A DNA stretch of 64,000 bases from Patellaria atrata CBS 101060. Its lineage: Eukaryota. Position numbers and translations under genes: made by a program. The stretch covers positions 186,001 to 250,000 of the forward strand of contig MU006101.1 of assembly GCA_010093705.1 (NCBI GenBank), in the 5' to 3' direction. Positions 1 through 64,000 of the stretch are shown in pieces. Every line of letters begins with the position of its first letter. Position 1 is the first letter of the stretch. The notes beneath the pieces were generated by a model. The model had not been told where the DNA came from. It saw only the letters and a list, made by a program, of their open reading frames with translations, and did not search any database.

Positions 1-1023
1 AGAGAAAGATAAAAACGACCTCCGATTCGGTGTGAAAAATGGTGTTGACATGATATTTGCTTCCTTTATCCGTCAAGGGAGCGATATCAAGGCCATTCGT
101 GACGTCCTTGGAGAAGAAGGAAAGGATATCCAAATCATCGCCAAAGTCGAGAACCAGCAAGGTGTTAATAACTTTGACAGTATCTTGAAAGAGACCGATG
201 GCGTGATGGTTGCTCGTGGAGATCTCGGCATCGAAATCCCCCCCGCTCAGGTTTTCATCGCTCAAAAGATGATGATCACCAAGTGCAACATTGCTGGTAA
301 GCCTGCTATTTGCGCAACGCAGATGCTGGAGTCGATGACATACAACCCAAGACCTACTCGTGCCGAAGTGAGCGACGTCGGTAATGCGGTTCTGGATGGT
401 GCCGACTGTGTCATGTTGTCCGGGGAGACCGCTAAAGGCAACTATCCGCAGGAAGCAGTTACGATCATGCATGAGACCTGCCTATTGGCGGAAATTGCTA
501 TTCCGTACGTTAGTGCTTTCGACGAATTAAGGAGGTTGGCTCCAGTACCCTGCCCGACAACAGAAACATGCGCTATGGCTGCTGTCAGTGCAAGTCTAGA
601 GCAAAACGCGGGTGCTATTGTCGTTCTCACCACCACTGGAAACAGTGCTCGTCTGATTTCCAAGTATCGTCCTGTCTGCCCAATCATTATGGTCACACGT
701 AATGCCCGTGCCTCAAGGGTAAGCGTACCATTTCCATCTTTTGATATTTGTAGCTAATTGAAACGGAATAGTACTCCCATCTCTTCCGTGGGGTCTATCC
801 CTTCTTGTTCAACGAACCCAAGCCCGATTTTAACAAGACACCGTGGCAGGAAGACGTAGATAAGCGTTTGATCTGGGGTATCACAAATGCTATCAAGCTG
901 GGTGTTCTCAATAGGGGTGATCCAGTTATCTGTGTTCAAGGATGGAGAGGTGGTATGGGACATACTAATACTCTTCGTATCGTCCCCGCACAAGAAGATC
1001 TTGGTCTTAACCAGAACGCCTAA
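1..1023 (+). CDS. PYK1: Pyruvate kinase, 3' portion (5' end lies outside the window); intron 719-771
   Basis: Motifs [29 protein letters not shown] and [15 protein letters not shown]. Splicing GTAAGC(719)..TAG(771) restores [11 protein letters not shown] and continues to [13 protein letters not shown] at 1021-1023. Confidence 0.97.
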
Positions 1024-2085
1024 GCGTCGTGAACGTAATAAGTAAGTCCGGCCCCTGGCTATTCACGATAGATATCAGGTACAGGTTGGGGCAAAGCCCT
1101 TACAAGACGGCTATCCACTATCCTGTAACCGAGTGGTTCTTGGATGTTGTATCATTCAATAGAAATGCAAAAATGCTTGACGTACTATTAATTCCAAATG
1201 AAACTGGAAGTGATGACCTGGTCCCATTGTGAACTAGTGGTTGGTGAAGAGAGGCGTCCACGTTAAAATTGAAATCCTCGAGTTGATATAGAAAAGGAAA
1301 TGTGCAGTTATAGCCGCGGCAAGGGGGCTGAGGGGAATGCTGATCCGGTCCCCCGCCCAGCGCATTGGCCACCTCTCAAGGCTTTCCCGTCCCGTCGACG
1401 ATATTTCCTCAACTCATTGAGTTTTATGGCTCTGTTTCATCTCCTGTTAGGTATCTTCCATGAAGCAAATTGATATCAGGTCAGAGATGAATTCTGTTTA
1501 TGTTACTTCTATATCTTCACGCCGGATTTGATACTTCATTAGATTCCCAATACCGAGCAGTCGTCAGAGCACCGCAACTACTGATGTCATATATCTCTAC
1601 TTTTCCCGTCATACTGACTCTCCCATCGGCCCGTCCATATGGTAAACCGAGATTCTATCCCCATGTCAATGATAGTGTATCAGCAGAGTGGGATCGAGAC
1701 TGAACTTATTATGATGACATGGCTCTAGATCTCATACTAGTCCACCGAACCCCCTATCATTATAATCTCAACCATCGGTTTTGCCACTGTAGTTAGCATA
1801 ATGTCTCCAGGAATCTCAAATCGTGTAAGCATCATCACCGTTTCTAAGATCCGGAGCTGTACCGCTCGAAAGACGATCAGAACGGTAAGCTTTACTACGT
1901 TGGTATAATTGTCCTGCTTTAGTTCAGAATTGCGTTTAATTCCAGCCGCGGTTCATTATGATATTGTATAGAATGGCTACCAGATGCCTCCGCCTTTTGT
2001 GTGTGCTTTTTTCAAAGATCTGTTATTGAACTCCTTACTTATCCTGTAGGCATTCCAATCTGTAACCTCATTGTTCCTGTATCCA

Positions 2086-3506
2086 ATGCATGATATACCT
2101 CTTGATGTGCTCCTCAGCTTTCCTCTCCCGAACTACGAAGACCCCGAGGAAAGGGGACCTGCACTGGTCATTGTCAATGCGATCTTTATCTTTCTCGTTT
2201 GTGTAACGGTGGGATTAAGGATCTATGTAAGAGTTCGCATTAAGAGATGGCTTGGTTCTGACGATGCATTCATTGTCCTCGCGTTTGTAAGTTGAGTACT
2301 TACATTTATATCGTCGTAACAGGAATATCTAATTGTCAACCTTAGGTATGTACCATTGGTGTTACAGTTTTACTTACTCTGGCAAATACACGATATGGTT
2401 GGAATCGGCATGTCTACGATATCCCCTTCCACTATGCGGAGGGTACGCTCCCCAATCTAAATTCTCCCCTTTAAAACCCAGAAGGAAACTCATTTATCAT
2501 TTATAGATGCTTTGAAGATTGGTTACGCTTCAAAGTTTCTCTTTATGTTTGCTGCTACGTTCACACGCATGTCACTGCTATGCTTTTATTACCGATTAAC
2601 ACACAACAGTGGTATAAGTTGGTTTAATTGGCTCCTCCATATATCTTCGATATTTGTGGTATCAATCTGTATCTCATATATTTTCGCAAACATTTGGCTT
2701 TGCAGGTATGTCACTATTTAAAAATGTCCAACCTTCACTTTCTGTCTTTCTCCGACGTTGCTCAAACTGATAGTTACAGTCCCATTGAAGCTTATTGGAC
2801 AATTCCACCGAAGCCAGGAAGCACATGTTTAGATGAAGGCATCATCACTCTGGTGCTAGGCATAATTAACTGTGTCGCGGATCTCCTCGTAACCATCCTT
2901 CCTATTCCAATTATAATAAAGCTACATATGCCCATTCGAGATCGGATTGGTGTTATCGTGCTGTTGAGTCTGGGGCTTATCGTCACAGTAGCAGGTATTG
3001 TCCGAACTTATTTCATCTGGAAAAGTCTCATCGCAAGTTACGACCGATCATGGTATTCGTATCCCCTCTGGATTGCTGCAGCAGTGGAGATTGATCTGGG
3101 GGTGGTATGGCTTCATATATGAACGTTCATTATGATACAAGACTAACAAACCTGATAGATCTGTGCATCTGCTCCTGCTCTTCGGCCACTTGTAGCCTCT
3201 TGGTTTACCTATGTTCATTCCGCCGTATCCAATAAAGCAACTGAACATCGCTCGGCATCAACAGAGCTATTTATTTATTCTTCTAGATTTAGAAAGCTTC
3301 TCATGCACTCTAATTCGACAACTGGAAGTACACTGCCCTCTCAGTCACTAACTCTAGTTGCTCAGAGCGTAGATGAGTCTACGGGGCCCGACCTTCGACC
3401 CCAGTTGGACGAACTGGAGCACGGGGTAACGGAAAGAAGATATGAAGTCCAAACACGAAATATCAGAAGCAGCGATGATAGTCACATCAATTATAACTCG
3501 AGATAA
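2086..3506 (+). CDS. PTH11-like (fungal rhodopsin-domain) integral membrane protein without CFEM domain; about 5 exons (introns about 2287-2345, 2443-2506, 2706-2780, 3105-3158)
   Basis: Spliced product shows family motifs LRIYVR..WLGSDD, YGWNRHVYDIP, TRMSLLCFYYRL, DLLVTILPIP and EIDLGVICASAPALRPL, with several hydrophobic helices. The last exon runs in frame into ORF 3303-3506. Confidence 0.85.
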
Positions 3507-4504
3507 CAATAGCATAACTTTCCGCACATTAGGTCCTTCAAACGTTAGAAACATGCTCTTTTTGTGCAGAAACGTCGTGAAAATCGAGATTCAGATCAGT
3601 CATCAGACAGGACTTGAAAGAATACACGTCTCATACATTGAGTTCATGACCTAGAATAGTAAACAGCGGGGTTTATAATACTTTATGTCAGGCACGATTC
3701 GAACTACCTTCACCTCCCCTCCAAATCCGGTAATGAGCCCTTACTTTATATTCAACTCCGAGCGACTTCCCTTCCGTTCCGCCGTGGTGCAGTTGGTGTT
3801 GGTTCTCTCCTTTGTCGGCTGTCTTATCCAATTTCCTTGCAGTCTATATTCGAATCCAGCTAACGCCGAATTCACCATAGCGGAACATTTTTTTTTCTCT
3901 GCACTTTCTACGAAGAATATTCCTGGATACTGCAGGCACTTTTTGCTGGATAATTCGACTGATCCGTTCAGAAGTTCTAAAAAAAGTGGCTTCCTCCAAC
4001 ATGGATACCATTTCCTACAAAGGGTCTTTTCAGATGACCGTTTGCCAACCTTCTAAGCTTCTCAGTCAATCCTAATACATCTCACCTGGGCTATGCAACT
4101 CGTATGATTTAATGCGCAAGCGATTGAGCGTCTAGTATGTACTCCCCGTTGCGTCAACCAAAGGTCTGACTGTTTGTCACTTCAGAAACCTATGACCCTT
4201 TATGGTTTGAACAGAGTGTATAATTAGATCAGGTATATTCATCTCGTGAGCCCTTTGTTCCAAGTCCGTTCTTTGATTAGTTTTGACAAAAGCTATCATC
4301 ACGCTTTGAGTGTTCTCCTTGTAGCTTCTCGTCTTCTCTTCACCTTCTTTGTCCGTAATTATTCTTTATGAAGATAAGGAACCTCGTTATCCATCATATT
4401 TTGACTTCTTAAGATTGACTGACAGCACGCATTAAAAACCTAGACTAAATCATTTTAGAAATCGGAAATTATTTTGGAGCTGGCTCCAAAATAATAGCGC
4501 GCAC

Positions 4505-5641
4505 ATGTTTAGAAACCACCCAGTATCGCCGGTTGCGGCCGGTTTCATTTCTTCGAATTCACCTGTATCACCACTTGTGTCACCGGTAGATTGGAAATAT
4601 GATCCTCGAAAGAACACAACCGCGAAAAGGGGTGTTCCGAAGAGATCAAACGCGCAGTACCACACTGCCGTAAAGCCTATATCGCTTCCAGAACGTAAAG
4701 GAGGACCCCCGCAGAGACCACTCCCGCTAATACCACAGCGAACACCAAAAGCTAAGTACAATACTTGGACGGCGGGACCAGCTGCTGTCGGGTTTGCACA
4801 TGCTAACAACTTTGGTTCTGTCTCTCCAAGCAGACCTGCTAAAAACGAAGACCGTCTTCGTCAAGAGGCTGCTTATGCGTATGGTCATGCGAATGCCAAT
4901 ATGTTCACAGGCCCTCCGCCGTTTAATCCTTACTCTATTCACCGTCGCCTGGTTCAGAGTCGCACATCGAATGCACCCATCCCTGTGGAGGGATCTGGCT
5001 ATTCCGGCCAAATCGCTTCAGCGGGGAATTCGATTCTCACATCTATCCTAATGGAGCCATCTGGACTCCCCTCCAGGCAAGCTCCTACAGCAAAGAAGCC
5101 CAAGTCAGCGGCCGAACTTGCCTCTCGCAAGGTGTTCACGCATGTCATTCCTCCACCTTTACAAGGTTCTCCGTCGAAACCAGTGGCCAAAGCCCCGATC
5201 ATGTTCAATAGGCAGAAATCGACGCATGCTGCTGTCTTTTGTGCTCCGGCAAAGCCATTTTCGAAGTCCAAAGCTCCTCCTAAGCTCTCGACTTTTTCAC
5301 CACCAGCGAACCAGTTTCAAAGAGTCCCAATGACGAATGAGAGGCGGCAACCAAGTAAAACACTTAGCTCCGGTAAGCAGTATTCCAATATGCTCCCACC
5401 ACCAGTTCCGGCTCCACCAAAGATGGCTGCGTGGGCGAGACCGCCTATGTACTCACCTCCAAGAACGCCTAAGGTAAGTACAGGTAAGAAAGCTGGAGAC
5501 CTCAAAAAGGTGACCCCTCCTAAGCCGGTAAAGGTCTCGAGGCCGAAACCTGTCAAGTATCAGAATCCTAAGCCGGTCAAGAGAGCAAAACCTGCGAAGA
5601 GACATGCGCAGAAGAAAAGTTCAAGCTGTGTTGTTATGTGA
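4505..5641 (+). CDS. Orphan Pro/Lys/Ser-rich, probably disordered protein with C-terminal polybasic region and CaaX box (CVVM)
   Basis: Single 378-codon ORF with PKPVK repeats, ending KKSSSCVVM-stop. Confidence 0.75.
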   Translation: MFRNHPVSPVAAGFISSNSPVSPLVSPVDWKYDPRKNTTAKRGVPKRSNAQYHTAVKPISLPERKGGPPQRPLPLIPQRTPKAKYNTWTAGPAAVGFAHANNFGSVSPSRPAKNEDRLRQEAAYAYGHANANMFTGPPPFNPYSIHRRLVQSRTSNAPIPVEGSGYSGQIASAGNSILTSILMEPSGLPSRQAPTAKKPKSAAELASRKVFTHVIPPPLQGSPSKPVAKAPIMFNRQKSTHAAVFCAPAKPFSKSKAPPKLSTFSPPANQFQRVPMTNERRQPSKTLSSGKQYSNMLPPPVPAPPKMAAWARPPMYSPPRTPKVSTGKKAGDLKKVTPPKPVKVSRPKPVKYQNPKPVKRAKPAKRHAQKKSSSCVVM

Positions 5642-6267
5642 GCAACTGGACTTTGTAAGTATTTGTGTACGTCTTGTTTTGTTTTGCAGTTTGGACTTTT
5701 TCTTTTTTTCTTTTTGGAATGCAAAGGAAAAGGTAAGTAAAAGGTAAGTGTGAGTTAATTCTCTGGTTAAGGGGAAGGTAAGTATTCAGTATTTTTCATT
5801 CAAAGGAAGTAAGTGTTATCAGTTTTTCATTATTAGTTTACTTCATATTTTTTTCTCAATAAATCTCAATTCTCAACTTTATCAGTAGTTCATAATATCT
5901 CCTATATCTTAGAACTTTAAGATCTCTCTATTCCTAAGCGCTCGTCATCTCCCTCACCAATATCAGAACGTACAATAGTCCTCGAATTACAGTGTTGTTG
6001 ACCCTTTACAATGCCCCCGATGTTTGACAACATTGTCCCATACGGGATATTGGTCACAAATCAACTGATGGACAATCATTGTGTCGTAACGTCCCTATAA
6101 TTACCTAACATTGTGCCTGGATAATCTTCACTCTAACACTTAGCAAGAAAGAATGAGCGAGTATATAATCTCTGAACTCAATCTTCGAAATACTTTCCAA
6201 TTTTCACAAACCAATTACAAACCCAAATCGAACACCACAGCGAGTAAACCAATAATCACACTAAACA

Positions 6268-6289
6268 CAACAACAACAACAACAACAAC
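6268..6289 (+). repeat. (CAA)n microsatellite in the 5' leader
   Basis: About 7 tandem CAA units. Confidence 0.85.
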
Positions 6290-6299
6290 CAAAATCATC

Positions 6300-7604
6300 A
6301 TGGCGTACGTCTCCGACTCTATTAGGAAGCTCCCTTCGCGAATCACATTCGTCAATAGCTTACGAATGATTGACATGAACACTCTAGATGCCGACGACCG
6401 TAAATGCTTCGTGTGCATGAACACCTATTGGGAGGACAGAGGCGACGGCTCAGCCGAGCATCCCGTCCGCATACACGATGGGCATCACATGGGTGTCGAC
6501 TGTGCCATAATCCTGTATACGAACCTGGGAGACCATAAGACCAACAATTGTCCCGTGTGTCGGAAGCAGCTATTCAACGACCGACACTATCTCGCCGGTA
6601 CGCGAGTCTACGAGGGACACAGTCACCCCGTCTACGCCGACAACTACGACGTGGATAGCCCACCCACATACGACGACGTGAACCTGTCGCGAGACATCTA
6701 CTGGGACACCATCAACGACATGATGAACCCGCGCTCGAGCACCGAAGTCACTGCTGGCCTCGTAGCCGACATGTCATTCATCCAAACCCCGATAACAGTA
6801 GACCTCCACGCCGCGATCCACGAACACATCCCCTACCAAACCTACCAGCACGACGCCGCATACATCCTCGAGAACCCGCAGATCGCGCTCCTCGTTGTCT
6901 TCAGCCACGCCGTCTGCGACGCCCTCGTCGGCCTCAACAACCGCCAACTCCCCGTCTGGGATCTCTTCCTGCACCTGCGCGACTCGCTGCGCGCCCGCGT
7001 CGAGAGCAACAGAATTTACCTCATGGCGATGTTCGAGCACCACCGCACGGAGCACACGTGGGAGGACGTGCACAGGGCCCTCGAGTCCCGCATCGATCTC
7101 TTCCTCATGGGTAAGGTTCTCCCGCCTATGATATATAACTGTGGGCGTCGGCTCGGGCGCGCGCGCTGGCCCGGCGTAAATACGCCCGACGCGTTTCTTG
7201 ACAAAGCCTACCAGGCGGTGATCGGGGCGTACGGTGTCATGATCGAGGTATCGCCGGCGCTGCTGCCGTTCAACGGCTGGATCCTGTTTCGGCGGTGGTA
7301 CGGCACGCAGTGGCGTGACCACGACCTCACGGCCGACACGGCGTGGCGGGGTATCATATGGGGGTGCGTGGTGGACAGGTTGAAGGAGATGAGGGGGCAG
7401 AGGATGAGTCCATTCGCGGTGTTTCGGCTGCTGTGTAGGGAGACCGAGGAGAAGGTTAAGGAGGTCCTGTTGGCGGGGATGGTGGATGAGAGGGTTAGAA
7501 AGCAGCTGCTGCCGAGGTGTGGGGAGCGGTTTGCGGCGGATGCGCCGATGATCTATTTGGAGGTTGTTGAGGCTGCGGTTAGGAGGGAGAGGGGATTTGC
7601 TTAG
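6300..7604 (+). CDS. RING-finger-like domain protein (degenerate RING), putative E3-like
   Basis: CFVC..HPVRIHDGHHMGVDC..CPVCR. ATG at 6300 is in a good context (ATCATCATGG). The ORF is open from 6153, but that upstream part is a CAA-rich leader. Confidence 0.7.
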   Translation: MAYVSDSIRKLPSRITFVNSLRMIDMNTLDADDRKCFVCMNTYWEDRGDGSAEHPVRIHDGHHMGVDCAIILYTNLGDHKTNNCPVCRKQLFNDRHYLAGTRVYEGHSHPVYADNYDVDSPPTYDDVNLSRDIYWDTINDMMNPRSSTEVTAGLVADMSFIQTPITVDLHAAIHEHIPYQTYQHDAAYILENPQIALLVVFSHAVCDALVGLNNRQLPVWDLFLHLRDSLRARVESNRIYLMAMFEHHRTEHTWEDVHRALESRIDLFLMGKVLPPMIYNCGRRLGRARWPGVNTPDAFLDKAYQAVIGAYGVMIEVSPALLPFNGWILFRRWYGTQWRDHDLTADTAWRGIIWGCVVDRLKEMRGQRMSPFAVFRLLCRETEEKVKEVLLAGMVDERVRKQLLPRCGERFAADAPMIYLEVVEAAVRRERGFA

Positions 7605-8496
7605 GCTTCTTAGTGTGAGGGTGGCATGATTGAGGAATGGAGTACTTTTATGTTCCTAGGACACTCAAGGTGACGGAGGATGATGTACTATGCAATGGAA
7701 TAGTTACGATCATAATGTAATGGTTCACCCATGAATAAAATCTGTCGAATGCATACTGAAAGAATGTTTAAGAAATGACTAGTGATGTGATAAATACTTA
7801 CACACTCTGGCCTAGTAGATACTATAGGGGATGGATGGAGGCGCTTGTACTGTACAGTACGCTTCTATGAGGAGGACCGAATGTACCATACTAGTTCTAT
7901 TCTTTGTGAGGGACAGTTCTGGTTCTAAAGAAGACGTTTCCCCCAACTGCCCTATACGACCGAGTTATCATACCGTACCGTAGAACTACTATAAAGTTAC
8001 TTACCACACAAAGAACAGTACGTCGAGCTCAGTTCCGGTACTAGGGTGCTACCGTCGTACAATGTAAGACTCAATCCTACAATCCTACGCATAAAAAACC
8101 GCGACGTTCGACGAAAGTTTGATGGCCTCCCTTTTGAGGCCGCGCTAGCTGTATTCAGATCAACGCGTCCCATCTCAGTAGAAAATCCCGACCTTCCGTT
8201 CCGTGGTCTCTTAACTCGACGAAACAACGAGTTGTCAAGACGTTCGATGAAAAGTTTTCAGATTTCCTCTTTGGGATGGTTACATGATTGGGCTTAGGGC
8301 TGACTACAGTATTCAACCAACCTTCACTGTACGAAGATTTGAAGAAACTTGGAGTAATTGGTTATTCGTATCTTCTAATATCACCGCGATGATCCATCCC
8401 TTAACTCTATGAAATACTCATTAATTTTAGAAATTAAAATACTTTAAATAAACCCTTCAACCTCCCTCCCTCCCCCCAACCAAACAACAACAACCC

Positions 8497-11400
8497 CTAT
8501 CTATCCCCTTTCCCCAAAATAATACCTCTCAACACCTCCGCCTCCCCACTCTCCTTCACCAGCCCCGCAAACTCCCCTCCCTTCTCCAGCAGCTCCCCGG
8601 GGCTCCCATACTCCAGCACGCGCCCCTCCCCCATGACCAAGATGCGGTCAAAGTCCGCGATCGTGCTGAGCCGATGCGCAATAACGATCAACGTGCTACT
8701 TCCAAACTCCTCCCTGATGGATCTCTGAATGAGCTCGTCGGTCGCCTTGTCCACGGCTGACGTGGCCTCATCCAGTACCATGATCTTGGGCCGCGAGACG
8801 ATGGCGCGCGCGAGGCAGAGGAGCTGGCGCTGCCCTTGGGAGAGGTTGGAACCCGATTCCGCGATCGGGGAGTGGAGGGTCAGGAGGGCGTTTTTGGTGG
8901 GTGTGTTGGGTCTGTGAGCTTCCTCTGATGATGGGGATGAAGGTGCTGCGGAAGGGGTGGGCGATGTGTCTGCGCTTGGGATCAGTTGGACGCGCTGGAG
9001 TGCGTCGAGGAGTGGTTGGTCTTCGTGCTCATTGAAGGGATCGACGTTAGAGCGGATCGTACCGGAGAAGAGGACCGGGTCTTGGGGTATGATTGCCAGA
9101 CGGCTGCGCAGGTCGTGAAGTTTGATGGTCGATATGTCCAGTCCGTCGATGTAGACTTTGCCTTCTCTAGCTTCGAGGAATCGGAAAAGGGCGAGTGTTA
9201 GCGATGACTTGCCTGCACCGGTCCGTCCGACGACGCCGATGCGCTCATGGCTGTTGACGCTGAAGGTGAGACCTTTTAACACTGGGACGAGATCTGGTGC
9301 ATATCCGACCACTAGGTTATCTACCTCCAAGCGACCTTCGGTAGGCCATGCAGCCGGGGCATCAAGTCCTCCATCATTCTCTGTTTGAAGCTGTGAGTAC
9401 TCCACGATGCGTTCGGTAGCGTTCATACCCAACTCTACGTTGGCGTACTGTCGTAACACCCAGACCACAAAGTCGGAATACTGCAAAACGAATCCTAGTG
9501 CAAAGCCAGCAAGACTGGCGTCAATCTTGCGCAGTGAAACGATAAGTGCGGCTGTGCAGATGGAAAACAGAGCGCCGATTATGCCCAAACGCCACGAAAG
9601 CCAACGGTTAAAGAGCCACATATAAAAGAGCGCTTTTCCATGCGAATCCACTTTGGTGAAGAAATTCTGGATATACTCTGAAGTCCGATCGAATGCGCGA
9701 ATGGTACTTACACCCGCCAATGCGGCACCAAAGTAGTCGAAGATGGGCGACTTCGCGATGGATTCGAGTCGTTTACTCTCTCGAGCTCCCGCGAGATAAT
9801 AGAGAGCATAGTTAACACAAATCGCGAGAAGAACGGCAGATGGTATCAAGATCCAAGGCGAGATAATAAACCTTACCTTGAGGTTAACCACGACATCAAC
9901 ATCAAAAAATAATAGCTCACAACTCACCCTGCTAGGATAATTCCCACAACACCAAGGACATTGTAAAGCATGAAACTGGTGGCATTCGCCATTTCTGAGT
10001 CGATTCTAAGAGAAATATTAGTCATTTCGTCTTCTGCGACGGGTCCTCTACGTACACGTAAAAGTCTGCAGTAAAACGATTCAACACACGGCCGACTGGT
10101 ACAGTATCCACCCATCTAAGAGGGGCACGAAGTACTGCATGGGTGAGATTATCAAACAATTTCCTACTGGCACGTATGGATCCGTGGAAAATCCACAAGT
10201 ATCGTAGTGTGCCCTCGATTGTCAGTGCAAGGGAGATTCCGATATAAATCCAGATATAGAACATTAGGTCTGGATCAGACTTCTTTGTCTCGGTATGAAC
10301 GTGGTTGGTGTTTAGTTGCGATATAAATGCCGTTCTATGATGCGTTGTATCCAGTAAAGCGGACCGAGTATCGTATCGTTGAGTCCAGATAGTAATCCAC
10401 CAGGACTGCCATTGTTAGTATTCTTAGAAAACTCATTCTAGTCAATTATACACACTCTGCCCATAATCAGACCTTGATATCCGATATAAGACACCATAGC
10501 AAGAGCCCAGAACCATACTCCGCCCGTTGCGTTCAAATACTCCTTGTACGTTGACCATGACACATATCCGATCTTCTTCGTCTCTTCCTCCACAAATTTT
10601 TTTGGTTGCTGCTTTCCGTCAGCGATGGCATGACCGTCGTCAACCATATTTGGTTTCGTGGATGCCGCCGAATATCTTCGATGTCGAGAGGTCGAGTGGC
10701 TGCCACTTCGTGCTCGATGAATTTCAGTAGAAGAATAACTTGCTCTCCTCCCAGAATGACTGGATTTCCTCTTAATAATGCTTTCCAAATGAGTTGGAAG
10801 ACCATCTATTTCTTCATCCACTACTGCTTCTACTTCGTCAAATATCCCGTCTAGTTCTCCTGCTTCTGCGAGCTCCTTAACTGGACCGGCATGCTCGACC
10901 TGGCCATCACCAAGTATTACTTGGTAATCTGTCTTGGCCAGACACAACGATACATGATGAGTAACTAAAATCCTCGTACGGCCTTGTGCTAGACTACCGG
11001 TCAAGGCATGCTCAAGGATGTGGCGACCAACATGCGCGTCAACGGCTGAGAATATATCGTCCATAATGAGTATACCCGCTCTGGAATATAAAGCTCGTGC
11101 AAGTGTTATACGCCACCTTTGGCCTAATTGATGTTGTGAGCGTATGTCGAAGAGAACTCCCAGATGAGATCGTACTTACCGCCGCTAAGATTGATACCAT
11201 TTGCGCCAATCTCTGTCAAATCACCGTCAGTGAGCATTTTTAAGTCTTTATCCATTGCACAAGCTTCGATGACTTGCTGATATCTGCTGGCATCATAAGG
11301 AAGACCGAAAAGTACGTTGTCCCTGAATGTGCAGTTTTCGATCCAGGGTTGTTGGCTCACGAAAGCTCTAGCTTCATCAATAATCCAGTTAGACTTATTT

Positions 11401-13663
11401 GCCTTGTAATCGCATCTTTCTTCCAGAGATGGAGCTCTTGGAACAATGATCCTGCCACTTAGTATCTCAACCTCCCCCAATATCGCAGCTAATAGCAAGC
11501 TCTTACCCGTACCGGTCCGACCAGATATGACACTTAGCTGTTTGCAAGGAAAGGACAAGCTGATATCTCGAAGGATGAACGTCTCCTCATCGGGCTCCTC
11601 ATTCCGAGGCCATGAAATGCTTGCCCCCTCAAACCTGACGTTGTTACCCGGGATTGTCTCGTTTGGCTCCTTCTCTGGTGATCTAAGATACTCGTCAATT
11701 CGTTTTACACTAACCCATGCGTCGATGGCAATAGTTGTCAGTTCGGGGAGGAATCCTAAAGTTCCCTCAATCTGTCCCAAGATTCCAATTGTTGTAAAGG
11801 CAATAGACGCTGAGAGATCTCCATGAATAGTTGCGTACACACCAAGGCATGTAGCTGAGAGCATAATAGGGCCAATAAGCCAACAAAAGATTAGGATAGT
11901 ATCGGCTTTAAAAACCTTCCATTGGGCACCAAGCTCTTCTTTTCGGACCACCTCAATCCTCTTCTGCCATTGTCGTTCTAAAGCAGAAAATTTGATCTGT
12001 CTGATTCCAGTCAATGCTTCGTTGAGAACTGCCAGTTTGCGATCACGAAGTCTCATAAGCTCATCCTGCCCATCAGCGTATCTCCTTGAGAAATATATAT
12101 TCAAAGGGAGGGATAAAAGATGCACTATGACACCCGCCAGGAGGCCTTGCCATCCTATTAGTTTACCGAGGAAGGTAAAGCAAACGGATATTTTAATCGC
12201 TGCTGCGAAGAAGACGTTGTTGTATGAGGCGAAATCTGCAATTCGTTTTGCGTCTATACCGACAAGGTTAACGGTCCCCTGCCGTGTCTTCTGGATGTGG
12301 TCCTCAGGATTATCTTCTTTCACAGCTCCGACACCTTCGGAGGGGTTGACGGCAGTAGTATCCTTGCTATCTTGCTCCTTTGAGGTTTTAGTCGATGCAC
12401 CTTTTACATCCTTTCGGCGCATACTCTTTGAAAATATCAGAGCAGCTAGTTGCACACGGATTGGAACCTGTAAATGGCCATAGCAAATCCACCTGGAAGC
12501 AGTTAGATATCCACTCATTTACATTTCAACTAATCTTTGAGCCACAAACCAGTACCAGTTGTCCAAGAAGCATTCAATGATCATCGCTAGACCGAGGCCT
12601 CCTACCCATAAACCTGCTGCAAAATTAACGTCTTCGCCATTGCTCCTTGCTTCCAGAAGTCTTAACAACCTATACATGGCAAACTGTGGTGCGACGAGAA
12701 ATATACCGGAGAGTAAGGTTACGATATATTGTTTGGCGAATGCAGACAGGTGAGCTAAAATGATCAATTTGGCAAGATTACCCTTTCCTTGCATCGATAC
12801 CCAGGCTTCAGCAAGATCCTTAGCCCTAGTATTGTGGTCCATTAGGGGAAGATCTTCATTACGGAGTACCCTTTGCTTAGCCGCTCGGGCAAGCACCGGC
12901 GAGCACCAGGAATAGGTATAATGATAGAATGCAGAGACGGTCCATTGACCGTCGACCTCCTGACCATCTTTGTAGAGTTGAGGTCGACGGGGAAATGCAA
13001 TAGCAGAGAAGAAACCGAGAGCTGAGAGGACAAAATTGACGATAGATAGAGAACCGTGGCCTGATAAAATGGTTTGCAAATCTTCTGTGAGGAATATGAC
13101 AAAGAGTAAAATGAGATTTGAGAGGGCGTGGAAGGAGGCAAATTCATAGCGAGAAACAGGATTCCTTTCAGAATAAATATTTGTCGCTTGGATATGTATC
13201 AATGCCTGGATTGTAGTTAGCAAGCATAACAGTATGGAAGTAATTGGTGATGATGGGTTCCCAGCCCAGATTCCTCGAGAACTTGCGGCCAAGTAGGTGG
13301 TGCCCTTGATATCAGCTATGGAAAAATGTATCTTACCCATATTGTAAACCTCGACCAAATCACAAGCAGATATGATCTCCCGTGCTGTGAACCCTCGACA
13401 GTATTGAATGCTGCAGCTACTAATGAGACACAGAATCCGGCACTGGTGGATAAATTGAGCATGAAAATTGGTAAACGTGTCTTGCGGTATATTCGTTGGG
13501 TTTCCTCCGTAGCAACGCCATCTTTATCCTCATAGATGTCTATGTTTCGATAACCTTGGTTTTTCTTAAAGAAGAGCTGAGGAAGATTGTAAAGTGCTGG
13601 AAGTGTGGCCAGGAAGACGAGGACGAGCCCCGCAATGGGAACAATCTCAGGGCTAGCAGCCAT
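8497..13663 (-). CDS. ABCC/MRP-family ABC transporter (YBT1/bile-acid-transporter-like); 7 exons, introns about 13336-13206, 12555-12493, 11179-11124, 10456-10407, 10054-10006, 9927-9872
   Basis: Two NBDs: GRTGTGKS / LSGGQRWR / IMDDIFSAVD and GRTGAGKS / LSQGQRQL / VLDEATSAVD. Two TMDs plus an N-terminal TM extension. The frame is restored at each predicted intron. Confidence 0.93.
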
Positions 13664-14510
13664 GAATCATATAAAATCAAAAAACTGTAAGATGTACTCC
13701 GCACTGCAAAAGTTCTCGTTAAGAGGTTTCAAAAGCTCTTTATACAGTACCTACCCCTAACTTTTGTATCATGATGAGTTAAGGCTCATTTTAAGGTGCG
13801 AAAGGTAGTGTATGAAAACGGATGAACTTTTTTTTATATGGATGTAATGGATGTGATGCCCTGTCTAGTGGCAGAATGCGGTGTTAGAGTTTGGGTAGGT
13901 GGCAAGTTTCCTACTACAAGAGACTTCAATTATTCCTTTGATGAGTCAAAAATTCGAGAGTCGCTTTATTATGCATCTCGAGGGTACGAGGTACTGTCCT
14001 GCATGCCGAGACGATAATTGCGGGAACGGCTGAATTCTCGGTTTACAGTATTATGTATTGTTACCTTACAAAGTACTGCTACTGCATCTTCAAGTATTTC
14101 AACGTCTTCTACCTCCGGGAGATTCAATTAAGGCAAACAAGATAGGACTAGAAAGGCTAGACGTATAACTCAACTAGTTCAAAGAAGGCAGGCGTATGTA
14201 TAAGCTGAAAGCAGATGGGAGAGGAGTATAGAAACGTTGTGCTCGACACTGCTACAACTGTCACAGCTCCAAGGGCCCCTAGTTAACAATCGTAGTTGAT
14301 CATTCGCTAGTCACTATCTTATTACTTCGTATCTGAGGGACGTCTGTTACACATTGCATAAGAAAAAGAGCACCAAACCCTCCGTCATGTAGACTCAACA
14401 GACACATCAAGGTCCAAACTTGTGGGAGTCATAAAGTCGAATCATTACCTCAGATATGACATCTCCCGGGTATAAATCATCACCTTGAACATATGCTCAT
14501 CGAAATGTGC

Positions 14511-15924
14511 TTATGCCACTGCGCGCTCTTCGTCGCGTCCGCGGGACTCGCCATTGACAGTGGATGGAGCTTCGTCATCATCTTCTTCCTCTTCGTACTC
14601 GCCGCCGCGGTGCTCGGAAGCCGGGACCCACAGACCGGACTCACGCTCAAGGGGCTGATCTTGTCCGGAGAGGTCCACACCTTCTCCTGAGTGATGCCTA
14701 GCCTTGCGGCGCTGAGAAAGAGTGCGAGCACGAGTCGAAAGTTTCGAGGAGACAGCGGCATTCTTCTCAACCCAGTTGGTTAAAGCGTCCTCACAGTCCT
14801 GGATGATACTACATCACATCGTCAGTAATGTTATAGACATGTAGAGATTTGGAAGTTGCTCACGCCTTGCTCGCGTCATATCCATCATAAGCCTGCCTTG
14901 TCTCACCAGGAGTAACAGGAGTGTCATCGACGAGTTCCAACAAATGCTTGCCGTATCCTGCAATGATTGCAAGCTTCTCGCAGTGTTCACGGAGGGCGTC
15001 GAATTGGTAGGTGAAGGCGGACTTGAGCTTCTCGCGTGTGATGTTGGACAATTGCGCCTCAGCGACAAGAGATTCGGCTTCAGCACGGACAAGCTCCTGT
15101 TCGAGAACAACGATCTTTGGCGAGTTTGGCTCCTTGTATTTGAGCTGCGCAATCTGGTCTGTGATCTTCTGCTTCCCTACATATCATTATTAGACCGACT
15201 GCAAAGTGACAGGTGTCAAGATAAACTCACTGTCGCGGCTGGGCTGTACGGAAGCCTCGATGTTGCGGATGCTCTTCATCGTCACACGATATTGGTCGTA
15301 CCTGTCGACGAACTGATCTTCAAGCTCTCCAATTTCGTAGATCAAAACACCAAGCTTGTCAGTGACATCGGAGACGTCATCGTCGCAAGCTTCGCCCCAA
15401 ATAGACAATTGTTGCTTCAATAATCAGCTTTGTGTCCACATACCGTTGTGTGACATGGGGAACATACAGCGACTTCCATCCTTTCGCGTGCAACAAGCTC
15501 CATACTGCGCATCACATTCTTGTCCATTTTGACCAACTGCGACAGTTTCTTAGCAAGGTCGGGGCCAAAAGCCCCAGCCGCGGACTTCCGAAAGTTGTGA
15601 CCTGTAGTGACGCGAAAATATAAGCACCTAATCACAGTCTATCGACCTATAAAGATCGGGATCATCGAAAACATCGCCGATTTTTAACGGGCTTCTGCCT
15701 GAGCAAAGGTGGGGTCACCGGTGCAACCAGCTGCCTTGGACCTCAGGAACACGGTAGGAAGAATTTCTGTTGGAAAGGATTGGAAAACAGGATGCTTTCA
15801 ACCTACCAATGTTGGCTTTTCCGAAGAACCGACCTGTCTTCGTGGAAGAAGGCGGAGGAGGAGGGTTCTGAATTTGCGAGGCGGTTGGCGCCCTCGACTG
15901 ACGCATAGAGTAGGTTCGATGCAT
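14511..15924 (-). CDS. PIL1: Eisosome BAR-domain protein, Pil1/Lsp1 family; 5 exons
   Basis: MHRTYSMRQSRAPTASQIQNPPPPPSSTK, AAGAFGPDLAKKLSQLVK, LEQELVRAEAESLVAEAQLSNITR. Introns include 15806-15602 and 15467-15415. TAA at 14513-14511. Pil1 versus Lsp1/PilB assignment is uncertain. Confidence 0.93.
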
Positions 15925-17874
15925 GTTTGCGGTAGTATGGATTTACAAAATCGATAGTGAGTCCGTTAAAAGCAATGCTCTGCTGCTGGCAGAGAGAAGC
16001 GTAGATTAATTTTGTTGTGTTGTTGTGTTGTTGTTGTGAGAAAGCGAAGGGGAAAGGTGGGAGAGCTATATGCGACGGGCCGTGAACGCCTTGAGCTCGA
16101 TACGTCATCGCCCAAACACGGTGTATGGCCCGTGCTTAATATTCCTTTGTGGCTGGACTCACTTCCAGACCTCCCAGTTGTCTTTTTAGAGAACACACCA
16201 ACCCTTTAACGTACAACCAACCTACTTTTGTAACCTACCAGTACAAAAATGTACAGTAGATGCTGTCGATCTTCCCTTGCAGTGAATGTAGTCTGGATTT
16301 CTTCAAGAAAATAATCAGCATCATCAATCACACCAGTTCAGCACCCATCCCACCCCTCCCTAGTCTCTACGACAACGCGCTCATCATCGAGGAACATTAC
16401 CAGCCGCACAGCTTTTACTTTCTTACTGTATGCAAGAAACGTTTAGCCGTTCGAGCGATTCAATACAAGAAATACAGGTACCTTAGTCGCGAGCGGAGCA
16501 ATGACACAGATGACTGTGGTTCTACTCCTGGGAAGTCCCGACTATGTACCACCACCAGTACCAATTCATCCCGTTACATCCGGTTTTTCATCTTTTTTAC
16601 ATCAGACCTTTCCACCACTCCTTTCTTGGCACCATTCTTAGGTTACTTGCACTGTGAGACAAAACAGGTCATATCCACAGGTTTACAGCCTATCACGTTG
16701 TTATTGGACTCTAGTAGTTCTATATTGCACTCTACTCCTATTATACAACGACGTTTCAGTGTCACATATATGGCTACCGTACGTTGAGGCCGCTCGTAAC
16801 GTTGTCGTACGAAAACGAACTTGGAAGCGAACCTACAAATTCACATACTGACCAGCGGTACTGAAAGCTGAGGGTTTCGAACAGTCCATGTCGAAGTATT
16901 TCATGTAATTCACGTAATATTGTAAAGTACGCTCACCAGTAAAGGTGTCTTTGAGCTTACTGTACGAGGGAGTTCAGAACGTATGAGTGCTACGGAAATT
17001 CGGGACACGCGCAGATTTTAATTCAACTGTTCAAAAATACTAACTCAGCAATTCTTCAAAGCTTAATAGCCAAGTATGAATCGGCCGGGAAGTGTATAAA
17101 GTTCACGGATGCCAATCTTGGTAAAAAAAACTTCATTTCGACTAATCTTTATCTAGTATCTTGTCTTTGATAGATATTCATACTTATTTCATAGAAGAAT
17201 ATTTCTTTCTCTCATGGACGAATCACACTATCTCAGTGAACTATCTATACGACTTATTTGACTACCTAATTTTGAAGAGTACTATTTTTTCATACCTGTG
17301 AAACCCTTAGTAGGCTAGGGAGCCGTTTAATGTCTATTGTCACAATACTTAGAGCTCTACAAGACATGATGCGTGATATGACGAGTTGTCTCAGCGACTG
17401 CTAGCCGCTATTCTCCAGTCATACAGAAAGAATGATAGTCCTTAAGAGAGGAGCCCAAATGACGGAAGGTTCATTCGGCGTAGATGTAGTCACTTCGGCT
17501 GATTCCTTACGGCGTGGATGTATCATACTTTCAAACCTGTAGCAGTTGTAAGTTCCTCGAATTTTATGTCTTTCCTGCAATAGACTCAAGTTTAAGTTAT
17601 GTATGCTGTTACCTGCTGAACGCATTTGACTCAACCTCACGCGCTGGTTCGTCGACAACAATCCAAGTATGACTCGAGTCACAAACTCCAACCGGAAGTA
17701 GAGTCTAACTGTGTCTACGGAATCTACGGAATCTACACCGAATTTAAAGTTCCCTTTTTCATAAAAGAGCGAATTCCTCCTGGACAGAAAAACTCTTTTC
17801 AAATTCAGTAACACCTCTAAAGATCTGTAAGACCCTTTTAAAAGACAAGCTGTACGAGGAGACTATTCTGGACA

Positions 17875-18180
17875 ATGGTTTACATTGATATTATCACACC
17901 CGAACAGTCTACCGTGGACCGTACATGGACTGAGGAGGGATTTGATGCCCTGTGGCATGGACACCCTCAGGCCTGCACTAATTCCCCCAAAGGCAAAGAA
18001 TTCCAGGCTGCAGAAGATTACTGGCCAAAGGTAACTGCAATGGGCCCCTGTTATGTCTGCAATAGTTCGGAAATTCGAGAAAACACCATAATTGAAGAGG
18101 AAGGTTTGAGGTTAGAGGAGGAGGGAGAACAAGCAAAGAACGACCGCCTCATATTATTTACCCGACCTCTTCTACCATGA
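17875..18180 (+). CDS. Possible small hypothetical protein or gene remnant
   Basis: 101-codon ATG ORF with protein-like composition (CYVC, acidic tract). No family recognised. Confidence 0.25.
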   Translation: MVYIDIITPEQSTVDRTWTEEGFDALWHGHPQACTNSPKGKEFQAAEDYWPKVTAMGPCYVCNSSEIRENTIIEEEGLRLEEEGEQAKNDRLILFTRPLLP

Positions 18181-18714
18181 GCTCTACCACAGTGCTACTA
18201 AGAAGTATCTGATCTCTGAAGAGGGCGATACTTACTTGAATGATTTTTCTTGTATAATGGCTGTGGATTATTCATCGTATGTTTATATCTCTACTAAGAT
18301 CATGTTGACTAACTCAAAATATAAGGGCGACAATCCATTAGGCACTCTCCGATTCCCTCATATGACCTCATTCTTTTATTTGTATCTCTCATTTGGCATT
18401 GCTATACCCAACTGTTGCACTCATGAGTCATGCCACTTCAAATACATTGTGCTACACCTTTCTCGAATTGAGCTCCCCAATAGAAAATTTCATTGTCTGT
18501 GAAGCCAACATTGTCACCGATAGAACATATAGAATCTAACAATAACGTGACCATTGTTCGGCCACCCCAATCGCCTATACAAAATAGCGCTCCGATCCAC
18601 CATTTCAACTACACCAAAATAGATCTCATACCCAAAACACTAGACATCAACTAAACCAAGCACACTTACCAACCATAAACCCATCCACCACCCACCAAAG
18701 CTCCTAAAAAAAAC

Positions 18715-19410
18715 ATGCCCTACAACACTCTCACAATCTACCCCCTATCCCACCCTTCGCAATCATCTACATCCTTATCCCCCTCAACCTCCCCCTTCCC
18801 CTCCCCAACCCATTCCATAACCCCCTTCACGCCCCTCAATTTCCCCTCCTCTTCCCGTCCTAGTCTCACATCCTCGTCTCCCTCTCCGTCTCCCTCCGGT
18901 TCTACCACCCCTTTCCCTAACCACGATGACCACGATCTCGGTATGCCGACTCTGGCCCAGGTATCGCGCTCTGAGGCTCGACTGACACTGGCGCCTGTGT
19001 ATTTGGAACGGGGAGATGGGTCCGCGGAGCGGAGGAAGGGGAGGTCTGAGGGAAAGGGGAGGACGAGAGATGGGAGGAGTAATATCAGGGTGGACATGTC
19101 GGGGAGTGTGCCTGAGACGGGGCTGGTGTCGGTACCGCGGGGGAGGGAGGAGATGAGAGGGGGGGATGGGGTGAGTGGGACGGGGTCGCTGGGCGTGGAA
19201 CAAGGGATGGATATGGGGGTCCAGGAGGGTTATACAGGGATGATGCCGATGCATCAGCGGGTGTCTGGGGGAGAGAGTGGTTTGGAAGCGAAGAGGGAAG
19301 GTGGGAAGAGGAGGAATGGGTTTTTTGTGGGGTGGGTGAGGGAGAAGGATGGGAAGAAGAGTAAGCAGGTTTATTATGTTGTGCCGAAAGTTGGGGGGAG
19401 GAGAGGTTGA
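18715..19410 (+). CDS. Hypothetical low-complexity protein (Ser/Pro-rich N half, Gly/Glu/Arg-rich C half)
   Basis: 231-codon ORF with A-rich start context (AAAAACATG) and a CA-rich leader typical of fungal 5' UTRs. Confidence 0.5.
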   Translation: MPYNTLTIYPLSHPSQSSTSLSPSTSPFPSPTHSITPFTPLNFPSSSRPSLTSSSPSPSPSGSTTPFPNHDDHDLGMPTLAQVSRSEARLTLAPVYLERGDGSAERRKGRSEGKGRTRDGRSNIRVDMSGSVPETGLVSVPRGREEMRGGDGVSGTGSLGVEQGMDMGVQEGYTGMMPMHQRVSGGESGLEAKREGGKRRNGFFVGWVREKDGKKSKQVYYVVPKVGGRRG

Positions 19411-20192
19411 GGTTTGGTTGTATATTTCTTGTATAGTTCTAGAGGATAAATAGAGGAATTGTGGTTTGAAGTGCTGCCGTTAGTGCTTCGTTTGTGGTTG
19501 CTCTTCGTAGAACTAATTGAAAAAGCCGAGTCCCGGATTAAGGTGAAACCCACAATGATATAGTAAAGGTGCTAATACATTGGTTTGATTTCACCCTCTT
19601 GTTGTGGGATTATCCGTCTACTGTACACTCACTTCAAAACTGTTTCTGACGGTACTGTACCGAAAAGGCTAGAACTTATGAAAGTGCTCCAACCACAGTA
19701 GGAATTAACCGTACAAAAATCGAATTTCAGTCCTTACAGGGTCTCAGCCGTTATCTAGCATGTACTGTATAAGGAGAATAATGATATATTTTCTTGATCT
19801 CTGATGATATAACTCAGCCATTCAGATTGCCAGGATGAGATACCTGTGTACAAATAAAAAGTTCCCTCATTTTCAACACACGGAACTGCTGTACTGAGGA
19901 TCATGGACCGAGCATGTTCGCACTTGCAATTCTCGCTTTGAACAGCAAAGGTATATAGACAAAGTAATCGGCTCCTAGTCACCGATAACGCAAGTCTTTG
20001 GTAAAATCCTGGTGTAGTTCTATGGGTGCTGTCGTGAAGAGATTGGAGAGCGAGGAGACTTTCTTGAACCCCCTTGCCGAAAATAGACTAGCTCTCGCTT
20101 ACCTGGGACTAGCTGCATACCACGGTTACCTATTACAGAATTCTTTTATCATATAAATAAGCATATCACGGTGGATTTTTGACCTATCTCAC

Positions 20193-20291
20193 GTCGGCGT
20201 AGTCTAGTGGTTATGATGCTTGCTTTACAAAACTTCGCCATGCCTGGTTCTGAAGCGCAAGAGGTCGCCGGTTCGACCCCGGCCGCCGATA
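20193..20291 (+). tRNA. tRNA-Val(TAC) with 26-nt intron (20230-20255)
   Basis: Acceptor stem GTCGGCG/CGCCGAT; D-arm TAGTCTAGTGG; anticodon stem CTTGC/GCAAG with TAC at 20226-20228; T-arm GCCGG-TTCGACC-CCGGC; 73 nt after intron removal; TTTT terminator at 20294. Confidence 0.93.
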
Positions 20292-21102
20292 ACTTTTGCT
20301 CCTTGAGGTGTTCATATGGAGGGATGATTCGATTTTTTCTGTATCAAGGGTCAAGAGAGCGGGGTTAGTGTCAGACTGAAGAAGTTAGTAGTAACGGATA
20401 ATCAAGTATATTTCCTACTGCCTTACGCTAGCTATTAGCACCATTCCTTTGACACAGCTGCCTAGTAGGTATCAACGCTGTTGCCTGCATGTTCTCATGT
20501 ATTTAAACGCTCGTTAGAACAGTCATTAAACAATCAAGCGATATCTCCCCATCGATTTGTGCATCACAAATCTGACAGTTAGAATTATACCTGGGATATG
20601 AATAATTCCTACCAAGATTTTCGTCACGTCAACTTGAAATCGTAAGCTTGGAATTATAGCAATGATTTAGATTATGTCTAACAGGTATGTGACCCCTGAT
20701 TGTGAGTACAGCATGACTTTCAGGCGATTTACCAGTTTCCCCAGCACTGGTTACCTTTGTGTGGTATATTCAATCTAATTCCTATCAAATGAATGGACAT
20801 TTTTCCGTTCACCGGTCTCAATATAGAACTTGAATTTTCAATAGTGACTGAGTTATGGTGCGTATGATCACGATTTCATATAGATGCGCAACCCCAGATA
20901 TCTTCATGAACGGCAGCTCCGACTGCATGGTGTGGCTGAGCAATCCAGTATGCTCTTTTTCCCCCCTCAACGTCTCTTATGTGCTTATAAGTTTGGCTTT
21001 TTGCGGAAAGTTTTCATTAGTCCACTATGTCAATCCAGTCAATTTCATATCCATTCTAGTGGCTTGCACAGTGGCACTCCAAGACATGGCTTTTGCTGAT
21101 AG

Positions 21103-23187
21103 ACATCATGCAAACGATCTGGAATCGTGGCCACTACTTGATAGTGCGAATAAAGTCTTGATTAACCCTAACGGCGTGCTCTCCCCTTCCTTGAATGGAC
21201 CGTACAGGAGCCAGACGCATTGTCAAACCCGCTTTCCACGATGACGGCTTTCCAGTAAAGTGGTTCAACGATGGCGTAACAAACAACAAAAGAAGCTGCA
21301 CAGTTACTCTAATAACTCGACAAAGAAAGTTACAGTACATTTGGGGGATGAAGAGCTATCCATCGACACATCAAGGTTACTAAAGTGCTTTTGGGCTGGA
21401 GGGCTTGATACATGTTGTATGGTTTGCCGTGGTGATTTCCACAATGAATGGAGTCCGCCTATTCGAACGATATCAATTGATCCATCTTTCCATATTTACG
21501 ACCTTGATCATTTGGAACTAGATTCCTTGTAATTGGATCCTTCAAGTTATACTTTTCACGCCTCTGAGTTTCCTCCGCTTTGGATACATAACCGCCACCT
21601 CGTCTGTATGAAATACCACCGTATCGAATACATTCCCATCTCGCACGTATGGCACAAAGAGGTTGCTGAAGCTCACGAATTCCCAGACCGAGCCTCTACA
21701 AAGGCTGCTCAGTTGGTCTATGGTGTACCGGTTAGAACTTTGTTAGCGGTGACAGCCCACTTCGACGAGTGCGTGGAGATATAGCACGACTACATCAGCA
21801 TGCCCCAATGGCAATATGATACTCAACAAAATCTCTTAATCAACCTTCCGTCGCTGTTCTCTTACTCCACCATATCTGTGGTCCATTTTGACGACATCAA
21901 CCTTACCCGTATTGAAAGCATAAGATCATCCGAAGAGCCAAGTCAGAAACCGCACGATATCGCCATATTCTACAAGGCACGATGGTTCACAAGGATGTGG
22001 GTTACATTGGAGTATGCTAAGAGTAAGAATGTTTACATGCTAACTGAAGGGTACCAACTCCTGCCAAACCATGTTTCAGATATCTTAGATGGGCTCATAG
22101 ACCTCTTCGCTAAAGAATATAAAAATGATCGGAATGCCCAGTGCCTCTATTATTGACCACACACATCCACTGTCGACAGAGATTCGCTCTCTCGGACCTG
22201 TTATACGACTTCTTGCCGAAAAAGATTGCAGAAACTACAGGGACCGCTTTATGGCCATATGTGGCTTCCTACAACTGGGTAGTTATAACACTGTTCTGCC
22301 GTAAATTCCAGCAAATCCAACAGAAGCGTGCCTTTGGGTCATGTGCCGATGCCTGCAGGTAGGTGACTTTACTCCGTTGTTGCTCGCTCCCAGCGGCGAG
22401 AAAGTATTCGAACCAGCTACACGGCTGAAATGCCACGAACGCATGACAAAGAATACTTGGACACTAGGAACTACCGTCTTCCCTGCAACCTTTACGGAAA
22501 TAGTTCGAGACAATAAAATCAAGATGCATCTGGAATCAGTTGGAACACTTATGGAATTCGGATACACATCTTTCAAAAGGGAGGAAAGCAGTGCATTCAA
22601 CGGTGCGGTAAAGCACATTCTTTACACTTCTGGAACCTGCCCATACAGTTTCGTTGCCGCAATAGGTCGAATATACATTGTACCCGCATGGGAGCAGTGC
22701 TGACCTGGACATACCACGATCGTTCCCTCAATATGTTAAAGAGATACCAGATTTTGTCACCACTTTACGATATTTGTTAGAAGAGTACGAAGTATCAATC
22801 AAAACTGGAGATACCACAAGGTGCCTTCAGGTCGCGACTCGGATAGCAGCTCTGCTACGTCTTGACGTACAATTTACCTTAGGCGCTGGTCAATTCACAC
22901 GACTTAGCTATGCCGCACTCGCTCACACAACAGCCGGAGAGGAGGATACGGATGCATTGGTCGTTACTCGCCGTAACTTTTGTACCAAAACGTCTTCCTT
23001 CCGACTGGCACTTTGGAGCCGTCCTCCAGTAGGAACTCAGCTGTATCGCATACCTGGTCTATGCCTGCAACACTCTCTTAGAGATGGTGTTGGCCTATTG
23101 ATCCACAACCGCCGAACAATCGGTAGAATGACCCATGGGACACCCACCTGCGACTGTCATGAGTATGAATTGGTGCTAATTGAGTGA
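21103..23187 (+). pseudogene. HET (heterokaryon incompatibility, PF06985-like) domain pseudogene; 5' end uncertain
   Basis: HET motifs YIPISHVW, EI*HDYISMPQW and WFTRMWVTLEY in one frame, broken by TGA 21242, TAA 21530 and TAG 21782, then frameshifts near 22150-22350 and 22690. Confidence 0.8.
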
Positions 23188-23458
23188 AATATATCCCCTT
23201 CATATGGATTGTTTCGTGATTTTGTGTTTCTGAAGGTATACCTAGCTTCTATGCTCAACTTCTATAATACCTACATTTTCCCTTCTCTTACATTATTTCC
23301 TTTCACTATTCGATACGGAAATGAACAGAACAGGACACGGGTGATTGCAAATGAGAGTCCGAAGAGTTTACTTTCATTCAACGGTATGAGACTATTCTAA
23401 AACATGCTGAACCCCCCCTCCCATTTTTCATTCGTGATATCATTACACTCCATCGATT

Positions 23459-23761
23459 CTAGGAGGACTTTTCTCCCTCACCCCCATTTCCCTTAGGACC
23501 TTCCCGTCGCTTCTGCCGATCGCTCACTGTGGCCAACACGTGACCGGCGATTTTCCAGGGCGTCAAGGAGTACTTGACGGCCGTTTCCGCCGCTTTTCCA
23601 ATCCTTGACCTCTTCCTTCTATCCCTTCGCAACTTCCTTTCGGGTACTTGTAGTGCGTCGGGTGGTCCCTGTTGGGGAGGATCGTGATTGGTCGCCAGTA
23701 TTTCGTCAAATGTTCGGGAGGAGGTGGGCGTGGGAGGTGTTACGGTGATTTCGGGAACCAT
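23459..23761 (-). CDS. 100-aa orphan microprotein with PxIxIT and LxVP motifs and a basic cluster
   Basis: ATG in strong context (TTCATCATGG). GC-richer than its flanks. Sequence MVPEITVTPPTP..ALQVPERKLRRDRRKRSR. Confidence 0.65.
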   Translation of the reverse strand: MVPEITVTPPTPTSSRTFDEILATNHDPPQQGPPDALQVPERKLRRDRRKRSRIGKAAETAVKYSLTPWKIAGHVLATVSDRQKRREGPKGNGGEGEKSS

Positions 23762-24851
23762 GATGAATCTGGTGGGACAAATTATTGAGCGTAGGTTTGA
23801 TAAATTGGGAGAGAGATGTGCGTACTGAAGGAATTTTCTTCTTGAAGAAAATACCGTGCTTTTGTCTAGGTATGGCGTTAGCTATGCGCGAAGCAAAGGG
23901 GATAGTTTTAGGATTGCGTGTCCAGTGTTTGGAGAAGCTTTTGGTCTCTTGGTTGGAGAATAACACTATAGATGAGGAATATGTCTTCAAGCCGACCGTC
24001 CAGAGATTCAACGAGTATGATTTCGGACCTAGGTCTGGGACTTTGGGCTGTTTGAAGTTGTCATTGATTCCTTGGTCAGCACTGTTGGGGGTAGAGTAGC
24101 TTAAAATAAGGAATTGCATTGTGTATATCATTTGAAGTTTTGATTTACAATGGAATTCATGGAGCCAAGTAGCAGAAAGAGCAGAAAGATATAGAATACA
24201 ATGTATCTGTCTGTTCTCCTTAGTTCCTCTTGGCCATCTCGAGAAGGCCATATGATGATAGTTTTGAATTGGTTCTTCTAAAAATGTAGTACTAGAGCCT
24301 TTTGGTTCAAAGAGTTGCTAAATAAATGATAGGTACTCCTGCTTGGACCATTTTCTCATGGTGACCGTGGAGGTATCGACATCATTGATATTCATTAGCG
24401 ACATTTAGTAATGTTCTAGAATGGTGGAAGATAAGGTATGGTACAGTGCAGTGCAGTGCATACGATGACTAACGTTGTGATAATGAAGTGTGAGATTATT
24501 ATTCCTTCGTAATTTTTTTTCTCTTGTGATGTTGTGTTGGTTTTGGTAGAAAGACAAAGAGTTAAACAAACGATAACCTTTACTTTCTGTGGCCTGGCTT
24601 GGCGTGTCGGTCGAACCTTGTCACGTTAAACTATGTCAAACGAACCATCGCATTGTGAAGAACGCCGGTGAACCTGATACATATACCCTCATGCTGCCCA
24701 AATAAACTGCCATGATGCTTACAGCACCTACACACAAAGAAACATACTCGCTGCTGGTATGGGACATCTTTACAAAACTGCAACCACCCATCTAACACCC
24801 CCACTTATAGACAGTGCGAGTAGACAACGAACGACACCGTGCACCTCCGTT

Positions 24852-27800
24852 ATGGAGAGTACTTCCGCAGAGCTAGCCTCAGCGCTGCTTCAATGGGTCA
24901 GTCTTTGTTTATTTCCCCACTCATACCCTCATGTCGGAATCAAGCTTACTCGTCTAACAGATCAATTCCTTTGAGATAGTGAACGTGCACGAACTGCGAC
25001 AGCTCGCAGACGGTCGGATATTATGGAGCATCTTGCGGGATGCAGAGGGAGAATATTTTAACTCCAGACTTCCGGAGTCTATAGACGATGCAAAGGATAA
25101 CTGGGTTCTACGGAAACAGAACCTGAAATTTGTTCTCCGCGAGATCTCAACATTTATCAAAGAAGAGTTACTAGAATATCGATATGTGAGCGAAGTGCTT
25201 ACTCCAGATCTAGAGGAGATCGCAAGAGAGAATTCGAAACCGGAAACGATGAAGGTAATGTGTGTACCCGATCACTTTTCTGCTCCTACAATTGACGGGA
25301 TTACAATCAAGCTCGTAAAACTCGTCTTCATCGTCGCCCTTAACTCTTCCTCCAAAGCTCGGATCGTCGGAGTCCTTCAAAAACTCAAACCCGAAGTACA
25401 GAAGCCCATAATGTTGCTCATTCAGGAATTGAAAGCCATGGATGAGGAGCTAGGAAAAGAGGCAGAACAAGCAAAAACTGGATCTACATCCCAAAATGCT
25501 CCTGGAGCCGATTCTCTTCGGGTAGCTTCTCCTGTCGAGAGGGATCCTATCTTAGAGCAAGAAGAAATGTTAATCAAAGCCGAAAAAGAGAACCAAGCAT
25601 TTCGTGCAAAGGTCACCGATTTGGAGGACACTGTGACTGAGTACAAGGAAAAGCTTTCTACTCTCGAAGTGCAGCTGATTGAATCGAATCTACACGTTGA
25701 TAGGTCTCGGGCAAAAGCATATGATGATGAACAGTTCCGGAAGTTGAAAGAGGACCATTCTCACCAAGCAGATCTCATTGCGGAACTAGAAAATGAGCTC
25801 GCTACGGCGCAACATAAACTCGAGGTATTGGAAAGAAAAATGCCCAAGATCAAGGCCGATTCCCAAGAAAACCAAGATCTCCGCGATGCCCTCCAGATAG
25901 CGAGGCAAGAGAGAGATGACCTCGCACAGGTTAATAAGAAGAATGAAAATCTGAAGAAGAAGATTGAGTCGTTGCAGAATGATATCAGACGACATCATAA
26001 CCTCGAACGCGAACTTGCGGAAGCGCATGAACAAATCAAAACCCTTGACAATCTCCAAGCTGAATGCGCCGCGTTGCGAAAAGCTAACGAGGAGAGTGGA
26101 AAGGCTTTGATGAACAACGAGTTGGCTGTAGATGATTACAAGATGAAGTTACGACAAATGGAATTTGAGCTTCGCCAACACTCTCAAACCGCCGAGCATG
26201 CTGTTGAATTCCAACAACGAGCGGAAGAGCAAAATAGAGAACTTATGGAAAGGATTCGAGAATTGGAGGTCGATACTCATCAACAGTCCGACTCTGTACT
26301 TCTTGGTACTCTGGATGATGAGCTTAGTGTTGTGACAGATCATGAAAAGTTAGCCGATAGCTTAGAAGCTCGTCTCAATTGGCAGAGAATACTGACAAAG
26401 TACCTTCTTAGTGTTAAAACCTCCCCGGCCGCATCTGACGCAAACCTCATCACGCTTAAGCAGAGAATGGAAATTTTGCAAGCCAGATACGAGAGGCTGG
26501 AGGAGCAGCATTTCAACACCCTTCAAGAGAACATGGCTCTGCAGCATGGTATCAGAGATGGTCAAGGACCCTTTGAGAATACCGGGTATGATTCCAGTTG
26601 CCAAAGGTTGACACCTGAAGCCTCTACGAAGACTGATCAAAGCTATAGCTCGTCAAATCCTTTTATTCAACTTCATGAACGGCTAACAAAGGCTGAAGAA
26701 GAAAGGGAAGCATTGAGGAGCGAAGTCTTTGCTACGACATCGCAGAATGCAGAGCTTAAGACTGAGATTGCCACTCTTCGAGAGAATATCGATGTCAGCG
26801 CTCAAGATCAAGAGGTCGAGAAGACAAAGAGCAAAACTGAGTATGAAACCCTTGCTGATTACTATGCTAAACTTCAAAAGCATTGCGAAGTGCAGAAGAT
26901 CGACAACGAGAACCTGCAAAGTTCCCTTCGCCATGCTATCCTAAGGGATAGCACCAATCAAGAAGGCGACCAAATCAGTGCCGAGTTCACATTGGTCTTA
27001 GAGCAGCTTAAGATAGTCAGGGAAACTCCCGAAGCCGAAAGCGAAAAGGTCATGACATCTACGGCTGCCGACCTAAGCACCAGACTCGAAACTGGGAGGA
27101 ACAAGGTCGCAGAATGTACTCAAGTAAGTACTTCTCCTATTGACCCCAATCACGACCCTACACCGGATGAGAGCAGGAAATATTACGAGGACAAAATCCT
27201 CAGACTCGTGGCCACGGCACCCAAACCACCCATCAAGGAACAGATGCAGGAGTCGTGGTTTCAGCGCAAGTGGAAGGAGTACCAGACCGGACCCATATCC
27301 ACCAGTCCGTCCGAGAAACTTTTACCTCGCGTCGCTCCCCCTTGCCGTCCCTTCCCCAATTTCAATGGGGAGAGCAACAAGGACGCTGCCCCCGCCAGTC
27401 CGATGGGGAGCATTAGATCACTCCCCGCGCCCCCCTGCTACACCTTCCCCGAATACTTGATGGGCAGTACGGACGCCAGCTCCGGGCTCGGAGTTTCCAC
27501 CCCCCATCCCGCCCAACCCCCGAAGGATCCCACACCTCCCTTCCACCCCAAACCCCGCTTTTCCATCTTCACCGGGAGATGAGCTAACTGTTCCAGCGCC
27601 TCGAACGGCAAACTGCCCTTATCGATACCCTCACGCGCGAGATCGAGGACGCCAGAAATGTTGCGGCGCGCCAGGTGAAACAGTCCTCGGCGCTAGATTA
27701 TGCGGATCTGCGGCGCGAGAATAGGCTCATGACGTCGGCGTGGTACGATACGGTTGGCAGGCTGCAGAGTAATACCGTTGTTTTGCAGCGCCGGACAGAA

Positions 27801-28053
27801 CCGCCGCGGAGTTGGGTTAGGAAACAGATGGCCACTGTAGGGGCTGTAGGGGTGAGTGGTTTGTCTTTTTTTGGTGCTTGATGGTGTCTCTTTCGTACGG
27901 ATAGTGAAGGGTTTGTAGCATTTGAGCGTTTTTCTGGGGAGGAGTTTCTGTTTAATGAATGAGTCACGTTTGTACACTTTTCTCAACTTCATGCTTCGTC
28001 TGTTTTGCGTGAAATTGTTCTAGGCTAATTTGGCTTTATAGACACGACGATGA
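24852..28053 (+). CDS. hookA: Hook-family dynein/early-endosome adaptor (HookA/Hok1-like); predicted introns 24897-24960, 25255-25311, 26349-26411, 26586-26648, 27124-27596, 27852-28041
   Basis: N-terminal Hook domain (ALLQWINSF..LADGRILWSIL..NWVLRKQNLK), long coiled coil, and the fungal Hook C-terminal motif RENRLMTSAWYD..RLQSNTVVLQRR..PRSW. If the last intron is not spliced, the stop is at 27881. Confidence 0.85.
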
Positions 28054-28289
28054 ATGTGGAGTGGTAGCATGAGGTTCGCTAGGTTCCTGGGTATAATAAC
28101 TTTTCCTTGTCGTGGGCGTGCGTGTTTTGCATATCTTCGTTGGCATATACCCCCTGCATCGAGCGAGAGGCGTTCATTTTGTTCTTTTGATAGAAAAACC
28201 CCCTACTATTCCGTAAGAGGGGGCATTCTGGTATGTAAAAATCAAACAAGTAAATCCCAATCTCCAATCCATCCCCATGAGACGTAAAC

Positions 28290-30322
28290 CTAAATCTCCT
28301 CCAACTCCTCGTCCTCCAGCCCCGCGGGGGCCCAATCCCCCTTCTCGCAGCGTTCCGGCCGGACAAAGACGCCACAGTTCCTGCCGCACGCGAAATAGCG
28401 CGTCCCCTGTACGGAGCCATCGTTCTTGCCGACGGGCTCATCGAGCGTGATGCCGATCCAGGGAGCTCCCGTCGGGCCTGGGAGTTCGGGAATGGGGCCG
28501 ATGTGGGAAATCGTGCCGATGCGGCCGTCGGTCGTGGAGGGGAGGAGGCGGACGCGGGAGGAGGGTGTGAGGTCTAGAGTTGAGTTAATGGGGTTCAGCG
28601 CGGGTGTGGATGTTGGGGTAGAGTTCTGTGAAATTTGATGCTCGGTGTGGAAGTCGAATTTGACTTTTGGGAGATTTAGGTGAGGGTACGAGAAGAGGAG
28701 TAAAGGAGCCGGGGGTGTTGATTTACAGAAGGAGCGAAGGGGTTGGGGTGAGAAGAAGGTTTGAAACGCGGGAAGAGCTCGTTGAAGTCTCCTGAGAGGC
28801 GTTGAGGAATACGAAACATTGGAGAATCGATTGAGGAAAATCACGCATTGAAAGCTTCAAATGCTGGGAAGAGTCGTGCGGGATTTATGGAGATAAGATG
28901 GTGGACTGAGGTTGAGTTTCGGCTCGCTAGGAACCGATCCCGAACCCGACAAGGGTTCTCCTGATTCATATCCTTTTCTCATACATTTTTGAACAGCAAC
29001 TAGGAACATCGATGTAGGAACAGGCTTACGAATGTAAAATAAACGGTTGGAATGGGATGCTGATGCGAGGAAGATGATACAGGGCCGATGCCAAGAATCG
29101 CAAGATTGGATGATAGAATCGAACGACAGTGTTTGAGTTTGTTGTGATAGGGGCTCATGAACTACTACACACGCACCTCGTTCTTTAATCTCTCTTTCGA
29201 GTGCTCTGACTTTCTGCTGCTCCAGGCTCGGGGCGTCCGGATCGAAGCGACCTAACTTCCGGTTCTTCTTCCACGCAAGAACGCTATCGGTGCGCGATTC
29301 GTACTCTTGTTCCGGCATTGTGTATTTTTGAACGGATGATACATCGGTAAAATCGGTCCGGGCGCCTGGTGGCCGACTATCGACAACCTGTGGAAAGCGA
29401 TTGTTAGACATTCAAAAGGTCTTACCACGTGCTCTTTGCATATCGATAGCGAAGGATAAGATGCTCGGCGCTTTTCTTTTAGAAAAAACGAATTTAGAAT
29501 TACAGAAGTGATGGACAAAAGACTGGACGGACGTTTCTTCCTTTCCATAGACCCCCTGTGGGATGGATAGATCCAAGAGTAAAGGTCAACAATCGGGTGC
29601 AGACTGAGACATGGAGAAGGGACGGCGACCCCGTCGAGACGACAATATCAGATCGTCCGGGGTCGATTGGTTTCATGGAGATTTGCAGCAGCCCAAGAGG
29701 TTCTTTTGGGCGATCCGAAAATGATAGGCAAGCATCACCGAATTAGGAGCTGCACGTGCCGGTGTTGGTTGCAGCCTCGCGTGATGACGAGCATTAGAGA
29801 AACAGCCCCCGAAGCCAAGGGAGCGCCTCGCGGGTTTGGAACATCAGGATTTGAAACACCAGGTAATGCGAGGAACGAAAAGATGATGCACAAAGAACTG
29901 AAATGGAAACTGCTTTTTCTTCCCGCCGGGAGTCGGGAGTGATGGAAAACAAGGTATACGCGGAGTCGCAAAGTTGGAAGAGAAAAGGATGTGGCGAACG
30001 TGTTTATGCGCACGCGCCACGATATGTGCCCAAAGCAATGAGACTGCGAATAGGAACGTCGTCAACTTACTTGAACCTCAGCATAGGCTTGCAGAGGGAA
30101 CGAGGCAAGTTGGGTATTTTCTTCATCTCCAGCTTCAAGGACGGTAGATAGATGGGATCCATATCTCAGCGTGAGCTTCTGAGCTGAGGCCGGAATACCC
30201 GTGATGGGTTCCAGTCTCGCCTTAAACTGCGCGATGGTCCAGGAAGGAGATACACGTCTCTCCGATGAGGCATTGGTGGAGTTGATGAGGAGAGGGATGT
30301 CCGCGGCTGTTTGAACGGACAT
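28290..30322 (-). CDS. ALF1: Tubulin-folding cofactor B (Ubl + CAP-Gly); exons 30322-30071, 29387-29177, 28573-28290
   Basis: SERRVSPSWTIAQFKARLEPITGIP (Ubl), KYTMPEQEYESRTDSVLAWKK, WIGITLDEPVGKNDGSV (CAP-Gly GKNDG), acidic end EELEEI. Confidence 0.93.
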
Positions 30323-31133
30323 GGTTGCAGCTTTTCTTTTATCACCAGCTCGGACGGCGAGCTTGATGCTCACGATCCTGCAGGCCTCAGGTGGTGGTAG
30401 AAGCGAGTTGATATATTGCTTGAGATGATCCTTCTCGTATATACGGCACTAGAAAACTCTCCAACTGATTGTTTGGGTATGGGACGTGCTGAGACAAAGT
30501 GATGTTGAACCACTAGAAAGATGATGTTGGAAGAGAGGTTTCCGGTTGGATGAAGCGCTGAAAGGCTAGGGCGAACTTTTCTAGCGTTTCCAATAATGAG
30601 ATCGAAATCGCTGGGATACGATTCCTTGCGCTTCGTTCTGAGCCCCAGCAGCTTCACGATATCAAATTGAAGATCACGTTTTGTCTTCCTCCGGACTTTT
30701 TAGTCGCAAGGTTACACGGGGGATCGGAGTGCAACTACAGTACAGTAGTTCTTCTATAGGCTGGTGCCAAATATGGCTAAAGCTCGAATGCCTGAGGGGA
30801 GTTGGAAGCGAGAAGATGCTTGAAAAGCTGGACGTACTTCTGTATGGGCCGTAAGGTACTATACTGTACTCCGTACATGAAGTTCTGATGTAGTTGTCAG
30901 ATTTAAGGAAATCATCTTTTAACCTATCCTGCTTCGCACCTGCCTGCTTCCGCTCATGCCTTTTGTGTTACCGTACACCCGATTCCCGATTCCCCCCTCA
31001 TCACTTACTGGATCTGGATTGTATCTCTATATGGAAGTACCTTTCCATCTGCACCCCTTCCCTTCCCGTTTTCCCCTTCCCTTCCCGTCTTCCCCTTCCC
31101 TTCCCTCTTCCCCCTCATGATCCACCAGCCACA

Positions 31134-31163
31134 GTTACCTTACCTTACCTTACCTTACCTTAC
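31134..31163 (+). repeat. (TTACC)n pentamer repeat
   Basis: About 6 tandem units. Confidence 0.8.
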
Positions 31164-32058
31164 TGGGTGCTTCACGGGATGACGAGAACGAACTCCAAGG
31201 CACTATCTCCATCTTCTATACACTACCTTATTCTACTACTATTGAACCGTCAATCTTTAACTACCGCAAACCATCTCGTCATCCCACGCCATCCCACATT
31301 GTATCACCCAAGTAAAACACCCCACGTTGCTGTCTCCAAATTCTTTTTTCTGCCATCTCTCCTATCCACCACTGTCCACCACCACGCTTCACCACGCTTC
31401 ACCACGTCTAGTCCTATCATCTCCCACTACCCCGCAGGCGTAGAGCAAAGTGCTGGTTCCATCAAGGTTGCATCTTGTGCTTCCCATGACCTCCTTAGTT
31501 ACACATACCCATTTCATTTTTCTTCTTTCGCGTGGATGTGAGGTATCACAATTTCCTTCTTTTCAGCTTGCAGCGCATCGCGTGCCAGGGCACAATACAG
31601 CCCGGAGCGAGTGTGGTGCATCGAACCATCTCTTCCTTTGTCATGGCTTGTACCCCTCGATTACTGTAGAACTAAATTGAACGTACACAGAATGACATAC
31701 ATATCTCTTCTTGACATGTTTTGCAGCATAGGTGGGAACTCAACTTGTCCAGGGATCTTTACAAAGGTACTGTGTGTTCTACTATAGTTCTACAACAAAC
31801 AAGGAGGCCATGGCAAGGGAAGGATATTTTGCGGATCCATCTGCTCTGTTCAACCTTGATACTTTATGATTCTTTATTCCCCCCATCCACCCGGGACTGG
31901 GGCCGCTTTTCAAGACTGCCGCGGGTTTTGACAGCTTATCATGGGCTCCGGAGCCGAGTAAAGCGCAAAACGCAAGACGCACACGACAAGTTCGGTCCCT
32001 GGCAAAATGCTTCGCTGGACTCTACGGAAGTGAAGTACGACCGTAGGATTAGGACACC

Positions 32059-32077
32059 CTCACTCTTACTCTCACTT

Positions 32078-32114
<37 letters not shown>

Positions 32115-32115
32115 C
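32059..32115 (+). repeat. (CTCACT)n hexamer microsatellite
   Basis: About 9 units, two of them imperfect. Confidence 0.85.
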
Positions 32116-32440
32116 AGTATGTCTCGCTATAGAGACGTCCGTCGAACTTGCATCGACAACTCGGTTTGCAAGCGATGACCGACATCGTCAGCGAAGGACT
32201 GCTTTCGATCCCAACTGGTTCATTACGCACCTTCGCGTAAAAAAACTAAAAAAGATAGAATAGAAGGGGCTCACCGCTTATCCAAACGTCTAAAAACAGC
32301 ATCACCACTTTCCAGGATACCGTCAGTAACGAACAGAGGAAAAGGGACAAAAGGGACACAAAGGGAACATGTTCGGCGCCGCCAAGAACAGCAGACTAGT
32401 TCTAGCGGGAATGCCAGCTGTCGCTCGCTTTGATACAGTA

Positions 32441-32468
32441 GTGGATAGTGGATAGTGGATAGTGGATA
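32441..32468 (+). repeat. (GTGGATA)4 heptamer tandem repeat
   Basis: Four exact copies. Confidence 0.85.
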
Positions 32469-35386
32469 GTGAATCAGTGAGCAGCATACCGACTTTGCGG
32501 CTTTTGATGCACTCGACAGCCTTGTTGCTTGCTGGCCTCGGGATCAAATTCGCTCTGTCTTGATAACTGGAGGCAGAGTCCTGACCTTTTGAACAGCTAG
32601 TGACTAGAACTACTGGAATTTAGAACAACAGCTCGAGCATTGTAGTGCTGACACATTGCAAACACAACACGGTTGAGGTGCATTGACATGGTATTAGATC
32701 GTGAGGAAAATAGCCACGATAACCCCATCAAACTGCGACATGCGTGATGCGTCCGATCGTTCAACAACTTCTCTAACAGACCGCATCCTTGTTTGCTGAG
32801 CTCATTTTTTCTTGTTCTAAACTTCTTGTCCACCAAACTGACTCTGGCTCTAGCTCCGGGAATCCCCACTATTGTAACAATTGTTATAGGGGATCCTCGA
32901 ACTACAGGACTGTGCGTTCTGCCTTGGAAATATTTGAATTGAACTATGCCACCTCCTGCATGACAGACGACTACAATCCCGAAGAGCCGGCACTAACAAA
33001 TCATCCAGGGAGCAATGATAATAATAAGAAACGTTGGGCATATGTCAGGCAGCATTCACCGCCAAACTGTCATCATCAATCTGCTGCTAATTCTCCTCAT
33101 CAATTCTGTTGTCTGGACCGTCTTCCTACTTCCGCTCTGCAAGGCCGCAACAAACCTGGTGAACCAGATGCTGCAATCCTCCGGCTTACTAGACGAGGAA
33201 CACCACCGCTCTATGTAAGCACTCTCTCTCTCTCGTACAAGTACGCTTGAGGCTCACGTGGAAGACGAAACGTTTCACAACCTTCCCCGGCCTTGCCTGT
33301 GCATGTGGCCTGGGGGGTTAAATATTGAAACTCCGTCGTTCTCTCCTGATATTTGCTGCAAGAACGAGGGACGGGGCGTCAACGTACCAAAAGACCGCTC
33401 ATCACTCATCAGACATGGCGCGGATTGGAGCATCGGCAGTTTCACCGCCATTATGTATCCCAAGCAACCAGTCTGTAAAGGGACAGCCTAGAGTTGATTG
33501 ACAGCTCATGAACACCTCATCTCGAAAACAAAGAGGGTAGCTATATTAGGCGATCTGTGACGGTTGTGGAGCTTAATTTGTTCCCGACAACTGGCGTCAG
33601 ATCCGTAGGGCATGAAATGGTGGTGCAGATCTACGTTCTGAGGCGTTTCGCGAAGTCCAACAACGCGTCCTTCCGAAAAAGCGAGTGGGAGCCCTGACAA
33701 CTCATTACCAACTAATCCCACCAGATCCTAGCTGCCCTTCACCGCCGCTGGCAACCTCTTCTTTTTTGGAATAATCCGTTGTTCCTGGATGTGTTGACAG
33801 AGGAAGATCCGTTACTCTCTCTCTCCTCAGGAGATAGAGGCTTTAACGGATTGGTTCCGACATCACAGGAATAACAATGGTCTGGTTCTTGATCAGGTAT
33901 CAATCATGGATCCTCGATAGTTCTAGTCGATCCCCCCCCCCCTTGTTGTTCAGATATACCAGACTACCTGAAACTGGCCATGAACAGGACAGGTACATAT
34001 TGCAACATCAAAATACGTTACGAAAAGCGGGTTTGACAAAGAGTACAAAGTACTTTTAGACAACGATGATCCTTCTTGATTCAAATTTCAGAAAAATGAT
34101 GGAGCTTTTTTTTTTTTTTTGGTAGGAACTGTTTGGAGAAAATGATTCAGTATCTTTTTTTTTCTTTTTTTTTTTCCTTCTTCGTCGCTCCACACTTTCA
34201 TTAAGAAAACCCACACACAAGAGCTACATCCAACATGTTCGCAGACTAGCCGCCGACACGTCACCCCTACCCAAACAGACTAGGCGAATGAGTGTATGCA
34301 TCCGCAAAATGGTCAAAACGAGACTAATCTATTATTGACTTGGACAAGACTTGGGTATTGTTCGGTCACCCCTCTGGTCCCTCTGCAAGAGTAGTAAGTT
34401 ATTAGTTATAATATCTACGTATGTATGCATAAAAATCCCAGATCCCAGTAGTTAACCTTAACCATGGAGTGCATGCCGGATGCATGTTGTGGCGCATTGT
34501 ATCGATGGCTCGATGCGTGTTGATGCTGTTCCACTACTCTCCGAAGATATCTCAATTTTCCGCTGGCCAGGTTGGTACTGGTCTTCGTACAGTACAGTAC
34601 GCTTAACGTTCCTCTTCGCTATTTACAGGGCCGTGGCTATGCTCCAAAGAGATTTGCGTTTTCCATTGGTTACGCCATGTTTCATCCCTTGTCGACCAGC
34701 CGTTGTGCGATTCCTAAAAAGACGCTGCTCTCTCCCAGAGGCGACCATTAAGGACCCAGAAGCTACATTCGTCATTCTTGTTGGTCGTCTACATCCATAG
34801 TGGAACTTTCTTAAGGGCACTTCAAGGACACTACCACCGCAACAGTCACAGTCACTTTACCTCTCCTCGCAGACGCTTTGATGCCATATGTTCCAAGTAC
34901 CTCCTTCTCCATTCTACTAAACGCCGCTCATAAACACGTCCAAACATCAACCAAAGCTTCCGAGCGGCCCATCCCATCGTTAAATCAATAAAAAGCCACT
35001 AACTTTTGGGGAAAGTATCTGCATATAGTCTACATTATTTCGCTTCATCCGCAACCAGAGATACGGGGATCAGCAGTACTCGGGTATCAATACAACCCGA
35101 TATGAGATCGAAGCGACAGTCAATCATCAAATCGAGTACTGTGCAAAACATTACGCCTCACTCTCCATTCTGCACATAAGACATTGAATTTTTTTTTAAG
35201 CTCTTCGGAGCGGTCCGCACAGTCAAAACGGTAGCTTTGGCCCTGCACGACATAGCTTTCGAGGCAGCTCAAAGTCTTCTTTCATTATCGAGTATTCCTC
35301 ACTGCAAGTCCATCGGTACTCGAAATCCTCGTTCTACCGTTCTCCCGTGGGCTGGCCTTCTCAAGGCTAGCCCAAACGTCGCCGTC

Positions 35387-36859
35387 GTGGATATCGCACT
35401 GTTGTTGGAGTCGCGAGACTCCGAGTCTCCAAGAGCCAGCAAGAGCATAACCTCTGTTGGCTCAGCGTCGACTGAAGCAACTCGAGCAACGGTAGCTCCA
35501 TCAACAGCATATACAACGCCGAGTTCTCTACCGGGCGCCCCACTTGGAATAATATCATATCCAGGACCCCCGTCACAAGGACGACCATCTCCAGGGCCAG
35601 TGCAGAGACCCCCGCTACCTCAACTATCATCGCAAAGTGGACTGCCTCAGCTACCTCAACCAAGTTATGCGCCTACCAGGCAACAGTTGCACCCGGAGCC
35701 GTTCAACCATCAGCAGCTCCGACCATTGTATTCAGGACCACCACCAACGTCCGGTCCTATCAGTCTTTCACGGCCGTTGTTGACTCCGTCTCCAGCTCCT
35801 GGTCCTAGTTCTAATAAGCGGTCAGCACCATCCGAGCCACTTCCAGAGGAAGCACCCGTCAAGAAGCAATCGAACTCCAAATGGACCAAGGAAGAGGACG
35901 AAATCAATACCGAGCTTCGCGGTAATGGTATGAAGTGGGATGATATCGCGAAACGACTACCAGGACGAAGTGCGATGAGCTGCCGCCTGCGTTTCCAGAA
36001 CTACATTGAACGCAAAGCCGACTGGGACGAAGAAAAGAAGAACAAGCTTGCAAGACTATACAATCGGTGCGAACCTCCCCCTGTTTTTGGTTAACCCTTG
36101 CCGTTTTTGGATCCCTTCACTATATACCCTTGATTGTACCCTGTATCGCTCTAGTTTTAACTCAAACCACCTGTACCACCCTCCCTTGCACCGTTTCTTT
36201 TGAGCATAGCTAACCACCTGTATAGATTCAAACAGGGCATGTGGGAGCAAGTAGCGAAGGAATTACAGATGCCCTGGCGGACCGTCGAGTCCATGCATTG
36301 GCAACTTGGCGAGCAAGAGATAGCTTCACGTGCTAATGCGCCAGTTTTTCAATTCCGTGGTGGTGGTACTACACCTGGTGCCAGCACAGGCCCTTTACCA
36401 GCGATCAGTCATTCAAGCCGCCGTCCGTCAGTAACTTCACCGCCTCTTCTTCCAACCACGAGTCAGGGTCCACTAAGCAGGGAATTTCAGCACCAACAAC
36501 CTGCAAGACGGAACAGACGTACTGCTGAAGGAAGACGCAGGAGGGTTAGCCCACAGTCAGTCAACCAATCCGCGTTGCCTGCCCCGAGTGACGGTGAACG
36601 AAGACCAGACCTCAGCCCTGGATCAACTGAAAATGTACCCTATCCACAAGGCTTTTTAGCAACTTCAAAAGATGACCGTGAGCGAAGAGAGGGCACGATG
36701 GAGACTAGGAGTGACGGTGGTACCTCATCAGTTGGAAGTAGGAGTTACGTAGATTTCAAGAGAGAAGGTGGAGAGCTAATGGTGAGGAGTCCGGTGCTAT
36801 CTGAGGGGAGGAGTTCAGGGGAAATCAAAAGGGAGGAGAGAAGTGATGGAGGCAATTAG
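35387..36859 (+). CDS. Myb/SANT DNA-binding protein; intron 36067-36225; probable GTG start at 35387
   Basis: SKWTKEEDEINTELRGNGMKWDDIAKRLPGRSAMSCRLRFQNY (Myb repeat), followed after splicing by RFKQGMWEQVAKELQMPWRTVESMHWQLGE. Start position is inferred. Confidence 0.85.
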
Positions 36860-38477
36860 ATCAAAGCAGTCTACGGCGAACGGCAATACTGACCCGTTTC
36901 GGACCTCGATGAAAGTCGAAGCCCCATCTGCCATTAGCTTTGGCACAATTGATCACTTCAATCCCCGTCAACCGACTGGGCTGCAATCTTCACTCACTCA
37001 AAGTTAAGAACTCAGATATCTACGGCAACGTAAAATAGGAAGAAGGGGAATATCAGGCGGGCACTGCATCACTTCCATCTCAATCAACATAATCTCAAGC
37101 ATATAACGACATCGGCGGTCATCTCTGTCTCCCGTTCTTCTTTTCTTCTTTACTATCATTACTACTTTAATCCCTTCATTACAATAACGAAGATCTGCAC
37201 GTCATTTTAGTCTTTTCAGTTTGCATTTAGCGTCGGGTGGATACCTTGTAGCGTCTTCAATCATGTAGCAAGCGAGCAAGTGAAATTTTCATTCCTATCA
37301 TTGATTCATTTGGGGTCTGTTGGCCTTCCATCCAGTTTCATTGGATTCGTGTCTCTTCGTATCTGCGATTATATTGTTGGCTGTTTGATACTTTCGATAT
37401 ACTTATGCATTTGCGTCTGCCTTGGTTTTTTTTGCATCGTCCTTTGGTGGTGGCGGGTTGGGATAGGTTGGCATCGATGGGTTTGGTTTTACTCGGGCTG
37501 CTGTTATCTGTGCTGCTCTTCTCAATTCTGAACTGGCGTATTGGGACTTGCAGTACGCTCTTGAATCGTTGGTTGGACGAGCATGGTATACGCCATACAT
37601 CACCCTTCCCCTGTTACGCTTGGTATTTTCGAACTCTCTGTACGTCTTGTTCACCGACAACTAGCAGGCTATCAACCCCCAAACAATCAAGCAATCTCTA
37701 CCGTCTGCATGGTTAAATTCGAACGACTTTCCTGAACAGTAGAGCCGTCGACTCTTTTCGAGTGTCAAACGTACAGCAAGGCGAGGAATGCGGGATCACA
37801 GGGGAAGAGTGGACCGTCCGGCCTACGCCATACATGCATATGCATACATTACAGATCAGCATTGCAGACGGGGGGATGCGTAGCAAGATTCTGCAAGCAG
37901 GGGAAAAAGGGGAGGCATACATATCATTTATTCACCCATCACTTACTATAGATGTTCTTTTTTTTTTTCCTCAGCCCGCAAGGCTATGCTATGCTATCTA
38001 CGTCACTCTAAAATTCGGGAGGTGCTTGCCCATATAGTACTTTTTTTTTTCCATACTATCTGTACTGTACAATACCAAATATGAAATAGCGTTTTGTCCT
38101 GACCGCTTCCCCTTGTAGGGAGCAGTTGGGCATGTATCGAGCTTCCCCCATCTGACTACCGTTTTTTTTTTTTTTTTAGGAAAAGTGAAACCGGGTTTCG
38201 GGATGCTTGGGAGAGAAGAGTTTAGAACTAATTCTAGTTCTAGCGAACAGAACTTCCTCGTGCGTACCTACCTACGTTTGAGCTTAGAAACCACTTTCCT
38301 TCCCACCTCATCTTTTTTTCTCGTTCGGCCTTCCCGGAGCCCTTTGAGTCACAACCCCGATTTTCCCCTAAATTACGAGGCGGGCGCTAAATCGGGCGTT
38401 TAATCGATCAGGTTTAGGGTTGCCAGCCTTGCGAATCTTGCATATAGAGATGTGTTGTTGTCATGAGGCCCCCCCCC

Positions 38478-38577
38478 NNNNNNNNNNNNNNNNNNNNNNN
38501 NNNNNNNNNNNNNNNNNNNNNNNNNNNNNNNNNNNNNNNNNNNNNNNNNNNNNNNNNNNNNNNNNNNNNNNNNNNNN
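38478..38577. other. Assembly gap (100 N) flanked by poly-C and poly-T
   Basis: Run of N characters. Confidence 0.99.
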
Positions 38578-41500
38578 ATTTTTTTTTTCTTAATTCTTGC
38601 TCATGGCTAGGTATTTTTGGGATTGGGGCGAGTGTCATATCAGGCTTTTTTCCTTGACCTTTCTATCACCGCTGGTTTTGCGGTTGCTGGGAGCGTGACA
38701 CGTTCGTCGAATTGGAAATCGGTCTTCACCGCTTCGATTTTTTGGGGTTCGGTCCGAAGCGTGCCCAAGCCGGTTTTTTGTTTGTAGTTGTTTGTTGTCT
38801 TGGGGTTTCTGGATGTGGAAGGTTGGTGGACTGTTGTTTGGGATCTGTGTAGAAGGGTTTGTGCTTTCTGCATTCCCTGGTGTTGGGTTTGAGGTCTTTG
38901 TTTGGGCTGCAAAGGGGGCTGGTAGGGGGGGTGGGGAGGGTTTGAGAGTCAGTGGATGGAGCTTAAAGGGGCTTTGGGTTAGTAGATGTGGTTTAGGGAA
39001 TCTAGACGTGGGCACCCCGGGTTTGGGTTGTGGTTGATGGTAGTGTTGGGGAGGTTTTAATGGTGCTTTGGTGCTTGGTGGTTGTTCTGTTGGTAGAGGA
39101 CTTGGACCGTGATGTCTCCGTTTTCTCTCTTTCCTCTCTATACTCTGAATATCATGGATTCACCCTTTCTACCTCAAATGGAATTAAGAGCCAAGTTATA
39201 AGAACTTAGCAACGTCGTGGAAGTGTCCCGATCTAGACGGGGAGTATCTTCATCATAACCTTCGATGATGAGTGAACCGTTTAGAAAGATAAGCCACCTA
39301 CCTACTTCCTCTCTATATCTACTTCATGAGCGGGTCTTGCTCAATGATGGCCAGCGTCCGAAATATCCTATCCCTTTTTTCACTCTCCGCGAACGACACC
39401 GTCTGACCTGAGACGACACCATCGAGTCTCCCCCTTACCCACGGGGATTGAGCACGCCACGAAGGGTAACATGCTACCAAGCATCCAGAGTTCGTTCAAA
39501 TCATTCCGAAGACAAGATTAAGGGCAAGACAGGATGTCTTGGCTGCAGTGTCCCCCTAAGTTCTACCAGCAAGTTCGACCTCCCTAATTCATTAACTATA
39601 CAAAGAGATAACACTGGCCTAAAATCTAGATTCGAACTCATCCCACACATAGGCGTATACAACGACAATCCCCCCTTATCAAACCTCCAACCTCTAACTA
39701 AACAGGACAAATCTCTCCCATACTCTACAGACCACATATATACATCTACAAGCAGCCGGGAACGGCCATACCAGACGACACTCATAACCGTGTTCAGCGT
39801 ACCTCTCACCAGTCCAACTCCGCAACTGAGGAGAATCTTTCGTTGTCGGAGAACGCAATATCTGTCCTGAACTGCTAGTCCGTCATCCTGCTTTTCGTTT
39901 CAGACGCTGGTGGTCTAATGTCCGTGCTTAGGGGCAACTTTTTTTTTATCATTTCAATACCCGGCATCCAAAGATCGAGGACTATGGATTGAAAGCAGAA
40001 ACGGGTGGGCCAAGGTGTTTTCGTGTCGGCCATGAAGATGGTGCTCCACCTATTCTACCACCGCTTTTCGGCGGACCTTTACTTAGAACTTGTGCGTGGA
40101 AGAAAAGCTAGGATCATGGGTTTGGATGTGAGCTTTAGACTTATGAGAGATTGTATACTGGTTGTAGCGAAGGTCGTGAGGCTTTACAGTGTTTACTTAT
40201 CTTTTTCTGGGGCGCATGACCGAAGTGTCATTGTGTGACGGGTATCTCGCGGGATGTTGGACACCTCGATCAAGGTTTGCATAAAGATGTGTGGGATGCG
40301 TGGTTTGTCAAAGGTTTGGAGGAAGTATCTTCGGTGATAGAGACGTATATATTACACACATTGTCGGTCTATACCTTTCGCTTACTTCTCATCTTTAATG
40401 AGAGGTCTTCGTTTTTTCTCCCTTCGGCGGCTATTATATTGTCTATGTCACGGTATCAACAGATGTCCTTCCCGCTCAATACTGAACAAACGTTCAGGTC
40501 AATGGAGTGAGATACGGTCCGCTATTGTGCACTAAGGGACACACTACATGCGTAGGAATATAGTAAAGGTATCGCTCCGTCATAAATCCTCCGAGGACCA
40601 GTTGTATGATTGTACATATCCTGTTTCCGCGAGCTATGAGACAGGAGCAAGAACACTCGAGAACACTGCATCATGCTCTCGAGAGCCTGGGTCTGAGTTG
40701 GATTTGCAGTTGTGCTTTATGGTCCTATATGGATGATGGGTGAGGTATGATACGTGCAGGGGAATTTGGCTAGGAGATAGTTAAGCATCACGCTGCTAGG
40801 TATGAGGTGAATATTAGAAGGACTGGAACGATGTTATATGGGAAGCTTTTAAGGATGCGGTGCAATAACAAAATTATATCAATTGATCTCAAGCTGGAGT
40901 CCTATAATCAAATGGTTCGTGATCTGTATTATAAATCTCCACCCCGTTTTTCCGTCTAGTTCTCACAAACCCCTGTGTGGATGGATCCATAACTTTGGTC
41001 TTGGGCGTCGAAGGTCGTCTGAACCAGGCCCAATACGTCTTGCGACTGGAGTCAATCGCAGCATAATCACCTAAGCTTCAAGCATTTGCAGAACATATTT
41101 AGAACCTTTGCGCAAAGAGTTTGCGCTCTCAACCTACAGACTGAGTCCGATACGCACAACGACAAAAGGTTTGATTGTAAGTAGTACGGTACGGATGTTC
41201 TGTACCATTATCCACTTTGGGACCGGGTAAGGGGCTACCTAAAATGTATGGAAGGTGAGAAATGAAATACGAGAACTGAAGCATAGGTAGAGACAATGTT
41301 TTGAATCTGAGTTTTATTTGAGAGATAGTAAAGCGGTGTTTGACCTAAGTAATAGAGGTAATCGGGAAATGAAGAGGGTATGTGATCAGTGCGAATCAAT
41401 GAACAATAGAACGTTTAATTGGTGATAGAAGTGCATATTGAGATCTATTGTGTATTGTAGATTGGGACTCTTTATCGCTTTTTAAGGGGTTTCGATTCTA

Positions 41501-42267
41501 CTGTATAGGAAAGCTAGAAACATACTGCATAGGTACTGTACAAAGAGGGCCAACAATACTGACGACATGCACGTGAACAACAGATGACGTGCAAGAATGA
41601 AAACTAACAGATTAGTAGTACTAGACTAGTAAGAGTATAGAGACGGAGTATACCGACCATACAGCAAGGAATTGAGTTCTGGTGACGGTCCCGGAGAGGT
41701 TGTAGATAGTAGTCATAGTACGGCGAAAACGTTCATGTGTTCATTTACATCCGATGACCCTTGGTTTGGTCATGCGGTTTCCGTGAGGAATGGCTCTAAC
41801 TCTCCATGCTGGTACTCTTGAAGACAGGAACGCAATACGAGAAGTCTCGCAGCTATGATTTTGGCTCGGACTAGAAATTCTCACGAGCTAGTTCCGCAAG
41901 TTTAGGGTAAATAGAGTAGCATGGAGTAAATAAGACGCAGAATGTATAAGAAGACATAAAGTAAGATAAAAGTAGATTTCCATATCTTGTAGACTTTTGA
42001 GGTGATGAAAGTTGGGTAGATATCCAACTACGGAAAAACCTCGGGTTGAAGCTTCGGTCAATATTGCCTGGCCTAAATATTTTATTTTTACTGAAAGTTT
42101 TGTTTAACATTATTGGAAACTACAACTTACAGATCACAACATCTATTCGCAAGCATCTGTCAACGAAATTTACCAGATAACTTAAAACGTACAACTCATG
42201 AACGATCGCTGATTCTCCTCACTACTTAGTGCTCTATTGGATTAACAGCATAATCTTCAATTGCGTC

Positions 42268-43746
42268 ATGGGATATATCGGGGAAATCGCCGGCCACTAT
42301 TATGGTACGTTAGAAAAAAAGAAGCGTTCCAGCTACTCTTGTCTGCATACTGACATATTCCCTGAAGACGAGGAGCAAGACAGATATTTTAAGATTCAGT
42401 CATCAGGCCTGGCAACACCAAACCAATCGAAATATGTGTTAGATGAAGTCCTAAAAGTGAAGCGAGCACGCGAGAAACGGAAGCTCCAGGACGAATTTGT
42501 AGCTCAACAACAGATATCTACGGTAAAACGCGCACAGCATCTTCGACCAACAACCGCTACGACTGCTGCTCTGGCACATGAGCAGGACTGTTACTCTAAA
42601 CCATCGCCCCGGAAACTAGCTTACGTCTCTTCATTTTCTGCAAGCTTGAAGACTTTTCCACGTTACGTCACGAAAAATTCTCTCGTTCGCCTTGAAGGTT
42701 TTGCGCACGATGAGTTGACGGATGCCGTTTTCCTTGCTCTGTCGACTACGATTCCGCGGAACCATTATTGGGTTGCCTGCGACACGGCGCATCAATTTGC
42801 TGTCAATAGTCCAAGATGGACTTCCCACCTCGTGCGCACAGAACTGCAGTACTTTGTTAAGCGAAAAGACCAAGTGGACTTTTCTCCGAGTACCGGTACC
42901 TTGATTCTAAGTGGTGGAGGCGGTGCCGGTTCTGAAATATATCTCACTCATTTGAGCGAATCAGATCGGATGAGACCAAATTTCGATCTATGGCAAGCTT
43001 CTATTGCGACCTTGTTGAGACCGGATGTCAGCAGTATCCGGTCATTGGCTGTAAATCCTTTCAGGACTACAAATAGCTCGTACGCATCAACGGAAAAAAT
43101 TATTGCAGGGGCAAGTGATTGTCTCCTATCTATAACATCCACGGGCTATGGAACCTGGGACACGTCTAGGTCTATTAGAACACATAGCGATGTGATGGCG
43201 GTCTCGTGGCTCGCAGAGGAGATAGCAATGGCTGGATGTCGCGATGGTACAATTTTCTTGTGGGACTCTCGATCACAAGGCCATCATCCTCGAATTCACC
43301 ATCGTAGCGTAATTTCCAGCTTGAAAAGAGGGGACAATGAGTCTCGGATTGTTGTGTGTGGCCTCGAAAATTCCTTAGATATGTACGATCTACGCATGAT
43401 GAAACACCTACAACCAAATCAGAGTTCGAGGAAAAAGTCCAAGAAAGGAATATATCCTCTCCCAAAGGAGCCAGCAACTGAGCCGTATCTCAGTTTTGAC
43501 TATGACAACAACACGGCCAGAAGTCTGGGAATGGATGTTTGTGGCGAACTAGGCCTCGTTGCTGCAGCCGATCAGAATGGCTTCATTCAGATCTACTCAC
43601 TACAATCAGGGGAAGCCGTGAGATCAGTTGCGGTTGGAACGAAAGACGACAGGCATTGCTCCAGTCTTAGATGGGTTAGGGACAAACAAAGCGGTTGGAA
43701 AATAATGTGTAACGACGATAGTTCCGTCTATAATCTTGAGTGGTAA
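42268..43746 (+). CDS. WD40 protein, DCAF4/WDR21-like (putative DDB1-CUL4 substrate receptor); in-frame intron 42305-42367
   Basis: Spliced N-terminus EIAGHYYDEEQDRYFKI resembles the DCAF4 'PGFYYD..K.RYFKI' motif. WD repeats include AGCRDGTIFLWDSR and LDMYDLR (WDxR-type boxes). Confidence 0.78.
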   Translation: MGYIGEIAGHYYGTLEKKKRSSYSCLHTDIFPEDEEQDRYFKIQSSGLATPNQSKYVLDEVLKVKRAREKRKLQDEFVAQQQISTVKRAQHLRPTTATTAALAHEQDCYSKPSPRKLAYVSSFSASLKTFPRYVTKNSLVRLEGFAHDELTDAVFLALSTTIPRNHYWVACDTAHQFAVNSPRWTSHLVRTELQYFVKRKDQVDFSPSTGTLILSGGGGAGSEIYLTHLSESDRMRPNFDLWQASIATLLRPDVSSIRSLAVNPFRTTNSSYASTEKIIAGASDCLLSITSTGYGTWDTSRSIRTHSDVMAVSWLAEEIAMAGCRDGTIFLWDSRSQGHHPRIHHRSVISSLKRGDNESRIVVCGLENSLDMYDLRMMKHLQPNQSSRKKSKKGIYPLPKEPATEPYLSFDYDNNTARSLGMDVCGELGLVAAADQNGFIQIYSLQSGEAVRSVAVGTKDDRHCSSLRWVRDKQSGWKIMCNDDSSVYNLEW

Positions 43747-44213
43747 GTCCAGAGAGATGTCAGCTCTAGATGTAGTGGAGCTTGATTTCCTCCCAACCTG
43801 GGCTTAGTTCCAGTCAAGGTAAGGACGTGAATTTTCTTTTGTATGTAGCAGCCGTTGGTAAGGAACAGAACTTCATAGGTCGCCCTGGTTAGCTCCAGCT
43901 ACGGCGCATCCGAAGGATGATCTTGAACACATTGCAGAGGATGGTCTGGTGGGTAAGACAGATCTTCCTACAATAATGAGTGTTCTGAAAATGAGTTGGA
44001 GAAGGAAAAGAAATTCTCTGCATGGGAGACGAAGTTGAGATGGAAATTCGGCCTTGCTTCGCTTAAATAGATGAGCCAATCATGGCCGGGCTTTTGTAAC
44101 GCTTAGCTTTGATACTTGAGAACGTCAATGCCATCAGACTTTATTGCCTCCGTACCTCCCAGCCGTTCTCCCCCTCTCTCCATTATCTTGTGTGTCGTTT
44201 CCCTTCCTCAGAG

Positions 44214-46665
44214 ATGTTGCGGCACCAGGTGTTAAGGTCGGTAATAAGGCCTAGCCGCCTGTCATGCCTCAATGCCAGGAGGACCTTTGCCGGAACTCCT
44301 TCGAGGCAGGCCGAAGTCGAGCTTACAATAGGTGCGCAAAGCGCCATAATTGTCTCAATTCATTTCGCTAATGTATTGTAGATGGAAAGAAGATCTCAAT
44401 TGAAGGTATACCTATCTAACTACGCGTCCTATCGATCGTATGCCTGACTTTCTCTCAAGCTGGATCCGCCCTCATCCAAGCCTGCGAGAAGGCCGGCGTT
44501 ACCGTTCCTCGTTATTGCTACCACGAAAAATTGTTGATTGCTGGTAATTGTCGTATGTGCCTTGTCGAGGTAGAACGGGCGCCAAAGCCAGTAGCCTCCT
44601 GCGCATGGCCCGTTCAACCGGGAATGGTAGTCAAAACAGACTCACCGTTAGTACACAAAGCTCGTGAAGGTGTCATGGAATTCCTATTGGCGAATCATCC
44701 ACTAGACTGCCCGATCTGTGATCAAGGTGGTGAGTGTGATTTGCAAGACCAATCGATGAGATATGGAGCGGACAGAGGACGATTCCATGAGCTTGGCGGA
44801 AAGCGAGCAGTCGAGGACAAGAACATAGGGCCTCTAGTTAAGGTATGCCCGCCCATAGTTCTGAGAAATGATTGTAGCTAATAATATCAGACCTCGATGA
44901 ACAGATGTATCCATTGTACTCGATGTGTTCGATTCGCGAATGATGTTGCTGGCGCTCCCGAACTCGGTTCAACTGGACGCGGGAATGATTTACAAATTGG
45001 CACATATCTAGAGACGGCACTTGATACGGAAATGTCAGGAAATGTTATCGATCTCTGTCCTGTCGGAGCTCTCACATCAAAACCATATGCGTTCAAGGCA
45101 AGGCCCTGGGAATTATATCATTCAGAATCGGTGGACGTCTCGGATGGTCTAGGGTCTAATATCAGGATCGACTCCAGAGGTCTTCAAGTCATGCGTATAT
45201 TACCCCGTCTTAACGACGATATCAATGAGGAGTGGATCAACGATAAATCTAGATTTGCCTGCGACGGTCTCGGTACCCAGAGGTTGACCACCCCCCTTAT
45301 CAGACGTGGCAATGAGTTCCAACCAGCATCTTGGGAACAAGCACTGGTTGAGATTGGGAACACATTTCAGAAACTGGCACCCAAGAAGAATGAGTTCAAG
45401 GCTGTCGCAGGGCACCTTGTTGATACAGAAACGCTTGTTGCGATGAAGGACCTTGCGAATCGTTTAGGCTCTGAAAATCTTGCTCTCGACCAACCACAGG
45501 GCAGCCAACCTATTGCGCATGGCATCGATATTCGGTCTAGTTATACTTTTAACTCTAAGATCTCCGGTGTTGAAGAAGCCGACGCAATACTACTCATCGG
45601 TACTAATCCTCGCCATGAAGCCGCTGGTCTAAACGTACGTATCCGTAAACAATGGGTAAGGTCTGATTTGGAGGTCGGTCTTGTTGGTGAAGATTTTGAC
45701 AGCATATTCGATTACGAGAAGCTCGGCACAAACGTTAGAGACCTCAAGGAAGCACTGGCAGGCGCATTCGGCAAAAAGCTTCAGTCAGCCAAGAAACCGT
45801 TGATCATTGTAGGCAGCGGGGCGGTAGAACATCCTGACTCGAAAGCCATATTCGAGACCGTGGGTGCTTTCGTGGAGAAGAATAAATCAAATTTCCTCAC
45901 GCCGGAATGGAATGGTTACAATGTCCTTCAACGGGCAGCTTCCCGCACCGGTGCCTACGAAGTCGGCTTCACCGTTCCCTCACCTAGTGTTGCCTCAACA
46001 AAACCAAAGTTTGTCTGGTTATTAGGAGCTGATGAGATTGACGAGTCCGAGATTCCCAAAGACGCGTTCGTCGTATACCAGGGACATCACGGCGATCGAG
46101 GCGCACAAATAGCGGACGTTGTCCTACCTAGTGCTGCTTACACCGAGAAATCGGTCACATATATCAATACCGAAGGTCGTGCGCAAATGACTCGTGCAGC
46201 TGTGAACCTTATCGGTGCAGCCCGCGAAGACTGGAAGATCATCCGCGCTGCTAGCGAGTACCTCGGTCAACCTCTTCCCTACGATGATGTAGAGTCATTA
46301 CGGGATCGCATGGAAGAAATAAGTCCAGCTACAAGAAGATATGATGTTGTTGAAGAGACCAGCCTTGCTCCTCTCAGCAAAGTACAACTAGTGGATCAGA
46401 ACAAGGGGTCGAAACCCACAGGAGAACCTTTGAAGAAGGTCATTGAAAACTTTTATTTCACAGATTCAATCAGCAGGAAGTAAGTTGCCCCTTTTTTCCG
46501 CCTTTTTACCTGGAGGTTGATACTAATAGCATTTGTAGTTCACCAACAATGGCAAGATGCGCAGCAGCAAAGGCCCAGAAAAACCCCAACACAAACTTCA
46601 TGGCATCCGGGGAGCCTGATCCTACGATCCATTATGGAGATCCTCAAGCTGCAAGTTCTGGCTAA
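44214..46665 (+). CDS. NDUFS1: NADH:ubiquinone oxidoreductase 75/78-kDa Fe-S subunit; introns 44332-44381, 44406-44459, 44843-44890, 46480-46538
   Basis: Arg-rich mitochondrial presequence. Motifs [53 protein letters not shown] and DLCPVGAL. Confidence 0.97.
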
Positions 46666-47980
46666 TGTCACTGGAACTTTGACGAGAGGGATTGTATAGT
46701 GTCAACATACCTTTTATATGGAGGGGTGAGGTAAAGATGCAGAGCTTGGCGTTTCGAATTGTACATAGGGCTTAAGTGTTGAGAATCCAAAGTGTAAGAT
46801 TTCAATACCCTTCGTCTACGGTATGAAACGAGGTTTGATACTATGTGATGAGGACGGGATCTCAGCTATTCTAACTAGCGACCACATGAGTAGATCTGAT
46901 TAGGTTATCGGCTCGGCGGGGGGCTGGTGGGGTATCAAACCTTAACCAAACTGCTGTCTTCCAGTGCCGTTTTGATCGTCAAGTACAGTATATGTTTCTA
47001 ATGTTCAAAGCATTGCCTCATTCGATATTGCTTGCAATATATTGTAAATCCTTCTTGAGGTTTCAGGATAGTACTTCCAAGCACCTGACATACTATAGAG
47101 AATATCAGGCTACAAGAGGAAACCCTGCACTATATCTCTGGATTAATGTTTCTAGATTAATAAATAACATGCCGCCATAGGCTCTCAGTTCAGATGGCAT
47201 GAAACAGGAAGTATTACGGAGTACAGTAATGTCAACGAGATCTCGGCAGAACTCGGTATGGAGTATCTCACTAGCCCTAAGGATGAGAACCAGTTTGCCA
47301 CTCTGGCTCGTCTGCTAGATGCCCACATGGGGAACCTGAAACGGCCAGCCGCACTTTATTCTCAATCACAATTCTCAACGGCAGGCTTCACATCTGGTCC
47401 TATAGACCTACTAGCATAGACTGAGGAAAGACTATATCTCTTATAATTTAGTATCTCGAGCCCATTATGAGTCAATTTATCATTCGCTCACAGCATCTGG
47501 ACTTTTTGATCATGAAGCATATACTGTTTCTTATGCGGGAAACACTTGGCTCAAATCAATCCATTTTATTATCACTTTGCTGACCTCCACATTACCTTCA
47601 GAAAACCGCTATGGGGACTGGGATCTGCTGTATCTGGGCCTAATGCAATGCGGATCTCTCATCTATCCCTTGCTGGAACTATCCGCCCAGAGATCTCTTA
47701 TTCGTCTGCTATTCCCGACAAAAGGCTCTATATGAGCCCATTGCTTCCATTGTTTTGCACTCTGATGGACCTATCAAGCTACTGCGGACCGCCGGCCTTG
47801 TTGCGCGGTTGAATTTTGGTCGCATGGTAAGCTAGAAATGAACTATGCGAGATCTACTTCGTCCGCGGATCATACATAGTACAACACAATCTAGTTGCAT
47901 GGTAATGGAAGTATATATTATGGCACAACTCCACAGTTCCCCATGTCTTTTCGTCTCTTTTTGCGGGCAGGTTTTCCAAA

Positions 47981-50465
47981 ATGTTACGTTCGTTATTTCT
48001 TTTGACGTTTTTGTCAACAGTCGTTTCATCGTCTCCGATTTCTGATACTCGTCGCTCATATCCTCGACAAAATCCAACCAATACAACAAATCCTTGCGCA
48101 TCTGTCAGCTCTCTATATTTCGAACAGGATGTTCCTACACCTACCGTTCCCGCTAAGTTGGCATATGATTGTCTTAATGACATACCCTTCAATTCTGTAA
48201 CAGCCTTGGCTTTGATGAAGGCAATAAGGCCATATTCTAAGTGGCAAAGCACTTTAGCTTATTTGAAAGATCCTCCTGCAGAATATGAAGAAAAAGTACA
48301 AGAGGCAATCGACGTGTTCGGAGAATTTGATAAGATCGAAGCAAAGATCAATGCAGGCAGTTATAAGAGCGAGTACGAATTTGGCTTTGAATTGTATCGA
48401 GTATTTCAGAGAACACATGACGGTCATTTTTCATACGTTCCGGACACCCTAGGAATCTTCAATTTTGCACGACCTGCCGCACTCGTTTCAGTCTCGGAAG
48501 ATGGAGCGAAGCTACCGTCGATATTTGTCTACACAGACATACTCTTGGCCACTTCTGCTAACGCTACTTTCAAACCTTCTCCAATCGTCAACATCAATGG
48601 CGAAGATGCCGTTTCCTATTTGGAAAATTGGAGTCAATATGGATCTTTACAGGACCGTGATGCCTTGTGGAACAATCTCTTCTACGAGCTCGCACATATC
48701 TCTCTCGGAAATCTAGGTTCAGGTACTGGTGTGTTCTCTGGAGGAGGACGCGGTCGCTTGGTATATCCGGGCCCGGTTACTGAGTTCACCTTCCAAAATG
48801 GTAAGTCTCTGCTTGAGCGAATGATTTCAATACTTTCCTTTAGCAACTATGTTAAAAATACACTCCTCTCCGGTCTGATAGCTGGTATTGCGCTTCTGTC
48901 ACTCACTGGCCCCCCATTACCGTATTTTGATGATATGAGCGAGCGAAACGTAGAATTTTACATTTACTCCCATTGCTCAGGTGTGATGCTAATAGACTTC
49001 GGCTTTAGGCTCGACCTCGACGATTGAGAACTTTGCACGGGTTCAAATTGGTTTTGCCGGACTCAATAGTGGTAGAGATATATATAATAGATACTTACGA
49101 TACAACACCACGACATTACCCGGAGTTGCTCAGGCAGACGGCAACTCTGGAGTCGCCGCCGAGCCTCAAAGACGACAAGTTGCTACGACAACACGCCGAC
49201 TGCAGGCGGCTGTCACTCCAGCTCCAGGTTATCCATCGCCAGTTATCCGACATTCTGGTAATCTCAATGGAGGTTATTACCTCGAGGGTGAAGGGTTCGA
49301 AGATGTTGCTGTCTTGGCTGTCCCCAACTTTGTCGCTAGTCAAGCGGCGGAGGTCGAGTTCCAGGAAGTCAACGAAAACTTTATTAAGCAAGCAAAAGCA
49401 GATGGAAAGAAGAAACTGATTATTGACGTCAGTGCTAATGGAGGTGGAACTATTTTGCAAGGTTACGATCTTTTCAAGATACTCTTCCCTGACCTTGAAC
49501 CCTATGGTGCAACGAGGTTCAGAGCGACAGAGTCCTTCGACATCATCGGTCAATACTTTTCAGCATACTCGGAAGAGCAAAATCGCACGCTAGTGCTAGA
49601 TGATACGTCTCTAGGGATAGTTTCATCCGTCTGGAATTACAAGAGCGATGTTGATGTGAAGGGACAGCACTTTGACTCTTGGGAGGAGAAGTTTGGTCCA
49701 GTTCAAAACCATGGGGACAATTATACGTCTATAATCCGATGGGATCTAAACGACCCACTCATCACCTTAAACAGTGGTGGTATCGAGATACATGGCTACG
49801 GCCAATTGGCTAACGTGACGAAGGAAAGACCATTCGCAGCAGAAGACATTGTCATCGTTTACGATGGCTACTGCGCATCTACCTGCACAATCTTTTCTGA
49901 ATTTATGAGACAACAAGGCGGTGTCAAGACGATCGCTCTCGGTGGTCGTCCAAACAGTAACATCATACAGGCCGTAGGTGGTGTTAAAGGGACGAACAGT
50001 TACCCCTGGCTCTACTTCCTAGGCGCCATCGAACAGGTATACTATTCTCTTGCTACTGAGAAGGAACGGACTGAACTATTCCGGGAGACTGAGATTGGGG
50101 AATACAACACGTTCCTACCGTTCAATCGTGCAGCATCGCAACCCGGAGTCAATTCACGTGACGGCCTGAGAGAAGGAGACGAGAGTGGAATACCGCTACA
50201 ATTCGTATATGAGGCGGCGGATTGCAGGATCTTCTACACGCCTGAGATGACAGTCGATGTTACTACTATCTGGAAGGCGGCTGCTGATACGCAGTGGAAT
50301 GGCAAGTCTTCCTGCGTTGGTGCCGGTATGACCAGGAGAGATACCACCAAGAGAGCGTTTTCTCCCAAGAGACTCAACTCTGCGGATGTCAATGCGTTTA
50401 GGAACAGTTTGGATCTGCATACTGAGGTAGCTGATGTTGAGGTGAAGGGTTTCATGCTTCCCTAG
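47981..50465 (+). CDS. Secreted peptidase S41-family (CPAF-like) protein; intron 48801-49008
   Basis: Signal peptide MLRSLFLLTFLSTVVSS. Motifs WQSTLAYLKDPP, HDGHF, IIDVSANGGG, DGYCASTC, GGVKG and FVYEAADCRIFYT. Confidence 0.88.
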
Positions 50466-51156
50466 ACTTAACCTTCGTCATCCTCGTTCTGATATGTATC
50501 TTGGTTCTCTCGACCTCCGTATCCTAACGCGATCGATTCATCTAACGACCTCTCTAACTTTCCTTGCTCTTGAAAAGCTTCAAGATTATGTAAATACTTT
50601 GGATGTTTTCGAATGAGTTGGTGATGCACGAGTCATCCAGATGGTTTTGATGGCGGAAGTCGTCCGTGATCCTTTCCGAAAAATGGACGTAAGAGAAAAT
50701 TCTTCAATACGAAGTCATTTCCCCATGGTATAAGTAATCAGGAGGCTCTGGATTCTTATAGGAAAGGACGAGCATGTTTATGTACATAATATGCAACAAA
50801 TAATGCATATAAGACAAGTTTTTGGTGGTGTGATGGATGAAATGCAAGCTTAGTTAACGCTTTCCCTCGCCGTATGTTGCCGATTTGCACGAACACTTCC
50901 GCGGTGGGAAAAGTACAAAAGTACCATGAAGGTGAAGTCATCGTTCGCCCATGTAAATACCAGTACTGAGAGCAAAGTTCAAGATCTTTTCTTCAATTAA
51001 TCGTTGCTTTTTTCTCATTTTCGACACACGCCTTGATCCTAATATTTCGGCATATTACCTATTCAGTCATATTCAATCATTGGACCTACAGTCGCTTTCT
51101 TAGAACTACCCAATTCCACCGTACATCAGCCCTTCGCCGTCCAGGGCTCGATCATT

Positions 51157-52085
51157 ATGCCTTTGCCCTCACAGGAAGCGCAACAAGAACACTATAAGTA
51201 TGCGATTAATCGGGCGCGAACCAAAACGATTTCACCCCAACTCTGACAACTCGTATAGTGCCACAGTCAAAGGTGGTCTCGTGGGAGGAACCATCGGTCT
51301 TCTCGCTGGTGCAGCAGGAATTCTCGCCGCGAACCGACGATTCCACATCATTCAAGGCTTAACGCCCCAATTCAAAGTTTTCCTTGTCACATCATCCGGA
51401 ACGTTCGCAGGTACGCGCGACGGTACCTGCTACTACTGACCGTCAAATCGCTAATCTTTACTCCTCTCGTAGCAATTGTCGCAGCAGATCGAGCATCGTA
51501 TAACTGGGATCTGGAGCACAACCCTCTAAAGCAACGGAAAGCAGATCAACAAGAAGAACTTCAAAAGCAACTCTACGCACAAAAGTCGTTCGCTGAACGA
51601 GTCAAAGACTGGGGTTCGAAGAACAGGTATCCCATCGTTTTCTCGTCATGGGTCGCGTCTATGGGTATCGCTTTGGGCATCGTCAGCCGGGACAAATACC
51701 TCACTGGTGCACAGAAGCTGGTTCAAGCACGTGTGTATGCTCAGGGCTTAACATTAGCTGTGCTCATTGCCAGTTTTGCGTTCGAGTCTAAAGATGCCGT
51801 GCAAGGAAAGGGTAGATGGGAGACCATCACGGTCCCTGATCCCAACGATCCGACACACATGATTGAGAAGAGGATACACCATGAGCGATATAGGGGGGAG
51901 GACCAGTGGAGAGGTCAGTCAACCTGATGTTATACTCTGGCGTTATATTGGGCTGCCGTGCTAATAACATTATAGATATGATCGAGGCAGAGGAGCAAAG
52001 AATGAACGAGCGCAAAGCGGCTCAGGAGAAAGCCCTCAAAGAAAAAGCAAAAGAAGCGACCACACGAACACATCCCACTGTATAA
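51157..52085 (+). CDS. RCF2: Respiratory supercomplex factor 2-like, HIG1-domain protein; 4 exons
   Basis: QEHYNATVKGGLVGG, NRYPIVFSSWVASM, AQKLVQARVYAQGLTLAVL (HIG1 motif), HHERYRGEDQWRDMIEAEEQR. Confidence 0.9.
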
Positions 52086-52657
52086 AAGCCTTCCTACACG
52101 CTCTTGTATTATACTCATCTCGACTTTGGAATCGGTAATGAGGAGTTTGGGAGTACGAATGTCTAGATACTCTAGAGTCAATGATGCCATTTCAAATGCG
52201 TTCATATTTTTGACCCTGATAGCTCAATTTATTCCGTAGTGCTATCAGTCCTTCTTATTCTTCATGACTCTCAAACTAAGAATCCCCTTAAATATTCCAC
52301 GAAAGTTTTAATTTGACTAGATATCGTATGCGGATATGCAGTTACTGGATGCTGCTTGGATCAATCCTGGGACTGTACAGTACGGTTCTCCCGTGGAATT
52401 TCCAAGTTGGCTGATTCGAAATTTACAATATAGGAATTGACTTTTACCGTACCTTATGATTCAAATACATGATAAATTTCCATTTGTATATCTTGTATTA
52501 GATGAGCTCAATGAGACAAATAATTCATCCCGGCCCACATCGAGCTAGGCACCTCTGTGCGTTACCGCATGCCCCTCTCAGACTTTTTATACCTCCCCTC
52601 CATACTGACATATTTCGTCTACAAATCTTTCCTATTAACGACATTTCACGCATCATT

Positions 52658-54785
52658 ATGTTTAAAAAGAAGCCCAATGTAAGACGCCACCTAAAAAGAC
52701 CTTATGATTTGCTTACGCCAACACTCAGATCAAACCCCTTGCTCCCCTCCGCTCCTCCGACCGCCGGAAGACAGCAGACCAGATAATCTCAGACCTCGGA
52801 CTCACAGTTCCCCACAGCACCAATGATGCCTCCGCCGAAGACAAAGCCGCGGCGACTTCCGCCCTCACATCTCTCCGCAACTCCCTCCTCCCGGAAAACA
52901 CGCAGTCGGCGCGCTTCACCACCACCGCTGGGCCGGACCTGAAGCAGGTGTCCGGCACGGTATACGTGGGCCAGCACGAAGGCGAGGAGCAGCGGGTACT
53001 ATGGGTAAAGAACGGGGAGAGGATGTTTCCTACAGGTTGGGCCCAGACCACGTGAACACGGAAGACTCGGAATGGGAAAGCGCTGATTTACTTTTGATGG
53101 CGCAGTGTACACGCTTTGGCGGAATTCACGCATCGTTCCCCTCTTGCATACGCCTGGCATCGTCGTTGCAAAGATACAGGGCGGTGCGGATTTGATGACA
53201 CCCGGGCTTGCGAGGGGCCCGCCGTTTCCGGAGATGGCGAAAAAGGGCGCTGTCGTTGCGGTTGCGAGTACGGATGCTCCGAGTGTGCCGATGGCGGTGG
53301 GCGTGTGTGAGATCAATGTTGGTGCGTTGGGGAATGTGCAGGGGGCGAAGGGACATGCGGTGGTTATTGAGCATTGGGCCGGAGATGAAGTTTGGGCATG
53401 GAGTACGACGGGGAAACCTGGGGGAGCTGTCCCTGAGCACTTAGATGGCTGGGATGATCAGGAGAGAGGGGACGAGAACTTGGTGGAGAAGACAGAGGGG
53501 TTGGGTTTGGACGGAGACGGAAAAGAGGATGGTGGTGTGTCTCTCGGTGCGGCTGGATCGTCGAGTAAAGATACAGGCAATCCTTACGTCGTTGGGGAGT
53601 CTCTAGAGGATGCAGACGCTCAGCAGCCGGAGGTGAAAGAGATGTCAACTAAAGGTATCTATATCTCATCCCACAATCGAGATAGCCGTTAACAATGGTC
53701 TAGAAATCGATGATGCCTTCCGAAAAGCCTTCCTATACGGCGTCCACCACCACAAACACACAAACCGCGACCAGCCCAATTTCGGCCTCCAATTCCCCAT
53801 AACCCAGTCTTTGGTCATGTCCAACCTCGTCCAACCCTTCCTCCCCGCCTATACTGCCGCCGAAAACAACTTCCTCCAGATCAAGAAGACGAGCTGGAAG
53901 AACATCAAAAAGTTCATCAAATCCCTCGACAAAGAGAAGCTGATCAAGAGCAAAGACCGCGACGGTCACGAAGTAGTAATAATGGACATCGACTTCGACG
54001 ACCCCAAAATCACAGAATTCACCCCATACCGTCTCCCCAAGAAAGAAACCATCACCAGCACCGCAGCAGGGCGAGGCCAAACCACCACAACACCCACAGC
54101 CGCATCCAGCAACAGCGATCCCTCCATCGGTCAAAAGCTCAAGAAACTAGACCTCTACCGCCCCAAAGAGAAACTCTCCCCGATCTTCGACACAGCAAAA
54201 GCAGACTCCCACGCCTTCTACACCGTCGCGGACCTCCGTCCTCTACTAACAACCTACATAGAAACTGAACAGCTCATTTCCCCCATGAATAAACGTCTCG
54301 TAACACTCGACCCCGTCCTCGCGAACGCCCTCTTCGACGGGTCCGCCCGCCTCGACGCAGAGGTCTTGGCGAAGGGCACGGTACCGAGAGACGAGCTCCT
54401 TGACCGCTTCCTGCACGCTTGCAACCCCTTCCACGCCATCGTGAGGGAGGGCGCAGAGCCCCAATCAAACCCGAAACCTAAAGCGGGACCCGCGCCAAGT
54501 GTTCTGATCTCTTTGGAAACGAGGTCGGGGAATAAAACCGTCACTCGTGTTTCCGGTCTCGAGCCGTTTTTCATACCGCCGCAGCTGCTGGCTGACGAGC
54601 TGAGGAAGGCGTGTGCGGGGAGTAGTAGTGTGGAGAAGGCCGCTGGGAGTAGTGCGAAACAGCCGGTTATGGAGGTTACGGTGCAGGGCCCGCAGAGGGA
54701 GGTTGTGCTTAGGGCGCTGGAGAGGAGGGGGGTTAGGGGACAGTGGGTTGAGGTTGTGGATAGGACTAAGGGGAGGAAGAGGTAG
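52658..54785 (+). CDS. TMA64: Translation factor eIF2D/ligatin (PUA, SWIB, SUI1 domains); introns about 52679-52728, 53036-53106, 53654-53703
   Basis: MFKKKPNIKPLAPLRSSDRRK, GADLMTPGL (PUA), IKKTSWKNIKKFIK, ETRSGNKTVTRVSGLE..VQGPQ (SUI1). Confidence 0.92.
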
Positions 54786-55738
54786 GTGAGGTGGATGGGA
54801 TGGTGGAGGTGTAGGTGTGGGGACGGGTGGATGGGTTGTAAAGGGATATAGGGGCGTGGATTGGGGGAGGGGGGTTAAGTGCTGTGGAGTGTACGGCGTG
54901 AGATTGTTGGATTGGACGGGTTGGTACTGTACTGTGCCGCATGGAACAGCACAGGGATAGAGTATAGAAGGCGGCAATTATAATCTTAACTCTGACATTA
55001 AAACCGCGGATGTGTGTTTTTGGGAATCTGCTGTACTGTACTGTATGAGGAATTGAAATGGATATGGATGTGGCGTGGGGTGGATATCGAGAACTGTATT
55101 GCTCTTGGCCTTGGACTTCATGTGAGGGTTCTTTGTATGTTGGATGGGGGCTTATGATGTGAGAGGTAAGATGGTGCTGGTGATTGAGGGTTGGGGTTCG
55201 GGCTGGGGGTGGGGTTAGGGGGTATGGTTAGGGGGGTGTTGGACGATATTGAGTTGTACTGAGGTGTTGGTGGTGTTGGTGGTGTACTGTACCGTTGGTG
55301 TACTGTACGGCGCTTTGTCGGAGTTGGAGTTAGGGTAAGTGTCGAATTAGACGGGAATGGAAGGGGTTTTGTTGTCCACTGGCGTGCCGTAGGGTAGGAT
55401 ACGGCATCACTGTGCGGTATGGTGTGGTATGGTACGATAGGGCACGGCATTGGTACTATATAGTCTACCATGGTACGGCCGGGTACGGGTATGGTACGGT
55501 ATAGTTTGGTATAGTATTCTACCTTGCACGTATAATATAATACATCCTAACAGCTATATCAGACCGGAAACATCCATCTGAGATATGCCATGAAAACTAT
55601 ACCTTAGTGGTAGGTTTATATTATACAGTAGACTATAGTACAGAACTCGTTCCACACCATGCTATCCTGCTCCTCGTCTTTTGAGTAATATTTCCTTGCT
55701 CACTCTCCCGCTCCGCTGCCTTGAAGGGAAAAAAAAGG

Positions 55739-55820
55739 GAAAAGGAAAAGGAAAAGGAAAAGGAAAAGGAAAAGGAAAAGGAAAAGGAAAAGGAAAAGGA
55801 AAAGGAAAAGGAAAAGGAAA
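55739..55820 (+). repeat. (GAAAAG)n purine microsatellite
   Basis: About 13 perfect tandem hexamers. Confidence 0.95.
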
Positions 55821-56443
55821 CTAAGAAAGAGAGATATACCGTACGATATCTCTCTCGCCAGGAAACAGTACGATGGGTTTCGTATGATGCGCTGAGAAAG
55901 GAGGGTTCGACTTGAAATTGATGTCTACCAACAGAGCATGTGTGTGAACGATGCAGGTGCAGGTGTTTTTGTGGATCGTTCCGTACCGCTTGATGTGGCA
56001 TTATGAGCGTCGGGTTGGGTATAGTGGCAAGATAGCAGAGGGTGGAAGTAGTGAGGAGGTGGAGAGAGAGCGGTGAATTAAAGAAGTGATAGGGGTATGG
56101 AACTCTGAATTGCGTTTTCGTGCTTTCGCGATTTTTGGGAGAAAGAGGTCGCAGATTTGGTACACTTCGTGCGTAGGGAGTTTATATGGGTGTTTTGTAA
56201 AGTTGTAGTAGCAAAGCTCTCTCACTGTTCTATTCTGGGTTGGAATTATTCGTGATGAGGAACACATCTATTCGACACCGACATGGCATTCCATCACCCC
56301 GTGAACCATCCAGTCAATGCGATAGTTCTCCTCTTTCGCTACATAGCTGGCATATATTCTAGGGAGTCACGTACACGGATGGTTGGTAACCAAGGGGCCT
56401 GTCTCAAGCCTACGAAGGCCCGGAAACTTAGCGCGCAAGTTAT

Positions 56444-57871
56444 TTACAAATTTCTCCATATCCATTTCGTAAGACCCGGGGGAAATAGTTTCCGTGGTGA
56501 CAATTTGGAACCGTAGCCTCCTACGTTGTGGAAGCGCATTGCCTGGGGGTTTTGATAAAGTCTCGAATTCAAGGGGATGGACAGAGTGAGATCGTCTAAG
56601 AGTGGCGAGTGATTCGCAAGCTGCAGAAAGAATTGATCATCTATGAGACCTCTGTCTTCGGTGCCAGCATGATTGGCATTAAACTCGAAATGACGTAGTT
56701 TGGGAAGACACGAGACGAGCACTTTATTACAAATACCTTCATAAGCGGTTTCTGACAACCGTTGATTATTAAGGTTTCCAGGTTCTTAAGGCGCTGAATC
56801 GGACGTATCGTTGTGGTATCAATACGGTATGGACCGTATTGGTGCTCCGATCCGTGTTCCAGTTCGCACTCGAAATTTAGTTCAAAAGCCCTTGCGAAAA
56901 TGTGGAAACATCAACTATGAAAGAGTATATAATATTCTGGATCTCCTCTGCTTCATCCTCTTCCTCTGTTCCTGATTAAAATCCGTAGGGCCTGGATGCT
57001 CTTGACTGAGCGGAATATTGTACACACATCACGCACATCGAATACGTCGATGCTCAATCTAACTTTTAAGAGATTTTCAAGAGATTTTCAAGAGGTTCGA
57101 CTTGGTATAACAACGAAGCGAGTTTGGTCTCCGAAAACGTTTAGTTGTAACACATGTTAATCTTCAGACATTGGAGTGTCAGAATAGCAGCTAGTGAAGC
57201 TATATCATCCTCTTCGATTTGGAAATTTATTAGACTTATCGTTTGAATACATTTCAGACGTGATAAGATGGGGGATAACTCTAGGAACTTTGTTTTGCCC
57301 CATATGGTCTAGTTGAGTTTCCTCAAGGAAGTGGCATGATCCTATATGCACTTTAGCTTTGTCCATATAATGCAACATTGCGAATCCAGCTCACTAGACC
57401 CATAAGGTTTTCATATAGCTATTCTGTAGGAATGGCGCTGATCTTTAGATTTTTGAGACGGTCATGAAAAAATGTGCCATTGGCGAAGTTGGCGGATTGC
57501 TGATTCTTTGAGCTGAGCTATTGATAGGTGATCTCCAAACATTCGAGTATGGTTAACGGTGCTCCAGAGTATTCTGTAAGATGGGAAAGACCGAGGATTA
57601 GTTTCTTAATATATTTGAACACCATGGCTTGTCTGTCGTCTGGAAAGCCAACTAGGTGGTTGAGGGGACATGGCTTGAAAAGTGAAAAACAAGATAGAGT
57701 CGCATGGAGATTCTGGTAGGCCGGAATACACAAAGCATTGCAAGTCAGAGCGACGTTGAGAAGATCTTTGGTTTCATGAACCCAATCTACAATCTCTTTG
57801 GCTAATTCAGGAATGTGTATTACACGGACGGCAAGTCCATTAGGTTTATTTGCGACTGTGTAAGAAGCCAT
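56444..57871 (-). pseudogene. Degraded F-box / LRR-like gene
   Basis: N-terminal IPELAKEIVDWVHETKDLLNVALTCNAL (F-box-like). The frame closes at 57518. A downstream fragment LPKLRHFEF..FFLQLANHSPLLDDLTLSI is LRR-like. No continuous ORF lies between them. Confidence 0.55.
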
Positions 57872-59204
57872 AATGCGGACGTGTATTCTAGTTAGAGTGA
57901 GAGAAGTTATGCCCAAGTTTTAGATAAGGTTTGTTGACGCGTTTACACACGAGATATAGGAAAGTGTTAGGTCGACATCGTAACCAAGTGTAAGGAGTAA
58001 TCTGCTTCGAATATCTCAGCTTAAAATTCATCAAATAGAATACTGCAGGACTATTAGATCTAATACCTATCCTTGTACGACGAGTTGAAAATATGAATAA
58101 GGACCATAGTACCAAGGGCGCTAGACATAACGAGATCTGGGATGTTTTGAACGAATTGACGAAGAGATGAAGTAGGAACAGTCATAATAGTCATAACGTG
58201 GAGGAGAGAGAAGAGGAACACGTATCGTGACATGATTGAGGGATGACGGTTTATTGGCTGTTTATCGTTAAGTTTCCGAAACTGTTGGTATATATAGTTG
58301 ATTGTAGCCAGCTATTATCGCGCACCGAAGTTAGGCGCCGAATTTGAGTTCTAGATTACTTAGGTACGGATCATGCCGAATCCGGGCCGTACGGATCCCT
58401 TAACTGAGGCTTGCTAAGAATACAATAATAGTTGTATTATTCTATTTTAAAAGTCTTCTAGATATTTCTAGGTCAATTAGCTATCGTTAATTTTTATTTA
58501 CCATATACAGAATGAATCATATTCAATACTTTGGACAGTGAATGTCTAGTGTTCCGAACTCCTCAACGGAAGGTGGATTTATTTATGGACGTTAACATCA
58601 TCTGAGCACCTCCAGGTTACTAGTTTCGAGCTTTGACGAAACGAGGCGGTAGGTACATTCTGAATTAGACTGATAGATACCGTATGTTTAAAATGGTATG
58701 TTGTCTGCCGTGCTGGGTCGAACTTAAAAAGACCGTCCGGGGTCCTGATATAGACACAATATAAGCATTAGCACGTCAAAGCACATCACCAATGAAGTAC
58801 CCATGGATCAAATATCATCAAAAACACCCATACTTTCTCACCATTACTTGCCCCAAAGCTAAACTACGCTAAGGTTGTCCACTTACACACCCTATCATCA
58901 TAATGTCAAAATAAGATGGCGAGATCAAAAGGTGAAACGACCGTCCAAAATGCTCGCTCTCGCTAAATCATCAATTAGAAAGGAAGAGAACAAAAGGAGA
59001 GGTGAAAGTGAAGTGACGTGTATATACATCTCGAAAAAGAGAATAAAAAGGAACGGTGTAAGTTTTCAGTGCAGACTGCCCGACGTGGATATTACTACAT
59101 CTCCTCGTTCAACTCTCCCCTTCACCCTCCACCAAGGGGAAGTAGTCCAATCAATGGTCATTCCATCTCCTATCTGTCAACTACTCAATCAGGGTAACAC
59201 CCCT

Positions 59205-62200
59205 CTATTTCACTGACGTCAAAAAGTCCGCCGCCTAATTTTTGAAATCAGCCCCATGTTTCGTCTCTTTGACCGGGTCCATCACTCACCTTATTGATAT
59301 CATAATCAAACTTCTCCAATGCACTTAACGCATCCTGTCTCGGATACCCCATAGCTGTTAACTTCTTTAGAATCGGATCATCGTGCTCGGTACCACTCGT
59401 TAGCGCTCTGCCTAATGGTGGCATCGGCGGTTGTTGCTGTCCCTTGGAACTCGAAGGTTGTGGTGTCTGCTCTTGCACCGGGGAATCGAGCGAAGGGAAT
59501 TGCGACTTGCTAGCTTCCGGAGATACATCATGCTTGTCGGGGGACTGCTGATCCAAACCTGAGAAAATGGCATCCCAATCATGACTACTTGCCGCCTGAG
59601 GCTGCTGTGGCGCCTTGCTCTGCCCCTGTCCTTGACCACCAAGATTATGCTCAAAGTCTCCAAAGCTATCATCCTGGCCAAATTTTCCCGTAGGAGTCTG
59701 CTGGCTCTGCATTGTATTTGACTTACTCGCGATCGGGGAGTCAAACACGGGATTGAACTCGTCAAAAGCCTCGCGGTGATGTGGGGAAATCATGAAGTCG
59801 TCGTCACCTTTGTCGTCAGCTTCTTTGGCATCGCTGAGATCGTCAAAGCCCACGTCGAAGTCGTCGTTGAATTGTTGTCGCTTGGGAGGATCAGGAGCAT
59901 GTGGTGGGTGGGATTGGGACGATGGGCCTTTGTCACCGCCGCTGGGGAAAGAGACTGCAGAGTGGTATGCGTCAGATGGTGCTGTAGACACAGGCGTGTC
60001 GGCTGGAGGGGGAGAAGTTGAGAAGCCAGTGTTACCGGATGACGTTGTTCGCTTTTGTTCGTTCAAAGGCCCACCGAACAGAGTTTGCCCTTGGCTAGTA
60101 GATTGATTGTTAAACTGCTTTTCCGATGGTTGATTGCCCTGAGGCTTAGTAGGATCAGTTCGAGCGGGAAGAAGGCCACCGAATTCAGGAGGAAATTGGT
60201 TCGAATCTCGACCTTGACTTCTGCTTCCAGGAGGTGGAGCGGTGCTCTGCTCATAACTGGGTGGAGACTTTTGCGCGTTGGGGGTGGGGAGTTCGGTAGT
60301 GCTAGAATCCATCGATGTCACCGTCGGTCGTGCACGGAAGAAATCGTCTCCAAGACTTTCAGCGCCAGTGGAACCCATTGAAGGGCCAGGTTGTGGCGAT
60401 GTCTGACCGTGCGTTGGATTAGACTGCCTCTGTTGTCGAGGCGAAGCAGATGTGAAGTTGTCTGCAAACCCAGCTTCGCTATTTGAATCGCTATCATCCT
60501 CGTTGTCGAGGCTCTCAATTGGTGGGAATTCTTGATTGAATCTGCTGGCGCCGCCAGAATCGACAGAGCCGTTTACGGAAGAACCTGTGTGCTGCTTCTC
60601 CGGAAACTGTCGACCGCCCCCAAAACCTGCAAACGCAGCATCAAAGTCAACTTTTGCAGCCCGAGGCGGTTGATCCCTGTTGAGCGTGAAAGGATCTGTC
60701 CGTGAGCCTTGGAAACCTTCAGATGGTTTGGTACTAGCTTTACTTCTATCGCTTAATGTGCTCTCTCCAGTTGGGGTAGGCTGTATTGGAGAGTTGGTAT
60801 CCCCAGGGAAGGCGCCAGGGATTGATGTTTGCGCTCCTGAAGGTGCTCCGAAGTTTTGAAATATGTCACGGCGGTCGTCGGATTTCGAGCCGGGCCTTGC
60901 AGTATCGCTGGTGCCACTAGCTGCTGGTGAAGATGTCATGTTTCGATCGAAGAGGGATTTTCCTGCAGAACCAGTCTCTGTTTGGTTGGTCTCTGTCCTA
61001 CTAAGATCCCTGGATGGCCCGCTCTGCTCATTAGCAGACATATAGAACGGGGCACCGGTCGTTGTAGGGGTATCAGCTCCAGTAGTGCCGTATCTACTTC
61101 CTGGAGCGGAAACCTTTACAGACGAGCTGAATGAGTCAGTGCGAGGAACGTTGTCTCTCAGAGGTAAAAGGTTAGAACCGAATTGGCGAGATTCTGGGGG
61201 TACTGGTGGCTCAACAGTTCGCGGTGACTCGTGATATGATGACAAAGGAGGGGATGTAGAGGGTGTTGGAACATCTGGCTCGGAGGACCTCACAGACTGC
61301 CCAGATTGAGAGAAGGTAGGAACGTGAGACTGAGAATCGGAGCGGAAAGATGTAGGCGGAGGAGCAGTGGTTTGTGATGAACTGAAAGAAGGACCAAATA
61401 CATTATCGAAGTCTCGGTTTCCTTGAGGAGACTTGGTTTCTCTAGCAAAGCCAGAAGGAGACATCGCATTATCAGCTATCGGCGGAGGGGATTTTCGGAA
61501 GAAAGGGTTTGTGCTTTGGCTTGTAATGGAGGCTGCGGGACTTGCAAGACCAGATCTAGGTTCTTGAGGGGTGGGCTGAGAACTTCGAGCAGATTCTTGG
61601 GCGGCCCTTGTAAGATCACCGATTTCACCTTTAGTCTTATCCCTCTCTCCCTCATTTGTAGACAATTGTTTCTTGTTGATTGCTACTAATCCCTTTTGCT
61701 GACGAGCGTCAGAACGTAGCTTGTCGAGCTGTGGCCGTAGTTGAGCGATTTCGGTATTAACTTGACGTATCCTTTCTTTCAGGTTTGCGTTCTCTCGCTG
61801 ATCAGCGTCTAGCGCTGTAGCTAGCTGTCGGTGTTGATTTTGCAGGTCTTGGTAGGTCCCTTCTATCAACGCATACTCTTGTTGAAGCTTACGTGTCTCA
61901 TTACGGGATGTGTTCAACCGATCCTCGAGGCTCTTTACATTTTTGACCTCTTGTTCATATTGGGATCGGAATTGGGACAGACGTAGTTCAAGATCACGCT
62001 TCTGCGTCGTAGCACTACTGAGGTCATTTTCCGTCGTCGACTTTTTGGCTTGAACCTCTTGCATCTGGTTACGGAGTGTGCCTATTTGATTTGACATATT
62101 TGCCAATTCACTCGTTTCTTGCGTAAGCTTCTTACTGACTTCAGGATCATTGTCACCGAGGAGGTCATCCATTGCAGAAGGCACATGTCCTCGGTTCTGG

Positions 62201-63928
62201 TTTAGCGAAGAAGCGGCCGAAGCTCCAGTAGAGTGAGTATTCAAGCCTTGACCGAAACTTGAACTGGGAACGAAGGGTTTGAACGCACTGCTTCCTTTGA
62301 GTGGGGAAGATTGGAACCCCTGTGGCGACGTAGGAGAGGTAGCTTTGCTTCCAAAGGGGTCGAGATCAAGTTGCCTATTATACGTTGCAGAGCCACCTGT
62401 TGATTGTGGTTGCTGTTGAGGAGGAGGATTAGAAAAAGCATCAAGACCGAATAAATCTTCAGATGCAGACTTTGGAAGGTTCGAGGAGTATGCAGCGTTA
62501 TCAAATGCAGGAGCGGTGGGTTGAGGTGGTGGTCTTATTTGGTTCCGCATACTGGGTGGTACTAAATTCGGAGGTAGAGATGCTGGGAGGTTGGCACCAT
62601 TCTTACCTCTTTGCTGTCGAATCAAATACATAGCAACAGCAAATTCATCTCTGCTTAGCTGTCCTTCAGAATTGATATCTGCCAAGTCCCAGATAGATGC
62701 GAGGATATCCTCTGGTAGACCGGAGTCACTGAAAAACGAAACTGCCTGTTCTCCAGTTATATAGCCCCTGCCTTCTGTATCTACCTTATTGAACAAATTG
62801 TCATATTGGTTCTTCTCGTTTGGAGTGATTAACCAATCATTACCAGTAGGTGCTGCAGACTGAGGAGGAGTCCCATATGGTGGCCGGGCAAGAGGGCTTT
62901 GAGTACGTTGGGCGAGTGATCCACTGAATTGCCTTGGTATTGCACTGGATGGTGGGCCAGACCTACCAGGAGGTGGTTGTATCCTGCGGGAAGCCGCTTC
63001 GTATAAACCAACAGGAAGGTTTACGGGTAGGGATTGCATTACTCTGCTCTTGTAAGATGCGAGCAAGTGCATAGCTATTATGAATTCGGTCACCCCGAGA
63101 GCTCCTCGCTGTTCAGTATCCGCAAGATTCCATATCCGTCCAAGGACATCATTGGGAAGGCCAGCTTTTTCAAAGATAGATTTTGCCGTTTCGCCTACTC
63201 AGCAATTAGCTTTGTTGCCACACTAGCTTAAGAGCGTAGTAAACAATACCAGGTAAGAGCCCATTGTGAGCCCCAGATTTCTCGAAAAGGGCAGCATATT
63301 CTGTCGCCTTATCTGGTGTTAGCGGAGGAACGCGGATTGGCCCACTGTTCTGTGGACGGATTGTGGAAGGAGGAGGTCCCTGGGGAGGCGCGGAAGAGCC
63401 GCCGAGGTTCAAGCCCTCGAATTTAGGAAGTGGACCAGCTGTACACCAAATTAATGACTGTCCTGATATTGCGGGAAGCTTGAATAGCGCATACGTTGGA
63501 AGGCTAGCTCTGGTGTAGGATCCCTGCCGGCCTGATAATGTCCGATTAATCGAAGGACTTGACAAAAACCTGCAGAAGTCAGGAGTCCTCGGTTCTCTGT
63601 GTCGGCAATTTGCCATATCTACCAAGCGCATGACGTGTCAACAGTATATCACAGACGTCTCCAATGGTTGTACCTACCTCGCCTAGAACAGCTGGAGCTA
63701 GCTTGGTTCTCTCGAAGAACTTTACTGCCACCTCTCCTGTAACGACACCAATCTTCTCCGTATCCGCTTGGGCAAAGAGGGCTCCAAAGACACGTTTTTC
63801 TTCTGGGGTGAGGTTCAAGATCGAGTGTTGACCTGCGAGGTCCGTTAGATCGGATCAAAGTTCAATAAACAGTGTATAGAAGGGAGTTACTTACTCAGGT
63901 CCACACTCGAAGAAGCTGTATCAGACAT
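59205..63928 (-). CDS. EDE1: Ede1/Eps15-like endocytic scaffold (3 EH domains, coiled coil, C-terminal UBA); 6 exons
   Basis: EH repeats (IWQIADTENRG, IWNLADTEQRG, IWDLADINSEG..FAVAMYLI), coiled coil, NPF/DPF motifs, and UBA DDPILKKLTAMGYPRQDALSALEKFDYDINK spliced to AADFLTSVK-stop. Confidence 0.93.
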
Positions 63929-64000
63929 ATTGTGAGATTTGGATGTGACTCAACCATGCGATGGATTTGTGAGAGCTCTGTGAAGAAAGCTGGTATAGCG

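Follow-up and report, generated by a model that had tools for sequence, protein, structure and literature searches.

Filamentous fungi rely on a single Hook adaptor to connect dynein (and kinesin-3) with early endosomes, which raises the question of how one such adaptor might be regulated or take on other cargoes. For HookA of Aspergillus nidulans, the N-terminal part is described as necessary for dynein–dynactin binding, while the C-terminal 64 residues are described as sufficient for binding to early endosomes, with small C-terminal deletions abolishing that binding (PMC3998793). The words 'isoform', 'splic' and 'intron' are absent from the HookA paper. Among the papers listed in literature searches, none dealt with Hook isoforms in fungi. 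In plants and animals, coding-like introns located inside protein-coding exons are known as exitrons, and their retention adds protein sequence that is typically disordered; among the 8 listed of 24 papers containing words for both exitrons and fungi, none is on fungal exitrons by title. Isoforms produced by alternative splicing or retention have been described in filamentous fungi for MoYpd1 of Magnaporthe oryzae (PMC10912366) and MoxY of Aspergillus flavus (PMC6315744). The Hook gene of Patellaria atrata analyzed here, which lies in a 64-kb stretch of genomic DNA (hereafter, the window), resembles these two cases in that one locus would give rise to several protein isoforms. It differs from them in that MoYpd1 and MoxY are backed by transcripts and neither concerns a motor adaptor, whereas the alternative Hook tail of P. 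atrata is predicted from DNA. A search for sequencing runs listed two, X1 and X2, and no RNA run; both are Logan contigs that span the stretch unbroken, without joints, and they are probably DNA and probably the source of the window itself.

Judged by its predicted protein, the P. atrata gene is a Hook-family dynein cargo adaptor, in which the HOOK_N domain, the coiled coil and the conserved tail are all present (Table 1). The N-terminal domain matches Pfam family HOOK_N (PF19047) with E=3.2e-9 and a score of 37.2 bits, above the cut-off of 23.5. The 721-residue body is 98% aligned to the Hook ortholog P0002 at 29% identity (E=5.5e-45), and the seven-sequence alignment of Hook orthologs (A2) contains 82 invariant columns, although the body of the P. 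atrata protein shares only about 29–31% identity with any Hook that was found. With the last exon as query, 25 proteins matched at E<=0.001, mostly Hook proteins of Dothideomycetes, at 46–54% identity over 85–99% of the query (63–68% in three matches that cover only 55–60%). The motif block of this exon is almost invariant in alignment A1, so that the conserved fungal C-terminal tail, a feature of the family, is recognizable in the sequence; searching the PDB with the exon's sequence brought up no relevant match. P. atrata Hook shares the HOOK_N domain and the conserved tail with HookA and with Hok1 of Ustilago maydis, as well as a long coiled coil in which the NENLKKKI stretch is conserved. 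A possible additional donor, GTGAGT, is located at 27852 inside the last exon.

Table 1. Layout of the P. atrata Hook gene, with positions counted from the first nucleotide of the window
Feature	Position	Strand	Details
Exon 1	24852..24896	+	ATG 24852, 15 codons; read from sequence; end matches ortholog N-termini (alignments A1/A2)
Intron 1	24897..24960	+	64 nt; GTCAGT..CTAACAG; in-frame stop inside
Body (HOOK_N domain and coiled coil)	24961..27123	+	three short introns inside
Short introns	25255-25311 (57 nt), 26349-26411 (63 nt), 26586-26648 (63 nt)	+	gaps relative to 6 orthologs; GT..AG ends
473-nt intron	27124..27596	+	phase 0; donor GTAAGT 27124-27129, branch GCTAAC 27583-27588, acceptor CAG 27594-27596
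Intron ORF, candidate alternative tail (P0001)	27124..27582	+	152 codons and TGA 27580-27582
Last exon, conserved C-terminal tail	27597..27881	+	TGA 27879-27881; 25 protein matches; alignment A1

In the Hook gene, the 473-nt segment that separates the body from the last exon is a real spliceosomal intron. The upstream exon and the last exon join without a gap when aligned with eight short ortholog models, and therefore the segment must be spliced out for the conserved tail to be made. In the alignment, this junction and the insertion point of the long ortholog models fall in one column. The splice signals and the length given in an earlier note on this DNA were found in the sequence as described; donor, branch site and acceptor are all strong consensus, which favors efficient removal of the intron. 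The statement that it is about 8 times longer than its neighbors holds relative to the other Hook introns (64, 57, 63 and 63 nt, making it 7–8 times as long). Long introns are nevertheless not rare at this locus, since two introns, of 683 and 603 nt, are inferred for the neighboring gene on the minus strand, which is tubulin-cofactor-B-like. As both length and composition set the 473-nt intron apart from the other Hook introns, it could owe its size to some other content, such as a non-coding RNA, a mobile 'introner-like' element or an antisense gene. This appears very improbable: Rfam yielded nothing at E<=1 across 26900-28100, the intron sequence has no further copy within the window, the RNA fold is no more stable than those of shuffled sequences (z=-1.0; matched by 16 of 100 shuffles), and the antisense frames hold 2–8 stops, with ORFs of at most 84 codons.

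The reading that we favor, and consider plausible with a probability of roughly 0.55, is that the same intron is also used as coding sequence, giving a Hook isoform with a swapped tail in P. atrata. Splicing would join the coiled-coil body to the conserved tail and yield canonical Hook of about 769 residues, and a transcript keeping the intron would encode a Hook of about 827 residues. The retained form would preserve the HOOK_N domain together with the entire coiled coil, with the last 94 residues replaced by a tail of 152 residues. It would lack the conserved tail and, by analogy with Aspergillus HookA, would be unable to bind the FTS/FHIP–endosome module. The tail swap that the earlier note expects of retention, with the motor-binding part kept, follows from the reading frame, while its further suggestions of an adaptor for another cargo or of a dominant-negative form are speculation. 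Like an exitron, the P. atrata intron is coding-like in composition and flanked by coding sequence; unlike an exitron, it has a length that three does not divide and an in-frame TGA near its 3′ end, so that retention would swap the C-terminus rather than add an internal insert. Retention might, on the other hand, merely lower the amount of canonical Hook, being unproductive or regulatory, with the tail itself having no selected function. Intron retention is described as the usual type of alternative splicing in fungi and as often coupled to decay (PMC9118705, PMC7145568), and a 473-nt intron among introns of 57–64 nt may be removed less efficiently. However, pure regulation needs no open frame reaching from donor to branch site, and the peptide itself is constrained in Pleosporales-type loci (see below); we consider this explanation improbable.

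The frame that would encode the swapped tail belongs to a stop-to-stop ORF of 874 codons (24958..27582), which runs from the upstream exon through the intron. The stop-free stretch reported earlier was confirmed: starting from 27124, the upstream frame has 152 sense codons before the TGA, so that the ORF begins at the donor and ends 1 nt short of the branch site, and the quoted pieces of its peptide were all found. At least 152 open codons were kept in 229 of 20,000 mononucleotide shuffles and in 83 of 5,000 dinucleotide shuffles (1.1–1.7%). Base composition in the intron ORF varies among the three codon positions (chi-square 15.5, p=0.017), GC at the first, second and third positions being 0.53, 0.55 and 0.68, the last value similar to that of the last exon (0.66). 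Control segments gave p=0.40 and 0.71 (two intergenic) and p=0.96 and 0.93 (two long introns of the neighbor), while in Hook exon slices of equal size periodicity is far stronger than in the intron ORF (p about 1e-5). In codon log-likelihood, frame 1 scores highest of the six frames (-20.8 bits vs -43 to -104), although the score is still negative and its lead is partly due to the absence of stops.

These same properties could belong to an ordinary long, C-rich and stop-poor intron, the open frame and weak periodicity being due to chance and the intron being either always spliced or retained as noise. The three forward frames hold 1, 2 and 4 stops, meaning that the intron is stop-poor overall and that the two other frames have just a few stops as well. 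The shuffle p of 0.011–0.017 is not extreme, given that the intron was picked for being open. Open runs do arise by chance at this locus, as the 603-nt intron of the neighboring gene is also open in frame, over 105 codons (p=0.019), and lacks periodicity. Furthermore, the encoded peptide is without a homolog, the splice signals are strong and long introns are found next door. On the other hand, openness, periodicity, GC3 and the best-frame score all agree on one frame, unlike in the two long control introns, and GC content is 0.58 in the 473-nt intron vs 0.47–0.49 in the long introns of the neighbor. Moreover, an intron at the same junction and in the same phase is coding-constrained in Pleosporales-type fungi. 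We regard chance as a rather unlikely explanation and hold, with moderate confidence, that the frame of the intron is more than chance within the window.

Comparison with orthologs revealed an insertion exactly at the intron junction in 12 of the 20 aligned proteins; 11 of these 12 insertions start with Val-Ser, the translation of a GTNAGY donor. The insertion peptide of the orthologs was found in 33 database proteins, and its named carriers represent several Pleosporales lineages. At the level of genomic DNA, all 16 Pleosporales-type loci have an intron at the same junction, in phase 0 and 395 to about 790 nt long, and all 16 introns have the donor GTAAG[CT] and are open for 107–253 codons. 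Both the position and the phase are common to P. atrata and Pleosporales (A1 column 744|923, phase 0). For 11 distinct Pleosporales-type loci, differences at the three codon positions number 1807/1463/3149, an excess at the third position, and the median dN/dS for the intron ORF is 0.22 (55 pairs, 11 of them saturated). Nucleotide identity over 36 pairs is 0.66 in the intron ORF, compared with 0.71 in the flanking exon (180-nt slices), 0.51 in intron 1 and 0.48 in shuffled intron 1. Conservation of the intron ORF drops sharply after about column 360 of 461, where the stop positions start varying. At the same time, transcript-like contigs of two Pleosporales-type organisms, 99–100% identical to the genomic loci, are devoid of the entire intron; a search for retention in such Pleosporales contigs (L006, L009, L016 and L017) found all of them spliced and none keeping the intron. 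The codon-level pattern indicates that the intron-encoded peptide of Pleosporales is under purifying selection even though the intron is spliced from assembled transcripts, and that an intron doubling as code for a predicted alternative Hook tail exists in Pleosporales-type relatives. This comparison shows that a fungal intron removed from the major mRNA can still evolve like an exon.

The long ortholog models (823–920 residues) have 56–145 inserted residues followed by the tail, which would fit a different arrangement, where some of the segment codes constitutively and removal of a shorter internal intron fuses an inserted domain in frame with the tail. For P. atrata, however, 473 nt is not a multiple of three, a TGA lies 14 nt before the acceptor, and inside the intron GT occurs in a compatible phase only as GTGGCC, GTCGCT and GTTTCC, all three unlike a fungal donor. 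The transcript-like contigs of the two Pleosporales-type organisms lack the entire intron, and the length included in the long models varies even within one species, as expected of prediction artefacts. An inserted domain thus hardly seems credible. Ortholog gene models are indeed inconsistent, with 765–771 vs 823–920 residues overall and 767 vs 823 or 845 within one species. The comparative result has practical value here, as it explains why GenBank Hook models in Pleosporales disagree: gene predictors treat the coding-like intron differently. We also considered P0044, in which exon 1 is joined to exon 2 and the intron-encoded tail is present, as a retention transcript, but rejected it, since intron 1 is simply missing from some species, as seen in the genomic loci L002 and L003. 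In eight loci of other fungi, no conserved frame was found at the site: five have an intron of ~51–124 nt there (L024, L025, L033, L034 and L037), L027 has a 12-nt gap, and L028 and L030 have no intron at the site.

The P. atrata intron shares with its Pleosporales counterpart, which is removed to give the canonical tail, the junction, phase 0, the GTAAG[CT] donor and a similar length, and in both the ORF starts at the donor and extends towards the branch site or the 3′ end. P. atrata is not a close relative of Pleosporales, the tail exon being 46–54% identical and the body about 29%. The peptides differ as well: that of Pleosporales has recognizable motifs, none of which is detectably shared by the P. 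atrata peptide (P0001). The alignment of orthologous introns suggested in the earlier note, with frame conservation and dN/dS<1 as the signs to look for, was carried out in another lineage, the Pleosporales-type loci, which keep the frame and have a median dN/dS well below one. A profile HMM built from 11 inserts gives no score to P0001, and hhalign returned a probability of 0.03% (E=0.95 over 5 columns). A phmmer search of P0001 against 1.84 billion representative proteins gave 0 matches, where 50%-identity clusters may be represented by spliced forms. In Pfam, no family scored above the cut-off, the single sub-threshold match being Glycoamylase (E=0.16). The best score in the ESM Atlas was 0.87, under the 0.9 line, and the language-model 'recognition' value is within the range of shuffled sequences. 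A tblastn search against 47 loci produced two matches, L047 (E=0.005) and L044 (E=0.009), both to the coiled-coil body of distant Hook-like genes, which we took as chance. An AlphaFold2 single-sequence model has helices at residues 14–31 and 45–55 (pLDDT about 72–78) and low confidence elsewhere; with a mean pLDDT of 60 and pTM of 0.20, it is uninformative beyond these two helices. P0001 would thus have two short predicted helices followed by a proline-rich, probably disordered stretch.

From the shared architecture we infer that P. atrata may retain and translate its intron and that the resulting tail may be selected in this species. If so, a selected isoform with an unchanged motor-activating part and an exchanged cargo-binding tail would be a simple answer to the one-adaptor question. 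Extending the idea to the whole group is more tentative, and we put it at somewhat less than even odds. Hook genes of Dothideomycetes would carry an old dual-use intron in front of the tail, its splicing giving the endosome adaptor and its retention a selected isoform whose motor-binding body is unchanged and whose alternative tail evolves fast. P. atrata and Pleosporales would have inherited the position, phase, length and donor-to-branch ORF of this intron, whereas the disordered tail would have diverged beyond recognition. The three short introns within the Hook body (57, 63 and 63 nt) all have lengths that are multiples of three and are stop-free, which would fit a gene that is translatable whichever intron is kept.

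The 473-nt segment near the 3′ end of the Hook-family gene (24852-27881, plus strand) is an intron that is necessarily spliced out to make the canonical Hook protein. The gene model was based on the sequence and on alignments to orthologs. In the body translated from 24961-27123, Pfam finds HOOK_N (E=3.2e-9; score 37.2 bits, cut-off 23.5), and 98% of the length of this body aligns with known Hook proteins, at an identity of only 29%. The spliced product of about 769 residues resembles the short ortholog models (765-771 residues). Fungal Hook proteins are best conserved in the stretch that the last exon encodes (25 protein matches at E<=0.001, Dothideomycetes best). The frame of this exon differs from that of the intron ORF, and in A1, a 22-row alignment of Hook proteins spanning the last junction, its start and the upstream exon end abut gap-free against eight short ortholog models. 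All internal GT sites in a compatible phase make poor donors; partial inclusion of the segment in mRNA is therefore unlikely.

Coordinates of Hook gene features and of the long introns inferred in the adjacent gene
Feature	Window position	Strand	Length
Hook exon 1	24852-24896	+	45 nt
Hook intron 1	24897-24960	+	64 nt
Hook intron 2	25255-25311	+	57 nt
Hook intron 3	26349-26411	+	63 nt
Hook intron 4	26586-26648	+	63 nt
Intron of the finding	27124-27596	+	473 nt
Hook last exon	27597-27881	+	285 nt
Neighbour inferred long intron	29388-30070	-	683 nt
Neighbour inferred long intron	28574-29176	-	603 nt

Introns 2-4 have GT..AG ends and correspond to gaps against six orthologs. Each is a multiple of three without in-frame stops (joint chance about 0.002 in shuffles), so that 24958-27582 forms a single 874-codon open frame.

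The splice signals that the earlier note had named are all in place (GTAAGT at 27124, GCTAAC at 27583-27588, CAG at 27594-27596), and we confirmed that the upstream frame reads 152 sense codons before TGA at 27580-27582. Its remark that the intron is about eight times longer than its neighbours holds within the gene (7-8 times the other four introns), but long introns also occur in the adjacent minus-strand gene (28290-30322; ubiquitin-like and CAP-Gly domains by Pfam), which yields a sensible tubulin-cofactor-B-like protein of 248 residues only with its two long introns removed. The shorter of these likewise has a length divisible by three and contains one in-frame stop (28857-28859); it is open for 105 codons in frame from the donor (p=0.019) but shows no codon periodicity.

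That the Hook frame is a chance ORF within an ordinary intron is possible, although we consider it doubtful. Shuffled sequences stayed open for 152 codons in 229 of 20000 mononucleotide and 83 of 5000 dinucleotide trials. Base composition of the ORF varies by codon position (chi-square 15.5, p=0.017; GC1/2/3 = 0.53/0.55/0.68), the same test giving p=0.40 and 0.71 for intergenic controls, p=0.96 and 0.93 for the neighbour's two long introns, about 1e-5 for Hook exon slices of equal size and 0.008 for the 85-codon last Hook exon. Codon log-likelihood is highest for the upstream frame among the six, though still negative, and the other two plus-strand frames hold just 2 and 4 stops, which counts against a coding reading, as does the 105-codon open run in the neighbour's 603-nt intron. 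Within the window alone, the evidence for a non-chance open frame is moderate, short of compelling.

Orthologs extend the picture. In 12 of 20 A1 orthologs, 56-145 residues are inserted exactly at this junction; 11 insertions start Val-Ser, which is a GTNAGY donor read through, and their carriers span several Pleosporales lineages. The twelfth carrier is a model (P0028) from Heterodermia speciosa, a lichen fungus of another class; its 84-residue insertion starts Val-Phe and leads in frame into the tail. This may represent either a true insertion or a third lineage whose intron at this site is coding-like. A profile built from 10 insertions found 33 proteins; many are simple ORF calls extending from the Hook body into the insertion, where they end. 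Proteins tied to the Pleosporales-type intron peptide are P0002, P0006-P0010, P0015-P0018, P0023-P0025 and P0029-P0056. GenBank Hook models conflict within species (Ascochyta rabiei, 767 vs 823 residues; Ascochyta lentis, 767 vs 845).

Scanning metagenome contigs yielded 47 Hook loci, 16 of which share the long-intron architecture (Pleosporales-type: L001-L005, L007, L008, L011, L013-L015, L018-L020, L022, L023; 11-12 distinct sequences). Their junction intron has a GTAAG[CT] donor; its length, in loci with a placeable acceptor, is about 395-446 nt, apart from about 790 nt in L015. Past the donor, the upstream frame can be read for 107-253 codons without a stop, and all 16 of 16 reach at least 107. 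In the Alternaria-like L019 (also in P0046 and P0052) the 253-codon frame has the conserved tail motif at its end, with a further intron along the way. At the positions of window introns 2-4, Pleosporales-type loci lack introns. Four other loci (L006, L009, L016, L017) are gap-free at the junction and devoid of all introns. L006 agrees blockwise with genomic L007 and L008 at 99.8-100% identity, and L016 and L017 agree with L018 at 99.3-100%; lacking every intron, these contigs are spliced transcripts of the same organisms, and the junction region is therefore a true intron in Pleosporales-type fungi too. Among eight loci of more distant fungi, five have a junction intron of about 51-124 nt (L024, L025, L033, L034, L037), L027 has a 12-nt gap and L028 and L030 have none; a conserved frame is absent from all eight.

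The Pleosporales-type intron shows exon-like evolution. In 55 pairwise comparisons among 11 distinct loci, ORF differences by codon position number 1807/1463/3149, and the median dN/dS is 0.22 (11 pairs being saturated at synonymous sites); close gap-free pairs repeat the pattern (e.g. 17/19/42). Across 36 pairs drawn from 9 loci, nucleotide identity averages 0.71 in the final 180 nt of the upstream exon, 0.66 in the intron ORF and 0.51 in the interior of intron 1, where it equals the shuffled expectation of 0.48. Conservation per 30-column bin is 0.45-0.80 up to about column 360 of 461 and 0.1-0.3 beyond, with stop codons at varying positions from column 331 on. The most economical interpretation is that some 110 residues form a conserved peptide, which would be read on from the upstream exon in intron-retaining transcripts. 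No such transcript was seen among the Pleosporales-type transcript contigs; P0044, considered as one, is explicable by a species without intron 1.

The window intron matches the Pleosporales one in position, phase, donor type, length class and an ORF reaching from donor to branch site, but the peptides differ, with no detectable match: the window peptide does not score against the insert profile HMM, and hhalign gives E=0.95. This missing similarity is weak evidence either way, because the Pleosporales tail itself is 24-30% identical where the whole protein is 61-68%, and the window Hook body shares no more than about 29-31% identity with any other; protein and locus searches found no closer Hook. 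Taken together, we put the probability of a swapped-tail isoform in Patellaria atrata, made from an intron-retaining transcript, at roughly 0.55. A chance ORF in an ordinary intron is the less likely alternative, and each of the other readings seems very improbable.

With the intron removed, Hook ends in its conserved tail. In Aspergillus HookA (PMC3998793), the C-terminal 64 residues are enough for early-endosome binding, which is lost when 37 or 13 residues close to the C terminus are deleted, and dynein-dynactin binding needs the N-terminal part. With the intron kept, 152 residues would be added and translation would end 14 nt short of the acceptor. In a single-sequence model, this candidate tail has two helices (residues 14-31 and 45-55), the rest being low-confidence and proline-rich (29 of 152 residues are Pro). 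By analogy, the retained form should remain able to dimerise and to meet the motor, but the known endosome-binding module would be missing from it; it may serve another cargo, compete with the canonical form or have no effect. Among the papers listed by full-text searches, none dealt with isoforms of Hook or with a coding intron in its fungal genes, and the HookA paper does not mention isoforms, splicing or introns. Intron retention yielding protein isoforms is already known in fungi.

The end of the Hook gene (27852-27881) is provisional: the frame runs to TGA at 27879-27881, but GTGAGT at 27852 is a possible further donor, and the short Arg-Arg tail that ends orthologs was not found downstream. 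An assembly gap of 100 N lies at 38478-38577. Between 27200 and 28600, the intron, last Hook exon and 3′ end of the convergent neighbour gene reach a GC content of 0.58-0.68, up from about 0.45 in the Hook body.
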